Both the position numbers and the translations under genes were made by a program. Below, one piece after another: positions 1 through 64,000 of a stretch of DNA of 64,000 bases. The notes below the pieces were generated by a model, which saw nothing but the letters and a program-made list of their open reading frames with translations, had not been told where the DNA came from and ran no database searches. Position 1 is the stretch's first letter. The number at the start of each line of letters is the position of its first letter. Source of the stretch: an uncultured delta proteobacterium (GTDB lineage: Bacteria; Desulfobacterota; Binatia; UBA9968); assembly GCA_963755715.1 (NCBI GenBank), contig CAVWLW010000027.1, positions 96,001 through 160,000 of the forward strand, in the 5' to 3' direction.

Positions 1-79
1 GAATGGGGAACACGGCGGCGAATTCCGAATCGCATACGGTTTTCGCTGCCGCGGATGTTCGACGGAGAATCTTCTATGA
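1..79 (+). CDS. 3' end of an upstream gene (partial), C-terminus ...EHGGEFRIAYGFRCRGCSTENLL*
   Basis: Frame open from nt 2 to TGA 77-79, overlapping the next ATG (ATGA at 76-79); contains CxxC. Confidence 0.45.
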   Translation, partial: NGEHGGEFRIAYGFRCRGCSTENLL

Positions 80-597
80 ACTGGCTCAAAAAAGAAGAAT
101 GGTCGTGGTGGCAAGCAGGTTTATTGCTAGGGCTGCTTAACATCGCTGTGTTCTATACTGCGAATTACTACCTGTCGGTTTCGACTACTTTCTCACGCGC
201 CGCGGGCATGCTGGTTGGGCTGGTCGCGCCGGAACATGTAGCGGCGAACGCTTACTGGCAAAACGTCAAGCCGATTGTCGACTGGCAATTTATGCTCGTG
301 CTCGGCATCCCGATCGGCGCCTATCTGGCGGCACGGCTGAGTCAAAAAGCCCTTAGCTTTAGCGGCTCGCTTCCCGATATGTGGGTGAGCCGATTCGGCA
401 CGAGCAATACGCAGCGTTGGGTCGTCGGAATTCTCGGCGGCATTTTCGTCGGTTTCGGCGCGCGCCTGGCCGACGGCTGAACCAGCGGCCACGCCCTCAG
501 TGGAGGGCTTCAATTGGCAGTGAGCAGTTGGATTTTTCTGATCGCAATGATGATTTCAGGAACGATCATGGCGCGGCTGATTTTTCGGAGGGTGTAG
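76..597 (+). CDS. YeeE/YedE (TsuA/PmpA-like) sulfur transporter half-subunit, putative selenoprotein (TGA 478-480)
   Basis: GGAG RBS before ATG 76; hydrophobic helices; GFGARLADG-[TGA]-TSGHALSGG matches the family G-C-TSGH motif; frame continues to TAG 595-597. Confidence 0.88.
493..508 (+). promoter_or_regulatory. Putative bacterial SECIS hairpin for TGA 478-480
   Basis: GCCCTC-AGTG-GAGGGC, a perfect 6-bp stem starting 13 nt after the UGA. Confidence 0.6.
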
Positions 598-599
598 TT

Positions 600-1163
600 A
601 TGGGTCCACTGGAAATTACCGGTCCGGCGCGCCTCGTGCTCGGACTCGTCACGGGAATTCTGTTCGGCTTTATTCTACAAAAAGCACAAGTGACCAAGTA
701 TCAGAAGATCGTGTCCTTTTTCCGTTGGACCGATCTGACGGTGCAAAAAGTCATGTTCGCGGCGATCCTGGTTGGCATGGTCGGCGTCTACGCGTTGCAC
801 GATCTTGGTTTGGTCAATCTCCACATCAAACCGACGCTGCTCGGCGCCAATATTCTCGGCGGCCTGATCTTCGGCGTCGGCATGTTGCTCCTTGGATTTT
901 GACCCGGCACGTGTGCCGCGGCCTTCGGCGAAGGTCGCCTAGACGGTTTGTTTCGCGGCGTTCTAGGTATTCTGATCGGTGCCGGTCTCTACTCGGAAGT
1001 CTATCCGTTCATCGAGAATAATCTTCTCAAACTTGGCGATTATGGCAAGTTAACGATTCCTTCTTTACTTGGGGCGGGGCCCTGGTCAGTGATTGTGCCC
1101 TTCGTTTTAGTTTTCGGTGCCGTATTTTTTGGCTGTATCAACGTAAAGGTATGTGAAAGATAG
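600..1163 (+). CDS. YeeE/YedE (PmpB-like) sulfur transporter half-subunit, putative selenoprotein (TGA 900-902)
   Basis: GGAGG RBS, ATG 600; GLIFGVGMLLLGF-[TGA]-PGTCAAAFGEG matches the family G(Y/F)CPGT motif; ORF 948..1163 is in the same frame. Confidence 0.88.
918..938 (+). promoter_or_regulatory. Putative bacterial SECIS hairpin for TGA 900-902
   Basis: GCGGCCTTC-GGC-GAAGGTCGC (9 bp with one G-U) starting 16 nt after the UGA. Confidence 0.6.
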
Positions 1164-1329
1164 GTAGTAGGGCCGCTGAAAACGTTGACGCTGAGGACGG
1201 CGCTGATCGAGTGTACGAAAATACGTCAACGCGAAGTTCGGCGAGCTGCACCGAACCAATTTCGCGTCAAAGCTGATCGATTGTTACGTTACGGGCGTCG
1301 ACTTCATGGTGTTAACCGGACAGAGTCGC

Positions 1330-1941
1330 ACACTCGTTACGGTGTTAATTTTTCCAGCAACCTCACGACCAATTTAGTCATGCACGGTGGGTTCGCCGTG
1401 GTCAATAACTCTTGATACAATGGCCATCAACGCAAACGGTCAGACGACCAAGACGCAAGCGGCCGCAACCGGTCAGCTGATCGGGTTGCGTTACTTGAGC
1501 GAGAAGGAGACGACCTATTTTCTCGAATACTATCGCAACGGCGGTGGCTTTAGCCGAGCGCAAATAAAAGACTTCATCACCTTCGTCGATAATAGTTATC
1601 GGACCTTCGTCAATACCGGCAACGACAGCGGACTCATGCGCGCGGCGACACTGCTCGACGGGCCCTATGGCAAGCCCAATCCGGCGCGCCACTATTTATA
1701 TTTTCGCGCAAGCCAAAAGGAGCCGTTTGACATTCTTTATTTCACGCCGGCGATTACATCTATTATGAACTTGAACGACGCAAGCCTAACGGTTATCCCC
1801 GAACTTGCCTACAGCCCAATGACCAACCTTGAGATGCGCTTCCGTACGCCGGTCTTAATTGGAAAAAAAGGTACGGAGTACGGCGAGAAGCAAAACGACT
1901 ATCGAATTGAATTGCGCATTCGCTATTATTTCGGTTTGTAG
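1330..1941 (+). pseudogene. C-terminal fragment of an outer-membrane beta-barrel-like hypothetical protein
   Basis: Amphipathic strands, ends ...RIELRIRYYFGL; no signal peptide; 5' part broken across frames (RYGVNFSSNLTTNL lies in another frame). Confidence 0.45.
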
Positions 1942-2012
1942 AATGGTCAATGGTCCGGTTCATTGCGGGTCGGTTTATTGCCAAACGAACGCTGTCGTCT
2001 ATCGGAGGTCCT

Positions 2013-3722
2013 ATGAAGGAGCAAAGTGAGTCGCGAACGACTGATTTACCCAGCATGGATGCCCGCCGACGTGTGCTGATTGTCGGTGGTGTCGCGGGGG
2101 GCGCTTCCTGCGCGGCGCGGCTAAGACGGCTCGACGAATCCGTGGAGATCTTGATGATCGATCGCGGTCCGTACGTCTCGTTCGCGAACTGCGGTCTGCC
2201 GTACTACGTCGGCAATGTGATTTCCGATGAACGCAAGCTGCTGGTGGCATCGCGGGAGATGTTTCACGAACGGTTCAATATCGATGTGCAAACCGACACC
2301 GAAGTCATCGGTATCGATCGCAGCATGCGCACGATCACAATGCGCGACGTGCACACCGGCAACACTCGCACGGAACGCTACGACGTGCTTGTCCTGTCGC
2401 CCGGCGCGGCGCCGATCCGTCCCGCGCTGCCGGGCGTGGACCTGCCCGGTGTCTTCGCGGTACGCACGATTCCCGACTCGCGCCGCATTCGTTCCTGGAT
2501 TACGGACCATAACGCCAGGAGTGCCGTTGTCGTCGGTGGCGGATTCATTGGCTTGGAGATGGTCGAGAACTTAATCCATCGCGAGTTGTCGGTGGCAATT
2601 TTAGAGAAACTGCCCCAGGTGATGCCTCCGCTGGATCCCGAGATGGCGGTGCCGCTCATGGAACACCTTGCCGCCAAGGGTGTGCGGCTCCATTTGGGTG
2701 ATGGGCTAGCGCGCATCGAAGAGCGCGCTGGCGCTGGTTTGGTCGTCGTGGCGGAGAGCTGCGCGCGTTTGCCCGCTGATTTAGTTATCCTTGCCATCGG
2801 TGTGCGGCCCGAAACCATGTTGGCCAAGGATGCCGGCCTGGAGATCGGTCCGCGTGGCGGCATTGTCGTTGATGCCCAGATGCGCACTTGCGATCCGAAC
2901 ATCTGGGCCGTGGGCGATGTCGTGGAAGTGCAGGACGTACTTACGGGTCAAGAAACGGTGCTGCCGCTCGCGGGACCAGCCAACCGCCAGGGACGAATCG
3001 CGGCTGAATCGATCGCCGGGCGCGCGCCGCGTTTCCGCGGCGTGCAAGCGACAGCTGTGGTTGGTGTGTTGGGACTGACCGTAGCTTCGACCGGCGCCAG
3101 TGAAAAGGGGCTACGGCGCGCCGGCGTCACGGGCTTTCAAAAAGTCTATCTTCACCCAGGTCATCACGCCGGTTACTATCCCGGTGCACGCGAGATTCAT
3201 CTGAAACTCGTGTTCTCGGTCGCCGACGGCCGCATTCTCGGGGCGCAAGCCGTGGGGTTCGAAGGCGTGGAGAAGCGCATCGATGTCATCGCGACCGCTA
3301 TTCAGTTCAATGGCACGGTTCATGATCTCGCCGAGGCCGAGCTGTGCTACGCGCCGCAGTTTGGTGCCGCAAAAGATCCGGTCAATCTTGCCGGCATGCT
3401 TGGCGAAAACGTTTTGAACGGTGACATGCCCGTGGCCGATTGGTCGGAGCTCGAGCAGACCGATGCTTTGTTGCTCGACGTGCGCGAGGTCGACGAGTTT
3501 AGCCGCGGGCACATCCCCAAGGCGATCAACCTGCCGCTCTCGCAGCTGCGCTCCCGTTACCGTGAGCTGCCGAATGCTCGCGATATCTGGGTGTGCTGCG
3601 CGGTCGGACAGCGCGCGTATTTCGCCACGCGTTTTCTGACCCAGCACGGCTATCGCTCACGGAATCTATCCGGAGGTTATACGACCTACAAAGCTCTGAA
3701 GGCGGCGGGGCTTGCGCCGTGA
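2013..3722 (+). CDS. CoA-disulfide/persulfide reductase with C-terminal rhodanese domain (CoADR-RHD / Npsr-like)
   Basis: GGVAGG FAD motif, SFANCGLPY redox Cys, GGGFIGLE NAD motif, YAPQF, rhodanese LLDVRE...CAVGQRA. Confidence 0.92.
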   Translation: MKEQSESRTTDLPSMDARRRVLIVGGVAGGASCAARLRRLDESVEILMIDRGPYVSFANCGLPYYVGNVISDERKLLVASREMFHERFNIDVQTDTEVIGIDRSMRTITMRDVHTGNTRTERYDVLVLSPGAAPIRPALPGVDLPGVFAVRTIPDSRRIRSWITDHNARSAVVVGGGFIGLEMVENLIHRELSVAILEKLPQVMPPLDPEMAVPLMEHLAAKGVRLHLGDGLARIEERAGAGLVVVAESCARLPADLVILAIGVRPETMLAKDAGLEIGPRGGIVVDAQMRTCDPNIWAVGDVVEVQDVLTGQETVLPLAGPANRQGRIAAESIAGRAPRFRGVQATAVVGVLGLTVASTGASEKGLRRAGVTGFQKVYLHPGHHAGYYPGAREIHLKLVFSVADGRILGAQAVGFEGVEKRIDVIATAIQFNGTVHDLAEAELCYAPQFGAAKDPVNLAGMLGENVLNGDMPVADWSELEQTDALLLDVREVDEFSRGHIPKAINLPLSQLRSRYRELPNARDIWVCCAVGQRAYFATRFLTQHGYRSRNLSGGYTTYKALKAAGLAP

Positions 3723-3957
3723 ACTAACCTGCCGGGCGGTATTTGAGGTCGAAAATGCTGGCGCTTTGCCGTAAACTACACCGGCTCAGGTTCCAGTCGT
3801 GCCGCCTGATAAAACTGCTCAGGCGATTTATTCCAGCCGTCTGCTCAATCTCATTGTTTTTGTAATGTTCGTACAGTTAGACTACGAAGGAGGTGCATAT
3901 AAATCTGCCTTTGAACGGTTGCGTGTCTGCGGCAATCCTAGTTTCGAACCTGGTATT

Positions 3958-4077
3958 CTTGAGTTACCGGCACAACCGCCGAAGTTCGAACTCGTGATTA
4001 ATCTCAAGACCGCCAAGCAGATCGGGCTGACGATTCCGCCGAATGTGGTGGCAAGGGCGGATAATGTGATCAAATAA
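3958..4077 (+). pseudogene. C-terminal remnant of an ABC transporter substrate-binding protein
   Basis: [38 protein letters not shown] is the typical C-terminus of this family; no recognisable N-terminal part. Confidence 0.7.
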
Positions 4078-4259
4078 TCACCCGACACCGCTAGAGATGC
4101 CAGCTGTGGCGTGTCGTAAACGATCCGAACAACGTGCTCATAGCGCTGCCTGTTCCGATAGACCATGAAACATAAAATGACTCTGTGCATTTCACTCCTT
4201 TACCACCCTAATCCCAGTCTTCTCCAGCGCTCCAATTACAAAAAGGAGACATTGAAACC

Positions 4260-4895
4260 ATGAACATCAATCATCTCGACAACAAAAAAACCGCCCTGCT
4301 GTTCTTCGACATGCTCAACGTCTATTACCACGGCGCGTCGGAGGAAACGAAAAAAAGAATGAAGCCGGTGGTCGATAACGCCGTGCGCTTGATGAAAGCG
4401 GCGCGCGAGCACGGCATTCTGATCTTTTATGCTATGGCCAATCACCGAGTCGATGGCGAGAGCAGGAGTATGATTATCACTGAAACCGATATGCGCTTAC
4501 GGCCTTGGGCCAACAACGACTGTAACCCGACCGTGCACGGCGCCACCGAAGGCTCTTGGGAGCAAAAAGTCATCGAAGAGATCGCGCCGCGTCCTGAGGA
4601 CTACGTCATCCCCAAATACCGCTGGAACACCTTTCATCAGACCTACTTCGATCTGGCACTGCGCTCGCGCGGCATCGATACGTTGATCGTTTCCGGCGGC
4701 GCCGTCGACGTCGGCGTCGCCTCGACCGTCTACGCAGCGCGCGATTTGGACTACAACATTATCGTCGTCCGCGACGCCTGCAGCAACTCCCATGAAGACT
4801 CGATGGCCGCCTTTATGGACACCGTATTCCCACGCATGGCGCGAGTCCGAACCACCGCTAATGTGCTGGAGTTGATCCGAAACAGCATGAAGTAG
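4260..4895 (+). CDS. Isochorismatase / cysteine hydrolase family protein
   Basis: ALLFFDMLN, IPKYRWNTF, GIDTLIVSG..VAST..A.DLDY motifs; AGGAG RBS. Confidence 0.88.
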   Translation: MNINHLDNKKTALLFFDMLNVYYHGASEETKKRMKPVVDNAVRLMKAAREHGILIFYAMANHRVDGESRSMIITETDMRLRPWANNDCNPTVHGATEGSWEQKVIEEIAPRPEDYVIPKYRWNTFHQTYFDLALRSRGIDTLIVSGGAVDVGVASTVYAARDLDYNIIVVRDACSNSHEDSMAAFMDTVFPRMARVRTTANVLELIRNSMK

Positions 4896-4962
4896 CGAAC
4901 TCTTTGGGGGTGAACCAACTTTTGCCTGCGCCGAACGTCTAAATCAGGCAGGGTAAGTCATA

Positions 4963-5349
4963 ATGAAAAGAAGGCTGGTTCTCACCGTTTTTTTTGCCTG
5001 CATGGCAACGTTTGCAGCAATCCTGCCGAGCTTTGCGTCTGCACAAAGCGCACCCGCGGCGGAAAAGCAGAAAATCGAGGCATTGATTAAACAGGTGGGC
5101 GATCTTAAAGACGCCAAGTTCGTTCGCAACGGGTGGACCTATGAACCCGCAACCGCAGTGCGCTTTCTGCGCGGCAAGTGGGAAGCCAACGATGCCGAAG
5201 TCAAAACCGCCCGGGATTTCATCGATAAGGTTGCCAGCGCGTCCGGCACGTCGGGCAAACCCTACCTGATTCGTTTCAAAGATGGTCGTGAAATCAAAAA
5301 CCAGGAATTCCTCCTCGCCGAACTGAAGAAGATCGAACCGAAGTTGTAA
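4963..5349 (+). CDS. Exported DUF5329-like protein
   Basis: Signal peptide; FVRNG..Y, FIDKVAS.S..SGKPY motifs. Confidence 0.75.
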   Translation: MKRRLVLTVFFACMATFAAILPSFASAQSAPAAEKQKIEALIKQVGDLKDAKFVRNGWTYEPATAVRFLRGKWEANDAEVKTARDFIDKVASASGTSGKPYLIRFKDGREIKNQEFLLAELKKIEPKL

Positions 5350-5553
5350 CGCGGCGCAGCGCTTTTTTTCCGTTCGACGACGGCGCGATGCTTAACGCCC
5401 GCTCATCCGGCGCGGCGACGCCCAGGTGTATACTCGATTCCCATTTCGCTACATTGTAGAATTTCGTGCAATGGAGCGGACCGCTTGCGGCCGGAGAATC
5501 GGTATTGTCGAGCTGTCACGTTCCGTTGTATCGCGGTTGGAGGAAGCAGAAAA

Positions 5554-5895
5554 ATGTCCGTTGCCCTGAGAACGACCTTGTTGCTTATCGGATCAAATAT
5601 ATTCATGACCTTTGCCTGGTACGCACACTTAAAAAATCTCAATGATCGGAAATGGTACATAGCGGCGCTCGCGAGCTGGGGCATCGCTCTGTTCGAGTAT
5701 CTGCTTCAGGTTCCGGCAAACCGCATCGGTTACACTCAGTTCAGCGTGGCGCAGTTAAAGATCACTCAGGAGGTGATCACTCTTTCAGTATTCGCACCTT
5801 TTGCCATGCTGTATCTGCGTGAACCGATGAAGCTCGATTATTTGTGGGCGGGACTGTGCTTGCTCGGGGCGGTCTATTTCATGTTTCGATCATAG
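5554..5895 (+). CDS. DMT family small membrane protein (DUF486)
   Basis: SNIFMTFAWYAHLK, SWGIALFEYLLQVPANRIG, QLKITQEVITL. Confidence 0.9.
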   Translation: MSVALRTTLLLIGSNIFMTFAWYAHLKNLNDRKWYIAALASWGIALFEYLLQVPANRIGYTQFSVAQLKITQEVITLSVFAPFAMLYLREPMKLDYLWAGLCLLGAVYFMFRS

Positions 5896-5922
5896 AGCGT
5901 CGCTGAGCGACCTCACCCTGCG

Positions 5923-6864
5923 CTAGTGCCCCTGGCTCTCCAAAAACCGCTCGGCGTCAATCGCAGCCATACATCCCGTGCCTGCGGCCGTAACGGCCTG
6001 CCGATAGATGTGATCCTGCACGTCGCCGCAGGCAAAGACGCCGGGAACATTGGTCTTGGTGCCATCGTGGGTCAGAATGTAGCCGTTCGGATCCAATTCC
6101 AATTGACCAACGAAAAGCTTGCTATTCGGCTCGTGACCGATGGCGATAAAAAGACCGTCGGTCTTGAAATCTTCGGTCTTACCGGTCTTGACGTTGACAA
6201 ACCGCACGCCGGTCACTCCGCCTGCTTTCGGGTCGCCGTAGACTTCATCGACAATAGTATCCCACACAAATGCGATCTTGGGGTTTTTCTCTGCCCGGTC
6301 TTGCATGATCTTCGACGCGCGCAGTTGGTCCCGGCGATGTGCAACGGTTACTTTGGTGGCGAACTTCGTGAGAAACGTCGCTTCTTCCATCGCCGTGTCG
6401 CCGCCGCCGACGACAACAAGCTCTTTGTCTCTAAAGAAAAACCCGTCGCAAGTCGCGCAAGCCGAGACACCGTGGCCCATGAGCTTCATCTCCGATTCGA
6501 GACCGAGCAATTTTGCCGTCGCGCCGGTCGCAACGATTAAACTATCGCACGTGTAAGTATCTTTGCCGACAGCGAGTTGAAAGGACCGCTTCTTGAGGTC
6601 AACTGAGGTGACTTCACCAAACACGACTTCCGTGCCGAAGCGCACGGCCTGCTTCTTGAATTCCTCCATCAACTCCGGCCCCATAATTCCCTTGGGAAAA
6701 CCAGGATAATTCTCCACATCGGTTGTAATCGTAAGCTGGCCGCCGGGTTGAGATCCTTCGATCACCAGCGGTTGAAGATTGGCGCGCGCGGCATAAATTG
6801 CCGCCGTCAGTCCGGCGGCACCCGAACCCAAAATGATAACTCGGTAATGACTTTTCTTGTCCAT
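5923..6864 (-). CDS. trxB: Thioredoxin-disulfide reductase
   Basis: [31 protein letters not shown]. Confidence 0.97.
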
Positions 6865-7009
6865 TGTGATTTTTTAACATAAAAGCAATGGTGCAGAAAG
6901 TAACCCTCAGAGTCGTGCTCGGCTGTCTATTTGAATCTCTATACGAATGGTTGCCATGGGCACGGTGAAGCACATTCGGCTACCAAACCGGATTGAAAGC
7001 GGGATATTT

Positions 7010-7489
7010 ATGGCACAACTCAGTCATTTGGATGAACAAGGCCGAGCCCGAATGGTCGATGTAAGCGCAAAGGAAATAACCAGCAGAATCGCTATCGCGA
7101 GCGGCAGTATTCATATGCGCGCGGAAACTTTGGCGCTGATTCTCGAAGACAAAATCGAGAAAGGCGATGTCTTTTCCGTCGCCCGGGTCGCCGGCATCAT
7201 GGCGGCAAAGAAGACTTCGGAATTAATCCCCATGTGCCACCCGCTCAACATCACTGCGGTGGAAATCGAGCTCACGGCGCAAAAAGAGCCTGCCCGCGTC
7301 GATATCGAAGCCACGGTTCGCGTCAGCGGTAAAACCGGCGTCGAGATGGAGGCCATGACGGCCGTGTCCGTCGCTGGCCTTACGATCTACGACATGTGCA
7401 AAGCCGTCGACCGCGAGATGACGATCGGCGAGATCCGTCTCGTTAAAAAAAGCGGCGGCAAGAGCGGCACGTTCATCCGTAAGGAATAG
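7010..7489 (+). CDS. moaC: Cyclic pyranopterin monophosphate synthase
   Basis: [40 protein letters not shown]. Confidence 0.97.
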
Positions 7490-7520
7490 AAACCGAAATC
7501 AGCTGCCCAATGCCTGAATG

Positions 7521-7548
7521 GTAGGGGCGCAGCATGCTGCGCCCCTAC
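7521..7548. repeat. GTAG-type REP-like perfect palindrome
   Basis: GTAGGGGCGCAGCATGCTGCGCCCCTAC, a 28-bp perfect palindrome between moaC and rlmI. Confidence 0.75.
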
Positions 7549-7569
7549 TTTTTGGCACAGTCCAATCTC

Positions 7570-8745
7570 ATGTTGACAATTTACCTCAAATCCGGCCGGG
7601 AGCGTCCCGTGCTCAACGGTCATCCTTGGATATTTTCCGGCGCCATCGAGAGAATCGAAGGAGCCGAAGATGACATCGGAGTGGCGGATGTCTTTGATTG
7701 CAAAAAGACTTGGCTCGCCCGCGGGCTTTACAATCCAAGATCGCAAATCCGCTTGCGCTTGCTTACCTGGCAGAAAGAAGAGATCGACAGCGAGTTCTTC
7801 ACGCGTCGGCTCTCCACCGCTCAGGCTTTCAGGAAACGGCACCTTGCTGCATCGACTAACGCCTACCGAATCGTCAACGCCGAAGGCGATTTTCTCCCAG
7901 GATTGATTGTCGATCGCTACGCCGATTTTCTCGTTTGTCAATTTTTCACCGCCGGCATGGCGCTGTTCAAAGACGACATTGCCGAAGCACTGGGCGCTCT
8001 CGAACCCAGCGTCGCGATCTTCGAGCGCAGCGAAGGGCGGGTCGGAGACGAAGAAGGCCTCGACCCTGCCATCGGAGTACTGCGCGGCGACGCGCCGCCG
8101 GAGGCAATTACTGTCGAGGAAAATGGCTATAAGTTTCTCGTCGATATTCGCCGTGGGCAGAAAACCGGCTTTTTTTTGGACCAGCGCGATAACCGGGCGT
8201 TTCTATTGACGCTGGCGCACGATCGCAGTGTATTGAACTGTTTTTCGTTCAGCGGCGCTTTCTCGGTTTACGCCTTCGGCGGCAAAGCGAAAGAAGTCGT
8301 CACTCTCGATTCGTCGAAACCCGCCTTGGAACTGGCCGAGCAGAATTTAGCATTGAACGGCTTCGCCGAGGCGCCAGGAGAGCTGCTGAAAGGCGACGCC
8401 TTCGCTTATCTAAAAGAAATCGAACGAAAGTTCGACTTGATCGTGTTGGACCCGCCGTCTTTGGCTCCTAAACGAAGCAACGTGGACGCCGCCACCGGCG
8501 GCTATAAATTTCTCAATCTGCACGCGCTCAAGCATCTTAACCCAGGCGGTCTGCTCCTGACCTTCTCCTGCTCCCAGCATCTTTCAATAGATCTTTTCCA
8601 AAAAGTCGTCTTCGGCGCGGCCGTCGATGCGCGGCGCAAAGTCACCGTAATCAAAAGGCTCGGCCAGCCGATCGATCATCCCGTTAGCCTGCATCATCCC
8701 GAAGGCGAATACCTCAAAGGGCTTGCGCTCCGCGCCCTGGACTAG
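7570..8745 (+). CDS. rlmI: 23S rRNA m5C1962 methyltransferase RlmI-like
   Basis: PUA-like GHPWIFS, EGDFLPGLIVDRY, GQKTGFFLDQRDNR, DPPS, FSCS, EGEYLKG. Confidence 0.88.
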   Translation: MLTIYLKSGRERPVLNGHPWIFSGAIERIEGAEDDIGVADVFDCKKTWLARGLYNPRSQIRLRLLTWQKEEIDSEFFTRRLSTAQAFRKRHLAASTNAYRIVNAEGDFLPGLIVDRYADFLVCQFFTAGMALFKDDIAEALGALEPSVAIFERSEGRVGDEEGLDPAIGVLRGDAPPEAITVEENGYKFLVDIRRGQKTGFFLDQRDNRAFLLTLAHDRSVLNCFSFSGAFSVYAFGGKAKEVVTLDSSKPALELAEQNLALNGFAEAPGELLKGDAFAYLKEIERKFDLIVLDPPSLAPKRSNVDAATGGYKFLNLHALKHLNPGGLLLTFSCSQHLSIDLFQKVVFGAAVDARRKVTVIKRLGQPIDHPVSLHHPEGEYLKGLALRALD

Positions 8746-8824
8746 TCCTCGGACAGTGTGGTAGACGAACTCGGCGACGAGGACAGCCGGTTCTGATTCG
8801 GTCTCTAAACAACGAGAGGTGTCA

Positions 8825-9517
8825 ATGGCTTCGTACCAGACCATCAAGGATTGGCCCGAGGAAGATCGGCCGCGGGAAAAACTTCTGGCCAAGGGAGCGC
8901 AATCGCTCAGTGAAACCGAATTGCTGGCGATCATCTTGCGTAACGGCAACGCCAGCACGGGCGAGAGCGCTATCGATCATGCGCGCCTTTTGTTGAATCA
9001 ATTCGGCGGCCTGAAGGGCATCGAAGAAGCCTCCTTCGGCGAACTCGGTAAAGTCAAAGGGATCGGGCCGGCAAAAGTCGCCCAACTCAAAGCCTGTCTC
9101 GAAATCGCCAAACGGGTCAGCAGTCAAAAATGGGAAACCGGCCAACCCCTTCGTTCGGCGGAAGACGTCTATCATCATTTTCGCGACAATCTCGGGACTG
9201 AAAAGCGCGAGCTTTTCTATGTCGTGCTGCTCAACAATAAAAACCGCAAGATTCGCGAAGTAAAAATCTCCGAGGGCTCGCTCACGGCCTCGCTGGTCCA
9301 TCCGCGCGAAGTTTACAATCCCGTGATCCGCGAGTCTGCCGCGGCGGTGATTTTCGTCCATAATCATCCGAGCGGCGACCCGGCGCCGAGCCCGGAAGAC
9401 ATCGACATCACCCGGCGCTTGAAAGAAGTCGGTGACGTCATGGGCGTGCGGGTTCTCGATCACGTGGTGATCGGCCGCGACCGCTTCTTTAGCTTCAACG
9501 ACAAAGGAATGTTGTAA
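8825..9517 (+). CDS. radC: RadC family JAB-domain protein
   Basis: DRPREKLL, HhH VKGIGPAK, VHPREV, HNHPSGDP.PS.ED, DHVVIG. Confidence 0.95.
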   Translation: MASYQTIKDWPEEDRPREKLLAKGAQSLSETELLAIILRNGNASTGESAIDHARLLLNQFGGLKGIEEASFGELGKVKGIGPAKVAQLKACLEIAKRVSSQKWETGQPLRSAEDVYHHFRDNLGTEKRELFYVVLLNNKNRKIREVKISEGSLTASLVHPREVYNPVIRESAAAVIFVHNHPSGDPAPSPEDIDITRRLKEVGDVMGVRVLDHVVIGRDRFFSFNDKGML

Positions 9518-9595
9518 CCGGCGCCCTTCCCACTCGTTTGCGCGAACCGCTACCAAACTGTGCTGTCGATTGTGCAAAGTTACAATGGAGTTTTG

Positions 9596-9624
9596 TTGAC
9601 ATCACCGCGAGCCGCGTTTATTCT
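9596..9624 (+). promoter_or_regulatory. Sigma70-type promoter of the M23 peptidase gene
   Basis: TTGACA-17 nt-TATTCT. Confidence 0.5.
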
Positions 9625-9669
9625 AGCGCTGGAGCGGTTCCCTAATCATATCTTTGATTCATTTAATCC

Positions 9670-11097
9670 ATGAGCGCGCTTGAATTTGGCAAACCCAGGC
9701 GACGGTTTGTGCCGGGTCGCGGCCTCGTCTATCTGGTATTGGTCATCCTCATCATCGGAGGCGGCTACCTTTTGGTACCCCGTTTCGAATGGCGCCGCCC
9801 GCAGATCAAGATCACCCCGGATATCGACACGATCGGCCTCGCCCCGGTGGAGATCGAAGTCGACGAGCCGGGCACGGGCTTAAAATCCTTCGCCGTGGTG
9901 TTGATCGCCGGCGGGACCGAGCACACGCTGGTTTCTGAGCAGTACGATCAGCCTTTAGCGCAAAAGAAATTTACCGTGGCTTTGTCGTCGAAGCTCACCG
10001 GCTTGAAAGAAGGGCCGGCCGTGCTGCGCGTGACCGCTCGTGACCGGTCGTTGTGGAATTTTTTTCGCGGCAATGAGTCCGTCGTTCAAAAGAATTTGAC
10101 CATTGACATCACGCCGCCGTCCCTGGAGCTGGTTGCGGACGATCGTTATGTCAACTTTGGCGGCGTCGGCGTGATCGTTTACAAACCGTCGCCCGATACG
10201 ATCACTTCCGGCATAAAGATCGGTAATTACTTTTTTCCGGGCTACAAAGGCCAAATTAAGGAACATCCGGATCATTACTTGGTTTTTTTCGCGCACCCTT
10301 ACAATGTCCCGGAGACGGAAAAGGCGTCGCTCGTGGCCACCGATAAAGCCGGCAATAGGCGGGAAATGAAACTCGTCTACGAGCTCAAGAATGTAAAGTA
10401 CAAAAAGAGCACGATCCAAATCTCCGAAGATTTCGTCCAGCAAAAGGTCGCGCCGTTGTTAAATGACGTGGGCGCGCGCCAAGGAAGCCCGAAAGATATT
10501 TTTATCAAGGTGAACAAAAATCTGCGCAAAGAGAACGAAGATAAAATCCGCTCGATCACCGAGAAGTCGACGCCGACCATTCTCTGGCACGGCGCCTTTA
10601 GCCAGCTCACGAATTCAAAGGTAGAAGCGAATTTCGCCGACGCGCGCACTTACATTTACAACAACGAAGCGATCGATACGGCGTATCATGTCGGCTACGA
10701 CTTATCGGTCACAAAGCATTACCCGGCCGAAGCGGCCAACAGCGGTGTCGTCGCGTTCGTCGGTGATTTGGGAATCTACGGCAACACGGTCATCATCGAT
10801 CATGGCTTGGGGCTTTTCACCCTCTACTCTCACTTAAGCGCCATCGACGTCAAAGTGGGCGACCCCATCAAGCAACAACAGCCCATCGGCAAAACCGGCG
10901 AAACCGGGCTTGCCGTCGGCGACCATCTTCATTTTGGCGTCTACCTGAACGGCCTACCCGTGCTCCCGGTCGAATGGTGGGACCAAAAATGGATCAATGA
11001 CAACGTCCAACCTAAACTGGATGGTTCGAGCGGAGAGAATATCGAGCAGGCCAAAGGCACCCCTCCGCGCAAGGTCGCGCGCAAACGGAAGAGATAG
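9670..11097 (+). CDS. M23 family metallopeptidase, membrane-anchored
   Basis: N-terminal TM; HVGYD, YGNTVIIDHG, TLYSHL, HLHFG. Confidence 0.9.
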   Translation: MSALEFGKPRRRFVPGRGLVYLVLVILIIGGGYLLVPRFEWRRPQIKITPDIDTIGLAPVEIEVDEPGTGLKSFAVVLIAGGTEHTLVSEQYDQPLAQKKFTVALSSKLTGLKEGPAVLRVTARDRSLWNFFRGNESVVQKNLTIDITPPSLELVADDRYVNFGGVGVIVYKPSPDTITSGIKIGNYFFPGYKGQIKEHPDHYLVFFAHPYNVPETEKASLVATDKAGNRREMKLVYELKNVKYKKSTIQISEDFVQQKVAPLLNDVGARQGSPKDIFIKVNKNLRKENEDKIRSITEKSTPTILWHGAFSQLTNSKVEANFADARTYIYNNEAIDTAYHVGYDLSVTKHYPAEAANSGVVAFVGDLGIYGNTVIIDHGLGLFTLYSHLSAIDVKVGDPIKQQQPIGKTGETGLAVGDHLHFGVYLNGLPVLPVEWWDQKWINDNVQPKLDGSSGENIEQAKGTPPRKVARKRKR

Positions 11098-11179
11098 TCG
11101 CTTCACAGCCACCGTCTCTTTTTACGCGGCGAATTTCAAAAGCGACCCAACCGCCGTTTTCCTGACTGAACCTCCGCTC

Positions 11180-12590
11180 GTGAATTCTCGCGGCCAATCC
11201 AGTAAAACGGTTTCCGCTGATATCAGCGACTTCATCGCGCGAGCTACGATAAAAAATATCTCGCCTGAGGTGCGCGAGACCGCCAAGCTTCACTTACTTG
11301 ACGGTTTGGCGACCATGCTGGGCGGCGCCAACGAAAAATCCAGCCTACTTTTGCGCCGCCGTTTTCGCCGGCAGAAATTGACCGGTGAAGCGACAGTGCT
11401 GGGCTCGCTTACCAAATTTTCCGCCGAGCATGCGGCATTGATAAACGGCGTCCAGGGACATGTTCTGGACTACGACGACGCGCAACTCGCCACGTTGCCG
11501 TCGCGTCCGATGGGGCAACAAACCCATCCGACCACGCCTGTGTTGGCCGCGGCACTCGCCTTAGCCGAGAGCCGCAGAGCTACGGGAGCAGCACTGCTTA
11601 CCGCGTACATCGTTGGCCTTGAAGTCGCCTGCCGATTAGGCGATGCGGTTGACCCAAGTCACTATCTGGACGGTTTTCATCCGACCGGGACGCTTGGTGC
11701 ATTCGGCGCCACAGCGGCTGGCGCCCAGCTGCTCAAACTGTCACCGCGTTCGATACGCCATGCTTTGGGCATTGCCGGCACGCTCGCGTCCGGCCTGCGT
11801 GCAAACCGCGGCACCATGGCTAAAGGGCTGAACGCCGGGCGCGCCGCAGAAAATGGCGTGATTGCCGCGACACTCGCTGCCGACGGTTTCACCGCTTCGG
11901 AAAATATTTTCGATGACCCCATGGGGTTTTTCTCCGCCGCCTGCCGCGGCCGGGTCGACGCCGATCTTCTGCGATTCGGCAAGCCATTCTTTGTCGCGCG
12001 AACCAGGGGTAGCCATCAAGCTCTACCCCTGCGCCGGGGTACTCCACCCCACCCTCGACCTGACACTGAACTTGCGCGCAAAACACAGTATCGATCCGAA
12101 GAACATCGATCGAATTCGCGTCGGTCTCGATACCAATGCCGCCCTGCCTCTGGTTTACGAAAATCCGCTAGATAGTCTCCAAGCCAAATTCAGCCTCAAT
12201 TTTGCAGTAGCTGTTGCGATCGTCGACGGCAAAGCCGGACTAAAACAATTCACTGCCGAATGGCTGCATGACCCAAAGGTCAAAAGGCTTATGAAACGAG
12301 TTGAGCTCGTGCGCCGGCCCCCACGGAAAGGAACGCAAAAGATTGGCATCGATACCGAAATCGAAATTACGATGAAAAACGGTGTAGTTCATCGAGGAAA
12401 GACTACCATCGCCCGCGGTCATCCGAAGCTCCCTCCTTCGCGCGCCGAAATTGAAGATAAGTTGCGCCAATGTGCCGATGGTATTTTAGCGCCGCGTCAA
12501 ATTGCGAATTTTTTAAACGACTTTTGGACGTTGGAACGCGCCCCATCGATTGCCGCTTGGCTCCGGCTCCTCCGTCCGTCACGGCGTTGA
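11180..12590 (+). CDS. MmgE/PrpD family protein (frameshift near 11990)
   Basis: HVLDYDD, THPT, GFHPTG, then IKLYPC and AKFSLNF in another frame. Confidence 0.85.
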
Positions 12591-12646
12591 CTTTTTCCTA
12601 GCCGGGCGGGATAGATGATTGACCAATCGTCTCGGAGGATATTTGA

Positions 12647-13348
12647 ATGCGTATCGTCGATCTCAGCATGACGGTGGAAGAATGCGACTCGGCGCCCTTT
12701 GCGCCCGATGAAAAATATTTCAAACTGAAACCGATCATCAAGTGGGAGGACAAAGGTTTTGTCTCCAACGTCGTTGAGATGACCGTGCACGCCGGCACGC
12801 ACATCGACTCGCCGCATCATTTTTTCCGCGATAAACCGTCGATCGAACAATTGCCTCTCGAATCGATGATGGGCAAAGCCGTGGTTTTGGATCTGACCGC
12901 CAAAGGCATTGCCCATGCCAGCATTTCACCGGACGACTTGGATGAGGCCGAACGAAAACTGAAGCAGCAGGGCGTGGAGATTCAAGAGGGCGGCATGCTG
13001 TTACTCAGAACCGACTGGCCGAAGGGCCACGATACCACCGATCCCAAGTGGTGGAACGACTCGCCCTATCTCACCAAAGAAGCCGCGCAATGGGTCGTAA
13101 ACAAAAAGCCGTCCGTCGTCGGCTACGACTTCGCGCAAGAGGAAAAAGGCGCCGACTATCAGCAGGCCGACCAAATTTTGGAGAGCGCCATGCGCGTTCA
13201 TCGAACGATTCTGCCGAAAGTGATTTTTCAGATCGAGAACCTGATCAACCTCGATCAGATCGGCGCCACGGCTCAAGTCGTCGCCCTGCCGGTCAAATGG
13301 AAGACCGAATCGGCGCCGGCGCGCGTGATTGCGATCCTGGACAATTGA
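12647..13348 (+). CDS. Cyclase / kynurenine formamidase family metallohydrolase
   Basis: IVDLS, HAGTHIDSP.H, IENLINL, APARVIA. Confidence 0.9.
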   Translation: MRIVDLSMTVEECDSAPFAPDEKYFKLKPIIKWEDKGFVSNVVEMTVHAGTHIDSPHHFFRDKPSIEQLPLESMMGKAVVLDLTAKGIAHASISPDDLDEAERKLKQQGVEIQEGGMLLLRTDWPKGHDTTDPKWWNDSPYLTKEAAQWVVNKKPSVVGYDFAQEEKGADYQQADQILESAMRVHRTILPKVIFQIENLINLDQIGATAQVVALPVKWKTESAPARVIAILDN

Positions 13349-13363
13349 TCTCAGCCGCGACGA

Positions 13364-14354
13364 ATGAAAGCAGTCCGCGTCCACGACCTCGGCGGTCCGG
13401 AAGCACTCCGCTATGAAGAAATTCCCGCTCCAAGCCCGAAGTCCGATGAAGTTTTAGTCAAGATCGAAGCTGCCGGTGTTAATTTTCTCGATATCTATTA
13501 TCGCTCCGGCTTTCACTGGGGCGGCCACTATCGCCGCGCGCTGCCATATATTCCCGGCGCCGAGGCATCCGGCACCGTCGTCGAAGTCGGTCCCGACGTT
13601 AAAGACATCAAAATCGGAGATCGGGTTGTCTATGGTATATCCAATGGCTATGGCTCCTATGCCGAATTGTATGCCGTGCCAAGCTGGCACTTGTTCAAGT
13701 TCCCAAGCTCTGTAGATTTTCAAACCGCCGCCGCAGTCATGTTGCAGGGAATGACTGCGCATTATCTAACTCACAGCACCTATTCTTTGAAGCCCAACGA
13801 CACCGCGCTTATCCACGCCGCCGCTGGCGGAACAGGGTTATTGTTGGTTCAAATAAGCAAGCTGCTCGGCGCTCGAGTGATCGGCACCGTATCGACGGAG
13901 GAAAAGGCTCAACTCGCGCGCGCGGCAGGCGCGGACATGACGATCAATTACGCGAAAGAGGATTTTGCCGCCGAAGTAAGAACATTAACCGACGGCAAGG
14001 GTGTCAACGTCGTCTATGATTCCGTGGGCAAAGATACCTATGAGAAAAGCCTCGATTGCCTCGCGCCGCTCGGCGTCCTCGTCATCTTCGGTCAAGCGAG
14101 CGGTCCGGTGCCGCCCTTTGATACCGCGGTGCTGAACGCCAAAGGATCTTTATCGCTGGCGCGCCCGAGTCTCACCCATAACGTCGCGAATCACGCCGAT
14201 GTTGTCTGGCGCGCCGGCGATTTATTCAAATGGATCGAAACTGGGAAGCTCATCAGTCAATATCGGCAAGACTTTTTCTTTGGCCGATGCAGCGAACGCG
14301 CATCGGGAATTGGAATCGCGCAGATCGGTCGGCAAGATTCTCTTGATCCCGTGA
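13364..14354 (+). CDS. NADPH:quinone oxidoreductase (zeta-crystallin/Qor-like; frameshift near 14255)
   Basis: GVNFLD, HAAAGGTG, YDSVGK; true C-terminus AHRELESRRSVGKILLIP* lies in a shifted frame. Confidence 0.88.
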
Positions 14355-14360
14355 AATAAA

Positions 14361-15080
14361 ATGTACGGCTGGCGTGCCAAGATCGGACGGATTTCTCCTT
14401 CTCCCGAAACCGTCGGCTGCGAGGAATGGCGCCGCGCTTTACCGGCAGGCGTCTGCCTGGTTGAAACCCGCACGCTCCTCCACGATGTCACGGTCGAAGG
14501 ACTCACCGAAACCGTTAAGCAAGTCGAGCGCGCCGCCCTCGAGCTGGCGTCAGCCGAAGTCGACGTGATTCTCCAAGCCGGCACCGCCATCGCCTTCTTC
14601 CGTGGCTTCGGCCATGATCAAGAGCTCAGTCGCCGCATCAGCACCGCAACCGGGATCAAAGCCACCACGTCATTGACTTCGGTGGTTGACGCGCTACGCG
14701 TGCTCGGCATTAAACGTCCAGCGATCGCGACATCGTACCTCGCGGACATCGATGCGCGGCTAGTCGATGTCTTACAGCAATCGGGTTTTCGTGTTGCCGG
14801 AATTCGCGGCATGGGTCTCAAACGAAGCATCGATATGGGTAAAGTGATGCCAGAGGAAACTTATCGATTGGCCTGCGCGGTCGCGCGCGCCGCAACCGAT
14901 GCCGACGGCATCTTCATCTCGTGTGGCAATCTCCGCAGTTTCGAAGCCATCGAGCCGCTGGAAAAAGACACCGGCTTGCCGGTCGTGACAAGTAATCAGG
15001 CGGGGTTGTGGCAGGCGCTCAGAATGGCCGGAGTCCAAGAGCGACTGCCAAATCTAGGCCGACTCTTGCGCGAGCATTGA
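14361..15080 (+). CDS. Maleate isomerase / arylmalonate decarboxylase (Asp/Glu racemase superfamily) protein
   Basis: MYGWRAKIG, QAGTAIAF, ISCGNL, PVVTSNQA. Confidence 0.85.
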   Translation: MYGWRAKIGRISPSPETVGCEEWRRALPAGVCLVETRTLLHDVTVEGLTETVKQVERAALELASAEVDVILQAGTAIAFFRGFGHDQELSRRISTATGIKATTSLTSVVDALRVLGIKRPAIATSYLADIDARLVDVLQQSGFRVAGIRGMGLKRSIDMGKVMPEETYRLACAVARAATDADGIFISCGNLRSFEAIEPLEKDTGLPVVTSNQAGLWQALRMAGVQERLPNLGRLLREH

Positions 15081-15099
15081 GGGTAGAGCTTCTTCCAGC

Positions 15100-16185
15100 T
15101 TACGAATGCTCATCCTGGCAAAACCAATCCGTGGGCAGCTCTCTTCCCAATTTGCGTGCTTTGGCGAGCTCGTAGATTCTCGCCGCGGCGGCTGAGAACT
15201 GAAGTCCCAGCCCTAAATGATTGAGCATGCAGGTAACGTCGCGGTCATTTTTCCGGCCCGCTATTTTACCCGCCATGATTTCCGATAATTCAGGCTTAGT
15301 GCGCCAATCGGCGGCCGTGTTTTCCAACTCGGCGCGTCCGTAGTCGCCCCGTCCGAACTCGGGGATCTTAGATTCCTCTCCTGGAAGAGTAAATAGCTTT
15401 GCCGCCTCACGCGTAGACACGGCAATCAGATCGCAACGCATCAGCGCATCGAGCATCATCTCGCTCGGCCGCACGGTCGTAATATGCATGCCGTTAGAAA
15501 TCCACGAAGAAGGAAAGAACGGATCGAGCGCATTGGTCGTCAATGCGACGATATCGGCGCCCTTCGCCGCTTCTTCAGGAGCAGAGACGGCGCGCAAGCG
15601 CGCCTGTGTTTTTTTGCTCATCTTCTCGACGAATCTCTCACGATTTACCCTCGTCGGGCTGTAGACGCGGACTTCTTCAATAGGCAGCACCTGGCACATC
15701 GCCAGCAACGCCGGTCCCGCTTGCCAACCGGAACCGTAGAGCGCCATTACGGAGGAATCCTTTCGCGCCAGATATTTGGCCGAGAGCGCGTTGGTGACAC
15801 CGACGCGAATCGCCTGCATGTAGCCATCGGGAAATATCGCGAGAAGCTCACCGCTAGCCGTGCTGAAGACAAACACCAGCCCGACGTATTTATTGCCCAT
15901 GGCCAATGGAACTTTCACCCGACGTTGCCTGCCGCCGATTGTCGGCCAGGTGATAACGTCGGAGGTTAGCCGCATCGTCGTGACGCCGGCATTCGGCAAC
16001 GCGGCGCAAGAAGTCTTAAGGCCGTGATAACTATTTTCCAGCGGCCCCGGCACGAGCAGATCCTGACGCGGCATATTTACGGCTTGGCCGTTTCCGAGAT
16101 CGCGCAAGGCCGGCTCCAGTGCATTGAAGCATTCTTCCAAGGTAAAAACGCTTTCGATTTCTTCATTGGTGAGAATGAGAGTCAT
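15100..16185 (-). CDS. Ornithine cyclodeaminase / mu-crystallin family protein
   Basis: MTLILTNEEI, GELLAIFPDG, YGSGWQA, GLGLQFSA. Confidence 0.88.
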   Translation of the reverse strand: MTLILTNEEIESVFTLEECFNALEPALRDLGNGQAVNMPRQDLLVPGPLENSYHGLKTSCAALPNAGVTTMRLTSDVITWPTIGGRQRRVKVPLAMGNKYVGLVFVFSTASGELLAIFPDGYMQAIRVGVTNALSAKYLARKDSSVMALYGSGWQAGPALLAMCQVLPIEEVRVYSPTRVNRERFVEKMSKKTQARLRAVSAPEEAAKGADIVALTTNALDPFFPSSWISNGMHITTVRPSEMMLDALMRCDLIAVSTREAAKLFTLPGEESKIPEFGRGDYGRAELENTAADWRTKPELSEIMAGKIAGRKNDRDVTCMLNHLGLGLQFSAAAARIYELAKARKLGRELPTDWFCQDEHS

Positions 16186-16214
16186 GACGTCTGTAACTGT
16201 GTAATTCGCGCGAC

Positions 16215-17435
16215 TCAGGAATTCATCGCGCGCGCCGGCTTGAGCAGCAGCAATGTGATAACCGCGGCGATCAATGGAAAGACGGCGATCGCATGCAAAG
16301 CGGCAGGTAAGCCATACGCATCGGCGATCAATCCGGCGGAAACCGGCGCTAGAAATGAAACTCCCATATTCGCGCCGTAAATGAGCGCCACGATGCTGCC
16401 CGAAAGCTCCTGCGGAGCCGCTCCCATCGCCGCCGAAACGATCACCGGCCGAAGCGCCCAGAGAAGCGCGCCGAGCGCGCCAAAACCACCGGCTAGAAGC
16501 AAACCCGACCCAAGAAACGGAATCGCCACGATGGTCGCGAAGCTGAGAAATGAAAATACGATGATTAAAGATTTGTAACCGAAGCGGTCGGAAATCCAAC
16601 CGACGAACGCCGGCGCAATCCCGGCAAACAAAAACAGGATCGACATATACGCGGCGGCAACCCCGGCGGATAATTTCAGATAGAGCGATAGGTAAAGCGG
16701 CAAAAACACCGCCAAAGCAGTTTGTCCCATGGCGCGGAGGGTCGACACTGCGACCAAGCCAAAGACCGCCTTATTTTTAATCACGTCCTCCCACAACGCG
16801 CGCCGATAGTCGCGCGCCCGCGGTGGCGCGAGATTGCCCTCTGAACCGAAGGCGGCGTAGAGCAAGCCGATCGTTAAGCCGGGAATCGCCCAGATTTGCA
16901 AGCTCGTACGCCAATCAAAAAAATTGAGCAAAAAACCGAGTGCGAGGGGGCCGATGACTTCGCCCAAGTTAGCGCTGCTGTCGTGAACACCAAGCGCGAA
17001 GGCTTTCTGCTCGCGATACTTCGCCGACAAGATCGCCAATGACTGCGGGTGAAATCCGCCGCCGCCGAATCCGCCGAGGGCCATATAAACCATCAGCATG
17101 GCGAAATTCGACGAAACGCTGAGCCCGAACGTGGCAAAGCCTATCATAGAGATACAGAGTCCGAGTAACAGGTTTCGCCGGCCGGCGAGATCCGCAAGAA
17201 ATCCGGACGGAAAACTCCCGACCCCGGCGAGTAATGTGCGCGCCGAAGCGAGCGCCCCCGCCTGGGCCAAGCTCAAACCCAACGACGTGGTAATGATCGG
17301 CAACACGACGACAATCACGCCGTTGAAAAGATGCTCGGTCATATGCGCAGCGGAGTTGGCCGCCAACCGGCCCCACGCCGCAAACGGCATCGCGACGGTC
17401 TGAACGTTTTCAATTTTCGCCAACAAAAACCTCAA
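16215..17435 (-). CDS. MFS transporter (Fsr-like)
   Basis: About 12 TM; GFLADLAGRR, FHP, GWISDRFG; start uncertain. Confidence 0.88.
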   Translation of the reverse strand: MRFLLAKIENVQTVAMPFAAWGRLAANSAAHMTEHLFNGVIVVVLPIITTSLGLSLAQAGALASARTLLAGVGSFPSGFLADLAGRRNLLLGLCISMIGFATFGLSVSSNFAMLMVYMALGGFGGGGFHPQSLAILSAKYREQKAFALGVHDSSANLGEVIGPLALGFLLNFFDWRTSLQIWAIPGLTIGLLYAAFGSEGNLAPPRARDYRRALWEDVIKNKAVFGLVAVSTLRAMGQTALAVFLPLYLSLYLKLSAGVAAAYMSILFLFAGIAPAFVGWISDRFGYKSLIIVFSFLSFATIVAIPFLGSGLLLAGGFGALGALLWALRPVIVSAAMGAAPQELSGSIVALIYGANMGVSFLAPVSAGLIADAYGLPAALHAIAVFPLIAAVITLLLLKPARAMNS

Positions 17436-17558
17436 CGGAATATTAATTCGGATACTTATGCCGATTTCGCCAGAGCCGCAACAAGATCGATGAGGGTTTT
17501 AGCTGGAACGTTTCACCCGGCACTCGTCGGAAACAAAGCGCCGAGCGCCGGCGCCTGA

Positions 17559-17783
17559 TCAGCCGATTTCGATGAGCTTATGGCGCGCCGAATGACCGCG
17601 GATAATTTTAACCGTGGATTTGGCGACGCCAAAGTGGTCCGCGAGGATATCTACAAGAGCCCGATTGGCTTTACCGTCTTGCGCCGCTTCTCGCACCGCT
17701 ACTCGGTACTGCTTCTCGGCAAGCTCTACAACTTGGGCTTTTTTGGCGTTGGGCTTGACCGTTACCGCTATCTTCAACCCCAT
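17559..17783 (-). CDS. DUF167 (YggU/UPF0235) family protein
   Basis: VKPNAKK, DGKAN.AL, F.V.KS.V.IIRG..ARHK. Confidence 0.9.
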   Translation of the reverse strand: MGLKIAVTVKPNAKKAQVVELAEKQYRVAVREAAQDGKANRALVDILADHFGVAKSTVKIIRGHSARHKLIEIG

Positions 17784-17906
17784 GATTGACCATAGCGGGA
17801 GAAACGCTTGGCGAGCAAGCGTGAAAGTGCAAATGCGCGGAGGATCTTCGCGCGGGCTCTTCGATTCGCTCCGGACGGCGTGAACGACTTGAGCTTCTTG
17901 AACGAC

Positions 17907-18386
17907 TTAGCGCGCTTGCTTTTGCACCAATTCAAGAATCTGTTGATAAGATTTGAGCAGGTCCGTTGAAGTAACGATACCGCATACGCTGCCGTCATCC
18001 TCGACGACCGGCAGGCAATTGATGCGTTTAGCGAGCATTTTCGAAACCGCATCGATGATCGGAGTATTCCGCTTCACCGTAATCGGGTTGTGCGTCATAA
18101 TCTGCTCGAGGGATTTAGTGCGCGAATTGGGATTACGCGCTAACGCCCGAAAAATATCTCGGTCGGAAATCACGCCGACAACTTTGCCTTGATTGTCGAC
18201 CACGACACAATGGCGAAAAAATCGGTCGTTCATCAGATTGGTGACTTCATTGAAGCCATGATGTGGGCTAAGCGTTACCACTTTACCGGTCATCACGTCG
18301 GCAACCTCGGTGGGACCAATCACTAATGAAATTTTACGCGAAGTCGCAGCATCGGCGGATCCTTTATCGTTGAGATTCTCAAACAT
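17907..18386 (-). CDS. CBS domain pair protein
   Basis: VADVMT, VGVISDRDI, IMTHNPITV, LPVV...GIVTSTDLL; AGGAG RBS. Confidence 0.9.
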   Translation of the reverse strand: MFENLNDKGSADAATSRKISLVIGPTEVADVMTGKVVTLSPHHGFNEVTNLMNDRFFRHCVVVDNQGKVVGVISDRDIFRALARNPNSRTKSLEQIMTHNPITVKRNTPIIDAVSKMLAKRINCLPVVEDDGSVCGIVTSTDLLKSYQQILELVQKQAR

Positions 18387-18439
18387 TGGTTTCGCTCCTG
18401 AAATTACCCAAAATTAAACTGGCGAACTGTCACAAATTA

Positions 18440-18455
18440 AGCAATTCTTACACCA
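18440..18455 (-). promoter_or_regulatory. Putative sigma54 (-24/-12) promoter of the CBS gene
   Basis: Minus strand TGGTGTAAGAATTGCT, GG-N10-GC spacing, about 55 nt upstream of the start. Confidence 0.55.
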
Positions 18456-18776
18456 CAGAGACCAGGCCGGCCTGGGCGTTCTGTCAACTTACATGAACTC
18501 GCAGCAATAGATGAAAAAATTGCCAATTCATCCCTGGTCTTACCGCAAGCTCTCGGCGCAACCCGCTATTGCTCGTCCAAACTTTGTCCAATTTCCGTTT
18601 GCGCATGCCCTAAATTGGTTCGCAGACGGGCCGCCCGCATAATAACATGAATCTTTCGCCGATGCGCTGCGAAATCGCCGGGTAGCAATTTAAAGTCCAT
18701 CAGGCCGCGCTGCATCCTGTACGGACCTCGGACCCTATGCTAAGAACACATTTAAATCTTTGCAGGAGCATTCCCG

Positions 18777-19841
18777 ATGACCCTTATTCTCAGTAACGAT
18801 GATGTCGAGTCGGCACTAAGTGTGCGCCGGTGTTTGGATGTTATGGAAGAGTCTTATCGGGAGCAGGCCGAAAGCCGTGCGGTTAACCGCCCGACCTGCC
18901 ATTCCTATTTGCCGCACTCGCTCGCCAACTCCACTTATAGTTTCAAATCGGTTGATGGCGGCGTCGGCAAATACGGCATTCTAGCGTTGCGGGTCACCTC
19001 CGACGTGGTTCAGGAACAACGAATCCGCGGCTCGATTCGCTTGGAAAAGCTGCCGCTCGCCGGTAAGGGGATGTTTGTCGGACTGGTTCAATTGTTCAGC
19101 GCCGAAACCGGCGAGCTTTTAGCGATCATGCCGGACGGCCTCATTCAACAAACCCGCGTCGGCGTCACGAGCGCTCTCGGAATGAAAGTCATGGCGCGGC
19201 AAGACTCAGAAGTTTTGGGCTTGATCGGTTCGGGCGGGCAAGCAAAAGCACACTACCGTTTCATGACCGCTAGTGATGCCGATCAAAAAAGTCAAAGTTT
19301 TCAGTCCCAATCCCGAGCATCGAAAAGCGTTCGTCGAGGAGATGGAAAAAGAAACCGGCGTTCCGGGCGAACCGGTAAATAGCGCCGAGGAAGCCGCCAA
19401 CGAGTGTCGACGTCGTCTGCACCGCGACAAATTCATCCGAGCCCGGTGTTGAAAATCGAATGGCTCAGGCCGGGTATGCACTACAATTCGATCAGGGAAT
19501 TTGAGACCGATCTCTCCGTGTTGGAGAAATGCGACGTGATCGCGATCCATACTCAATTCGGCGGCATCCAGCACTACCAGCCGCCCGGTATTATCGATGA
19601 CATGCCCGGCGTACGCCGCGAAAAGCCGCGCGACTGGTCGAAGTATCCGGAGATTTGCGATCTTATCGCCGGCAAAGCGCCCAGCCGGACAAACGAAAAA
19701 CAGATCAGTTTTTTCTTGAACAATGTCGGCACCGGCGTCCAGTTCGCCGCCATGGGTTATTGCGCCTACATGGGCGCGAAGGAAAAAGGTAGAGGCCATG
19801 AAATCCCCAGCGAGTGGTTCATGCAGGATATCAAGCCGTGA
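18777..19841 (+). CDS. Ornithine cyclodeaminase family protein (frameshifts near 19270 and 19405)
   Basis: MTLILSNDDV, GELLAIMPDG, IGSGGQA, GTGVQFAA across frames. Confidence 0.82.
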
Positions 19842-19871
19842 CGATCAGGATTTGAAAGCGGGTCAGAGATT

Positions 19872-20903
19872 TTAGTTTTTCATCATTTTCTTAAGCCGCT
19901 CGATCACTTCTGGCGGCTGGGACATGACATCTTTCGTCAGCGCCTCGACTTCTTCGCCGGTCGTCGGATCCATATCAAGCTTCTTCCTCTTCGTCTCCGC
20001 TAGAAACTCGGGATCTTTCATTGTTTTGTTAAAAGCCTCGCGGATCGTCTTAACAAGCTCCGGGCGTATCTGCGGCGGCGCAAGGTACGGCCGGTGAAAT
20101 TCCCCCGAGGCTAGCAGCGCTGTAGCCAGACGCCGTCCCGCTTCGGGTGTTTTATACTTGTCCATCAACTCGAAGAGCGTCGGCGTATTGGCTAATTTTT
20201 CATCCCTCGTTCGGCCGCCTTGAACCAGCTCGCGAGTAAAACCTCGCTTGCGCCAGGAATGAAACGGCTCGCGTGAGAAATACGCCTCGGAGCTGAGCGA
20301 ACGGCACTGGATCTCGCCCCGCTCGACAGCGAGATCGATCTCGTTGCCACCCTGATAGCCGGCGATGACGTTGAATTTAGCGCCGACGGTTTCTTCTAAA
20401 AGCTTCGGCACGAAATAACCCATGTTGCTCATGCCCGTCGTGCCACATTTGGGCGGCTCTTTGGCGGTGCGCACGTCGTCGATGCTTTTAAAAGGGCTGT
20501 CCGCGCGCATGTAGAGAACCTGCGGCGATTTGGTCGCGTTGCCGATCCAGGTAAATTTCGTCCAGTCGAATTTGACCTCGGGCCGCCCGATCAGTTGCTC
20601 GAAATAAAGACCGGCATTGATCGCCCCGAGTGTGAAACCGTCTGGTTTCGCGACCGTGTAAATATAGTTGGCGGCAATCATGTGGCCCGCGCCCGGCATA
20701 TTTTGCACGATGACGTTGGGATTCCCCGGCAGATACTTGCCCATGTAGAGCGCAATCGCGCGCGCGTAGAGATCGTAGAGGTCTCCCGCGACTGTGCCGA
20801 CGATGATCGTCATGGTTTTTCCTTGATAGTATGGACCTTGAGCGCGTAGGACTACGGGTGCCATGAGCAACAGAAAACTCGCACAGATAAGCGACTTGAG
20901 CAT
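19872..20903 (-). CDS. Bug/TctC tripartite tricarboxylate transporter substrate-binding protein
   Basis: Signal peptide, YYQGKT, VQNMPGAG, AKPDG, GYQGG.EI.LAVERGE. Confidence 0.9.
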   Translation of the reverse strand: MLKSLICASFLLLMAPVVLRAQGPYYQGKTMTIIVGTVAGDLYDLYARAIALYMGKYLPGNPNVIVQNMPGAGHMIAANYIYTVAKPDGFTLGAINAGLYFEQLIGRPEVKFDWTKFTWIGNATKSPQVLYMRADSPFKSIDDVRTAKEPPKCGTTGMSNMGYFVPKLLEETVGAKFNVIAGYQGGNEIDLAVERGEIQCRSLSSEAYFSREPFHSWRKRGFTRELVQGGRTRDEKLANTPTLFELMDKYKTPEAGRRLATALLASGEFHRPYLAPPQIRPELVKTIREAFNKTMKDPEFLAETKRKKLDMDPTTGEEVEALTKDVMSQPPEVIERLKKMMKN

Positions 20904-20926
20904 CGGCAGGCTCCTTTCGAGCTTAA

Positions 20927-21979
20927 CTACTCCGATAGTATTTTTTTCATCCGCTCAATGACATCCGGCGGCTGGTCCATGATCTCTTGGACCAGCGCCT
21001 GCAATTCTTCTCCGGTCGAGGGATCCATGTCCATCCGTCCCTTCTTGGCTTCCGCGATGAGCTCGGGGTCTTTCATCGACTTTGCGTAAGCTTCCCGGAG
21101 CATCTTCACTCTGTCCGAAGGCGTTCCAGGCGTAACCAACATGAAGCGGCCAAACTCGGCGCCGCTGAGCAAAACATTGGCAAGACGCCGATTCGACTCC
21201 GTCGTTTTGGATTGATCCATCAGCTCGTAGATCGTCGGCGCTTCCGCCACTACCGGGTCGCGCTTGCGCGCGGTTTGAATCAAATGACGGTCAAAACCCT
21301 TCTTGTGCCAGGTATCGAATGGCTCCCGGCCAAAATGGGGCAAAATCGTGTTTCCCCGGCAATGAACTTCGCCCTTCTCTACCGCCAGATCGATTTCATT
21401 ACCTCCCGGATAGCCCATCACTGTGTTGATCTTCGCGCCCAGAGCGACTTCCAAAACCCGGTCGAGAATATATCCGGCGCTGCCAACGCCGGTGCTGCCG
21501 CATTTCGGCGGCTCCTTGGCTTTGATGATGTCGCCGATAGTTTTGTACGGCGCATCCGCTCTCATGTAGAGCAGCATGTAATTTTTTTCCTGAGAGCCGA
21601 TGATCGGGAACTTGCGTAAGTCGAATCGCACTTCTTTATGGCCGGAGAGTTGTTCCAAATAAACGTTGCTGTTGGGCATGACCATGGTAAGTCCGTCGGG
21701 CTTGGCGACGCCATAAACATAGTTGGCCGCCACCAAAGAACCGCCCCCAGGCATATTCTGCACGATGATATCGGGCTGACCCGGCAAATACTTGGGCATT
21801 GCGCGCGCCAACAACCGCGCCCAGCGGTCATAGAAACCACCGGCCGTTGCCCCGGTGACGATGCGAATCTGTTTGCCTTTGTAAAACGGTTCGGCTTGAG
21901 AATGCGCGGAAGTCGCCACTAAAATATTTAGCAATTGAAACGCCAAGAGAGAGATTAATGCAGATCTGGGGTTAAACAT
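20927..21979 (-). CDS. Bug/TctC substrate-binding protein (tandem paralog)
   Basis: FYKGKQI, VQNMPGGG, AKPDG, GYPGGNEIDLAVEKGE. Confidence 0.9.
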   Translation of the reverse strand: MFNPRSALISLLAFQLLNILVATSAHSQAEPFYKGKQIRIVTGATAGGFYDRWARLLARAMPKYLPGQPDIIVQNMPGGGSLVAANYVYGVAKPDGLTMVMPNSNVYLEQLSGHKEVRFDLRKFPIIGSQEKNYMLLYMRADAPYKTIGDIIKAKEPPKCGSTGVGSAGYILDRVLEVALGAKINTVMGYPGGNEIDLAVEKGEVHCRGNTILPHFGREPFDTWHKKGFDRHLIQTARKRDPVVAEAPTIYELMDQSKTTESNRRLANVLLSGAEFGRFMLVTPGTPSDRVKMLREAYAKSMKDPELIAEAKKGRMDMDPSTGEELQALVQEIMDQPPDVIERMKKILSE

Positions 21980-22069
21980 TTCGCCTAGATTCGCCTTTCG
22001 CTTTCCAGCTGTGCGGAGAGAACGTTTGGCCCCTTGAACAGATAAATTCAACCACCGACACCAAGGCAC

Positions 22070-23186
22070 TCACCACGTCTCCGCCCTTCCACCCTGCACC
22101 CACCAGTTTAGGCGCGGCTCGATGCGAAGCTCGTAACCTTTACCATGCTGTCTCGCAAGGTCGTAGCACTTTTTCGCCAGCGCAATATCGACGATGCCCT
22201 GTCCGCCCTGATTTTTGTAAAGGATAATTTGCTTGTCGTCGGTTCGACCCGCCGCTTTGCCCGCGAGCACGTCAGAAATTTCCACCACCTTGTCCCATGT
22301 AATCACACCGCTTTGTACCGGCCAATAAATGTCGCCTTGCTGCGAATCGATCGCCTGAGATTTCGAGAGCGCGACGATTAAGTCGCAGCGCCGCAGCGTG
22401 CCGTCATCGATCTCCCGGCGGGGCGCATCGAGGTTGCCGCTTTTTACCAACTCGATATTGCTGCCGACGACTGAAATAATGTACTGCCCCGCTTCCAGCC
22501 AGGAACCGTCGATCACAGGAACGTTCGTATTGGTCATGCAGAGAATAATGTCGACGTCCTTCGCGGCCAGCTCCGGCGCATCGACGGGGGCCACCGGCAC
22601 ACTCGTTTTTGCCATGATCTTTTTAGCGAAACCCTCGCGATGAGCCGGCGTCGGACTGTAGACTTTAGCGCTCTCGATCGCGCCGCATTTCGCAGAGTCC
22701 GGCGAAGGTCGCCCAAGCCTGCTGGCCCGAACCATAAATGCCAACACGCTTGGCATCCTTGCGCGCAAAGAGGTCGAGCCCCGCCAAACTCGTGGCCGGC
22801 GTGCGCAGGTCCGCGACCGCAGTAAAATCGCGCGGCCGATGCGCCATGACGCCAAGCAGCGAACCCGTGTCGCTATCATAGATCAATGCCAGCTCGGTTT
22901 GATCCGGATTGAACGCCGGGCGCTTTTGCGTGCGACCGGCGATCGCCTTTCGATGCAGCGCCACCTGTGCGCCGATCGCTCCATAGCTGGCAGCCCCGCC
23001 GGCGTAAATATTCAGTACGGTGTCAAAGCTGCCTTCGGCGATGTTGCGGTGAAGGTTCAGTCGCTTGCGCGGCGCGCAAACGCCGTCGGATGAAATCATA
23101 TCCCGCAGCGCATTCTCGGTGATTTGAACCGCTTCTTTGAAAGGAATCAGCTGATCGACATCATCGGAGTGAAAAAAAAGTGCCAT
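22070..23186 (-). CDS. Ornithine cyclodeaminase family protein (frameshift near 22680)
   Basis: GIYGSGQQA, KVYSPT, GRTDDKQIILYKNQGGQG. Confidence 0.82.
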
Positions 23187-23200
23187 GACAACCCCTTCTA

Positions 23201-24207
23201 CTAGCTGTTCGACAAACTGAAATCCGTCTCCCAGAGTGTCTTGATCTTCGCCGTCTGCTCGTCAGATAACGGCGGCGCGCCCGAACACGCAACCGCGTCG
23301 TCAATGTGCGTGAGGTTGGAGAACCCGACGAGCACCGTGGAAACTTTTTCATTCATCAAGCCGAAGCGAATCGCTGCTTGCGTGAGATCTTTTCCGTCCA
23401 CTCCGAGCGCGGCTTTGATTTTTTCCGCGCGCTGCAAATCCACCGGGTAATCCGAGCCCGGCGAAAGGTTTGGCCGCTGCCGCCTCCTCCGGCGCTCGGA
23501 TCCGAAGTCAGCGCACCTGCCGCCAACACTCGTATAACGAAGGCGCCCATTCCTTTGGCCGCAGCGCGATCGAGGATTCGCCCATAATCCAAGAGCACTA
23601 AACGTGTGCTGGGACGGGCTGGCCTGCGCTTGGATTAAGCAAATTGTAGTAACACTGAAAACCATGAAACTCGCCGCTATCGACCAGCTCGTGCAGCGCC
23701 TTGGCGATCCCCGAGGCCGCTAAAGCCAAAAAAGCCGACCTTGCCGCGATCGCGCATGGATTTGAAACCGTCGATGACGCCGTTCGGACCGAGCACGTCT
23801 TTCGGAGTGAGACTGAATCGTTTGCCCATCCCGCGATCCAATGTCACCCGCGTATGGAGTTGAACAAAGTCGACTCGATCCCGACCGAGTCTGGATAATC
23901 CAGCTTCCACCGCGCGAACGGTCGCGGCCCGGAGGTCAGCGACCGCGTCGGCCTCAAGACGTATTTTCGTTGAGACAACCGGCTCAGCGCCGAGCTCGTG
24001 CAAAATCCTACCAAGATTCTCTTCAGACTTTCCTAGACCGTAGGCAAATGCGGTATCGAAAAAATTGATCCCCACATCGAGCGCGTGGCGCACCGCCTTT
24101 ACTTGATCTTCGTGTGGCGCCTTGACCATCAAAACCGCGTTATTGCCGCAGCCAAAGCCGATCTCGGAAACTCGGAGGCCGGTTTTGCCAATGGTCCGAT
24201 ACTGCAT
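23201..24207 (-). CDS. Aldo/keto reductase (several frameshifts 23480-23710)
   Basis: MQYRTIGKTGLRVSEIGFG, FDTAFAYG.G.SE, STK, QLH; C-terminus LTQAAIRF...STVLVG. Confidence 0.82.
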
Positions 24208-24217
24208 CGTTCCCCCT

Positions 24218-24910
24218 TTAGAATTGTGCCAGCATGTTTAGAACCGAATCCGTGTCGGTCAGATCCGCAAGGCATCCGTCCGGCCGCCAATACTGCAACT
24301 CTTCTATCGGATAGCGGCCGGTGCCGACAAGAATGCAATGCATTTGATTTTGCCTCGCCGCCTCTAAATCCTTCGGCGTGTCGCCGACAATAACGCATTG
24401 GTTCGACGCCAGCGACCGTCCGGTGGCCTTTTCCCAGCGTCTTTTGGCGATTGCCGGCAAGTCGGGACGATGATGCGAGTCGCTCGCGTAGGCGCCGCGG
24501 CAAAGGTACGGCGCCAAGCCAGCCGCTTCGAGCTTGATCTCGGCAGTGACTTCGAAATTGCCGGTCACAACGCTCGCAGAGAATTCTTCGCTCGCCGCCA
24601 GCGTTCGCAGCAACACCGCTGCGCCCGGTAAAGGCGCAATCGTCGTCGTGCCGTTTAGCAAGTGATAGTGGTAGCGCTCGCGCAAATTGGTTGTGAACGG
24701 CTCCCAAGCCGCGTCGCGAAACTGAAAATTAACATTGGCCTTGATGAAGATGTCTTGCACGATCAACGGATCGGTATTGCCGTCCGGCACCACCGTGCGA
24801 ATGTCGCCGTAAAAACCGAAGGTATTGAAAATCGCTTCGTTGAAAGGAAGATAGCCGTTTTGCGTCCGCGTCAGCGTGCCGTCGATATCGAAGAGAAGCA
24901 ACCGTTCCAT
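24218..24910 (-). CDS. HAD family hydrolase
   Basis: LFDIDGTL, VTGN, VGDTPKD. Confidence 0.9.
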   Translation of the reverse strand: MERLLLFDIDGTLTRTQNGYLPFNEAIFNTFGFYGDIRTVVPDGNTDPLIVQDIFIKANVNFQFRDAAWEPFTTNLRERYHYHLLNGTTTIAPLPGAAVLLRTLAASEEFSASVVTGNFEVTAEIKLEAAGLAPYLCRGAYASDSHHRPDLPAIAKRRWEKATGRSLASNQCVIVGDTPKDLEAARQNQMHCILVGTGRYPIEELQYWRPDGCLADLTDTDSVLNMLAQF

Positions 24911-25016
24911 GCGCAAACGGATATTTGCACAATCAGAATCGCCTTGGCAATCGAGCGCCGCTGGCTGATCCGGCACATTGACAACCCGGACCTTTCAAGA
25001 TAGATATTTTTCGTAA

Positions 25017-25090
25017 GTTTTGCGCGACTGGCGAACGTGGAATTGACCACGAGGGAACGCAAAGCATTAAGACGGCCGAACGCCTGGGTC
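25017..25090 (+). ncRNA. ZMP/ZTP-sensing riboswitch (pfl motif)
   Basis: P1 TTTGCG/CGCAAA, conserved CGACTGGCG, P2 CGTGG/CCACG, A-rich linker, 3' GCCGAACGCCTGGG with GGCG/CGCC pseudoknot; upstream of one-carbon and purine genes. Confidence 0.85.
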
Positions 25091-25120
25091 TCTTACGGAT
25101 AGAGGTCCAGGCTTTTTGTT
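25082..25120 (+). terminator. Riboswitch expression-platform intrinsic terminator
   Basis: GCCTGGGTCTCT-TACGGAT-AGAGGTCCAGGC followed by TTTTTGTT; left arm overlaps aptamer P3. Confidence 0.85.
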
Positions 25121-25191
25121 GTCCGATAAACCGCTGTCAGCATTCGGTTTGTTAACTCTCGCCCCCGGAAGCTGATAGCTTCGAGATTTTC

Positions 25192-26334
25192 ATGATCAAG
25201 CACTATCTACTTTCACCCGGTCCGACGCCGATTCCCAATGAAGTCGCGCTGGCGATGTCGGAAACGATGATCCACCATCGCACGCCGCAGTTTAACAAGA
25301 TCTTTGAAGAAGCTCGGAACGGGCTCAAAAAACTATTCGGCACCAAAAATGACGTTCTTATGCTCGCCTCGTCCGGCACCGGCGCGATGGAGGCCTCGGT
25401 CGCCAATCTGTTTTCACCAGGCGATAAAGTCCTGGTCGTGAACGGCGGGAAATTCGGCGAGCGCTGGCTCAATATCTCCAACGCCTATGGACTAAATCCG
25501 ATCGAACTCAAAGTGGAATGGGGCCAAGCGGTTAAGGTCGCCGACATCGAGCAGCAGCTAAAAGCCCATCCCGACATTCAGGGCGTGATGATCCAGGCGA
25601 GCGAGACTTCGACCACCGTATTTCACCCCGTGAAGGAAATCGCCAAGCTAACCAAAAATGGCCCGCTATTTTTAGTCGACGGTGTCACCGCCGTAGGCGT
25701 GGTTCCGTTGATGATGGATGAATGGGGCATCGACGTCTTGGTCACCGGCTCGCAAAAGGCTTTGATGCTGCCGCCAGGACTGGGCTTCATCGCGCTCAGC
25801 GATCGCGCCTGGGAAAAAACCAAGAAAGCAAAGTTGCCGCGCTTTTATTTCGATTTGAACCTCGAGCGCAAAAACCAGCAAAAAGGCTCAGGCGCGTTCA
25901 CTCCGGCGGTGTCTCTCATTTTCGGTGCGCGCGCTTCGATAAAAATGCTTGAGCGCGAAGGCTTGGAAAATGTTTACGCGCGCCATGCGCGTCTGTGCCG
26001 GGCCACTCGCGCCGCGGCGACCGCGCTCGGGCTGAAACTTTTGGCGCCCGATAGCCCGAGCCCAGCCGCAACCGGCATCTATCTGCCGAGCGGCATCGAT
26101 GCAGACCAGCTACTCGATTACCTGCGCGACAAAATGAATGTCACCCTGGCCGAAGGACAAGATCAGCTTAAAGGCAAAGCGATCCGCATCGCGCATATCG
26201 GCTACATGGGCGCTTTCGACGTGATCACTGCCATCGCCGCTTTGGAAATGGCGCTCAGAAAATTCGGCGCCGAGATTCCTTTCGGACGCGGCGTCGCGGC
26301 CGCCGAAGAAGTTTTAATGGAGGCGCTGGTTTAA
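25192..26334 (+). CDS. Class V PLP aminotransferase (serine-pyruvate / phosphoserine aminotransferase-like)
   Basis: PGPTP, HHRT..F, SSGTGAME, ETST, VDGV, GSQKALMLPPG; adjacent to serA. Confidence 0.9.
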   Translation: MIKHYLLSPGPTPIPNEVALAMSETMIHHRTPQFNKIFEEARNGLKKLFGTKNDVLMLASSGTGAMEASVANLFSPGDKVLVVNGGKFGERWLNISNAYGLNPIELKVEWGQAVKVADIEQQLKAHPDIQGVMIQASETSTTVFHPVKEIAKLTKNGPLFLVDGVTAVGVVPLMMDEWGIDVLVTGSQKALMLPPGLGFIALSDRAWEKTKKAKLPRFYFDLNLERKNQQKGSGAFTPAVSLIFGARASIKMLEREGLENVYARHARLCRATRAAATALGLKLLAPDSPSPAATGIYLPSGIDADQLLDYLRDKMNVTLAEGQDQLKGKAIRIAHIGYMGAFDVITAIAALEMALRKFGAEIPFGRGVAAAEEVLMEALV

Positions 26335-26338
26335 AACC

Positions 26339-26408
26339 GAGGATGGAAAATGGAGGATCGAGGATCGCCCGTGACTTTCCATCCTCGATCTTCAATCCTC
26401 GATCCTCA
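26339..26408. repeat. Inverted heptamer repeat array (GAGGATC / GATCCTC)
   Basis: GAGGATG-GAAAATG-GAGGATC-GAGGATC ... CATCCTC-GATCTTC-AATCCTC-GATCCTC. Confidence 0.75.
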
Positions 26409-26435
26409 ACCAATAACCCAGCCGTGGACCGCAAG

Positions 26436-28019
26436 ATGAAGATCTTAGTCACCGATTCACTCGCTCCGGAAGGTCTGGAGGTTTTCAAAAACGCCGAGGG
26501 TTTCGAAGTCGACGTCAAGCTCGGGCTCAAAGCCGCCGAGCTTAAAAAGATCTGCGAGAGTTATGACGGTTGGGTAATCCGGAGCGGCACCAAGATTACC
26601 GCCGAGCTGATCGAAGCGGCGAAGAATTTAAAAGTGATTGGGCGCGCCGGCGTCGGTTATGAAAATATCGACGCCGATGCGGCGACGAAAAAAGGCATCG
26701 TCGTGATGAACACTCCCGGCGGCAACAACGTCACCACCGGCGAGCATACCGTCGCTCTCATGATGGCCCTGGCGCGCCATATCCCGCAAGCCGTTGCCTC
26801 GCTCAAAAGCGGCAAGTGGGACCGCAATAAATTTGTCGGCGTTGAGATGTGCAACAAAACCATCGGCGTGATCGGCCTCGGCAACGTCGGCCGCATCGTC
26901 GCCGAGCGGGCGGCGGGCTTGAGAATGAAAGTGATCGGCTTTGATCCATTCATCGCCGCGGAAAACATCGCGCGCATGGGCGTCGAGCCCGGCACGCTCG
27001 ACGACATCTTCACTAAATCGGACTTCATCACGGTTCATGTGCCCTTGACCCCGGATACCCAAGGTCTGATCAACAAAGCCGCCTTTGCCAAGATGAAAAA
27101 CGGCGTGCGAATTATCAACTGCGCGCGCGGTGGCATCGTCGACGAGCATGACCTCGCCGACGCGATCAAAGCGGGCAAAGTCGCCGGCGCGGCGCTCGAT
27201 GTTTACGTCGATGAGCCGCCGTCCGCCGATCATCCGCTGCTCAAACTCGATCAGGTGATCACGACGCCGCATCTGGGCGCGTCGACCGACGAAGCGCAGC
27301 TCAATGTCGCCATCGCGGTGGCCGAGCAGATGGTCGATTTTCTCGCGCGCGGCGTCGTGCGCTATGCGGTCAATGTGCCGTCGGTCAGCCCGGAGCTGTT
27401 GGCGGTTTTGCGCCCCTATTTAACTCTGGGCGAGAAGCTCGGCAGTCTCCACACGCAAATGGGCGGCGCGCTGCCGAAGGAAGTTCAGGTGGAGTATCGC
27501 GGCGACGTGACCCAATACAACGTCGCGCCGCTCACGGTCGCGGTGTTGAAAGGCCTCTTGTCGCCGGTGATGGAATCGGCGGTCAATTACGTCAACGCGC
27601 CGATGATGGCCAAAGAGCGCGGCATCAAAATTATCGAATCGAAAGGCGAAGAAGCTGGCGATTTCACCAGCTCGCTCACCGTCAAGGCAAAAAATGACAA
27701 GGAAAGCCTCGAAGTCGAAGGAGCAATCTTCGGCGCCAAGCATCCGCGCATCGTGCGGGTCAATAGTTTTTACTTGGAGGCCGTGCCGGAAGGATATATT
27801 CTCATCTTGCAGAATAAAGACGTCCCCGGCGTCGTCGGCGCCGTCGGCACGATTTTGGGCAACAACGGCGTGAACATCGCCGGCATGGAGCTTGGCCGCA
27901 GCGAAAAGGGCGGCAACGCGATTTCATTTACTCATGTCGACGACGCGGTAGCCAAAAAGGCGCTCGATGAGCTCCGTGCCCTGCCGCAAATCGTTTCGGC
28001 AACTTTGGTCAAACTGTAA
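26436..28019 (+). CDS. serA: D-3-phosphoglycerate dehydrogenase with ASB and ACT domains
   Basis: IGRAGVG, GLGNVG, INCARGG, TPHLGAST.EAQ, C-terminal D.PGVVG ACT. Confidence 0.96.
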   Translation: MKILVTDSLAPEGLEVFKNAEGFEVDVKLGLKAAELKKICESYDGWVIRSGTKITAELIEAAKNLKVIGRAGVGYENIDADAATKKGIVVMNTPGGNNVTTGEHTVALMMALARHIPQAVASLKSGKWDRNKFVGVEMCNKTIGVIGLGNVGRIVAERAAGLRMKVIGFDPFIAAENIARMGVEPGTLDDIFTKSDFITVHVPLTPDTQGLINKAAFAKMKNGVRIINCARGGIVDEHDLADAIKAGKVAGAALDVYVDEPPSADHPLLKLDQVITTPHLGASTDEAQLNVAIAVAEQMVDFLARGVVRYAVNVPSVSPELLAVLRPYLTLGEKLGSLHTQMGGALPKEVQVEYRGDVTQYNVAPLTVAVLKGLLSPVMESAVNYVNAPMMAKERGIKIIESKGEEAGDFTSSLTVKAKNDKESLEVEGAIFGAKHPRIVRVNSFYLEAVPEGYILILQNKDVPGVVGAVGTILGNNGVNIAGMELGRSEKGGNAISFTHVDDAVAKKALDELRALPQIVSATLVKL

Positions 28020-28039
28020 GGAGAAGGCTGAAGGCATGA

Positions 28040-29398
<1,359 letters not shown>

Positions 29399-29474
29399 GC
29401 GAGCGGCCAGAAGGATTGAGGCGTGATCAGGAACTCTTACTCAAGCCTCTCGCCTGGTGCCTGCGTCTATCTTC

Positions 29475-30497
29475 CTATCGCAACTTAAAAATCTCCAGAT
29501 ACTGCTTCACCGAGGCGTCGAAATCTTTGTAATCCTCGGGATCTTCGACGGCGATTTTAAAACCACGAAAAAGCCGCGGCGGATCGGGCTCGACATCCTT
29601 GCGCACCGGAATGCGCTGGAAGCCGCGCAGCATCTCTTGCCCTTCCTTGGAAAGAACAAAATCGTAAAACAGCCGCGCCGCGTTGGGATGCGGCGACTTG
29701 GCGGCCAGCATGATCGGGTTCACCTGGGTAACCGAAGGCTCCAACGGTAGCCAATCAACCGGCGCGCCGCGCGAGGTCATTCTCTGAAGGGTTTGGTTAT
29801 AGGCGATGATGAGCGGGTACTCGCCGGCGACGACCAGTTGGACGCGCTCGGTATTGCCGCGTTTCAAGACCGGATCCAAAGCGGCGAGCCGCTTGAAATA
29901 GCTAATGCCTTTTTCCTTGCCCCACACGCGCTTGAGCCCTTCCATCATCCCATAAGCTTCGGTATCAAGCGAAATTTGCCCGCCCTTCCATTTTGGGTTG
30001 AGTAGCTCCTCGTAGGTTTTAGGCACGTCCTGCTTTTTGACAAGCTTGGTGTTCCAGCCTAGCACATAGCTGTTCACGTAGTAGGCGGTCCAATAGCCCT
30101 GCTTATCAACGAGCTGTTCTTCGATCATCTTGGTTTCCGGAGATAGGTAAGAGGCCACAAGTTTTCTCTCTATTAATGGCAAGACCATCTCACCGCGTCC
30201 GACGACGACGTCCCAATCGTATCGTCCGCCGCGCGCTTCGGTGAAAATCTTATTGAGTAAAGGGCCGCCGCCGGTGCGGAAAAGGGTTGCTTTGATGCCG
30301 TACTTCTTTTCGAAACGGTCGGTGACGGTCTTACTCTGATCGAGCGTCATGGTCGTGTAATAGACCAGCTCACCTTCTTTCTTCGCAGCCTCCACCAGCT
30401 TTTGGTTGGGACTCCCCTGAGCCCAAGCGGCCACGGGCGCCGCAAGAGTTATCAAAAAAAACGCGCCGAGCAGTCGGCGCCAATAGTGACAGATCAT
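29475..30497 (-). CDS. ABC transporter extracellular solute-binding protein (Fe3+/polyamine-like clade)
   Basis: Signal peptide; AAKKEGELVYY, P.TYEELL.PKWKG, PHPNAARLF.DF.LS.EGQ. Confidence 0.88.
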   Translation of the reverse strand: MICHYWRRLLGAFFLITLAAPVAAWAQGSPNQKLVEAAKKEGELVYYTTMTLDQSKTVTDRFEKKYGIKATLFRTGGGPLLNKIFTEARGGRYDWDVVVGRGEMVLPLIERKLVASYLSPETKMIEEQLVDKQGYWTAYYVNSYVLGWNTKLVKKQDVPKTYEELLNPKWKGGQISLDTEAYGMMEGLKRVWGKEKGISYFKRLAALDPVLKRGNTERVQLVVAGEYPLIIAYNQTLQRMTSRGAPVDWLPLEPSVTQVNPIMLAAKSPHPNAARLFYDFVLSKEGQEMLRGFQRIPVRKDVEPDPPRLFRGFKIAVEDPEDYKDFDASVKQYLEIFKLR

Positions 30498-30671
30498 TTC
30501 AAATATCCTCCTCGCCTCGTTCGAGGCAAAAGAATGCATAACATTTAAACAACGTAAATCAACTTCTCGCGGGCCGCGCTAAAACCCTTGTTCAGGGAAA
30601 TTATGACCTTGAATAGCGCCGCCGCGGTGATTATCATAAGAACGTCAGCAGCCTGAACCGCGGAGGTGTTT

Positions 30672-30980
30672 ATGGACGGCGAAACCAGCAGCAAAGAGAG
30701 ACTCGTTAGCGACTTGCGAACGCTAGTCGGCGATGCGGAGGAGTTATTGAAGGCGACAGCCAGCCAGGCGGGCGAAAAAATCGGCGTCGCGCGGCAAAAA
30801 ATCGAACAGAGCCTGATCGAGGGTAAAAAAGCTCTGGGCGATGCTGAACAAACTCTGCGAAAAAAATCCAAAGAATGCGCCGAAATCGCCGACGATTACG
30901 TTCGGGAAAATCCTTGGAGCGCCGTGGGCATCGCGGCCGCCGTCGGATTGGCCTTCGGCTTATTGATTCGTGGCAAGTAA
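30672..30980 (+). CDS. ElaB/YqjD/DUF883 family membrane-anchored ribosome-binding protein
   Basis: LV.DAEELLKAT, DDYVRENPW.AVGIAA.VG C-terminal TM. Confidence 0.9.
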   Translation: MDGETSSKERLVSDLRTLVGDAEELLKATASQAGEKIGVARQKIEQSLIEGKKALGDAEQTLRKKSKECAEIADDYVRENPWSAVGIAAAVGLAFGLLIRGK

Positions 30981-30986
30981 TCGCCG

Positions 30987-31409
30987 ATGAGCGATTTGGG
31001 AAGCAGCCAAAGCCGCGAAGGCTCGTCGAGCTTCTTCCAGCCGCTTAAGGCCGTGCTCGCCGGGTTAAGCTCGGCCTTGCACACACGCCTTGACCTATTC
31101 GTCACAGAACTCGAAGAAGAACGTGAACGGATCAAACAGGCCCTTGTCTTCACCCTCCTGCTGCTCTTCGGGTTCACTTTTGGCATCGTCCTTTTGACGA
31201 TTTTTCTCGTCGCTTTGTTTTGGCAAAACGGCTGGATTGCGGCAATCGGCGGTCTCGCGCTGGCGTATTTCGCCGTCGGGGTTGTTGCCGCGGTCAAACT
31301 GCGCGGCGTGATTATTCACCATCCTCGTCTATTCCCCACCACTATGGCCGAGCTCGGCAAAGATCGCGACTACTTGAGGGCCTCCACTCGTGAGCAGTCG
31401 TCTCGATAA
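30987..31409 (+). CDS. YqjE-like (holin superfamily) membrane protein
   Basis: TRLDLFVTELEEER, two TMs, T..EL.KD; synteny with the YqjD-like gene. Confidence 0.85.
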   Translation: MSDLGSSQSREGSSSFFQPLKAVLAGLSSALHTRLDLFVTELEEERERIKQALVFTLLLLFGFTFGIVLLTIFLVALFWQNGWIAAIGGLALAYFAVGVVAAVKLRGVIIHHPRLFPTTMAELGKDRDYLRASTREQSSR

Positions 31410-31716
31410 CATCGCGCGCCGCAAACAAGCGCTGATCGAAAAAGCGGCATTGGAGCGCCTCGAGTTGACCACTGCCTGTCGGAGAATCCGTTCGCCGATC
31501 GACATCGACGGCAAGCTTTTCGGAATCGGCCGGCTAATCAGTTCCCATCCGTTGCTCACTGCCGGCGTATCGACGTTTTTGATCGGCGGCTTCGGCAAGA
31601 AAATATTCAGGACCGCCAGCGCTGTGCTGAAATTGTGGCGAGTGGTTTTACCGATTCTAAGCCTGTGGCCCAAGCGGCGGCGAAGCTCCTGGCGATTGTT
31701 TGGACGGAACCGCTAG
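31390..31716 (+). CDS. YqjK-like protein
   Basis: RKQALI....ER.EL; position in a yqjDEK-like operon. Confidence 0.65.
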   Translation: MSSRLDNIARRKQALIEKAALERLELTTACRRIRSPIDIDGKLFGIGRLISSHPLLTAGVSTFLIGGFGKKIFRTASAVLKLWRVVLPILSLWPKRRRSSWRLFGRNR

Positions 31717-31768
31717 AATCGCCAGGTCTAACGGTTCACAAAAATATTTTCATCGCCGCTCGCACGCG

Positions 31769-33454
31769 CTATTCCGTGCGCGCTCTTTCGGTTTTCCTCG
31801 AATCAGCCGTGCCGCTCATCGTCGAGTCTTGCCAAGTGATCGCTTGCACGACTCCGAGTTCGCTCTGCTCGCGGAGCACATGACCGCGCTGTTCCAGGCC
31901 CTTTCTTTCCTCAACAGTGATCTTGGCTTCGACATTTAACCGCTCCGGGAGCCACTGATGATGAACGCGCGGCGCTTCGACGGCCGCGCCGACCGGCATA
32001 TGAAAATCGACAACGTTGAGGATTGTCTGCAGGGTTGCGCTGATGATGCGCGGCCCACCGGCCGCGCCGACGACAAGCTCAGGGCGGTTTTGTCGCAGGA
32101 CGATCGTCGGCGCCATGCTGCTGAGCGGACGTTTGTCGGCTTGCAGCGAGTTCGCCTCGTTGCCGATCAAGCCGTAAACATTGCCGATGCCGGGATGAAT
32201 GGCGAAATCATCCATCTCGTTGTTGAGCACGATGCCGGTTTGCGCCACGAGTAGTTTCGAGCCGAAGCGCGTATTGACCGATTGGGTGCATGCCACCGCA
32301 TTGCCGAAACGATCGATCACGCTGAAGTGCGTCGTTCCGCCTTTTTCGGCATTGTAATTGTAATAACCGTAAAAAGGCGGCGGATGCGTTTTGTCGGGCG
32401 AGATCCGGCCGCGAATCCAGGCGGCGTAATCCTTTGCCGTCAGTTTACGAATCGGCACATGGACGAAATCCGGATCGCCGAGAAACTGCGCCCGGTCGGC
32501 GAAGGCATGTTTCATGGCCTCGGTTAGAAGGTGAAGATACTCGGCTGAGTTATGACGAAATTGATCGAGTTTATAGCCTTCAAGGATATTAAGCATCTCT
32601 AAGATCGCGACGCCGCCGGAGCTCGGCGGTGGCATGGTGATGATCGTGCGATCTCGGTATGCGCCAATCAGCGGCTCGCGCCATACCGGCTTGTAGCGTT
32701 TTAGATCATCCGCCGTCATCACGCCGCCGTTTTTTTGGATCGTGTCAATGATCGCCGCGCCAATCCAGCCCTGATAAAAAACTTGAGAACCTTGCGCCGC
32801 GATCGCTTTGAGAGTCTCGGCCAACGCCGGCTGCCGAATAATGGCGCCTTGGGCAGGCACTGCGCCATTGGTGAGATAAATACTGCCAAGGTCGGCGAAG
32901 CGCTTCATCGCCGTCTGCTGGCGCTCGATAGCGATGCGCAGGGTCGGATCCAGAGGAAAACCGTTGCTCGCGAGCTTTAGCGCGGGCGCAACGAGCGCGG
33001 CCAGCGGCAGCGTGCCAAAACGCCGGCGCGCCTCGACCAAGCCGGCGACTTCTCCGGGCACACCGACGGCCAAAGCGCCCGTGAGGCTCAGGGACGGCAC
33101 AGGTTTGCCGTCTTTCGTATATAACTCTCTGCGCGATTCTCGCGGCGCGGTTTCGCGAAAATCCAGCGCGAAGGACTTTCTATCTTGGGCTCGGTAAATC
33201 ACCATGAAGCCGCCGCCGCCCAAGCCCGAGGACGCCTGATCGACCACGGAAAGCGCGAACGCCGTTGCGACCGCCGCGTCGACAGCATTGCCGCCGCGCT
33301 TAAGAATCTCCATGCCCGCGGCGCTCGCGAGTTCGCTGTCGGCGACAACGAGGCCCGCGCTCGATTCGAGCACGCGTTCGCGGGCACTAGCGCGAAAAGA
33401 CAGAACGACGAGGAAAAAAATGACGAGTAGTCGGTTTGGTTTGGCAAATCGCAT
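31769..33454 (-). CDS. ggt: Gamma-glutamyltransferase
   Basis: GGNAVDAAVA, GLGGGGF, DFRETAP, PPPSSGG, TTHFS, LNNEMDDF, PLSSMAP. Confidence 0.96.
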   Translation of the reverse strand: MRFAKPNRLLVIFFLVVLSFRASARERVLESSAGLVVADSELASAAGMEILKRGGNAVDAAVATAFALSVVDQASSGLGGGGFMVIYRAQDRKSFALDFRETAPRESRRELYTKDGKPVPSLSLTGALAVGVPGEVAGLVEARRRFGTLPLAALVAPALKLASNGFPLDPTLRIAIERQQTAMKRFADLGSIYLTNGAVPAQGAIIRQPALAETLKAIAAQGSQVFYQGWIGAAIIDTIQKNGGVMTADDLKRYKPVWREPLIGAYRDRTIITMPPPSSGGVAILEMLNILEGYKLDQFRHNSAEYLHLLTEAMKHAFADRAQFLGDPDFVHVPIRKLTAKDYAAWIRGRISPDKTHPPPFYGYYNYNAEKGGTTHFSVIDRFGNAVACTQSVNTRFGSKLLVAQTGIVLNNEMDDFAIHPGIGNVYGLIGNEANSLQADKRPLSSMAPTIVLRQNRPELVVGAAGGPRIISATLQTILNVVDFHMPVGAAVEAPRVHHQWLPERLNVEAKITVEERKGLEQRGHVLREQSELGVVQAITWQDSTMSGTADSRKTERARTE

Positions 33455-33621
33455 TGGCTGTTGGTTTAATGGTTTGTATTTACATTTGCAATTGCCGTCG
33501 GTGTCACGAACATCGTCCGCCCAAATGATCGACGTGCCTCTGGCGCTTGCGCTAAACGATACCTTGTTTCATATTTCGTGCTAGTTTGAGTCTGCAGGTC
33601 ATCCGAGCCCGCTAACAAATC

Positions 33622-36600
33622 ATGCAAACCATCCTCGGGCCATTTAACCCCGACCTCGAAAACAGTCTCGTCGAGGAAATCCTAAAATATAAGGACGCGG
33701 ACTTGCTCAGCCCGCTGTTGATTCTAACGCCGTCCGACTTGCTGCGCCGGCGGTTAAAAATACTTTTAAGCCGCGAGCGGCGTCTGGCGCTGCTTAATGT
33801 TCAGTTGCTGACCTTTTACCAATTGGCCCTGCGGCTCCAAGCAGAGAGCAGCGGCACAGCGCTGGAGCTACGCACCGATCTATTTCTCGAAGAAGCGCTG
33901 CGCCAAATCATCCGCACGCGCCAGCCCGGCGCGGAGCCTTTTGCCGGCATCGAAGAGCGCGCTGGCGGCTGCGCCGCGCTCTGGCAGACCCTGCGCGATC
34001 TGCGCGACGGACTCGTCGATCCAACGGTCGCGCTCGACGCGCTGGGCGAAGGGCACTTCAGCCAGCGCGCCAGCGAACGCACATCGCAGCTTTTGGTCTT
34101 ACTGCGAACCTTTCAACAATTTTGCCGCCGACAGAAAATCACCGACCAGTCCGACTTGAACCGCGCTGCCACCGAACAGGTTCCGGCATCGAGATTCTTG
34201 CAACAATTTAGTCAGATTTTCTATTATGGCTTTTATGATCTGACGCAAATTCAGGTAGACTTTTTTCACGCGGTCGCGCGCCACTATCCGACCACGCTCT
34301 ATTTTCCCTATCTGTCCGCCAAGCCGAGTCATGACGCCTGGCGCTTCGCCGAGCGCTTTTACGAGCGTTACATTCAGGGACACAACACCGAACCCGCGCA
34401 AGAGTTAGAATCTCAAGGCGTCTTGCCCGCATCAGCGCGCCTGTTCGATGACAACAAAGAGCGAAAATACGGCGACTTTCCGAAACACTGGCAGTGCCAC
34501 ATCGTCAGTACTTTCGGCATTCAAGATGAAGTCGCCGCGGCGGCGAAAGAGATCTTGCGACTTGCCGAGGACTGCAAGCTGCAACTTCATGAAATTGGCG
34601 TTGTGGCTCGAAGCTTGGAGTCTTACAGCCAAGTCGTCAAAGACATTTTTCACCAGCACCGCATCCCGCTCGCCGGCACGCTCGAAGAACCGTTGGTGCA
34701 GTTCCCGTTAACCAAGGCAGTCATTCTGCTTCTGAACTTGCCTGCAAAAGACTTCGTGCGCAGTCAGGTGATCGATCTGCTCTCTTCACCCTATTTTCAA
34801 TTTCAGAACATAGATGGGAATCCAGCTTCGGTTCGCCCCGATCTCTGGGATCTTGCGACGCGCGAGCTCGCCATCTGCAAAGGCGTGGCCGAGTGGCGCC
34901 GGCTGCGCCGTTACAGCCATCGCGATCTAGAACTGCGGCAGATGTCGGATGATGAAGAGCCGCGTAAAATCCGCATCCGCTCGGTGCAGCTAATCTGCCT
35001 GGCCAATCTTGTCGACACACTGATGGCGGATCTCCTTCGGTTGCCGGACCAAGCTTCATGGCAGGAATACGCCGCGGCCTGGAAGGACTTGCTGAAAAAA
35101 TATCTTGGCATTGCGCCCAATACTGAGACGGCGCCGCGTGACCCCAATGCAGAGATTCTCGAAATCCTGGATCAACTCGCCGGTCTGGACAGCGTGGACA
35201 ATCGCGTCGCGCGCAACGATTTTAGCCGTACCTTTCAACACTGGCTCGAACGCTCCAGCGTGACCGATGACCGCCGAAACCGCGACGGCGTCATGGTGCT
35301 AAGTGCAACTGCGGCACGTGGCCTAGCGTTCCGTGCGCTCTTTGTTCTAGGCATGAACGAAGGCGTTTTCCCGCGCACGATCCGCGAAGATGCCTTTCTG
35401 CGCGATCGCGACCGCGAAGTTCTCGACCGCGACCTGGGCTACAAGGTAAGCCAAAAACTCGCCGCCTTCGACGAAGAAAAGTTGCTGTTCACACTGCTCG
35501 TCGGCGCCGCGCGCGAGCGGCTCTATTGCTCCTTTCAAAGAGCGGACGACAGCGGCAGAGGGCTGGCACCATCCTGGTACGTCGATGAGCTCAAGCGCGC
35601 TCTCAAAGAGCACGGCCGCGAATGCGAAACGATCAATATTCCACGAAGCATGACTGAAAAAACCGCGACGCCGCCGTTCGACCGCCAGGATTTATTATTG
35701 CCGTCCGAACTAGCGATTCGCCTGACGCTCGAAGCTCAAGATCCCACCGCGCTGATCGAAGCCACGGCTTCGCTGCCGGAGCTTTACAGGCAAGGACGCC
35801 AGGTCGTCGCCGCAATCGATCAAAGCAGTGACCGCCTGCTTCCTTACGACGGCGCGCTCGCCGACTTCGATAGCTACTGGAAACATTTTTCCAAGCGCGG
35901 CCCTTCGCCCACGGCGCTCGAAACCTATGCCCGCTGCCCGTTTCAGTTTTTCGCGCGCCACGTGCTCGGCTTGGAACCGCTCGACCATCCTGAAGAAACC
36001 CTCGGACCGAGCCCCGCGGAGTTCGGCGAGCTCGGTCATGGAATTTTGCATTCGTTTTACCGCGCTTGGATTGACGCCGGTTACTTTGCCGGCAAAGCGG
36101 TAACGGTGGACATGGAAACTACGCTGCAAGCCGTCACCGTCCGCGCCTTCGCCGACTATGAAGAGAATAATCCGGTTGGCTACCCGCTCGCGTGGGAGAG
36201 CGTCAAGGACGGTCTCGTCCAACTGTTGCGCCAAGTGATCGCTCAAGATCTCGCCGAGTTGTCACAGTCAGGGTTTTCGCCCGTGAGCCTGGAGGCCGAC
36301 GTGACGACGCGCTTGCCGCCCGACTGGCCGGAACCGCTGAAAAACCTGGCGATCCGCGGCCGCATGGACCGTATCGACCGAAAAGACGACGCTCTGCGGG
36401 TAATCGACTATAAATTCAAATTCGGTGCAAACCGGGCAACCCAAGACAAGAATCTGATCCGCGCCGCCATGCGCGGCGAGAGATTGCAGCCACCCTTCTA
36501 TTACATGCTCGCGCAACGCTGGGCCGAGGAGCAACTTCTCAAGCCATTGCCAAAGACTATCGAGGCGGATTTTTACTACATTTCGCCTCGCTGGGCCGAC

Positions 36601-36873
36601 GGGCCGCTGATCTCGACGCCTTACGGCAGCGAAGGACTTGCCGACAAGGTCGGCGCGGCAACCAAACGCACGATCGCCTATCTGGTCGATGGCGTTCGGC
36701 AAGGCCGTTTCTTCATCAACCGCGGCGTCCACTGCGGCCACTGCGACGCGGCGCCGATCTGCCGCAAAAACCATCCGCCGAGCCTGTGGCGCGCCGAGAA
36801 CGATCCGCTGACCGAACCGCATCGCGCTTTACGCGCAAAAGATCCCAATGACGATGAGCCCGAGCCAGATTGA
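33622..36873 (+). CDS. addB: AddB/RexB-like helicase-nuclease subunit with PD-(D/E)XK domain and Fe-S staple
   Basis: ETYARCPFQFF, RGRMDRID...IDYK, Q..Y, C-terminal CGHC.....C; directly upstream of AddA. Confidence 0.8.
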   Translation: MQTILGPFNPDLENSLVEEILKYKDADLLSPLLILTPSDLLRRRLKILLSRERRLALLNVQLLTFYQLALRLQAESSGTALELRTDLFLEEALRQIIRTRQPGAEPFAGIEERAGGCAALWQTLRDLRDGLVDPTVALDALGEGHFSQRASERTSQLLVLLRTFQQFCRRQKITDQSDLNRAATEQVPASRFLQQFSQIFYYGFYDLTQIQVDFFHAVARHYPTTLYFPYLSAKPSHDAWRFAERFYERYIQGHNTEPAQELESQGVLPASARLFDDNKERKYGDFPKHWQCHIVSTFGIQDEVAAAAKEILRLAEDCKLQLHEIGVVARSLESYSQVVKDIFHQHRIPLAGTLEEPLVQFPLTKAVILLLNLPAKDFVRSQVIDLLSSPYFQFQNIDGNPASVRPDLWDLATRELAICKGVAEWRRLRRYSHRDLELRQMSDDEEPRKIRIRSVQLICLANLVDTLMADLLRLPDQASWQEYAAAWKDLLKKYLGIAPNTETAPRDPNAEILEILDQLAGLDSVDNRVARNDFSRTFQHWLERSSVTDDRRNRDGVMVLSATAARGLAFRALFVLGMNEGVFPRTIREDAFLRDRDREVLDRDLGYKVSQKLAAFDEEKLLFTLLVGAARERLYCSFQRADDSGRGLAPSWYVDELKRALKEHGRECETINIPRSMTEKTATPPFDRQDLLLPSELAIRLTLEAQDPTALIEATASLPELYRQGRQVVAAIDQSSDRLLPYDGALADFDSYWKHFSKRGPSPTALETYARCPFQFFARHVLGLEPLDHPEETLGPSPAEFGELGHGILHSFYRAWIDAGYFAGKAVTVDMETTLQAVTVRAFADYEENNPVGYPLAWESVKDGLVQLLRQVIAQDLAELSQSGFSPVSLEADVTTRLPPDWPEPLKNLAIRGRMDRIDRKDDALRVIDYKFKFGANRATQDKNLIRAAMRGERLQPPFYYMLAQRWAEEQLLKPLPKTIEADFYYISPRWADGPLISTPYGSEGLADKVGAATKRTIAYLVDGVRQGRFFINRGVHCGHCDAAPICRKNHPPSLWRAENDPLTEPHRALRAKDPNDDEPEPD

Positions 36874-39800
36874 ACTTGCCGACGCCGGTGATCGACAGGT
36901 CGCCACCGCCTCTTTCGATCGCAATCTCGTGGTCACGGCGGGAGCAGGCACCGGCAAAACGACGTTGTTGGTCGATCGCCTGGTTCATTTGCTGCTGCGC
37001 AATCCCCAGCCGCTAAAAATCACCGAGATCGTCGCCCTCACCTTTACTAACAAAGCCGCCGACGAAATGAAGCTTCGGCTGCGTCAACGCCTGCAGGCTT
37101 TTCTCGATGTCCAGCTCGATCGTGAAGCCGCCAACGATGCCGAGGCTAAAACCAAGAGCGACGCTGAAGCGCTGATCGCGCTCTACCAGCTCTCCAAAGA
37201 CGAATTGGACAATCGCATCCATGATGCGCTCAGAAACATGGAACGAAGCGACATCGGCACGATCCATAGCTTCGCCGCCAACTTGCTTCGCCTCTATCCG
37301 CTCGAAGCGGGCGTCGACCCGCAATTTCGTGAGGACGATGGCGCAGCGTTCGACCGGCTTTTCGACGACCACTGGAACTTGTGGTTGGATCAGGAACTTT
37401 CCTTGGACAGCGCGCACGCGGCGGACTGGCAGAAAATTCTCCCTCGCTGCGGCCTCGATCAAATCAAGGCCTTGGCCAAATCGATTGCCGCGGAAAACGT
37501 CGATCTTCGGCAGAACGCTAACCTAGCCAACGCCGTTTTCCCTGCCCTACGCGATTGGTTGGCAAGGCTCGAAGCCAAGGCCGCAGCCTTGATTGAACGT
37601 CATCCCGAGGATCGCCTGAATGAAAAGTTAGTTCGCGCGGCACGTACTGTCCTGAGCGAGTTTAGAAAAGACGGACAGCGCTCGGATACGTTAATGGACG
37701 AATACGCGCTTTTGTCCGATAAGTCGATCAATCGAGATGTTCAGGGCTGGCCTTCCGACGATGTCGCAACAGCTCAAGAGCTCGTGCGCGCCGCCAAGGG
37801 GCTCGTCAAAGTCGACGGCGAATTGACCGCCACGTTCTGGCGCTTGCTTGTTCCCTTCGCCGAGGATTTCCGCGAGCGCTTCATCCGCGAAGGGCATCTA
37901 TCTTTTGACGGCTTACTCGTGCGCGCGCGCAACCTCGTGCGCGACCAAGTGCGCGTACGCGCGGATCTCAAACGACGCTACCGCACTATTCTCATCGACG
38001 AATTTCAAGACACGGATCCGATTCAATATGAGATTCTCCTCTATTTGGCGGAACAAACCGGTCAGATAGCGTTGGACTGGCGTCAAGTTAGAGTCGTTCC
38101 GGGAAAAATATTTGTGGTCGGCGATCCGAAGCAGTCGATCTACGCTTTTCGCCGCGCGGACATCGAAGCCTACCTCGAAGTCGTCGAAAAAATTATCAAA
38201 GCGCAGGATGGCATCGAGTGCCGTCTCACCACCAACTTTCGCAGCAACGCGGCGATCCTGGACGGAGTGAACGGCGCGTTCGAAAACCTCATCCAAGCTC
38301 AAGACGGCGTGCAACCGCCCTACATCGCCATCTATCCGGCGCCCGGTCGAATCACCGAGCCGAGCGACATTCCCAAGCTCTTGGTGCGAAAGATTGTCGC
38401 GGACCGAGACGTCAATGCCGAAACCGCGCGCCATCTGGAAGGTGAAAGCCTGGCGCGCTGGCTAAAGGAGCAGGTCTTAGGCAAAGCCACAATTTTGAAC
38501 ACGCGAGGCGAAAAAGTCCAGGCGCAGCCTAAAGATGTCGCGATTCTGCTGCGCAAGCTCACCGACATCCACGACTACCTAGAACCCTTGCGCCGCCAAG
38601 AAATTCGGTACGTCGTCGAAGGCGAACGCCACTTTTACGCCGCGAAAGAAATCATCGACGCCGTCAACCTGCTGCGCGCCGTAGAAAATCCCCACGATCG
38701 GCTGGCGTTCGTCGGCGTTCTACGCGCGCCTTTGGGCGGGCTCACCGACCAGCAAATTTATGAGCTGCACCGGCAAAACCTGCTCGATTACCGCGCTGCC
38801 GCGAAACTCGCTGGAAAGGATTTTCCACCGACGCTGGTACAGCTCTATGACACGCTGGCGCGCCTACATGATGAAACCCGCAGAATGCCGATTGGCGCCG
38901 CGGTAGCCCATGTATTTGCGACGTTGCCGGTGGAACTGCTGGCGGCATGCTATTTTCACGGCGAACAGGCGGTGGCAAATTTGCAAAAGTTGGCGCAGCA
39001 GGCCGAGTTGCTTGGCCGCGAAGGATTGACCACGCTTAAGGAAGCGATCCGCCAGCTAGAACAACGCGTGCTCGACGTCAAAGATGAAGGCGAAAGCGTG
39101 CTCGCCGAAGAAAACCTCGATGCCGTACGCATCATGAGCATTCACAAATCTAAAGGCTTGGAGTTCCCCATCGTGATTCTAGCCGGCTGCCAAACCGGCA
39201 TCGAGGGCAGACACAGCGCCGCAGCCGAAGCGCTGTTCGATTGGTCGACGGGATTGACCGGCTTACGTATCGGCGCGATTTCGGATCTCGCCGGGCTATA
39301 CATCGCGGAAAAAACCAGGCTGAGAAACGCCGAAGAACAAAAGCGTCTGCTCTACGTCGCTATGACCAGAGCGAGAGAGCATCTAATTATCTCCTGCGCG
39401 CCGAGCGATCGGCGCTCGAGCGGCAGTTTTCTTTCCATGCTCGACGACACCGTGAACCACGGTATCACCGACGCAGAAGAGCCAAAGAGGGTATCGCTCG
39501 GGGCCGGCGTAGTGGAAATCGAAGTCGTCAGCGAAAGACTGACCGCGCCCGGTCGCACAAAAGGCAAATCCAAACGCGTCAAGAAAACAAACCGAGTGGA
39601 GATCCTTCATCGATACTTGGGCGCGCCGCGACGCGCGACTATGAGAAGGCGCAACAAGCCGCGCCGTTTGTCACGCCGACGCTCCTGAAACGGCAAGAGG
39701 AATCATCGACTGAATCCGGCAGCAAAATGAACGGTCAATTCTATCGGCAAACGCCGGCTCTCGTCGTCGGTGATCTTGCGCACCGTTTTCTGCAGAACTG

Positions 39801-40269
39801 GCAGTTCACCAGGGACGTCAAAGAATACAAAGGGCAACTTCACGATTTCATCACGCTCTCACTGCCGAGGGAATTCGCGTCATCCTGCCGAGAGATCGAA
39901 GCCGAGCTCGAAGACATTTTCCAGGCTTTCTTTCGCTCGAAAGTCTACGCCGAGCTCGCCGGCGCACGGATCCTCGGCCGCGAAGTGCCGCTCTTGATGC
40001 CGTGGAACGGCCAGATCATGGAAGGTGTCATCGATTTGATCTACGAAAAAAACGGCTTGCTTTACTTGGCCGACTATAAGACAGATAGGATCACGAAAGA
40101 TCAATTGATCGAAGGCGCGGCGCGCTATAACCGGCAGGCGGAAATCTATTCACAAGCGGTCAAACAGAGTCTCGGACGCGAACTCGCGGCTTTTAAAATA
40201 ATTTTCTTGCGTCTCGGCGAAGCCGTCGAGCTCGGCGCAGAAAAGAATAAGGAGTTATCGCTGTTCTGA
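36848..40269 (+). CDS. addA: AddA-like UvrD helicase-nuclease (frameshifts near 39590-39640)
   Basis: AGAGTGKTT, TFTNKAA, DEFQDT, VGDPKQSIYAFR, SIHKSKGLE, YVAMTRA; nuclease GVIDL...DYKT in a shifted frame. Confidence 0.87.
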
Positions 40270-40272
40270 TCC

Positions 40273-40887
40273 ATGGCCATGAAGATTATTTTTCTCGATA
40301 TCGAAACCGTCCCTACCGATCTATCGTTGCAGGAAAATGGTCTCCTTGAACCGCAAATCCAACTGAATGAAGCCGAGCTGATCAAAAAGCTCAGCCTATC
40401 GGCGGCAACCGCGAAGATTATTTGCCTCTGCTACGCCATCGAGCCGTCCACAGACACCGAAGTCCAAGTGCTTCAAGGAGAAGAGACCGAAATCATCAAA
40501 GGGTTTTGGAAATTGGCGGTCGAGTGCAATCTCTTCGTCGGCCACAACATCCTCGATTTCGACCTTCGCTTCATCTATCAACGCTCGATCATCCATCAAA
40601 TCAAACCGTCGCGCGATCTTCCCTTTGCTCGTTTCCGAAACGCGCCGATTTACGACACCATGCAGGAGTGGAGCAAGTGGGGCCGCGAACACGCGAGCCT
40701 CGACACACTTTCGAAAGCCCTCAGCATTCCTTCGCCGAAGGAAAGTCTCGACGGCTCTAAAGTCTACCCGTACTACCGAGCCGGCAAGCTCGCCGAAATC
40801 ATCGAATACTGTAAGCGCGACGTCGACTCGACACGGCAAGTCTATCGCCGGCTGACGTTTACGAATGGGCCGGGGCCGGCTGTATAG
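40273..40887 (+). CDS. DnaQ-like 3'-5' exonuclease (PolB exonuclease-related)
   Basis: FLDIET, GHN...FD, YC..DV DEDD motifs. Confidence 0.85.
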   Translation: MAMKIIFLDIETVPTDLSLQENGLLEPQIQLNEAELIKKLSLSAATAKIICLCYAIEPSTDTEVQVLQGEETEIIKGFWKLAVECNLFVGHNILDFDLRFIYQRSIIHQIKPSRDLPFARFRNAPIYDTMQEWSKWGREHASLDTLSKALSIPSPKESLDGSKVYPYYRAGKLAEIIEYCKRDVDSTRQVYRRLTFTNGPGPAV

Positions 40888-41041
40888 ACAACCGTCTTGA
40901 CGTTTGGGGCAAGTGATGTGACAAACCGCAACAATTCTACATGCTGCACCTAACCGATTCGCTAAAGCGCATGCCTAGCGTGTATGTTATCGGCCTGTTA
41001 GATAGCAACTAACTATTGTGCCAAGACATCGAGAGAAGGAT

Positions 41042-41449
41042 ATGAACGAAGAACGAATAGCTCAAAATTTGGCGGCCGTTGTGAACCATTTTCACAGTGA
41101 GGCGCTGAACGACGTGGAGGCCGCACTTTCGACATTCACCGACGATGTCATTTGGGAGGCACCTGCACCGAACGGTCTTAACCGATCTTTCACGGGGAAG
41201 GAGGCGGTCGAGAGTAATTATCGGCAGCTCTGGGCGTCCATGCGCAATGTGACCTTTCAGCCACTCCAGCGCATCGCTACCGAGGATCGTGTGGTGGATG
41301 ACTGCACGGTTACTTTTGAGGTGGCCAAAGATGGATATTGGCATTTTCCGGTCGGCAGCAAAGTGGAAATGCGACTGGTCCACATCTTCGAGATGCGCGA
41401 CGGAAAGATCGCACGGGAGATCGTTTTCGACATGGGACGTAGCGTCTAG
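41042..41449 (+). CDS. SnoaL/NTF2-like protein
   Basis: FTDDVIW, GKEAV..Y, HIFEMRDGKIARE. Confidence 0.85.
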   Translation: MNEERIAQNLAAVVNHFHSEALNDVEAALSTFTDDVIWEAPAPNGLNRSFTGKEAVESNYRQLWASMRNVTFQPLQRIATEDRVVDDCTVTFEVAKDGYWHFPVGSKVEMRLVHIFEMRDGKIAREIVFDMGRSV

Positions 41450-41676
41450 TTGGAAGGGCAAGATGATACCGACGACTGCTGGGATCTAGTTCGAGATTGG
41501 GAGCATATTGGCTAAGGTTTAATCTCCATTTAGTTCTTGCTCCTGCCTTCTCGACGGCTCGTTTGACTCCCAGTACGCCAGTCGATAATAATTGTTACAA
41601 ATCCGCTAGGCCTGAGCACGTGATCTCACGCCGATCTGCAGATTCCAACGAATTATACGAGCAAGAAGGAGGCATT

Positions 41677-42873
41677 ATGGATCATCCCGCTGAGCAATCA
41701 TTTCAGGAACCGACAGATAAAAAGACCCGGGCCGGCTATGGAAAATTTCTCCGGCCGAATACGCCTTACGACAACTTCATGGAGTCGCAGGGCATTCCGA
41801 TTTATCGCGACATCGGCGTTCGGCGCGTGCAGGATCTGCCTCGCAAGCCGTGGAAGCGCATGGGCGGCAACGGCACGTTCATTCAGCTCCTCGGCACCGA
41901 AGGTCTGTGGGGTTGCTACGTCGTCGAGGTCCCCGGCGCCGGCGCGTTGAACCCGGAAAAGCATCTGTACGAAGAGCAGTATCTCGTCGTCGACGGCCGC
42001 GGCACCACCGAGGTTTGGGTCGACGGCAATCCGAAGAAGGTCACGTTTGAATGGCAGAAAGGCTCGATCTTCGCCATTCCGATGAATGCGACGCATCGCA
42101 TCGTCAATGCGACCTCGAGCCCGGCGCTTTTGCTCGCCGGCACCACGGCGCCCAATATTATGAACAACTTTGGCAACGAGGATTTTATCTTCAACTGCCC
42201 CTATAACTTCAAAGACCGTTTCGATCCCAGCGACGACTACTACAAGTACAAAGAAGAAGTCACGCCGGACCCGCTCCGGGGTCTCGCCATGCGCCAGACG
42301 AACATCATTCCCGACGTCATGTCCTGCGAGTTACCCATGGATAACCGGCGCTCGCCGGGTTATCGGCGCATCGAGCCGCATATGGCGGGACAGCAATTCT
42401 ATATGTGGATCGGTCAGCATGAAACCGGCCGTTACTCGAAAGCGCATGCGCATGGCTCCGCGGCAGTGCTGATTTGCCTGAGCGGCAAAGGGTATACCTA
42501 CACGTGGCCGGCAAAATTGGGCACCCATCCCTGGGAAAAAGGCACGACGGAAGAAATCAGACGCCAGGACTATGAACCCGTGGGTATGGTCAGCGCGGCG
42601 CCAATGAGCGGGAACTGGTTTCATGCCCATTTTGGCGCGAGCAAAGAGCCGCTGCGTCTCACCGCCTGGTTCGGCCCCAACGCGCCAGGGCGCGATCGCG
42701 GCAAGCCTGGTGAAAAGGGCATCGACTACGGCGCCATCGACATGAAAGACGGCGGCACGGCGATCCCGTACAACGAAGAAGATCCGTATCTCCGTAAAGA
42801 GTTCGAAGAAACGCTGGCAAGTGTGGGCGCGCAATCGCGCATGGAGCCGGATCTTTACAAGCACTCCTACTAA
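41677..42873 (+). CDS. Bicupin protein (gentisate-dioxygenase-like fold)
   Basis: Cupin 1 HLYEE...G.G.T...H; cupin 2 HAH....G.GYT...WFHAHF; AAGGAGG RBS. Confidence 0.85.
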   Translation: MDHPAEQSFQEPTDKKTRAGYGKFLRPNTPYDNFMESQGIPIYRDIGVRRVQDLPRKPWKRMGGNGTFIQLLGTEGLWGCYVVEVPGAGALNPEKHLYEEQYLVVDGRGTTEVWVDGNPKKVTFEWQKGSIFAIPMNATHRIVNATSSPALLLAGTTAPNIMNNFGNEDFIFNCPYNFKDRFDPSDDYYKYKEEVTPDPLRGLAMRQTNIIPDVMSCELPMDNRRSPGYRRIEPHMAGQQFYMWIGQHETGRYSKAHAHGSAAVLICLSGKGYTYTWPAKLGTHPWEKGTTEEIRRQDYEPVGMVSAAPMSGNWFHAHFGASKEPLRLTAWFGPNAPGRDRGKPGEKGIDYGAIDMKDGGTAIPYNEEDPYLRKEFEETLASVGAQSRMEPDLYKHSY

Positions 42874-42887
42874 GAATCTGTCTCAGC

Positions 42888-42936
42888 GTCTAGGGTCTAG
42901 AGTTTGGGGGTTAACGCCAGACTCTAGACTCTGGAA
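42888..42936. repeat. Degenerate inverted heptamer repeats (TCTAGRG / YTCTAGA)
   Basis: TCTAGGG-TCTAGAG-TTTGGGG ... CCAGACT-CTAGACT-CTGGA. Confidence 0.55.
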
Positions 42937-42968
42937 TCCAAACGATCTTAGCTGCCCAAAGGAATTTC

Positions 42969-44453
42969 ATGGCCACCGCACCTCGAGGTTCGTTTTCCAA
43001 TGCCAACCGCCACATGCAGGAGGAAGAAAAGCTTCAGCTCACCAGCGTCGGTGTCGACATCGGCTCTTCAACATCGCACCTGGTTTTTTCCCGGCTGGAA
43101 CTGACCCTCGAAGGTTCGCGTTATCGCGTCACCAAACGCGATGTCTTGAACGAATCGCAGATCCTGCTGACGCCTTATGTCGACGATACGAGAATCGACG
43201 TGGAAGCGCTGGAAACTTTTATCAACGAACAGTACAAGACCGCCAAGATCCGGCGTGAGGATGTCGACACCGGCGCGCTCATTCTCACCGGCGTCGCCGT
43301 GCGCCGGCGCAATGCTCGCGCCATCGCCGACCTCTTCGCTGAGGAGGCGGGCAAATTCGTGGCGGTAAGCGCAGGCGACGGTTTGGAGGCCACGATGGCG
43401 GCTCACGGCTCGGGCGCGGTGGCGCACTCAGAAAAAATGGGCGGCGTCGTCCTGAACATCGATGTCGGCGGCGGCACCAGCAAGTTTGCAATCTGTAATA
43501 ACGGCAAGGTTCAGGAAGTTTCCGCCATCGACGTAGGCGCACGCCTGCTCGCCTTCGACAAAGACGGCGCCATCGTGCGTATCGAGGAAGCCGGCCGCAA
43601 GCATGCCGGCTGGGCCGGATTTTCAGTGGCGCTCGGCGAAAAAATCGCCGAAGCAAACCTGCGCAAAATGGTCTCGGGCATGGTAGATAAACTATTTGCC
43701 ATGTTGAAGCCGCAATCCATCACCGAAGATATTAAAGAGCTTCTGCGCCTGTCGCCGCTGACCTACAAAGGGGAAATCGATTGCGTAATGTTTTCCGGCG
43801 GCGTGTCGGAGTTCATCTACAATCGCACCAAGACCAGTTTCGGCGATCTCGGACCATGGATCGCAGAAGAGGTGCACAAGCGCACGGGCGATTTGGGACT
43901 CCTCGTCATGGAACCCAACGCGCGAATTCGCGCCACGGTCATAGGCGCCTCGCAATATACCGTGCAGGTGAGCGGCAACACAGTCTTCATTTCGCCGGAA
44001 GACGCCGTTCCCGTGCGCAACGTCGCGGTCGTCGCGCCGGAGTTTCCGTTAAACGAAGATGATTTCACCAAAGATGCGGTCCGCGACGCGCTGCTAAATG
44101 CGTTACGACGCTTGGACTTACTACATGGACGCCAACCCGTAGCCGTTGCGTTTCATTGGGACGGCTCAGCGACATTCTCCCGTTTGCAGTCTTTCTGCAG
44201 TGGCGTCGCCGAAGGACTCAAAGATATCTTCGTCAAAGGCCACCCGCTAGTTTTGGTGAACGACGGCGACATCGGCGGTATTGTTGGATTACATTTTCAA
44301 GAAGAACTGCAGATGCAGACCCCGATCATCTCCATCGATGGCATCGCCCTCAGCGATTTCGACTACATCGACATCGGCGCGCTGATTCAATCGTCCGGCG
44401 CAGTGCCGGTCGTGATCAAATCCCTGATCTTTCCAGCTTCACCGCAACAATAA
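42969..44453 (+). CDS. EutA-like (ethanolamine ammonia-lyase reactivase family) ASKHA ATPase
   Basis: SVGVDIGSSTSHLVFSRL, TGALILTG...R.NA, FVAVSAG, NIDVGGGTS, FSGGV, IRATVIGA, DYIDIG, VPVVIKSL. Confidence 0.88.
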   Translation: MATAPRGSFSNANRHMQEEEKLQLTSVGVDIGSSTSHLVFSRLELTLEGSRYRVTKRDVLNESQILLTPYVDDTRIDVEALETFINEQYKTAKIRREDVDTGALILTGVAVRRRNARAIADLFAEEAGKFVAVSAGDGLEATMAAHGSGAVAHSEKMGGVVLNIDVGGGTSKFAICNNGKVQEVSAIDVGARLLAFDKDGAIVRIEEAGRKHAGWAGFSVALGEKIAEANLRKMVSGMVDKLFAMLKPQSITEDIKELLRLSPLTYKGEIDCVMFSGGVSEFIYNRTKTSFGDLGPWIAEEVHKRTGDLGLLVMEPNARIRATVIGASQYTVQVSGNTVFISPEDAVPVRNVAVVAPEFPLNEDDFTKDAVRDALLNALRRLDLLHGRQPVAVAFHWDGSATFSRLQSFCSGVAEGLKDIFVKGHPLVLVNDGDIGGIVGLHFQEELQMQTPIISIDGIALSDFDYIDIGALIQSSGAVPVVIKSLIFPASPQQ

Positions 44454-44487
44454 AAAGGCCGGGAAAGGTGACTCCTTCCCGGCTTTC
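44452..44487. terminator. Probable bidirectional intrinsic terminator
   Basis: AAAAA-GGCCGGGAAAGG-TGACT-CCTTCCCGGC-TTT between convergent genes. Confidence 0.65.
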
Positions 44488-44521
44488 AATGGCTTGAACG
44501 ATTTGCACCCGATGGAGTTTT

Positions 44522-45604
44522 TTAAACCCTAAAAAATCTTTTAGCATTCCCGCCCAACACCGCGGCTTTTTCTGAGTGCGTCAAATCCGGACGTTCCACG
44601 GTGTCGTGAATCATCTGCTTCGCCGCCACTAAATCGACTTCATGCGGATAGTCCGAAGCGTAGGAAAAAGCGTCGGCACCACATTGCTTGATCACGTACG
44701 GCAAAATCCATTCGTTGCCTTCGCAACCGACGAGCACCTGGCCACTGGCAAGATAGTCGTTGAGACTGCGCGAATGGCCAGTGCTGGTCGTGTAGACATT
44801 GTCGTCGCGATCCATGCGGTCCTTGAGCAGCAGAAGCCATGCGCAACCGCCTTCGAAGAACCCGATGTGCAAATCTCGATAGCGATCGAGCACGCCGTGA
44901 TAAACCAGCGACACGAATTCCAAAGCCAGCGGCACCGGATGACGCAACACCCGAGCGGCCCAGGGATCCGTAAAAGTATCGGCGCCGAGCCCGACGCTCG
45001 AGCCACCGTGAATTCCGAGAGCGCAGCCGAGACTGGCAGCTTCTTCATAGACCGGCCAGTAATAATCGTGGCCGAGATGCAGTGGCAAACCCCGCGACGG
45101 CAACATCGCGCCGGGAAGTTTTAGATCCAACACCAAGCGCCGCAGTTCTTTCACTGCTTCTTTGACGTCCTGCATGGCGATCAAACCCATCGGATGGAGC
45201 CGCGGATCGACCTTGCGGTAGCGTTCTGAAATATAATCGTTGAAGGCATGGCACACGCGTGTGGCGTAGTCGGCTTGCTGGAAGAAGCCTACCGAGAGTC
45301 CTTCGGATGGAAATAGCACGGCTTCCGAAACTCCCGCCTTTTCTAAGAAGGCGACCCAGTCCTCGCCCGAGCCTTTGCGATAGTTACTGGCATCGATCCG
45401 CGGCCGGCGTGGAGCTTCGACCTCGCCCGACTTGCGCACGTTGCGCGGGTAGTGAATATCATCGAGACTAGCGAAAACTCCCTGACGATTGCGCGACGGC
45501 GTCAGCGCCACGTCACGGTCGACGGGATCGAGAAACGGCGCCATCTCGGGGATCGATTCAATAATATGACCATCACAATCGAAGACGCTAATCGGGTCTG
45601 CCAT
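44522..45604 (-). CDS. Amidohydrolase_2 family protein
   Basis: DCDGH, FND, Y.PVYE.A..LG..LGIH, FFEGG..W, SDYPH, LGGNA.RFF. Confidence 0.9.
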   Translation of the reverse strand: MADPISVFDCDGHIIESIPEMAPFLDPVDRDVALTPSRNRQGVFASLDDIHYPRNVRKSGEVEAPRRPRIDASNYRKGSGEDWVAFLEKAGVSEAVLFPSEGLSVGFFQQADYATRVCHAFNDYISERYRKVDPRLHPMGLIAMQDVKEAVKELRRLVLDLKLPGAMLPSRGLPLHLGHDYYWPVYEEAASLGCALGIHGGSSVGLGADTFTDPWAARVLRHPVPLALEFVSLVYHGVLDRYRDLHIGFFEGGCAWLLLLKDRMDRDDNVYTTSTGHSRSLNDYLASGQVLVGCEGNEWILPYVIKQCGADAFSYASDYPHEVDLVAAKQMIHDTVERPDLTHSEKAAVLGGNAKRFFRV

Positions 45605-45965
45605 GTTACCTTCCTCCAAGATTTTTTTGTCTCCGCCAAGGATAAAATTTTTAGCACAAACCGACGGCGACAAAAAAGAGAGGCGATCGCTACTCGGATC
45701 GCGAAATGCTCGGCGGAAGCGAGCGGCCTACTGTTTTCTGAACGTCAACCTCAGCGCGTCGCGACGCTAGTCAAAATTGATTTTCGAAGGAGGCTTAAGA
45801 CCCATTCTTAGCCAATGAGAGACAATCTTTGACAAGAAATGACGGCGTCCAGCGCGAGCGGCGCAGTTTGGCGGCAAATGTTCAAATTCTTGATGAAACA
45901 GCGCTCATGCGGCTTGACTTTCTGGGCTGTTACGCTTAAAACGCGCCAAGATTGAGCACTTCACG

Positions 45966-46802
45966 ATGTCGAAGTACCGAGCGCGCCACTGCCCGAACTG
46001 CAATTATTTTGTCGGCTTCACCGTCGCGAGAAAGCATATCAAAGGCCGCCCGATCTCCATTACTAATTTTTGTTTGAATTGCAACTATAAGCTGCCGGTG
46101 TATAGTATTGTTCGCGGGATTCGAACGCCGACCCGGGTCTCGCGCCGAACCACGCTGCGTTTGGTGCGCGGCAAACCGGAATTGTCTGGGCTCGATTTTG
46201 TCGGCCGAAATCGGAACCATGCGATGGACGTAAGAATCAGCCCCGCGGATTATGCCCGCCATTTACGGGCCATCGGACAGGACTTAGAGAATCTCCATCT
46301 TACAACGTTCAACTTGGAATACGTCGGCGATGCCTATCTGGTCTGGGTGCGAGCGGACGAGCAGACTGAAAACAACAACCCACTTTTTCGGATCAGCAAG
46401 AATCGCCTGCAGAAGCTGTGGCGCAACAAAATGCCGCCGCGCACGCTTGGCCACGAAGAACCGTCCCCTCTTTCCACAACTCAAACCGGCAAACGGTTAC
46501 GCTATGCAATACCGGAATTAGATCGAATCGAAAGAGAGCAACGGGCGCGTCGTCGCCAACAAAGCGGCAATGCCGATGGCCACTGTTTATCGCAATTGCT
46601 CCGAACCGTAGGCGATCTTGTCAGCCAAAGGGGCAACCGCCTGCTGGGCATCGCCTGGCAGGAGCTTTCGGTCAGCGTGGTGATTGAAACGCCGCATGGG
46701 CGCAAAGAAATAGACGTCTTTCGGCCGGATAATTTGTACGATCTCTGGGTGAGGATGTATCTGAAGCGGGATAACCGCGCTTTCCTCGACACGCCGCACT
46801 AA
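45966..46802 (+). CDS. Hypothetical protein with possible N-terminal zinc ribbon
   Basis: 278-aa ORF; CPNC...CLNC; start may be downstream at MDVRISP. Confidence 0.6.
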   Translation: MSKYRARHCPNCNYFVGFTVARKHIKGRPISITNFCLNCNYKLPVYSIVRGIRTPTRVSRRTTLRLVRGKPELSGLDFVGRNRNHAMDVRISPADYARHLRAIGQDLENLHLTTFNLEYVGDAYLVWVRADEQTENNNPLFRISKNRLQKLWRNKMPPRTLGHEEPSPLSTTQTGKRLRYAIPELDRIEREQRARRRQQSGNADGHCLSQLLRTVGDLVSQRGNRLLGIAWQELSVSVVIETPHGRKEIDVFRPDNLYDLWVRMYLKRDNRAFLDTPH

Positions 46803-46841
46803 GTTATCGATCCGCCGGCGTGAGCCCGGCGTCTTGAACTC

Positions 46842-48731
46842 TTATCGAGAATCCGCTCCAAAGTTTTCACTGGCCGTCGGCAATAAAAGTTGCTCATGCG
46901 CCGCGGCATTGCCGTGCAAAGGTGCGGGAATTTGAAAAATGAAGGTCGTTCCCTCGCCCACGCGACTGTGGACTTCTATGTTACCGCCTAAGAGGTCGAG
47001 GTATTTCTTGACAATATACAATCCCAGTCCGACGCCGCCGTGCTCCATTCCGGTGTGCCTTTCGCCTTGTCGGAACTTTTCGAAGATTTTGGGAATATTC
47101 TCCTCGGGAATGCCTACGCCGGTATCGCTGATCTTGAACTCGAGGCGCTGTTTCCCCGCTAGATAGCGCACCGCGATCATCACTGTGCCCTGCTGGGTAA
47201 ATTTGAGCGCGTTGCCGACCAAGTTTTCCAGCATGCGTCTGAGCTTGGCCCGGTCCCCTTCTACCGAGGGCAGATCGGCCGGATAGTTCCAGACCAACTT
47301 CACCCCTGTCGCGAGCGGATAGTCGTAAAATGTTCTTAGTTCCGAGCAAAACTCCCATAGATTAATCTCATGAAGCTCGACGTGCAGCTTCTCCGCCTCC
47401 ATGCTGCTCACCTGGAGTACGGTGTTGATCAAGCCATGCAGCTCTTTGGACTGGCGCGCGACAGTTTCGATCGCCTTTTCTTGAATGGGCGTGATTTCAC
47501 CCAACAGCCCTTCCAAAAACATTTCCGAGTATCCGGTAATCACGTTTAATGGTGTCTTGAGCTGGGTCGAGACGACTTTCAAAAATTCGTCCTTGATCTT
47601 GTGCGCGTCGGTCAGCTCTTCGGATTGGCGCTGGCTGCGGTCGTAAAGCTCGGAATGATGGATTGCAATGGCCGCTTGGCCGGCGAGAGTCGATATAAAA
47701 TCAATTTCTTCCGGGTTAAACTCGTGCTCTTCTCGGGTTAGAAACAGCAAGCACCCAAGGACTTCATTGTTGGCAACGAGCGGAACACAGAGAAAAGAAA
47801 CTAGTCCCTCCCCCTCGAAGAAAGCGAGATTTGACACCTGCCGATCGGTAAAAACGTTTCGAACTTTCAGCGGAGCGGGATCGTCGAGGACACGGTCCGT
47901 GAAGGCCAGGGAATCCTTCCCGTTGCTCAGAGTCTTACTTTTAAATCCTCGCGCCGCGGTAGTTTCGAGCACGCCGGCGTGTCTGAGTCTGATAACTGCG
48001 GCGGCATAAGGCAGATGAATGAGCGCGGTCTCCAAGAAAGCCGAGAGTATATCAGCTTTGTCGATGGTCGAGGCAACCGACATATTGACTTGGTGCAGCA
48101 CTTCCAACCGTTCGCGCTGGCGGCGAATCTCCTCGGCGGCCTTTTGTTGCCTTGTTATTTGCTCTTCTTTGTCGCGCGCGGTACGGCGTATTCGCTCGAC
48201 TTGGGCGAAATAACCATAGAACAAAGAGATCACGAAGGGAAAAGGCAAACGCAAATAGACGTTCGGATCTAAATATGCGGCGCTGTTGAAAACAAAATAG
48301 GCGTAGGCGAGCGGCGCTAAGATCGTCACCATTAGCAAGCCACGAGCATCGTTGCAGATGACGCTCAGGACCACAGTCAGCAAACAAGCGATGTAAAAGT
48401 CCGGACTTGCCGCGCCGCTGGTGCTCAGAACCACGCCGAGGACGATGGTATCGAAAAGCAGAAGGGGGGCGTAAAAATAGGGCGAATCAAACAGATCGTC
48501 GGCCAAAAAATACAGAGTCGAGTGGCTGAGCAGGTAGAGAATCAGAACCGCCTGTATCTGAGTGGCCGTCAGCCATTCGCTCGGCGAATAGTAAAGCAGA
48601 TACGATGAGAGGATCACTAACGGCCAACGCAGGCGAATAACCGTATCCTTTTTCGCAACATCAAAAAACCGGTCCAAACTGCGCAGAGGCCGATCAGTCA
48701 ATGACGATTCAATGGTTGAGGTTTTTTCCAC
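46842..48731 (-). CDS. Membrane GAF-domain sensor histidine kinase-like protein with degenerate H-box
   Basis: TM region, GAF (FLCVPL...F.PEE...LAGQAAIAI), STQLKTPL, NLVGNALKFT, DTGVGI, GGVGLGL. Confidence 0.9.
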   Translation of the reverse strand: MEKTSTIESSLTDRPLRSLDRFFDVAKKDTVIRLRWPLVILSSYLLYYSPSEWLTATQIQAVLILYLLSHSTLYFLADDLFDSPYFYAPLLLFDTIVLGVVLSTSGAASPDFYIACLLTVVLSVICNDARGLLMVTILAPLAYAYFVFNSAAYLDPNVYLRLPFPFVISLFYGYFAQVERIRRTARDKEEQITRQQKAAEEIRRQRERLEVLHQVNMSVASTIDKADILSAFLETALIHLPYAAAVIRLRHAGVLETTAARGFKSKTLSNGKDSLAFTDRVLDDPAPLKVRNVFTDRQVSNLAFFEGEGLVSFLCVPLVANNEVLGCLLFLTREEHEFNPEEIDFISTLAGQAAIAIHHSELYDRSQRQSEELTDAHKIKDEFLKVVSTQLKTPLNVITGYSEMFLEGLLGEITPIQEKAIETVARQSKELHGLINTVLQVSSMEAEKLHVELHEINLWEFCSELRTFYDYPLATGVKLVWNYPADLPSVEGDRAKLRRMLENLVGNALKFTQQGTVMIAVRYLAGKQRLEFKISDTGVGIPEENIPKIFEKFRQGERHTGMEHGGVGLGLYIVKKYLDLLGGNIEVHSRVGEGTTFIFQIPAPLHGNAAAHEQLLLPTASENFGADSR

Positions 48732-48764
48732 AAATTACAATCCGCTATTTTTTCAATGAATTAG

Positions 48765-48780
48765 TGCATATAACATGCCA
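48765..48780 (-). promoter_or_regulatory. Putative sigma54 promoter of the sensor gene
   Basis: Minus strand TGGCATGTTATATGCA, GG-N10-GC, about 35 nt upstream of the start. Confidence 0.55.
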
Positions 48781-48993
48781 GAGGCTCGCTAAAATCGCCT
48801 GTTGTCACCAGGCAATTTTTTCAAATAATTTAGATAGTTGTCTGCGCGCAAACGAAGACTGAAGGAGGTTTCCGGCTGGCCGCGGTACAAATCACCTCAG
48901 CGCAGCACAATTTTGTCGCTAGGTTTACTTTGTTGCGCGCTTAATGGAAGTGACAAGAATAAATGGGAAGAGACGAGGGAACTTTACTCGGAT

Positions 48994-49473
48994 CTATCGC
49001 GCAGAGTCTGCTATTCGTGTTTGTGCGAGCCGCACCGCGCGCAAAATATCCGCATAGCCGGCGCAGCGGCACAGGTTCCCGGACAGATACTCGCGGATTT
49101 CGTCGTCTGACGGATGTGGTTTTTCATCTAGGAACGCCTTTATGGAGAGTATAAACCCGGGTGTGCAGTAAGCGCATTGCAAGGCGCGCTCCTCGACGAA
49201 GGCTTCTTGAATGCAATGAAGTGAGCTCCCATCACCGAGACCTTCCAGTGTCGTAATCGCATGGTCCGCGGCGCGAACCGCAAGCAAGAAGCAGGAGCTG
49301 ACCGGCTTGCCGTCCAACAGCACCGTGCAACTCCCGCAAGCGCCCACTCCACAGCTCTCGCGCACGCTCCAGAGTTTTAGTCGATCGCGCAAGACTTCGA
49401 GAAGCGTATCGGCGTCGTCGACCGTCAATGTCTCCCGCCGCAGGTTCACTGTAACGACAATCTCTCGCTTCAT
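48994..49473 (-). CDS. CoxS/XdhC-like [2Fe-2S] subunit of a molybdenum hydroxylase
   Basis: CGVGACGSC..C, QCAYCTPG, GNLCRC. Confidence 0.93.
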   Translation of the reverse strand: MKREIVVTVNLRRETLTVDDADTLLEVLRDRLKLWSVRESCGVGACGSCTVLLDGKPVSSCFLLAVRAADHAITTLEGLGDGSSLHCIQEAFVEERALQCAYCTPGFILSIKAFLDEKPHPSDDEIREYLSGNLCRCAGYADILRAVRLAQTRIADSAR

Positions 49474-49591
49474 AGCACTCGGTTCTTTGTATTCATGATT
49501 ATCGCCGCTTCCCGACGCCCGCGCTTGGCCTCCGACGAGTTATATAAAGTCGCGGCTACATTCGTTTTAACGACTCAAGCCACCAATTCGC

Positions 49592-50455
49592 TCAACTGAA
49601 AGCGCTGTTCAATTGATCGATTGCCTTTTTTACAAACAATCGTGCCATTCGGCGCTTGTACCATTCCGAGCCGCGCAGATCGGCGAACGGCGATATTTGC
49701 TGCTCGACTTTTTCGAGTAGCTTCTCAGTCAGAGCGTCGTCGAGACTCTGGTCATTGGCGAAGTCCAGCCCGTCAATTAACACCGGTGTCGACGCCACGC
49801 CGCCGAGAGCGATCCGCACCTCTTGGCAGCGCCCGTTTTCTTTCCTTAAAAACGCGGCCACGCCCAAGCACGGCCAGTCATTGGCCGACAACGCGGTATA
49901 GCGCAAGTAAACCGCTCGACTATTCGGCGGCATAAAGGGAACCCTGACATCGACCAAGAGTTCGGCCGGTTCCAGGGCCGTTTCATAGATGCCGCGGAAA
50001 AAATTCTTGAGCGGAATCACCCGCGAACCTTTTGGACCGAATGCTTGGACTTCCGCGCCGAGCACCAGAAGGGCCGGGGGTGGGTCGAGACGATAATCGC
50101 CATGGGCGAGATTGCCGCCCACCGACGCCGTCTGCCGCACTCGCACATTGCCGATTTGGCAAAACGCATCAGCGACTACCGGAAGCGCCTCGCGAATCAG
50201 GGTGGAGCATTCGACCGTGCGATGTGTCGCCAGAGCGCCAATGCGCACTCCGTCCGGCTCCCGCTTGATCTCGTTTAGGCCGGGTATCGTTTGTAGATCG
50301 ACGAGGTAGGGATAATAAAGCGCGCGCTGCTTCATCAAGATGACCAGTGTCGTGCCACCGCCCAGAGCGCGGGCATTATCACCATGCTTGGCGAGCATCT
50401 CGACCGCCTCGGATAAAGAGCGCGGCCGCAAAAGATCGAAGGATCGGATCGTCAT
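49592..50455 (-). CDS. CoxM/XdhB-like FAD-binding subunit
   Basis: P.SLSEA, GGTTL, IGAL.TH, VRQTASVGGNL, DLRGS..YK. Confidence 0.92.
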   Translation of the reverse strand: MTIRSFDLLRPRSLSEAVEMLAKHGDNARALGGGTTLVILMKQRALYYPYLVDLQTIPGLNEIKREPDGVRIGALATHRTVECSTLIREALPVVADAFCQIGNVRVRQTASVGGNLAHGDYRLDPPPALLVLGAEVQAFGPKGSRVIPLKNFFRGIYETALEPAELLVDVRVPFMPPNSRAVYLRYTALSANDWPCLGVAAFLRKENGRCQEVRIALGGVASTPVLIDGLDFANDQSLDDALTEKLLEKVEQQISPFADLRGSEWYKRRMARLFVKKAIDQLNSAFS

Positions 50456-50628
50456 GACGGATAAGTTCGCACCTAACCTGCTTGATCGAGATAAGTCAAG
50501 TTACCTGGCATGATTTGACTCGGTCCGTCACCGTAATCCGAAAGTCCAAATTCGAAACTCCTGTCCTCGGCAGTTGACAGCCGCAACTAACTTTGAGAAG
50601 AATCCGACTCAATAGGAGGATAACGACC

Positions 50629-51441
50629 ATGTTTACCAGCATTCGACATATCGCCGTGTTGACGGAAAATTGGGACCGCGAAGCCAAGTTTTATCAAACG
50701 ATCTTCGGCATGAAGAAAATTACCAACGGCATGACCGATGAAAAGGGCGAATACAACAAAGACCGCGGCCATTTGAGCGACGGAGTCATCGGCCTCGCCC
50801 TCCTGCAGCGTCAACCCGGTTCTAGATCGGGTCTGGATCATTTCGGCTTTGCCGTGGAAAATGTCCAGACTGTCCGTGATCGCATTAAAGAATCTTACCC
50901 CGAAATCTACATTCACGAGAGCCCAGGCCATGTGCCGTTTGCCGGCTTGCGCGGCCACGACCCGGACGGCAACCAATACGACCTTTCGCAAAAAGGCATG
51001 GCCAACGTGCGCGAAGGCTACGTCGAATTCGGCTGGGAACAGCCGCGCTGGATCAATCACGTCTGCATCCGCAGCGGCCGCCCGGCGCATATCGCCGAGT
51101 TCTATCAGAAAGTTTTCGATTTGCAGCCCGTCGAGGGAATGTCCGGCGACAACAGCTACTATCTTACCGACGGTAAAGTGAATCTTGCGATCCGTCCTTG
51201 GGACATGATCCAATACCGCGGCCACATGGCGGGCCTAGATCACTTCGGTTTCAAGGTCGACGATTTAGCACAAACGAAAAAGGATCTTGACGCCCTGGCT
51301 GCCTCCTCGCCCGCTTCCGCGCCGAGAAAAATCGCCATCGGCCGCGAGGGCGAAACGCGCCAGAAAAACCTCGAAGGCTGCAAGCTGTGCAAGCAAAGTC
51401 TCGCCGATCCGGACGGCGTGCTGCTGGATTTGACGGACTGA
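50629..51441 (+). CDS. Two-domain VOC/glyoxalase family protein
   Basis: IRHIAV, GLDHFGF twice, DPDG twice. Confidence 0.85.
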   Translation: MFTSIRHIAVLTENWDREAKFYQTIFGMKKITNGMTDEKGEYNKDRGHLSDGVIGLALLQRQPGSRSGLDHFGFAVENVQTVRDRIKESYPEIYIHESPGHVPFAGLRGHDPDGNQYDLSQKGMANVREGYVEFGWEQPRWINHVCIRSGRPAHIAEFYQKVFDLQPVEGMSGDNSYYLTDGKVNLAIRPWDMIQYRGHMAGLDHFGFKVDDLAQTKKDLDALAASSPASAPRKIAIGREGETRQKNLEGCKLCKQSLADPDGVLLDLTD

Positions 51442-51515
51442 GATATCGTGGAGTTGCTAACCGGCGTGGAAGCGTTCAACTTGGCCGAAAGACACAAAGC
51501 TTGGGAGGAGGATTC

Positions 51516-51872
51516 ATGGAGTTTGCCAACATCAATGACACCATGCGCACGGCCAAGGATGAAGAGAAACGATTTATTCCGCTCTTCGGCTCAGAGACGT
51601 TTCGCTCCTGGATACTCTATTTCCGGCCGGGCGAACACACCGACATGCATTTCCATATGTCGCCGGAAACCTTTCTCGTACTCGAGGGCAAAGCGTCGGT
51701 CAAAGGGCTCAAAGGCGAAGACCGGATTTTGGAGAAAAACGAGATCGTATTTTTCGGCGCCAAAGACTATTATCAGATCACCAACGTCGGCACTGAACCG
51801 CTGGTGCTCGTGGGCAACCGTTCCGAGTCTTTCGGCGGTGCCCACGTGACCGCCGAAGAAAAGTCTTCATAG
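51516..51872 (+). CDS. Cupin domain protein
   Basis: PGE....HFH...E.F.VLEG, N.G.EPL; GGAGG RBS. Confidence 0.85.
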   Translation: MEFANINDTMRTAKDEEKRFIPLFGSETFRSWILYFRPGEHTDMHFHMSPETFLVLEGKASVKGLKGEDRILEKNEIVFFGAKDYYQITNVGTEPLVLVGNRSESFGGAHVTAEEKSS

Positions 51873-51906
51873 CCTCCGAAAACCGCACGAAGAGCCGCGT
51901 GCCGGA

Positions 51907-52884
51907 ATGAGCAAGCGTGTCGCGTTTCCCCTGTTCTTTTCGTTAGCCCTATTCGTAATTACGCCCGCGACATCGCGCGGCATTCAGGAAATTAAAATCG
52001 CCTCGACGGGTCCCGGCGTTAGCACGCTGCCGCTCGAAATGGCCACACGAAAGGGTTTTTTCCGCGATGAGGGCCTCGATGTTCTGACGATCACGATGAG
52101 AACGAATATCGCGGTCAACGCGCTTCTAACCCGCAGCGTCGACTATGCTACGCCGAGCACTTCGGCGATCAAGGCCGCCACTGCCGGATTGCCGGTCAAA
52201 TTGATCGCTGTATTGTTGGGGCGCCCCGATTACTTTCTCACGGTAAAGAAAGAGATTAGATCGCTAAAGGACTTGAAGGGTAAACGCGTTGCCATTGGCA
52301 CTTTCGGCGCTGCCGCCGATTTGGCGCTGCGCACGGTCGCGAAACAGGATGGCTTGGACCCCGATCGCGATCTCATTCGTTTACAGATGGGCGGAGCCGC
52401 TTCTCGCTACGCTGCTCTGATCGCCGGAAGCGTAGACGCAACGATTTTAACGCTGCCGTATAACTTGCAAGCGGAAAAGGCCGGTTACAAAGACTTGCTC
52501 TGGTTCGGCGAGCGCATGGAATTGCCCTTATCCGGGCTTGTAGCCCGCGACGAAACTATTCAAAAAAATCCAAAGCAAGTTCTCGCGGTCGTGCGCGCGG
52601 TCTTTCGCGCCATGAGCTTTGCAGGCGCCAATCGCGAAGAAACCACGCAAATAATCGTCAACTGGCTCAAAGTAGACCAGGAAGTCGCCGCCAAAAGTTA
52701 CGACCTCGGCAAAAACAGTTGGTCCGCCGGCGGAATCGTCTCGGACGCAGCGGTGAAAGTATTGGTCGATCAAGCGATATTGGAGATCAAGGGCAAAGAC
52801 GCCGTCCCGCTCGACAAAGTCCGTACCTGGAGCTTCGCCGAACAAGCGCGGCGGGAGTTGGCGAACGCAGGAATAGCGCGATAA
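51907..52884 (+). CDS. ABC substrate-binding protein (SsuA/NMT1 family)
   Basis: KGFF.DEGLDV, DLKGK.VAI, GLDPDRD, AL..G.VDA. Confidence 0.88.
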   Translation: MSKRVAFPLFFSLALFVITPATSRGIQEIKIASTGPGVSTLPLEMATRKGFFRDEGLDVLTITMRTNIAVNALLTRSVDYATPSTSAIKAATAGLPVKLIAVLLGRPDYFLTVKKEIRSLKDLKGKRVAIGTFGAAADLALRTVAKQDGLDPDRDLIRLQMGGAASRYAALIAGSVDATILTLPYNLQAEKAGYKDLLWFGERMELPLSGLVARDETIQKNPKQVLAVVRAVFRAMSFAGANREETTQIIVNWLKVDQEVAAKSYDLGKNSWSAGGIVSDAAVKVLVDQAILEIKGKDAVPLDKVRTWSFAEQARRELANAGIAR

Positions 52885-52930
52885 GCGCCTCTCGTATTCG
52901 CAGGTCGATGGATATGTAGGCCGGAGCGGA

Positions 52931-54048
52931 ATGGGACTTTCGATTCGAGAAATCATCGCAACCTATAATCCCGATGCTCATTTAAGTGAGGCGTCAACCC
53001 CGCCATCATCTTGGTACACAGATCCTCGCATTCTCGAACTCGAGCAAAAAACGGTCCTTTCGCAGTCGTGGCAGTTCGTCGGTCGCACCAATCAGCTGGG
53101 CGATCCAGGCAACTACATCACATGTGATGTCGCCGGCGAGCCAATCGTCGTCGTTGTAGGAAATGACAATGTTCCGCGTGGCTTCTTCAACGTCTGCCGT
53201 CATCACGCCGCAGCCGTAATGACGAAATCCGAGGGAAGAACAGAGAATCTGCGCTGTCCCTACCATGGCTGGACGTACAATCTGGAAGGTGCGCTGATTC
53301 TTACGCCGGAATTTGGCGGGGTCGCCAATTTCGACCGCGCCGCGAACGGGCTTGTTCCGGTTCAAACTGCGGTCTGGCAGAACTGGGTGTTCGTGAAGCT
53401 CGACGGCTGGAGATCCGTCACTCGAAGATTTTCTCGGCAAGGATCTCATCGGACGTTTAGAACGCTTGAACCTCGAACAATTAAGATGGTTCGAACGCCG
53501 CCACTATACAGTCAACTGCAACTGGAAAGTCTTCGTCGACAATTATCTCGACGGCGGCTATCACGTCCCGCATATTCACGGCGGTTTGAACAGCGTACTC
53601 GATTACAGCAACTACAAGATCGAAACTGGCGAGCGCTTTTGTGTGCAGTCGAGCCCGATCGTGCCAAATGTAGGCGAGGGTAAAACCGCCGAAGTCCGCA
53701 AAGGCGAGCGCGCATTCTATTACTGGATCTATCCGAATCTCATGATCAACATCTACGACGGCGTGATGGATACGAATCTCGTCATCCCGCGCGGCATTGA
53801 CCAAGACCGAAGTCATCTTCGATTACTATTTTGCCGACGTCTCGGAACAGGCCCGCAAGCACAACCTCGCGAGCATCGCCGTCAGCGAACAGATCCAAGC
53901 CGAAGACGTCGCGATCTGCGAATCCGTCCAGCGCGGCTTGAACTCTCGCTCGTATTCTACCGGCCGGCTGTCAGTTCGGCGCGAAGCGGGAGAGCATCTT
54001 TTTCACAAGCTGCTGCATGCGGATTTGGTGGCCGGCTTTGTTGGATGA
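52931..54048 (+). CDS. Rieske non-heme iron oxygenase alpha subunit, choline monooxygenase-like (frameshifts near 53405 and 53800)
   Basis: CRHH...CPYHGW, NWKVFVDNYLDGGYHVPHIH, ED..ICESVQRGL. Confidence 0.87.
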
Positions 54049-54069
54049 CGAATCCCGACAAACTCAGTC

Positions 54070-55815
54070 TTACAGTCGCTCCTGAATGCCATATCGCGCG
54101 CTGATTTTCTGCGCGATCGACACAAGGAGGATCAAGATCGTGAACATGAGCACGCCGAAGGCGCTCAGTTGTTGAAATGAGCCGTTGGTCCAAAGATCGT
54201 AGATGATGACCGATGCGGTGCGGTTGCTCGAGCGCGCAAGCATCAACGAAATCGTCAGCTCCCGATAGGCGTGGACCATGACCCAAAACCATCCAGCCAT
54301 GAGACCGGGGCGAAGAAGCGGCAAATAAATGTGGCGAAAGTTTCTCCACCAGCCTCCGCCTGCCACCGCTGCCGCTTCTTCGAGCTCGGTATGAATTTGT
54401 ACCATGGATGCCGAGACAAAACGCAGAGCAAAGGGCAAATACCTCGTCAAATAAGCCAAGCCGATGATGCTCAACGTGCCGATGACGGGCAGCGGCACCA
54501 ATAGATAAAGCCAAAGAAATGCGGAGCCAAGCACGACGCTCGGCAGGGCGATGGGAGCGAAGGCAAGGAAGTCGAGAATTTTTCGGCCGCCGAGCCGCGT
54601 CTTGTGCACGAAATAACTGATTGCCGCAACCAACAGCATGACGATGGTGGCCGAGCCGACACCGAGCAATGTGCTGTTCCATAGCGGCTTGAGCGCGTAA
54701 CCGCCTTCGGTGAGAAGAGTTCTGTAATTAATCAATGACATCGCCTCGAACGCTTCGGCGGTCGGCGGTCGAAAGCGCGGCAACAAAGAAGCGTAAAGCA
54801 TGGTCAGAAACGGCAGTCCGGTAATGAAGAATACGAGGAAAAGACTCAACAGACAGCTGAGATATTTCCAGCCGCCGAGATCGATGCGCCGCGGCCGGTA
54901 GTCCTTGCCAGTGATCGTTTGGTAACGCTCGCCGTGGCGCACGAGGCGGAAATAAACATAGAGCAGCGCCATGGAAAGAAACAACAGCACGATCGAATAC
55001 GTGCTCGACAGACCCCAATCCGTCGGCATACGCGACGTGTTGAAATAAACTTGCGTCGTATACACCGCCACCCGAGCGCGCCCACCAAGCAAAAGCGGCA
55101 CTTCGAAGCTCTCGATCGTCTGTATGAACAAAAGCAACGCGGCCGCTGCCGCCGCGGGCACGATCAGGGGCAACGTGACGCGGCGAAAAGTCGGCCAGGT
55201 GCCGGCGCCGGCGATGGCTGACGCTTCCTCGAGGCGCGGATCGATCGACTGCATCGCGGCGGACATCAGTAGATAAGCGAGCGGCGTCATTTCCAGCGCT
55301 TGCACCCAAACCATACCCCAAAAAGAATAGATATTGAGGAATCGCGGCACACCGGTGAGGGCGTTGATCATATAGTTGAGCACGCCGATGCTCGGGCTCG
55401 CCGAGAGAATCCAAGAGATCGTGATGATTACGCCGGGAATAATAATTCGCCCCAGAGTAATCATGCCAATCAACTTTGCCAGCGGCGTATTGGTGCGCTC
55501 CACGGCCCACGCCAAGAATGTCCCGCAGATAAAGGCGCAGAAGCTCGACAAGGCCGCGAAGTAGAGCGTGTTTAGGCTCGCTTCCCAAAATTCGCTGATG
55601 CCGTACGCCCTGACGTAGTTGGCGAGCGTGAAGCTCAGTTCTAGGAAACCGGGCTCGCCGGGGCGAATCGTCTTCAGGCTGGTCCAGATGATGAGAAGAA
55701 GCGGAACGAGGACTTGGTAGCCAAGAATAACAACCAAGCCGATGACAACGATGCCGCCACCGCTCATCAACGGCGGCCGCGCTCCGGCTCCCCAACGGAG
55801 CGAGCTCGTTGCCAT
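54070..55815 (-). CDS. ABC transporter permease, FbpB-like, two MSD repeats
   Basis: Two EAA motifs (LEEASAIAGA, LEEAAAVAGG). Confidence 0.9.
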   Translation of the reverse strand: MATSSLRWGAGARPPLMSGGGIVVIGLVVILGYQVLVPLLLIIWTSLKTIRPGEPGFLELSFTLANYVRAYGISEFWEASLNTLYFAALSSFCAFICGTFLAWAVERTNTPLAKLIGMITLGRIIIPGVIITISWILSASPSIGVLNYMINALTGVPRFLNIYSFWGMVWVQALEMTPLAYLLMSAAMQSIDPRLEEASAIAGAGTWPTFRRVTLPLIVPAAAAAALLLFIQTIESFEVPLLLGGRARVAVYTTQVYFNTSRMPTDWGLSSTYSIVLLFLSMALLYVYFRLVRHGERYQTITGKDYRPRRIDLGGWKYLSCLLSLFLVFFITGLPFLTMLYASLLPRFRPPTAEAFEAMSLINYRTLLTEGGYALKPLWNSTLLGVGSATIVMLLVAAISYFVHKTRLGGRKILDFLAFAPIALPSVVLGSAFLWLYLLVPLPVIGTLSIIGLAYLTRYLPFALRFVSASMVQIHTELEEAAAVAGGGWWRNFRHIYLPLLRPGLMAGWFWVMVHAYRELTISLMLARSSNRTASVIIYDLWTNGSFQQLSAFGVLMFTILILLVSIAQKISARYGIQERL

Positions 55816-55836
55816 GATGTCAAATCACCTGGGCGG

Positions 55837-56916
55837 TTACTTCATCCGGCCGATCGATTGGTTCCAGGCCTCGTGTAGCCGTTTGGTGATGTCGTCGCTG
55901 ACGATGTTATAGGTGACGAGCTTGACGCTGTCCGGCAAATACGGATGCTTGATCGTGAGCGGTCCGCGCAAGATCGAGTTGATGAGATTTTGGCTATCCG
56001 GCGACAACGTCCAGTCGACGAATAATGCCGATGCATAAGGATGCTCGGTATTTTTGTTGATCACCATGGCGCCGGCGAAGGACAGCACGGGCGCGCTCAA
56101 TACCATAGCGAAAGGCGCCTTAGGATCTTTTTTCTTGGCTTCCACGCCGGTGTAAAAATAATTGTCACCCTGCACGGCATGATCGCCTGTGAGCATGAGC
56201 TCCATGCGCTGGGTGTGGCCTTGCTGGATGATCGGTTGATTCTGCCCCATGCATTTGAACCATTCTTTGACTTTCCCTTCGCCCATCATGACGTAAAGTC
56301 CGGCCATAAAGCGCGTTTCCGGTGGATCGAAGGAAACCTGCCCCTTGAACTCGGGCTTACAAAGATCGAACCAAGCTTTTGGCGCTTTGTCCGGCTTGAC
56401 CAAATCCGTATTGTAAGAAATTCCATGTTCGGCCCAATACCAAGGCGTCCAGCGATTCTCCGGCTCGATGAACGCTTGGTACTGTTTTAAAATCCCTTTG
56501 GTCGCCGGCGTTGGATACTTGGCGACCAAATTTTGCTTGAGAATAACCGCCATATCGGGCACGCCGAGTGTGAGAATATCGGTCAGATGCCGGCCCGCGG
56601 TCTCCTCGGCGATGAAGCGCTCCGCCGCATCCTGTGAGCCGATATCGCCCATCTCGACTTTCACAAAGGGATAGCGTTTTTCAAAAAGAGCGACATGATC
56701 GCGCGCGATCTTGCCGCGCCAAGTATGAACGAAATTGAGCTTGCCCTCCTTGCGCGCACCGTCTTCGAGTTGCTTGGTTCGCTGGTCGGCCGGCAATTTA
56801 GCGAGTTTGGTGTAAAGCTGCTCCGCTGACGATTCCGCGGCAACGCTCTTGCCTACAAACGGGTGAAAGCCTATGGCTACGGCGATCAGCAGGGCAATTC
56901 GAACAAGGCGAGTCAT
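55837..56916 (-). CDS. ABC transporter solute-binding protein
   Basis: Signal peptide; GARKEGKL, FEKRYP, HPYASALFVDW.LS. Confidence 0.88.
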   Translation of the reverse strand: MTRLVRIALLIAVAIGFHPFVGKSVAAESSAEQLYTKLAKLPADQRTKQLEDGARKEGKLNFVHTWRGKIARDHVALFEKRYPFVKVEMGDIGSQDAAERFIAEETAGRHLTDILTLGVPDMAVILKQNLVAKYPTPATKGILKQYQAFIEPENRWTPWYWAEHGISYNTDLVKPDKAPKAWFDLCKPEFKGQVSFDPPETRFMAGLYVMMGEGKVKEWFKCMGQNQPIIQQGHTQRMELMLTGDHAVQGDNYFYTGVEAKKKDPKAPFAMVLSAPVLSFAGAMVINKNTEHPYASALFVDWTLSPDSQNLINSILRGPLTIKHPYLPDSVKLVTYNIVSDDITKRLHEAWNQSIGRMK

Positions 56917-57060
56917 GCGAAATCCTCCCATTACGAATGGAATCAAGGTTTTCCTATATGCCAGTTGAGCGCATGTTTTCAAGGCAAGGGAGCGTTGTTT
57001 TGCGAAGCTTCTCGAATCGGCGTAGAATGTTTCCCATTAATCGAGTCGAAAAAAATTTAC

Positions 57061-58017
57061 ATGCGCTCAAAAATTTACATCGACGGTCAAGCGGGCACCA
57101 CAGCGCTGCGCATTCGCGAATGGCTCGCGGAACGGGACGATCTCGAGGTCGTGACGCTTCCTGAAGAACTGCGCAAAGATCCTGCCGCACGCAAGCAGGC
57201 ATTCGAGGGCGCCAACATTGTCTTACTCTGTCTTCCCGATGATGCGGCGAAAGAAGCCGCGAGTTGGGTGAGCGATTCGCCGGTGCGGCTTCTCGACGCT
57301 AGCACCGCGCACCGCGTTACCGAAGGTTGGGTTTATGGGCTGCCCGAATTAATCCCGGATCAGCGCGAGCGCATAGCCAAAGCTCAACGGGTGGCGAACC
57401 CCGGCTGTTATGCCTCTGCCGTGATTTTGCTGCTGCGCCCGCTCGTGGACGCGGGGCTGATCGCGCCGGACACGCCGTTGTCGATTCATGCCCTTTCCGG
57501 TTACTCCGGCGGCGGGCGTTCGCTCATAGAACGTTGGGAAGACCCCAAGCGTGGCTTGCTCAAGCTGACTTACGAAGCTCCATACAGCATTGCTAAGTTT
57601 CACAAACACATCCCGGAAATCATGCGCCATGGCGCGCTCGATACGGAACCGCATTTTCTACCCAATGTCGGTCCGTTTCGTTGCGGCATGCGCGTGGAGA
57701 TCATGATCCCGGCGAAAGCTCGGCTCAAAGCGGGCAGCGGCAAAGCCCTGTGGGAAATCCTGTCGGCGCGCTACGAGAGTGAAACATTCGTCGAAGTTGA
57801 ACCCTTGACTGACGCCAGCGAGGCGGACGAGTTCAGCTTCGATCCGCAAGCGCTCAACGATACCAACCGCATCTCGCTTCGCGTCCTGCCGCACCAGTCC
57901 GGTCACGTCCTGCTTATGGCGCGGCTCGACAACCTCGGCAAAGGCGCGGCGGGCGTGGCGATTCAGAATTTGAATCTCATGCTGGGCGTACCGGAAGACA
58001 CAGGCCTACCGCGCTAA
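57061..58017 (+). CDS. argC: N-acetyl-gamma-glutamyl-phosphate reductase (type 2)
   Basis: IDGQAGTT, LCLPD, DASTAHR, ANPGCY, SGYSGGG, DNLGKGAAG. Confidence 0.95.
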   Translation: MRSKIYIDGQAGTTALRIREWLAERDDLEVVTLPEELRKDPAARKQAFEGANIVLLCLPDDAAKEAASWVSDSPVRLLDASTAHRVTEGWVYGLPELIPDQRERIAKAQRVANPGCYASAVILLLRPLVDAGLIAPDTPLSIHALSGYSGGGRSLIERWEDPKRGLLKLTYEAPYSIAKFHKHIPEIMRHGALDTEPHFLPNVGPFRCGMRVEIMIPAKARLKAGSGKALWEILSARYESETFVEVEPLTDASEADEFSFDPQALNDTNRISLRVLPHQSGHVLLMARLDNLGKGAAGVAIQNLNLMLGVPEDTGLPR

Positions 58018-58850
58018 CGCCGTTTCGCCTTTTCGGCCACGCGCGCGTTGGGCACGATCCGTAGCGGCGTGGGAACCCAGGGAAGCAAGCCGCGAATCAT
58101 GCTAGCCAGCAAAGCGAGCCTTTTTTCTTTTCGCCCGCTCCATCGTAGATCATAGCCAGCTCGAAGCGTTTCCGGCAGCAGCCCGGCTGTGACAAATCGA
58201 AACAGCGGTCCGCCGGGCTTGAAAATCCATGGACGCGGATAAAGCACATCGTGCGCGAGACGCTTCGCCAACCGTCCCACGGCGATTTTGTCACTGAGCA
58301 ACATCCGCTTCATGTACGCTTCGAATGCTTCGAGCGACACCGGAATTGTCTCTTCTTCAATCCCGAACAATGAAGCCAGTTTTTTGGAATCGTTGTAATA
58401 GGTAATTCTCTCATGCGGCGACAATGGCGCGACAAACAGGTGATAGGCGACCAGCGCCGAATCGATCAACGTAGCGTGCACCCAGAGCAGCAGTTCCTGA
58501 TCGAAAGCATCGTACGGCGCACCGCCCTGCGACGGTTCGTTCTCCGGAACAACGCCGCGCACCTGTGTGTGGCGACGCTCCACGCTTTGAAGCGCAGCCC
58601 GCGCGTCCAACTGTTCGTCAAACACGATCGACCACATCGCGTTCATAGTGCGATAAAGCCGGGCGAGCGGATCTTCTTGAAAGCGGCTGTGCTCGGCGAC
58701 ACCGGCGGCGATCTTCGGATGGGCGAGTTGCATCAGCAGCGCGCGCCCGCCGGCGAGCAGCAGGACCATTTCCCGATTGACGTGCCGGATCTTGCTGTCG
58801 CGCTCGAAAAATCCCTCGCCGCCTTTTGTCTTGTCCGGAACCGTGCTCAC
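58014..58850 (-). CDS. Oxygenase MpaB / DUF2236 family protein
   Basis: GGRALLMQLAHP.IAAGVAEHS.F..DP..RL.RT, WVHATL. Confidence 0.9.
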   Translation of the reverse strand: MSTVPDKTKGGEGFFERDSKIRHVNREMVLLLAGGRALLMQLAHPKIAAGVAEHSRFQEDPLARLYRTMNAMWSIVFDEQLDARAALQSVERRHTQVRGVVPENEPSQGGAPYDAFDQELLLWVHATLIDSALVAYHLFVAPLSPHERITYYNDSKKLASLFGIEEETIPVSLEAFEAYMKRMLLSDKIAVGRLAKRLAHDVLYPRPWIFKPGGPLFRFVTAGLLPETLRAGYDLRWSGRKEKRLALLASMIRGLLPWVPTPLRIVPNARVAEKAKRR

Positions 58851-58861
58851 GTCGAGAACGC

Positions 58862-60096
58862 TTAGGCCAAAGTATCGGACGGCAGCGGCGCTATTTGTAA
58901 TTCTTCCGCTGAGCGCTGCGCGCCGGGCAAGATCCACCACGCAAAAGCCCCCAACGTAAATGCGCCGACGCCGCAGATCAGATAAAGCAGATCGATGCCG
59001 CTTCGATCGATCAACCAGCCGGCCGATGCGTTCGAGACAATGCCGGCGATACCCGCGCTCACCATCGAGAGAATTCCTTGCGCCGTGGAGCGCAGTTTTT
59101 CCGGCGCCACAACGTCAAGATAAAGCGGGCTACCCAAGTTGAGTCCCACGACGGTGACGCCGTGTAGCGCCTGCACAGCGAACAAAAGAGTCGTATCGGT
59201 GATCATGGCGCATAAAAACCAGCGCAAGCCGCCGACCAGGACGCCGACGCCAAGCAAGCCGCGGGCGCCGAGGCGCTTCAAGCCGCTGCCCGTTGAAAGC
59301 ACGAGCGGGATCTCGAACAGCAACATGAGGATCCACATATTGCGAATCGTGCTGAGATCGCCGCCGCGCGAGCGGACAAAGAGCGGGAACAACCACATCG
59401 GTCCGTGCATCAGGAAATGGGCGATGAGCGCGAACAACAAAAATCTCAGAAACGCGCGGTTGTGCACGAGCTCGCGCCAATCGCCGCGTTGCGCGCGCAG
59501 TGCCACGGCGCCGCTCCTAGGCAGCAGGAAAGCGATCAACGCCGCGCCAAACACCAAGCTCGCGGTGATCGGAAACATCAAACCGAGATCAGGCTGTGAT
59601 GAATTGACGGCTGGCGCATTTCCGACCGGCTGAATAAGGGTAAGCAGCCAAGGAAATAAAAGAATGAGAATGAAATAGCCGACCGTCCCCCACACGCGCA
59701 CCCGGCCAAACGCGTGGCGGCCCTCGTCGCGCAGAATCGCCAGGCTCACCGAAGTCATGATTGGAAAAATCGCAGTGCCGACTACGGCCAGCGCTGCAGT
59801 CGCGAGACCGATCGACCAAAAACCTGCCGCGCTGCCAAGTCCTAGATAACCCAGAGCCGTGCCCAAGGTGAGCAACGCCAGCATGCGGCTGCGCGCGCCG
59901 GTGCGGTCCGCCAGATTGTCCCCAGAACGGCTGAGCGAGCATGCCGATCAACGGCGAGATCGCTAAAATCAAACCCACTTCTGTGCCGGTCAGCCCGGCA
60001 TTCTCTCTCAGATAAAGAGCGAAATAAGGATAGAAGATGCCCAAGGAACCGAAGTAGACAAACCAAAACAAGCGTCAGCGGAATAGAATGCCACAT
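58862..60096 (-). CDS. MFS transporter, nucleoside:H+ symporter-like (frameshifts near 59915 and 60075)
   Basis: YF...G..PYF.LYL, FGRVRVWGT.G, QALHG. Confidence 0.82.
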
Positions 60097-60157
60097 GGCG
60101 CGATGATAACATCAGTCGGCATAAGGTTCACTGTCGGTAAACGAAGAATTTGGGAAA

Positions 60158-60704
60158 ATGCCGGACACGAGCTGCAATTCGCCGCGCACTGTCCATACCA
60201 TCGGCCACTCAACGAGAACGATTGATGCGTTGATCGAATTCTTAGGTGCGCACGCAATCGAGCTGCTCGTCGACGTGCGCCGCTGGCCGGCGTCGCGCCG
60301 CTATCCACATTTCAATCGCGAGCCGTTAGGCGCGTCGCTGCAAGCGCACGGCATCGATTATCTGTGGCGCGGTGATCTCAGGCGGTTTTCGCAAACCCGC
60401 TCCCGACTCACCTAACACTGCCTGGCGGGTTGCGACCTTTCGCGCCTATGCGGATTTCATGTTGACGGAGGAATTCGAGCGAATCATGAAGGAAATGGAA
60501 ACGAGCGCGGACCAAAACCGCATCGCCGTCATGTGCGCCGAAGCGGTTCCCTGGCGTTGTCATCGGCAGTTACTCGCCGATGCGTTTCTCGTGCGCGGTT
60601 GGGCGGTACGCCATATCCTGGACGACACTTGCCACGAGCATTCGTTGCCGGGCTTTGCCCGTGCGGATGGGACGCGAATTTATTATGGCGGCGCGAGCAA
60701 ATGA
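60158..60704 (+). CDS. DUF488 family protein (frameshift near 60375)
   Basis: TIGHSTR, LVDVRRWP.SRR.PHF, MCAEAVPWRCHR.L.AD. Confidence 0.88.
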
Positions 60705-60719
60705 GCGCCGGCAGCAGCG

Positions 60720-61487
60720 CTAGCGGTACATCCCGCTTGGATCGAGCTCTTCGCGGATCAAGCGCAGCTCTTCTACCGATGGTGCGGAAACCTCCTCGAT
60801 CTTAGCGGCCAGCCGCAGTGGCCAGCCGACTTCTTCCTGCACATTCTTTTCGGTTATGCCGGGATAGAGCGCGTTCAGTTGCATCTCGCGCTCGGCATTG
60901 TCGAAGTTCAAGATCGCCATGTCGGTAATCACGATCTCGGGTCCGCCGCCGGGAAGGCCGAGACGGGAGCGGCTGTCCCCGCCGGTCAGATGACCCGGGC
61001 TGGTGACGAAGTCAAGCTTTTCGACGAATGCCCGGCGTTTGAGACGCATGATCATGAACGTTCGTTGAGCGTTGGTGGCGATCTCGCAGGCGCCGCCGCT
61101 CCCCGGCAGGCGCGTCTTGGGTTTGGCATAGTCGCCGATCACCGTGGAATTGAGATTGCCGTGTTTATCGATCTGGGCTCCGCCAAGCAGCGCGATTTCG
61201 ACCAAGCCCCGTTGCAAATACAAGCCAAATAGATCCGCCATCGATACCACCGAGACGGCGCCGCTGACGAGTGTCGGATCGCCGATGGAAAGCGGCAACC
61301 GCTCCGGTCGCGCGCCGTAAACACCGGACTCATAAATCAGCTCCATATCCGGAGCGACGGTGACGCGCGCCAAGTTGCAGGCGATATTGGGGAGACCGAC
61401 GCCGACGAATACGGTGCGCGCGCCCGTCAACATGCGCGCCGCCACTGCGATCATCATCTCCGACGCCGAATAAGCGGGATCGCTCAT
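60720..61487 (-). CDS. pcaJ: 3-oxoadipate CoA-transferase beta subunit (GctB/CatJ type)
   Basis: FVGVGLP, YESG, GGAQID..GN.NST.IG, RLPGSGG; next to pcaB. Confidence 0.78.
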   Translation of the reverse strand: MSDPAYSASEMMIAVAARMLTGARTVFVGVGLPNIACNLARVTVAPDMELIYESGVYGARPERLPLSIGDPTLVSGAVSVVSMADLFGLYLQRGLVEIALLGGAQIDKHGNLNSTVIGDYAKPKTRLPGSGGACEIATNAQRTFMIMRLKRRAFVEKLDFVTSPGHLTGGDSRSRLGLPGGGPEIVITDMAILNFDNAEREMQLNALYPGITEKNVQEEVGWPLRLAAKIEEVSAPSVEELRLIREELDPSGMYR

Positions 61488-62416
61488 CGATACCTCCCGT
61501 AATCGACCGACGGCGCCGGATAAGGCTCCGGCTTGAGCTTGTCAAAATGGGCTTGCCCAATTTTGCCCACGTAAGCGCCGAAATTTTCCAGGCCGTAAAC
61601 CCATTCGTCGAGCCACGCGACGACCGCCGCGTGATCCTGCGAAAGTTTATCCCAGGCAAGATAGGACTCGTTGTCTCGGTCGTAATAACCCTGAACGTAC
61701 GAAGGATGCGCGCCATACGGTTCGTGCACCACCGCATCGACGATCAAGCCGGGAATCAAAGTACGATTGGGATCGGCGCGGATCACCGATTCGTCAACCA
61801 ACTCTTCCACCACGACGATGACACGCTTCGAAGCGAAAGCTACTTCTTTCTGCATGCCGAGGAGCCCCCACAATTGCGTATTGCCCTGCCGATCAGCGCG
61901 TTGGGCGTGCAGGATAGCGACGTCGGGGTTGAGCGGCGGCACCACAGCGATCTTACCCGTGCCGTAGGGATCGTCGATAAGTTTAATTAACGGATTGGCC
62001 GTTAGCATGTCTGAGCCGACGTAGCTCCGTAGGGCGAAAAACGGCATGCGCGCCGCGCCGGCGGCATAACGGCCGACCAGCCCGTAGTGCGAATACTCTT
62101 CCAGCTCCAATGGAAGGGGGACACTTTTCTCCACAGCGCGGCGAATGCAGTAAAGCGAGCCGACGCCCGGATTGCCCATATAGCTGAAAATTAATTTTTT
62201 CGCCGCCCCGGCCGCGATCATCTGATCGTAGATCAGATCGGGAGTCATCCGGATCAAGGTCAAATTGCGCCGGCGCTGCCGAATGATCTCATGGCCCGCC
62301 GCGAAACAGATGAATCCGGTGAAACCTTCGATGGCGATCGAGCAGTCATCCGCCACGTGCGTGGCGATGGCCTCTCGCATCGATACGACCTTATCGGTTT
62401 TTGCTGTGTTGCTCAT
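61484..62416 (-). CDS. pcaI: 3-oxoadipate CoA-transferase alpha subunit (GctA/CatI type)
   Basis: EGFT..I.FAAGHEIIRQ, RMTPDLIYDQMI, GNPGVGSL, EEYSH, GAHPSY.QGYY.RDN. Confidence 0.8.
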   Translation of the reverse strand: MSNTAKTDKVVSMREAIATHVADDCSIAIEGFTGFICFAAGHEIIRQRRRNLTLIRMTPDLIYDQMIAAGAAKKLIFSYMGNPGVGSLYCIRRAVEKSVPLPLELEEYSHYGLVGRYAAGAARMPFFALRSYVGSDMLTANPLIKLIDDPYGTGKIAVVPPLNPDVAILHAQRADRQGNTQLWGLLGMQKEVAFASKRVIVVVEELVDESVIRADPNRTLIPGLIVDAVVHEPYGAHPSYVQGYYDRDNESYLAWDKLSQDHAAVVAWLDEWVYGLENFGAYVGKIGQAHFDKLKPEPYPAPSVDYGRYR

Positions 62417-62435
62417 TTTCTGAAATAAGATTCTT

Positions 62436-63785
62436 TCAAACTAAAAATTTATTGGCGCTTTCAAGCACTCGATCGAGCATTCTGTTCGACTCGCCGACGT
62501 AGTTCTCCGGCTTGCCCAGAACCTGCCAGTCGACCGTGCCGTCGCCAATTTCGCCCTTCGATAAATCACGCACGACATCAATCAGCGGTTTGCCGTCAGC
62601 CACCGCCACCGCGCACGCTTTTTTTACCAGCTCTTCGGCCTTAAGCCGCGGCATCAGCTTGGCAAGGGCAAAGACCGCGGCTTCCGCGAGAATGACGTCG
62701 TTAGCGCGGGCGATATTGGCCCTCATTGCAGTGGAGTCCACTTGCAGATTCCTCGCCAGATAGAGCGCATGCTGGAGCGCGCCGCCGGTGAGAAGCATCA
62801 TTTGCGGCAGGGTCAGCCATTCCATCTGCCAACCATGCGTGGCGCGCTCTTGTTCCTGGATCTGCGCCTGGTGCATTGCTGACAACAAGGAAGCATTCGT
62901 GCGTGCCGCGGCGACGATCAGCTCGCTCGTGATCGGGTTGGCCTTCTGCGGCATCGTGCTGCTGCCGCCGCGGCCTCTCTCCGACGACTCACCGATCTCA
63001 CCGACTTCAGTCTGCGCCATGAGAATAATATCCTGCGCCATCTTGCCGAGCGTTCCCGTGACGAGACTCAGCCAGCTCGCAAACTCAACAAATGAATCGC
63101 GCTGCGCATGCCAAGGCATCGCCGGGACGCCTAATTTGAGCTCCTTAGCCAATTCTTCCGCAACGGCCAAACCCTTATCGCCCAGAGCCGCCAATGTCCC
63201 GGCGGCGCCGCCGAACTGCACGACGAGCAGGCGCGGCTGGATTTCCTCGAGACGTTGCAAGTGGCGCACAAGCGGCGCCAGCCAATTCGCGACCTTCAAG
63301 CCGAAAGTCACCGGCAACGCCTGCTGCCCGTGTGTGCGAGCGGCTAGGATCGTATTTCGATGCCGATCGGCCAGCGCGCTCAAGTGGCGCACCACCTCTT
63401 GGAGCCTCGTCTTGAATGACTTGATCGCCGCTCGAAGCTGCAAGACACAAGCGGTATCCATGATGTCCTGCGTGGTCGCGCCCCAGTGAACGAATGACGC
63501 CGCATCAGCGCTCACTTGTTTACGCAGCTCTTGAACCAACGCGATGATCGGAAAACCCGAACGCACCGTCCCCTTCGCCAGCGCAGCGACGTCAATCTTT
63601 TCTGCTTGAACATGGGCTATCTGCTCAGCCGCGTTTGTGGGGATGACGCCGGCGCGAGCCTCAGCACGAGCTAAAGCAATCTCGACTTCGACGAGAGCGC
63701 GCACCAAGGCCGCATCGCTGAGCAGCGTCGCGATCTCGTCATCGCTGAAGAGCGGACCCAAAATGGCTGAATCGAGCGCCGTCAT
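62436..63785 (-). CDS. pcaB: 3-carboxy-cis,cis-muconate cycloisomerase
   Basis: VHWGATTQDIMDT, RTHGQQA.P.TFG.K, QFGGAAGTL, GGSSTMPQKANP, ERA..GWQ.EW. Confidence 0.88.
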   Translation of the reverse strand: MTALDSAILGPLFSDDEIATLLSDAALVRALVEVEIALARAEARAGVIPTNAAEQIAHVQAEKIDVAALAKGTVRSGFPIIALVQELRKQVSADAASFVHWGATTQDIMDTACVLQLRAAIKSFKTRLQEVVRHLSALADRHRNTILAARTHGQQALPVTFGLKVANWLAPLVRHLQRLEEIQPRLLVVQFGGAAGTLAALGDKGLAVAEELAKELKLGVPAMPWHAQRDSFVEFASWLSLVTGTLGKMAQDIILMAQTEVGEIGESSERGRGGSSTMPQKANPITSELIVAAARTNASLLSAMHQAQIQEQERATHGWQMEWLTLPQMMLLTGGALQHALYLARNLQVDSTAMRANIARANDVILAEAAVFALAKLMPRLKAEELVKKACAVAVADGKPLIDVVRDLSKGEIGDGTVDWQVLGKPENYVGESNRMLDRVLESANKFLV

Positions 63786-63815
63786 CGGATAAACCTAATT
63801 TGATAATTCTGTTTC

Positions 63816-63913
63816 TGTCATTCCGAACGAACGTGAGGAATCTTTCTCCAGTCCTAACGACACACCGTCTCAACGTTTAAAAAGAAAGATTTCTCCTTTC
63901 AGTCGAAATAACA
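63816..63913. repeat. Nested inverted-repeat element (REP/MITE-like)
   Basis: TGTCATTCCGA/TCGAAATAACA outer arms; GAGGAATCTTTCT/AGAAAGATTTCTC inner arms. Confidence 0.65.
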
Positions 63914-64000
63914 GAAGCTAAGTGATGAACGCCCGAACCATCACCCGCACGAGTACAAAATCGGCTTTCGTGTCCTCACTCCAACACTCCACTACTCCAT

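What the first reader, a model, noticed from the sequence alone, without database searches (positions are those of the whole stretch)
76..1163. Tandem split YeeE/YedE transporter in which both subunits appear to be selenoproteins (UGA recoding)
Seen: the ORF track breaks both genes at a TGA, but each TGA sits at the family's conserved Cys. Subunit 1 reads ARLADG-U-TSGH (478-480) and subunit 2 reads LLGF-U-PGTC (900-902). Both frames continue with family-like TM sequence to TAG stops at 597 and 1163. Known: YeeE/TsuA thiosulfate transporters use conserved Cys residues in these loops, and the PmpA/PmpB-type pair is the split form. Inference: a heterodimeric membrane transporter with two Sec residues in its pathway, moving sulfur or selenium oxyanions or persulfides. 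Automated annotation would call these truncated pseudogenes. Sec-containing YeeE members may have been noted before, so the novelty of the double-Sec split form needs checking.
Basis: partly seen in the sequence, partly recalled or inferred. Interest (0 to 1): 0.9.

Follow-up and report, generated by a model that had tools for sequence, protein, structure and literature searches.

The report
Split sulfur transporter with two selenocysteines
Two adjacent genes encode the halves of a YeeE/PmpAB-type sulfur transporter, and in each half the pore cysteine is replaced by a UGA-encoded selenocysteine, a form common in soil and sediment bacteria but cut short by gene callers.

Summary
Gene A (76-597) and gene B (600-1163) are both Pfam Sulf_transp. 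A matches the C-terminal half and B the N-terminal half, as in PmpA/PmpB. The TGA at 478-480 aligns with Cys293 of the solved Spirochaeta YeeE, and the TGA at 900-902 with Cys91; both cysteines are essential in that protein.

Evidence that the TGAs encode selenocysteine:
- The genome has selA, selB, selD (with its own TGA) and tRNA-Sec.
- Orthologues carry either TGA or TGC/TGT at exactly these codons.
- dN/dS after each TGA is 0.00-0.25.
- A hairpin follows each TGA. It is kept in most TGA forms and often lost in Cys forms.
- Contigs from independent runs keep both TGAs.

Of the 80 nearest metagenome loci, 50 are TGA/TGA and 71 have TGA in B.

Sec in a YeeE/YedE protein is already catalogued with motif GUxSG and one Sec, which is the A type. 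I did not find the B-type site (F-U-P-G-T-C) or the double-Sec pair in the text I could search. Verdict: a new variant of a known selenoprotein family. The transported substrate (thiosulfate or sulfane sulfur) is inferred, not shown.

The parts
64..67 (+). Shine-Dalgarno-like GGAG, 8 nt before the ATG of gene A
   Evidence: Read from the sequence.
76..597 (+). Gene A: PmpA-type half of a YeeE/YedE transporter, 173 aa with Sec135; corresponds to the C-terminal half of fused YeeE
   Evidence: Translation. PF04143 88.2 bits on profile 171-307/310. Aligns to StYeeE residues 239-330. Orthologues 66-98% identical in 58 TGA-bearing loci.
478..480 (+). UGA read as Sec135 of A (motif G-U-T-S-G), equivalent to StYeeE Cys293
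   Evidence: The same column is TGA or TGC/TGT in orthologues. No listed variant in contigs of 4 runs, while 474 and 483 vary.
493..508 (+). SECIS-like hairpin GCCCUC-AGUG-GAGGGC, 12 nt after the UGA of A
   Evidence: Fold. Local MFE median -11.5 kcal/mol in 36 unique TGA forms against -4.6 in 15 unique Cys forms.
587..591 (+). Shine-Dalgarno GGAGG for gene B, inside the end of gene A (stop TAG 595-597, B start 600): translational coupling likely
   Evidence: Read from the sequence.
600..1163 (+). Gene B: PmpB-type half, 187 aa with Sec101; corresponds to the N-terminal half of fused YeeE
   Evidence: Translation. PF04143 58.1 bits on profile 12-147/310, and DUF6691 24.9 bits, below its cut-off of 27. 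Aligns to StYeeE residues 4-126.
900..902 (+). UGA read as Sec101 of B (motif F-U-P-G-T-C), equivalent to StYeeE Cys91
   Evidence: TGA in 71 of the 80 nearest metagenome loci.
912..914 (+). TGT, Cys105 of B, four residues after the Sec (U-x-x-x-C)
   Evidence: Cys at +4 in 81 of 81 TGA-bearing B matches, against 29 of 90 Cys-bearing B matches.
918..938 (+). SECIS-like hairpin GCGGCCUUC-GGC-GAAGGUCGC, 15 nt after the UGA of B
   Evidence: 90.7% of 279 cells paired in 31 unique TGA forms, against 41-53% when the partners are slid. One U-A to C-G compensatory pair. MFE median -14.2 against -9.8 in Cys forms.
1950..3722 (+). Neighbouring gene: pyridine-nucleotide disulfide oxidoreductase fused to a rhodanese domain (CoA-disulfide/persulfide reductase type), 590 aa; possible functional partner
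   Evidence: Pfam Pyr_redox_2, Pyr_redox_dim and Rhodanese. A 78% identical copy lies downstream of the TGA/TGA pair in L037.

Best explanation
Genes A and B encode the two halves of a PmpA/PmpB (YedE1E2)-type heterodimeric member of the YeeE/YedE sulfur-transport family. In both halves the single essential pore cysteine is selenocysteine, inserted at UGA by the SelB/SECIS pathway. These positions are the equivalents of Cys293, on the outer side, and Cys91, at the centre, of the solved YeeE. Each UGA is followed, 12 or 15 nt downstream and inside the reading frame, by a stable hairpin with G in the loop that would recruit SelB with Sec-tRNA(Sec). By homology the two Sec residues lie about 7 A apart on the narrow central pathway of an hourglass-shaped pore. 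Shown here: family membership, correspondence to the Cys positions, presence of the Sec machinery, Sec/Cys alternation among orthologues, purifying selection after each UGA, and hairpin conservation. Inferred: the pair moves a sulfane-sulfur-bearing anion (thiosulfate, polysulfide or persulfide) across the membrane. Also inferred: the selenolates, with Cys105 of B as a possible resolving thiol, act as nucleophiles that bind the sulfur transiently rather than as hydrogen-bond donors only. My odds are about 0.9 that both UGAs are Sec codons, about 0.85 that A and B work as one heterodimer, and about 0.55 for the substrate class.
For: Family and positions:
- PF04143 hits for both genes, A on the C-terminal half and B on the N-terminal half.
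- U135 falls on StYeeE C293 and U101 on C91.
- C91A and C293A abolish StYeeE function (PMC7449682, passages).
- PmpB carries the Cys91 equivalent and PmpA the Cys293 equivalent, and a heterodimer has been proposed (PMC11582611, passages).

Sec machinery in the same genome:
- selA 541 bits, selB wing domain 77.7 bits, and selD with an in-frame TGA at the ...AAG-U-AAK... site.
- tRNA-Sec 76.7 bits, anticodon TCA.
- SelA was found in 5 of 5 other TGA-bearing genomes tested.

Sec/Cys alternation:
- Among 80 genome-contig loci, 7 are TGA/TGA, 1 has TGA in A with B cut off, and 2 are Cys/TGA. The other 70 show Cys at every readable site except one GGC.
- A same-genus genome (G008, 84% identical) has TGT/TGT.
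- Among the 80 nearest metagenome loci: 50 TGA/TGA, 11 with TGA in B and A not on the contig, 9 Cys/TGA, 8 Cys/Cys, 2 odd.

Selection: dN/dS after the TGA is 0.00-0.25 in A and 0.07-0.15 in B across 8 comparisons, similar to the values before the TGA.

Hairpins:
- They are present in TGA forms, including a differently sequenced one in a Caldilineaceae locus.
- They are more stable in TGA forms than in Cys forms.
- There is one compensatory pair at site B.

Reads: contigs of 2 DNA runs and 2 RNA-library runs from 4 studies cover 478-480. Contigs of X3 and X15 cover 900-902. No change is listed at either site, while the neighbouring third-codon positions 474 and 483 vary.

Genetic code: TGA is also an ordinary stop in the window, ending 7 of 31 ORFs of at least 300 aa.

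Context:
- A rhodanese-fused disulfide reductase lies downstream.
- A small rhodanese gene sits just upstream of A in many Cys/Cys loci.
- YedE1E2, a PmpAB homologue, was reported to take up zero-valent sulfur (PMC10812762, passages).
Against: - No protein-level evidence exists; everything is computational.
- selD is split by a frameshift in this assembly. This is probably an assembly indel, but if real it would disable Sec synthesis in this strain.
- Covariation in the hairpins is thin. Only 1 of 9 pairs at site B has a two-sided change, and the 'pairs with a change on both sides' measure is reached by 129 of 500 shuffles.
- One class of TGA forms at site A (4 loci) has a weak hairpin (-3.8 kcal/mol), and two Cys classes keep a strong one.
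- The hairpin statistics treat related sequences as independent.
- SelA is also present in 5 of 5 Cys-form genomes tested, so the machinery does not discriminate between forms.
- The neighbourhood of the TGA/TGA pairs is not conserved. No TusA/YeeD-like partner was seen among the ORFs scanned within 12 kb downstream or listed upstream (upstream ORFs were not scanned against Pfam).
- The NCBIfam TsuA and YedE models are far below cut-off, so substrate cannot be transferred from those proteins.
- A selenolate is anionic at neutral pH and would fit the published hydrogen-bond model for thiosulfate poorly. That argues either for covalent chemistry or for another substrate.
Confidence: 0.8

Rival explanations
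1. The Sec codons are real, but the pair does not transport sulfur. It handles selenium species (selenite, selenide or selenosulfate), as proposed for YedE, or it is a membrane redox or detoxification device for metals or metalloids in which the two Sec residues are ligands.
For: YedE-type relatives of the family are linked to selenium use (PMC5322559, passages). The 2026 review groups Sec-containing transporters with metal and metalloid resistance (PMC13188914, passage). Weak sub-threshold hits to the YedE models NF033796 and TIGR04112. All TGA-bearing genomes tested use selenium.
Against: Scores on the YedE models are 38 and 34 bits against a cut-off of 350, and 29.9 against 200. The pair is not next to selD, selA or selB, which lie on another contig. 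Cys/Cys orthologues and more distant relatives sit beside rhodanese genes, and the window has a rhodanese-fused reductase downstream. Both point to sulfur.
Confidence: 0.13
2. The TGAs are true stops. The locus is a pair of decaying or truncated genes, or four small ORFs.
For: Gene callers treat them so. selD carries a frameshift in this assembly. Small indels change the tail of B.
Against: TGA is kept at both codons in 50 of 80 metagenome loci and 7 of 80 genome loci spanning 66-98% identity. dN/dS after the stops is 0.00-0.25. No other in-frame stops occur in either frame. The stops coincide exactly with the two essential Cys columns.
Confidence: 0.03
3. UGA is decoded here by something other than Sec, for example near-cognate read-through as Trp or Cys, or a local recoding without SelB.
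For: No direct evidence for selenium in the protein. Covariation support for the hairpins is modest.
Against: The only alternative residue seen at these columns in close orthologues is Cys, the usual partner of Sec. Complete Sec machinery is present. Hairpins lie at the positions expected for bacterial SECIS elements. TGA also ends ordinary ORFs in the window.
Confidence: 0.03
4. Sequencing or assembly error created the TGAs.
For: The assembly shows likely indel errors elsewhere.
Against: The changes are substitutions, not indels. The same TGAs occur in many independent assemblies and in contigs of 4 runs from 4 studies.
Confidence: 0.01

Closest known systems
PmpA/PmpB of Serratia sp. ATCC 39006 and YedE1/YedE2 of Cupriavidus pinatubonensis (split YeeE/YedE pairs)
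   Same: Two adjacent small membrane-protein genes. One matches the C-terminal half and one the N-terminal half of YeeE, each with one conserved Cys at the Cys293 or Cys91 position, and a heterodimer has been proposed (PMC11582611). YedE1E2 was reported to take up zero-valent sulfur and co-occurs with rhodanese genes (PMC10812762). Here A matches the C-terminal half and B the N-terminal half, and rhodanese domains lie nearby.
   Different: Both conserved Cys are Sec here. The proteins are longer: 173 and 187 aa against about 130-140 aa as stated in those papers. B carries an extra Cys four residues after the Sec.
[quoted passage not shown]
   Same: Gene A has exactly this motif (G-U-T-S-G) in the same Pfam family. 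A complete Geobacteraceae genome (G053) has an A-type gene with TGA (G-U-P-S-G) next to a B-type gene with Cys. That matches the catalogued single-Sec form. I could not verify that G053 is the record cited in the review.
   Different: The review lists one Sec and one motif. The partner subunit's site (F-U-P-G-T-C) and the pair with Sec in both subunits are not in the review text I searched. In this clade the B-site Sec is the commoner one: 71 of 80 loci, against 50 of the 69 loci where A could be read.
TsuA/YeeE thiosulfate importer (Spirochaeta thermophila, E. coli; PDB 6LEO, 8J4C) and SoxT
   Same: Same fold family. The essential Cys91 and Cys293 line the narrow centre, spaced about 7 A apart (PMC7449682). 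The alignments place the two Sec residues on them.
   Different: TsuA is a single fused chain of 330-350 aa with a third Cys (Cys22) and a TusA-like partner, YeeD. Here the protein is split. The Cys22 position is Thr32 of B. No YeeD/TusA-like gene was seen among the scanned neighbours. NCBIfam TsuA models score 45-50 bits against cut-offs of 400 and 645.

Membership tests
YeeE/YedE family (Pfam PF04143 Sulf_transp) | HMM match above the gathering score | tested here: met
   A 88.2 bits and B 58.1 bits, cut-off 27.
YeeE/YedE family (Pfam PF04143 Sulf_transp) | Conserved pore cysteines at the Cys91 and Cys293 positions of StYeeE | tested here: met
   U101 of B aligns with C91 and U135 of A with C293. 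Orthologues have Cys there.
Split PmpA/PmpB (YedE1E2) type | Two adjacent genes, one matching the C-terminal half and one the N-terminal half of YeeE, each with one conserved Cys | tested here: met
   Profile ranges 171-307 (A) and 12-147 (B). The genes are 2 nt apart. The A-then-B arrangement holds in the loci where both genes could be read.
Split PmpA/PmpB (YedE1E2) type | Physical heterodimer of the two halves | not tested
   Inferred from homology to the two halves of a single-chain structure and from the literature proposal.
TsuA/YeeE thiosulfate importer (NCBIfam NF041049, NF052577) | Score above the curated cut-off; fused ~340 aa chain; adjacent TusA-like YeeD/TsuB | tested here: not met
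   45.3 and 50.1 bits against 400; 27.7 and 32.7 bits against 645. The protein is split. No TusA-like domain in the neighbours scanned.
YedE/FdhT selenium-metabolism membrane protein (NF033796, TIGR04112) | Score above the curated cut-off; location beside selenium-utilisation genes | tested here: not met
   38.2 and 34.3 bits against 350; 29.9 bits against 200. selA, selB and selD lie on contig C3 and the window on C27.
Bacterial selenoprotein (SelB/SECIS-dependent UGA recoding) | In-frame UGA aligned with Cys in homologues, with the frame conserved beyond it | tested here: met
Bacterial selenoprotein (SelB/SECIS-dependent UGA recoding) | Stem-loop shortly downstream of the UGA with G in the apical loop (criteria recalled from bSECISearch, not taken from a call) | tested here: met
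   Site A: 6-bp stem, loop AGUG, loop starts 18 nt after the UGA. Site B: 9-bp stem, loop GGC, loop starts 24 nt after. Conservation and contrast with Cys forms. No Rfam match, which I did not expect for a bacterial SECIS (recalled).
Bacterial selenoprotein (SelB/SECIS-dependent UGA recoding) | selA, selB, selD and tRNA-Sec in the genome | tested here: met
   selD carries a frameshift in this assembly.
Bacterial selenoprotein (SelB/SECIS-dependent UGA recoding) | Selenium shown in the protein | not testable with these tools
   Needs 75Se labelling or mass spectrometry.

The most novel reading that the evidence does not exclude
The two selenocysteines, with Cys105 of B as resolving thiol, form a covalent chalcogen relay across the membrane. 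Sulfane sulfur (or selenium) would be handed from the outer Sec (A, the Cys293 position) to the central Sec (B, the Cys91 position) as Se-S adducts and released inside to a rhodanese or persulfide reductase. If so, YeeE-family 'transport' would be group-translocation chemistry rather than hydrogen-bond-guided diffusion. It would also be the first transporter whose pathway is lined by Sec contributed by two different subunits, and it is widespread in Binatia-like and NC10-like soil and sediment bacteria.
Probability: 0.3. Interest if true: 0.8.

Novelty: new variant of a known kind. Interest (0 to 1): 0.62.

Why it matters
- **Annotation.** A common environmental gene pair is systematically mis-called. 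Database entries stop at ...LLLGF and start in the wrong frame, so both proteins are missing from protein catalogues and selenoproteome counts.
- **Selenoproteome.** The pair adds a second Sec site to a catalogued selenoprotein family. Both subunits of one membrane complex are selenoproteins, and all four Sec/Cys combinations occur in nature. That provides ready-made natural mutants.
- **Mechanism.** It is disputed whether the YeeE-family cysteines only hydrogen-bond thiosulfate or pass sulfur on covalently (PMC11582611, discussion passage). Sec usually replaces Cys where the residue is a redox-active nucleophile (general knowledge). Repeated Sec use at exactly Cys91 and Cys293, with at least 4 and 6 state changes on the tree, argues for chemistry at these sites and makes the question testable.

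Tried and rejected
- **Alternative genetic code:** rejected. TGA ends 7 of 31 long ORFs in the window, and homologues have Cys, not Trp or Gly, at the sites.
- **Rfam scan of 1-1400:** no match at E<=1. Uninformative.
- **Whole 63-nt folds after each UGA:** not more stable than shuffles (z -1.22 and +0.88). Only the local hairpins are informative, so I compared those between TGA and Cys forms instead.
- **Conserved neighbours of the TGA/TGA pairs:** none apart from the reductase-rhodanese gene in the window and L037. No operon-level inference was drawn.
- **SelA presence as a discriminator:** it is present in Cys-form genomes too.
- **Original reports of the family.** The 2008 GOS paper and the 2016 ISME J paper are cited by the review for the YeeE/YedE selenoprotein. 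In their held main text they contain none of YeeE, YedE, COG2391 or 'sulfur transport'. The GOS paper alone was also searched for 'transport component', transporter, membrane protein, transmembrane, DUF395 and Geobacter lovleyi, and contains none.
- **Basis for 'not in print'.** This rests on searches and on find-, and on nothing wider.
- **Not run:** Complex prediction and structure prediction. Halves of a split gene tend to pass by likeness to the solved fused protein, so a pass would not have moved my odds.
- **Read laying caveats:** all four runs were Logan contigs, not raw reads, and 26 further differences were not shown. The statement is therefore 'no listed change at the TGAs'. Presence in RNA-library contigs does not prove transcription.
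Full report
**1. What is there**

The + strand carries two tightly packed genes. Gene A starts at ATG 76, preceded by GGAG at 64-67. It runs to TAG 595-597 if the TGA at 478-480 is read through. Gene B starts at ATG 600, preceded by GGAGG at 587-591 inside the end of A. It runs to TAG 1161-1163 if the TGA at 900-902 is read through. Under table 11 the ORF list breaks both genes at these TGAs.

Both read-through products are Pfam Sulf_transp (PF04143):
- A scores 88.2 bits on profile positions 171-307 of 310.
- B scores 58.1 bits on positions 12-147.
- B also has a sub-threshold DUF6691 hit of 24.9 bits against a cut-off of 27.

NCBIfam gives only far sub-threshold hits to the TsuA and YedE models. 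A is therefore the counterpart of the C-terminal half of a fused YeeE, and B of the N-terminal half. This is the PmpA/PmpB arrangement described by Li et al. 2024, who propose a heterodimer (PMC11582611, passages read).

**2. The TGAs sit on the essential cysteines**

phmmer against PDB sequences aligns A residues 69-172 with Spirochaeta thermophila YeeE residues 239-330, which puts U135 on Cys293. It aligns B residues 14-132 with YeeE residues 4-126, which puts U101 on Cys91. The third YeeE cysteine, Cys22, corresponds to Thr32 of B.

In the structure paper, Cys293 contacts the bound thiosulfate on the periplasmic side. Cys22, Cys91 and Cys293 line the thinnest part of the protein about 7 A apart. 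C91A and C293A abolish function, while C22A of the Spirochaeta protein does not (PMC7449682, passages).

**3. Is UGA read as selenocysteine?**

(a) Machinery. The window's genome is 7.4 Mb in 76 contigs and 93.6% complete. It holds:
- selA (541 bits);
- a selB wing domain (77.7 bits) in a 654-aa open frame next to selA;
- selD (212.8 and 155.4 bits in two frames), with one in-frame TGA at the expected ...AAG-U-AAK... site;
- a tRNA-Sec (76.7 bits in Rfam; ARAGORN calls it tRNA-SeC with anticodon TCA).

selD is split by a frameshift in this assembly. I take this as a probable assembly indel, but it is a caveat.

(b) Sec/Cys alternation.
- In the same genus, G018 (96% identical) has TGA/TGA. G008 (84%) has TGT/TGT.
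- Of 80 genome-contig loci found with B, 7 are TGA/TGA. Their records are titled Binatia, 'delta proteobacterium', Deltaproteobacteria, candidate division NC10 and an unnamed bacterium.
- One further locus has TGA in A, with B cut off by the contig end.
- Two are Cys in A and TGA in B: one NC10 locus and one Caldilineaceae locus at 48% identity.
- The other 70 show TGC/TGT at every readable site, except GGC at the A site of L068.
- Of the 80 nearest metagenome loci, 50 are TGA/TGA, 11 have TGA in B with A off the contig, 9 are Cys/TGA, 8 are Cys/Cys and 2 carry odd codons (GGA, GAC).
- A complete Geobacteraceae genome (G053) has the reverse mix: TGA in A (G-U-P-S-G) and Cys in B.

All four combinations therefore occur.

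(c) Selection. Nei-Gojobori dN/dS between the window and eight orthologues is 0.00-0.25 for the 38 codons after the TGA of A and 0.07-0.15 for the 64 codons after the TGA of B. Where dS was not saturated, this is like the values before the TGAs, 0.03-0.09. Translations stay collinear and family-like to the end.

(d) SECIS-like hairpins.
- Site A: GCCCUC-AGUG-GAGGGC (493-508) starts 12 nt after the UGA. NC10-like forms have a 7-bp variant shifted by one register.
- Site B: GCGGCCUUC-GGC-GAAGGUCGC (918-938) starts 15 nt after the UGA.
- Stability at site A: the local segment folds at a median of -11.5 kcal/mol in 36 unique TGA sequences, against -4.6 in 15 unique Cys sequences.
- Stability at site B: -14.2 in 31 unique TGA sequences, against -9.8 in 7 unique Cys sequences. 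One-sided Mann-Whitney p values are 2e-6 and 3e-5, but the sequences are related, so these overstate.
- Several Cys forms encode the same peptide (ALSGG) with other codons that destroy the stem.
- Exceptions: one TGA class at A (4 loci) folds at only -3.8, and two Cys classes keep a strong hairpin.
- At site B, 90.7% of 279 cells pair, against 41-53% with slid partners. One pair shows a U-A to C-G double change, in 3 of 31 unique rows. Covariation is otherwise thin.
- The Caldilineaceae B gene, whose TGA lies outside the main TGA-bearing clade on the tree, has a different hairpin, GCCGCC-GGU-GGCGGC, 12 nt after its UGA.

(e) Independent data. The stretch occurs in soil, rhizosphere, sediment and mine-drainage runs of 11 studies. 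Contigs of two DNA runs and two RNA-library runs from four studies cover 478-480. Contigs of X3 and X15 cover 900-902. No change is listed at either TGA, while 474 (C>T) and 483 (C>G), third-codon positions on either side, vary. These are contigs, and 26 further differences were not shown.

(f) Genetic code. TGA is also an ordinary stop in the window, ending 7 of 31 ORFs of at least 300 aa. This is site-specific recoding, not a changed code.

**4. Evolution and distribution**

I built a quick maximum-likelihood tree of 126 joined A+B rows, with the Sec column treated as a gap.
- One clade of 64 rows (SH-aLRT 100) holds all 45 complete TGA/TGA pairs, 8 of the 9 Cys/TGA pairs and 9 Cys/Cys pairs.
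- Cys/Cys lineages sit at its base, and one Cys/Cys pair (G008 and an identical metagenome row) is nested among TGA/TGA rows.
- The tree needs at least 6 state changes at the A site and 4 at the B site.
- The tree is unrooted, so gains and losses cannot be told apart.

Every TGA-bearing B match (81 of 81) has Cys four residues after the Sec (U-P-G-T/S-C). Only 29 of 90 Cys-bearing B matches have it. Sec at the B site is thus seen only in the subgroup that has this second cysteine.

**5. How databases treat it**

A search of the protein collection returns full-length Cys forms. For TGA forms it returns 124-aa or 225-aa entries that begin in a wrong frame inside gene A and stop at ...LLLGF. They are named 'hypothetical protein' or 'uncharacterized membrane protein YedE/YeeE', and one comes from NCBI.

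**6. Function and mechanism (inferred)**

By homology the pair forms a pseudo-symmetric heterodimer with the YeeE hourglass pore. The Sec of A would sit at the outer binding site and the Sec of B at the centre.

Context points to sulfur:
- A 590-aa pyridine-nucleotide disulfide oxidoreductase fused to rhodanese lies at 1950-3722. A 78% identical copy lies downstream of the pair in L037.
- A small rhodanese gene lies directly upstream of A in many Cys/Cys loci of other phyla.
- PmpAB-like YedE1E2 was reported to import zero-valent sulfur and to co-occur with rhodanese, persulfide dioxygenase and SQR genes (PMC10812762, passages).

The neighbourhood of the TGA/TGA pairs is otherwise not conserved, and no TusA/YeeD-like gene was seen.

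Because Sec generally replaces Cys at nucleophilic, redox-active positions (general knowledge), its repeated use at both pore positions suggests transient Se-S chemistry with a sulfane sulfur. Cys105 of B is a candidate resolving thiol. This bears on the open question, raised in PMC11582611, of whether sulfur is passed along the cysteines or only guided by hydrogen bonds. A selenium-specific or metal-related role is the main rival. The weak YedE scores and the distance from the sel genes speak against it.

**7. Comparison with what is known, and novelty**

[quoted passage not shown] The 2026 review gives motif GUxSG and one Sec (PMC13188914 and PMC9312934, passages). Gene A (G-U-T-S-G) is a member of that known kind.

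The same review counts families that differ in Sec position as separate subfamilies. Its text holds no motif resembling F-U-P-G. Full-text searches for selenoprotein or selenocysteine with YeeE, YedE, PF04143 or 'thiosulfate transporter' found nothing on a second site or a double-Sec pair. The primary papers cited for the family do not mention it in their held main text, and their supplements were closed.

I therefore rate the B-site Sec and the double-Sec heterodimer as a new variant of a known kind, with moderate certainty that it is unreported.

**8. Verdict**

It is near certain that these are real genes read through at UGA, and very likely that the residue is Sec. The substrate and the chemical role of the two Sec residues are reasoned but untested.

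Noticed in passing
G000 contig C3, about 71086-72013 (minus strand); loci L012/L013: selD of the window's genome has the expected in-frame TGA (Sec) near its N-terminus. It is also split into two frames by a frameshift around C3:71650-71667. This is either an assembly indel or a broken gene.
   Followed up: partly
window 1120-1163: The C-terminal tail of gene B (…VFFGCINVKVCER*) differs from relatives (…LFWLEKKGL* in L020) through a 1-nt gap at a T-run plus small insertions. The window's gene therefore ends at a TAG 9 nt later than the relatives' TGA.
   Followed up: partly
L021 (G008:C63), codon 11 of the A orthologue: The Cys/Cys orthologue in a same-genus genome has an in-frame TAG where the window has TGG (Trp11). 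This may be a sequencing error, a later true start or a broken gene.
   Followed up: no
L127 (G053:C1:1924676-1928158): In the complete Geobacteraceae genome with a TGA in the A-type gene, the adjacent B-type gene matches in two different frames (2007-2309 and 2264-2473). It looks frameshifted.
   Followed up: no
window 1387-1941: This 184-aa ORF has no Pfam match. It is 67-83% identical to the C-terminal third of a 476-490-aa ORF that lies upstream of the A-B pair in L031 and L034. Here only that part is present, and it lies downstream of B, which suggests a remnant left by rearrangement.
   Followed up: partly
L018 (G000:C27:84001-100000), 4973-5893, 8234-8551 and 9484-10296, minus strand: Three related ORFs, two long and one short fragment, share long stretches of near-identical peptide (…KVCSWLKKTTCAKVVCESKSDWN…). 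They lie upstream of the pair, followed by about 1 kb without a long ORF before gene A.
   Followed up: no
L143 (A site GGA), L216 (B site GAC), L068 (A site GGC): Three loci carry a non-Cys, non-TGA codon at one of the two sites. L143's GGA differs from TGA by one base. These may be errors, alignment slips (L216 aligns poorly there) or inactive copies.
   Followed up: no
window 5923-6864 (minus strand): A 313-aa thioredoxin-reductase-like flavoprotein (Pyr_redox_2) lies 5 kb downstream of the pair, beside DUF5329, DMT_6 and isochorismatase-family genes. No link to the transporter was established.
   Followed up: no
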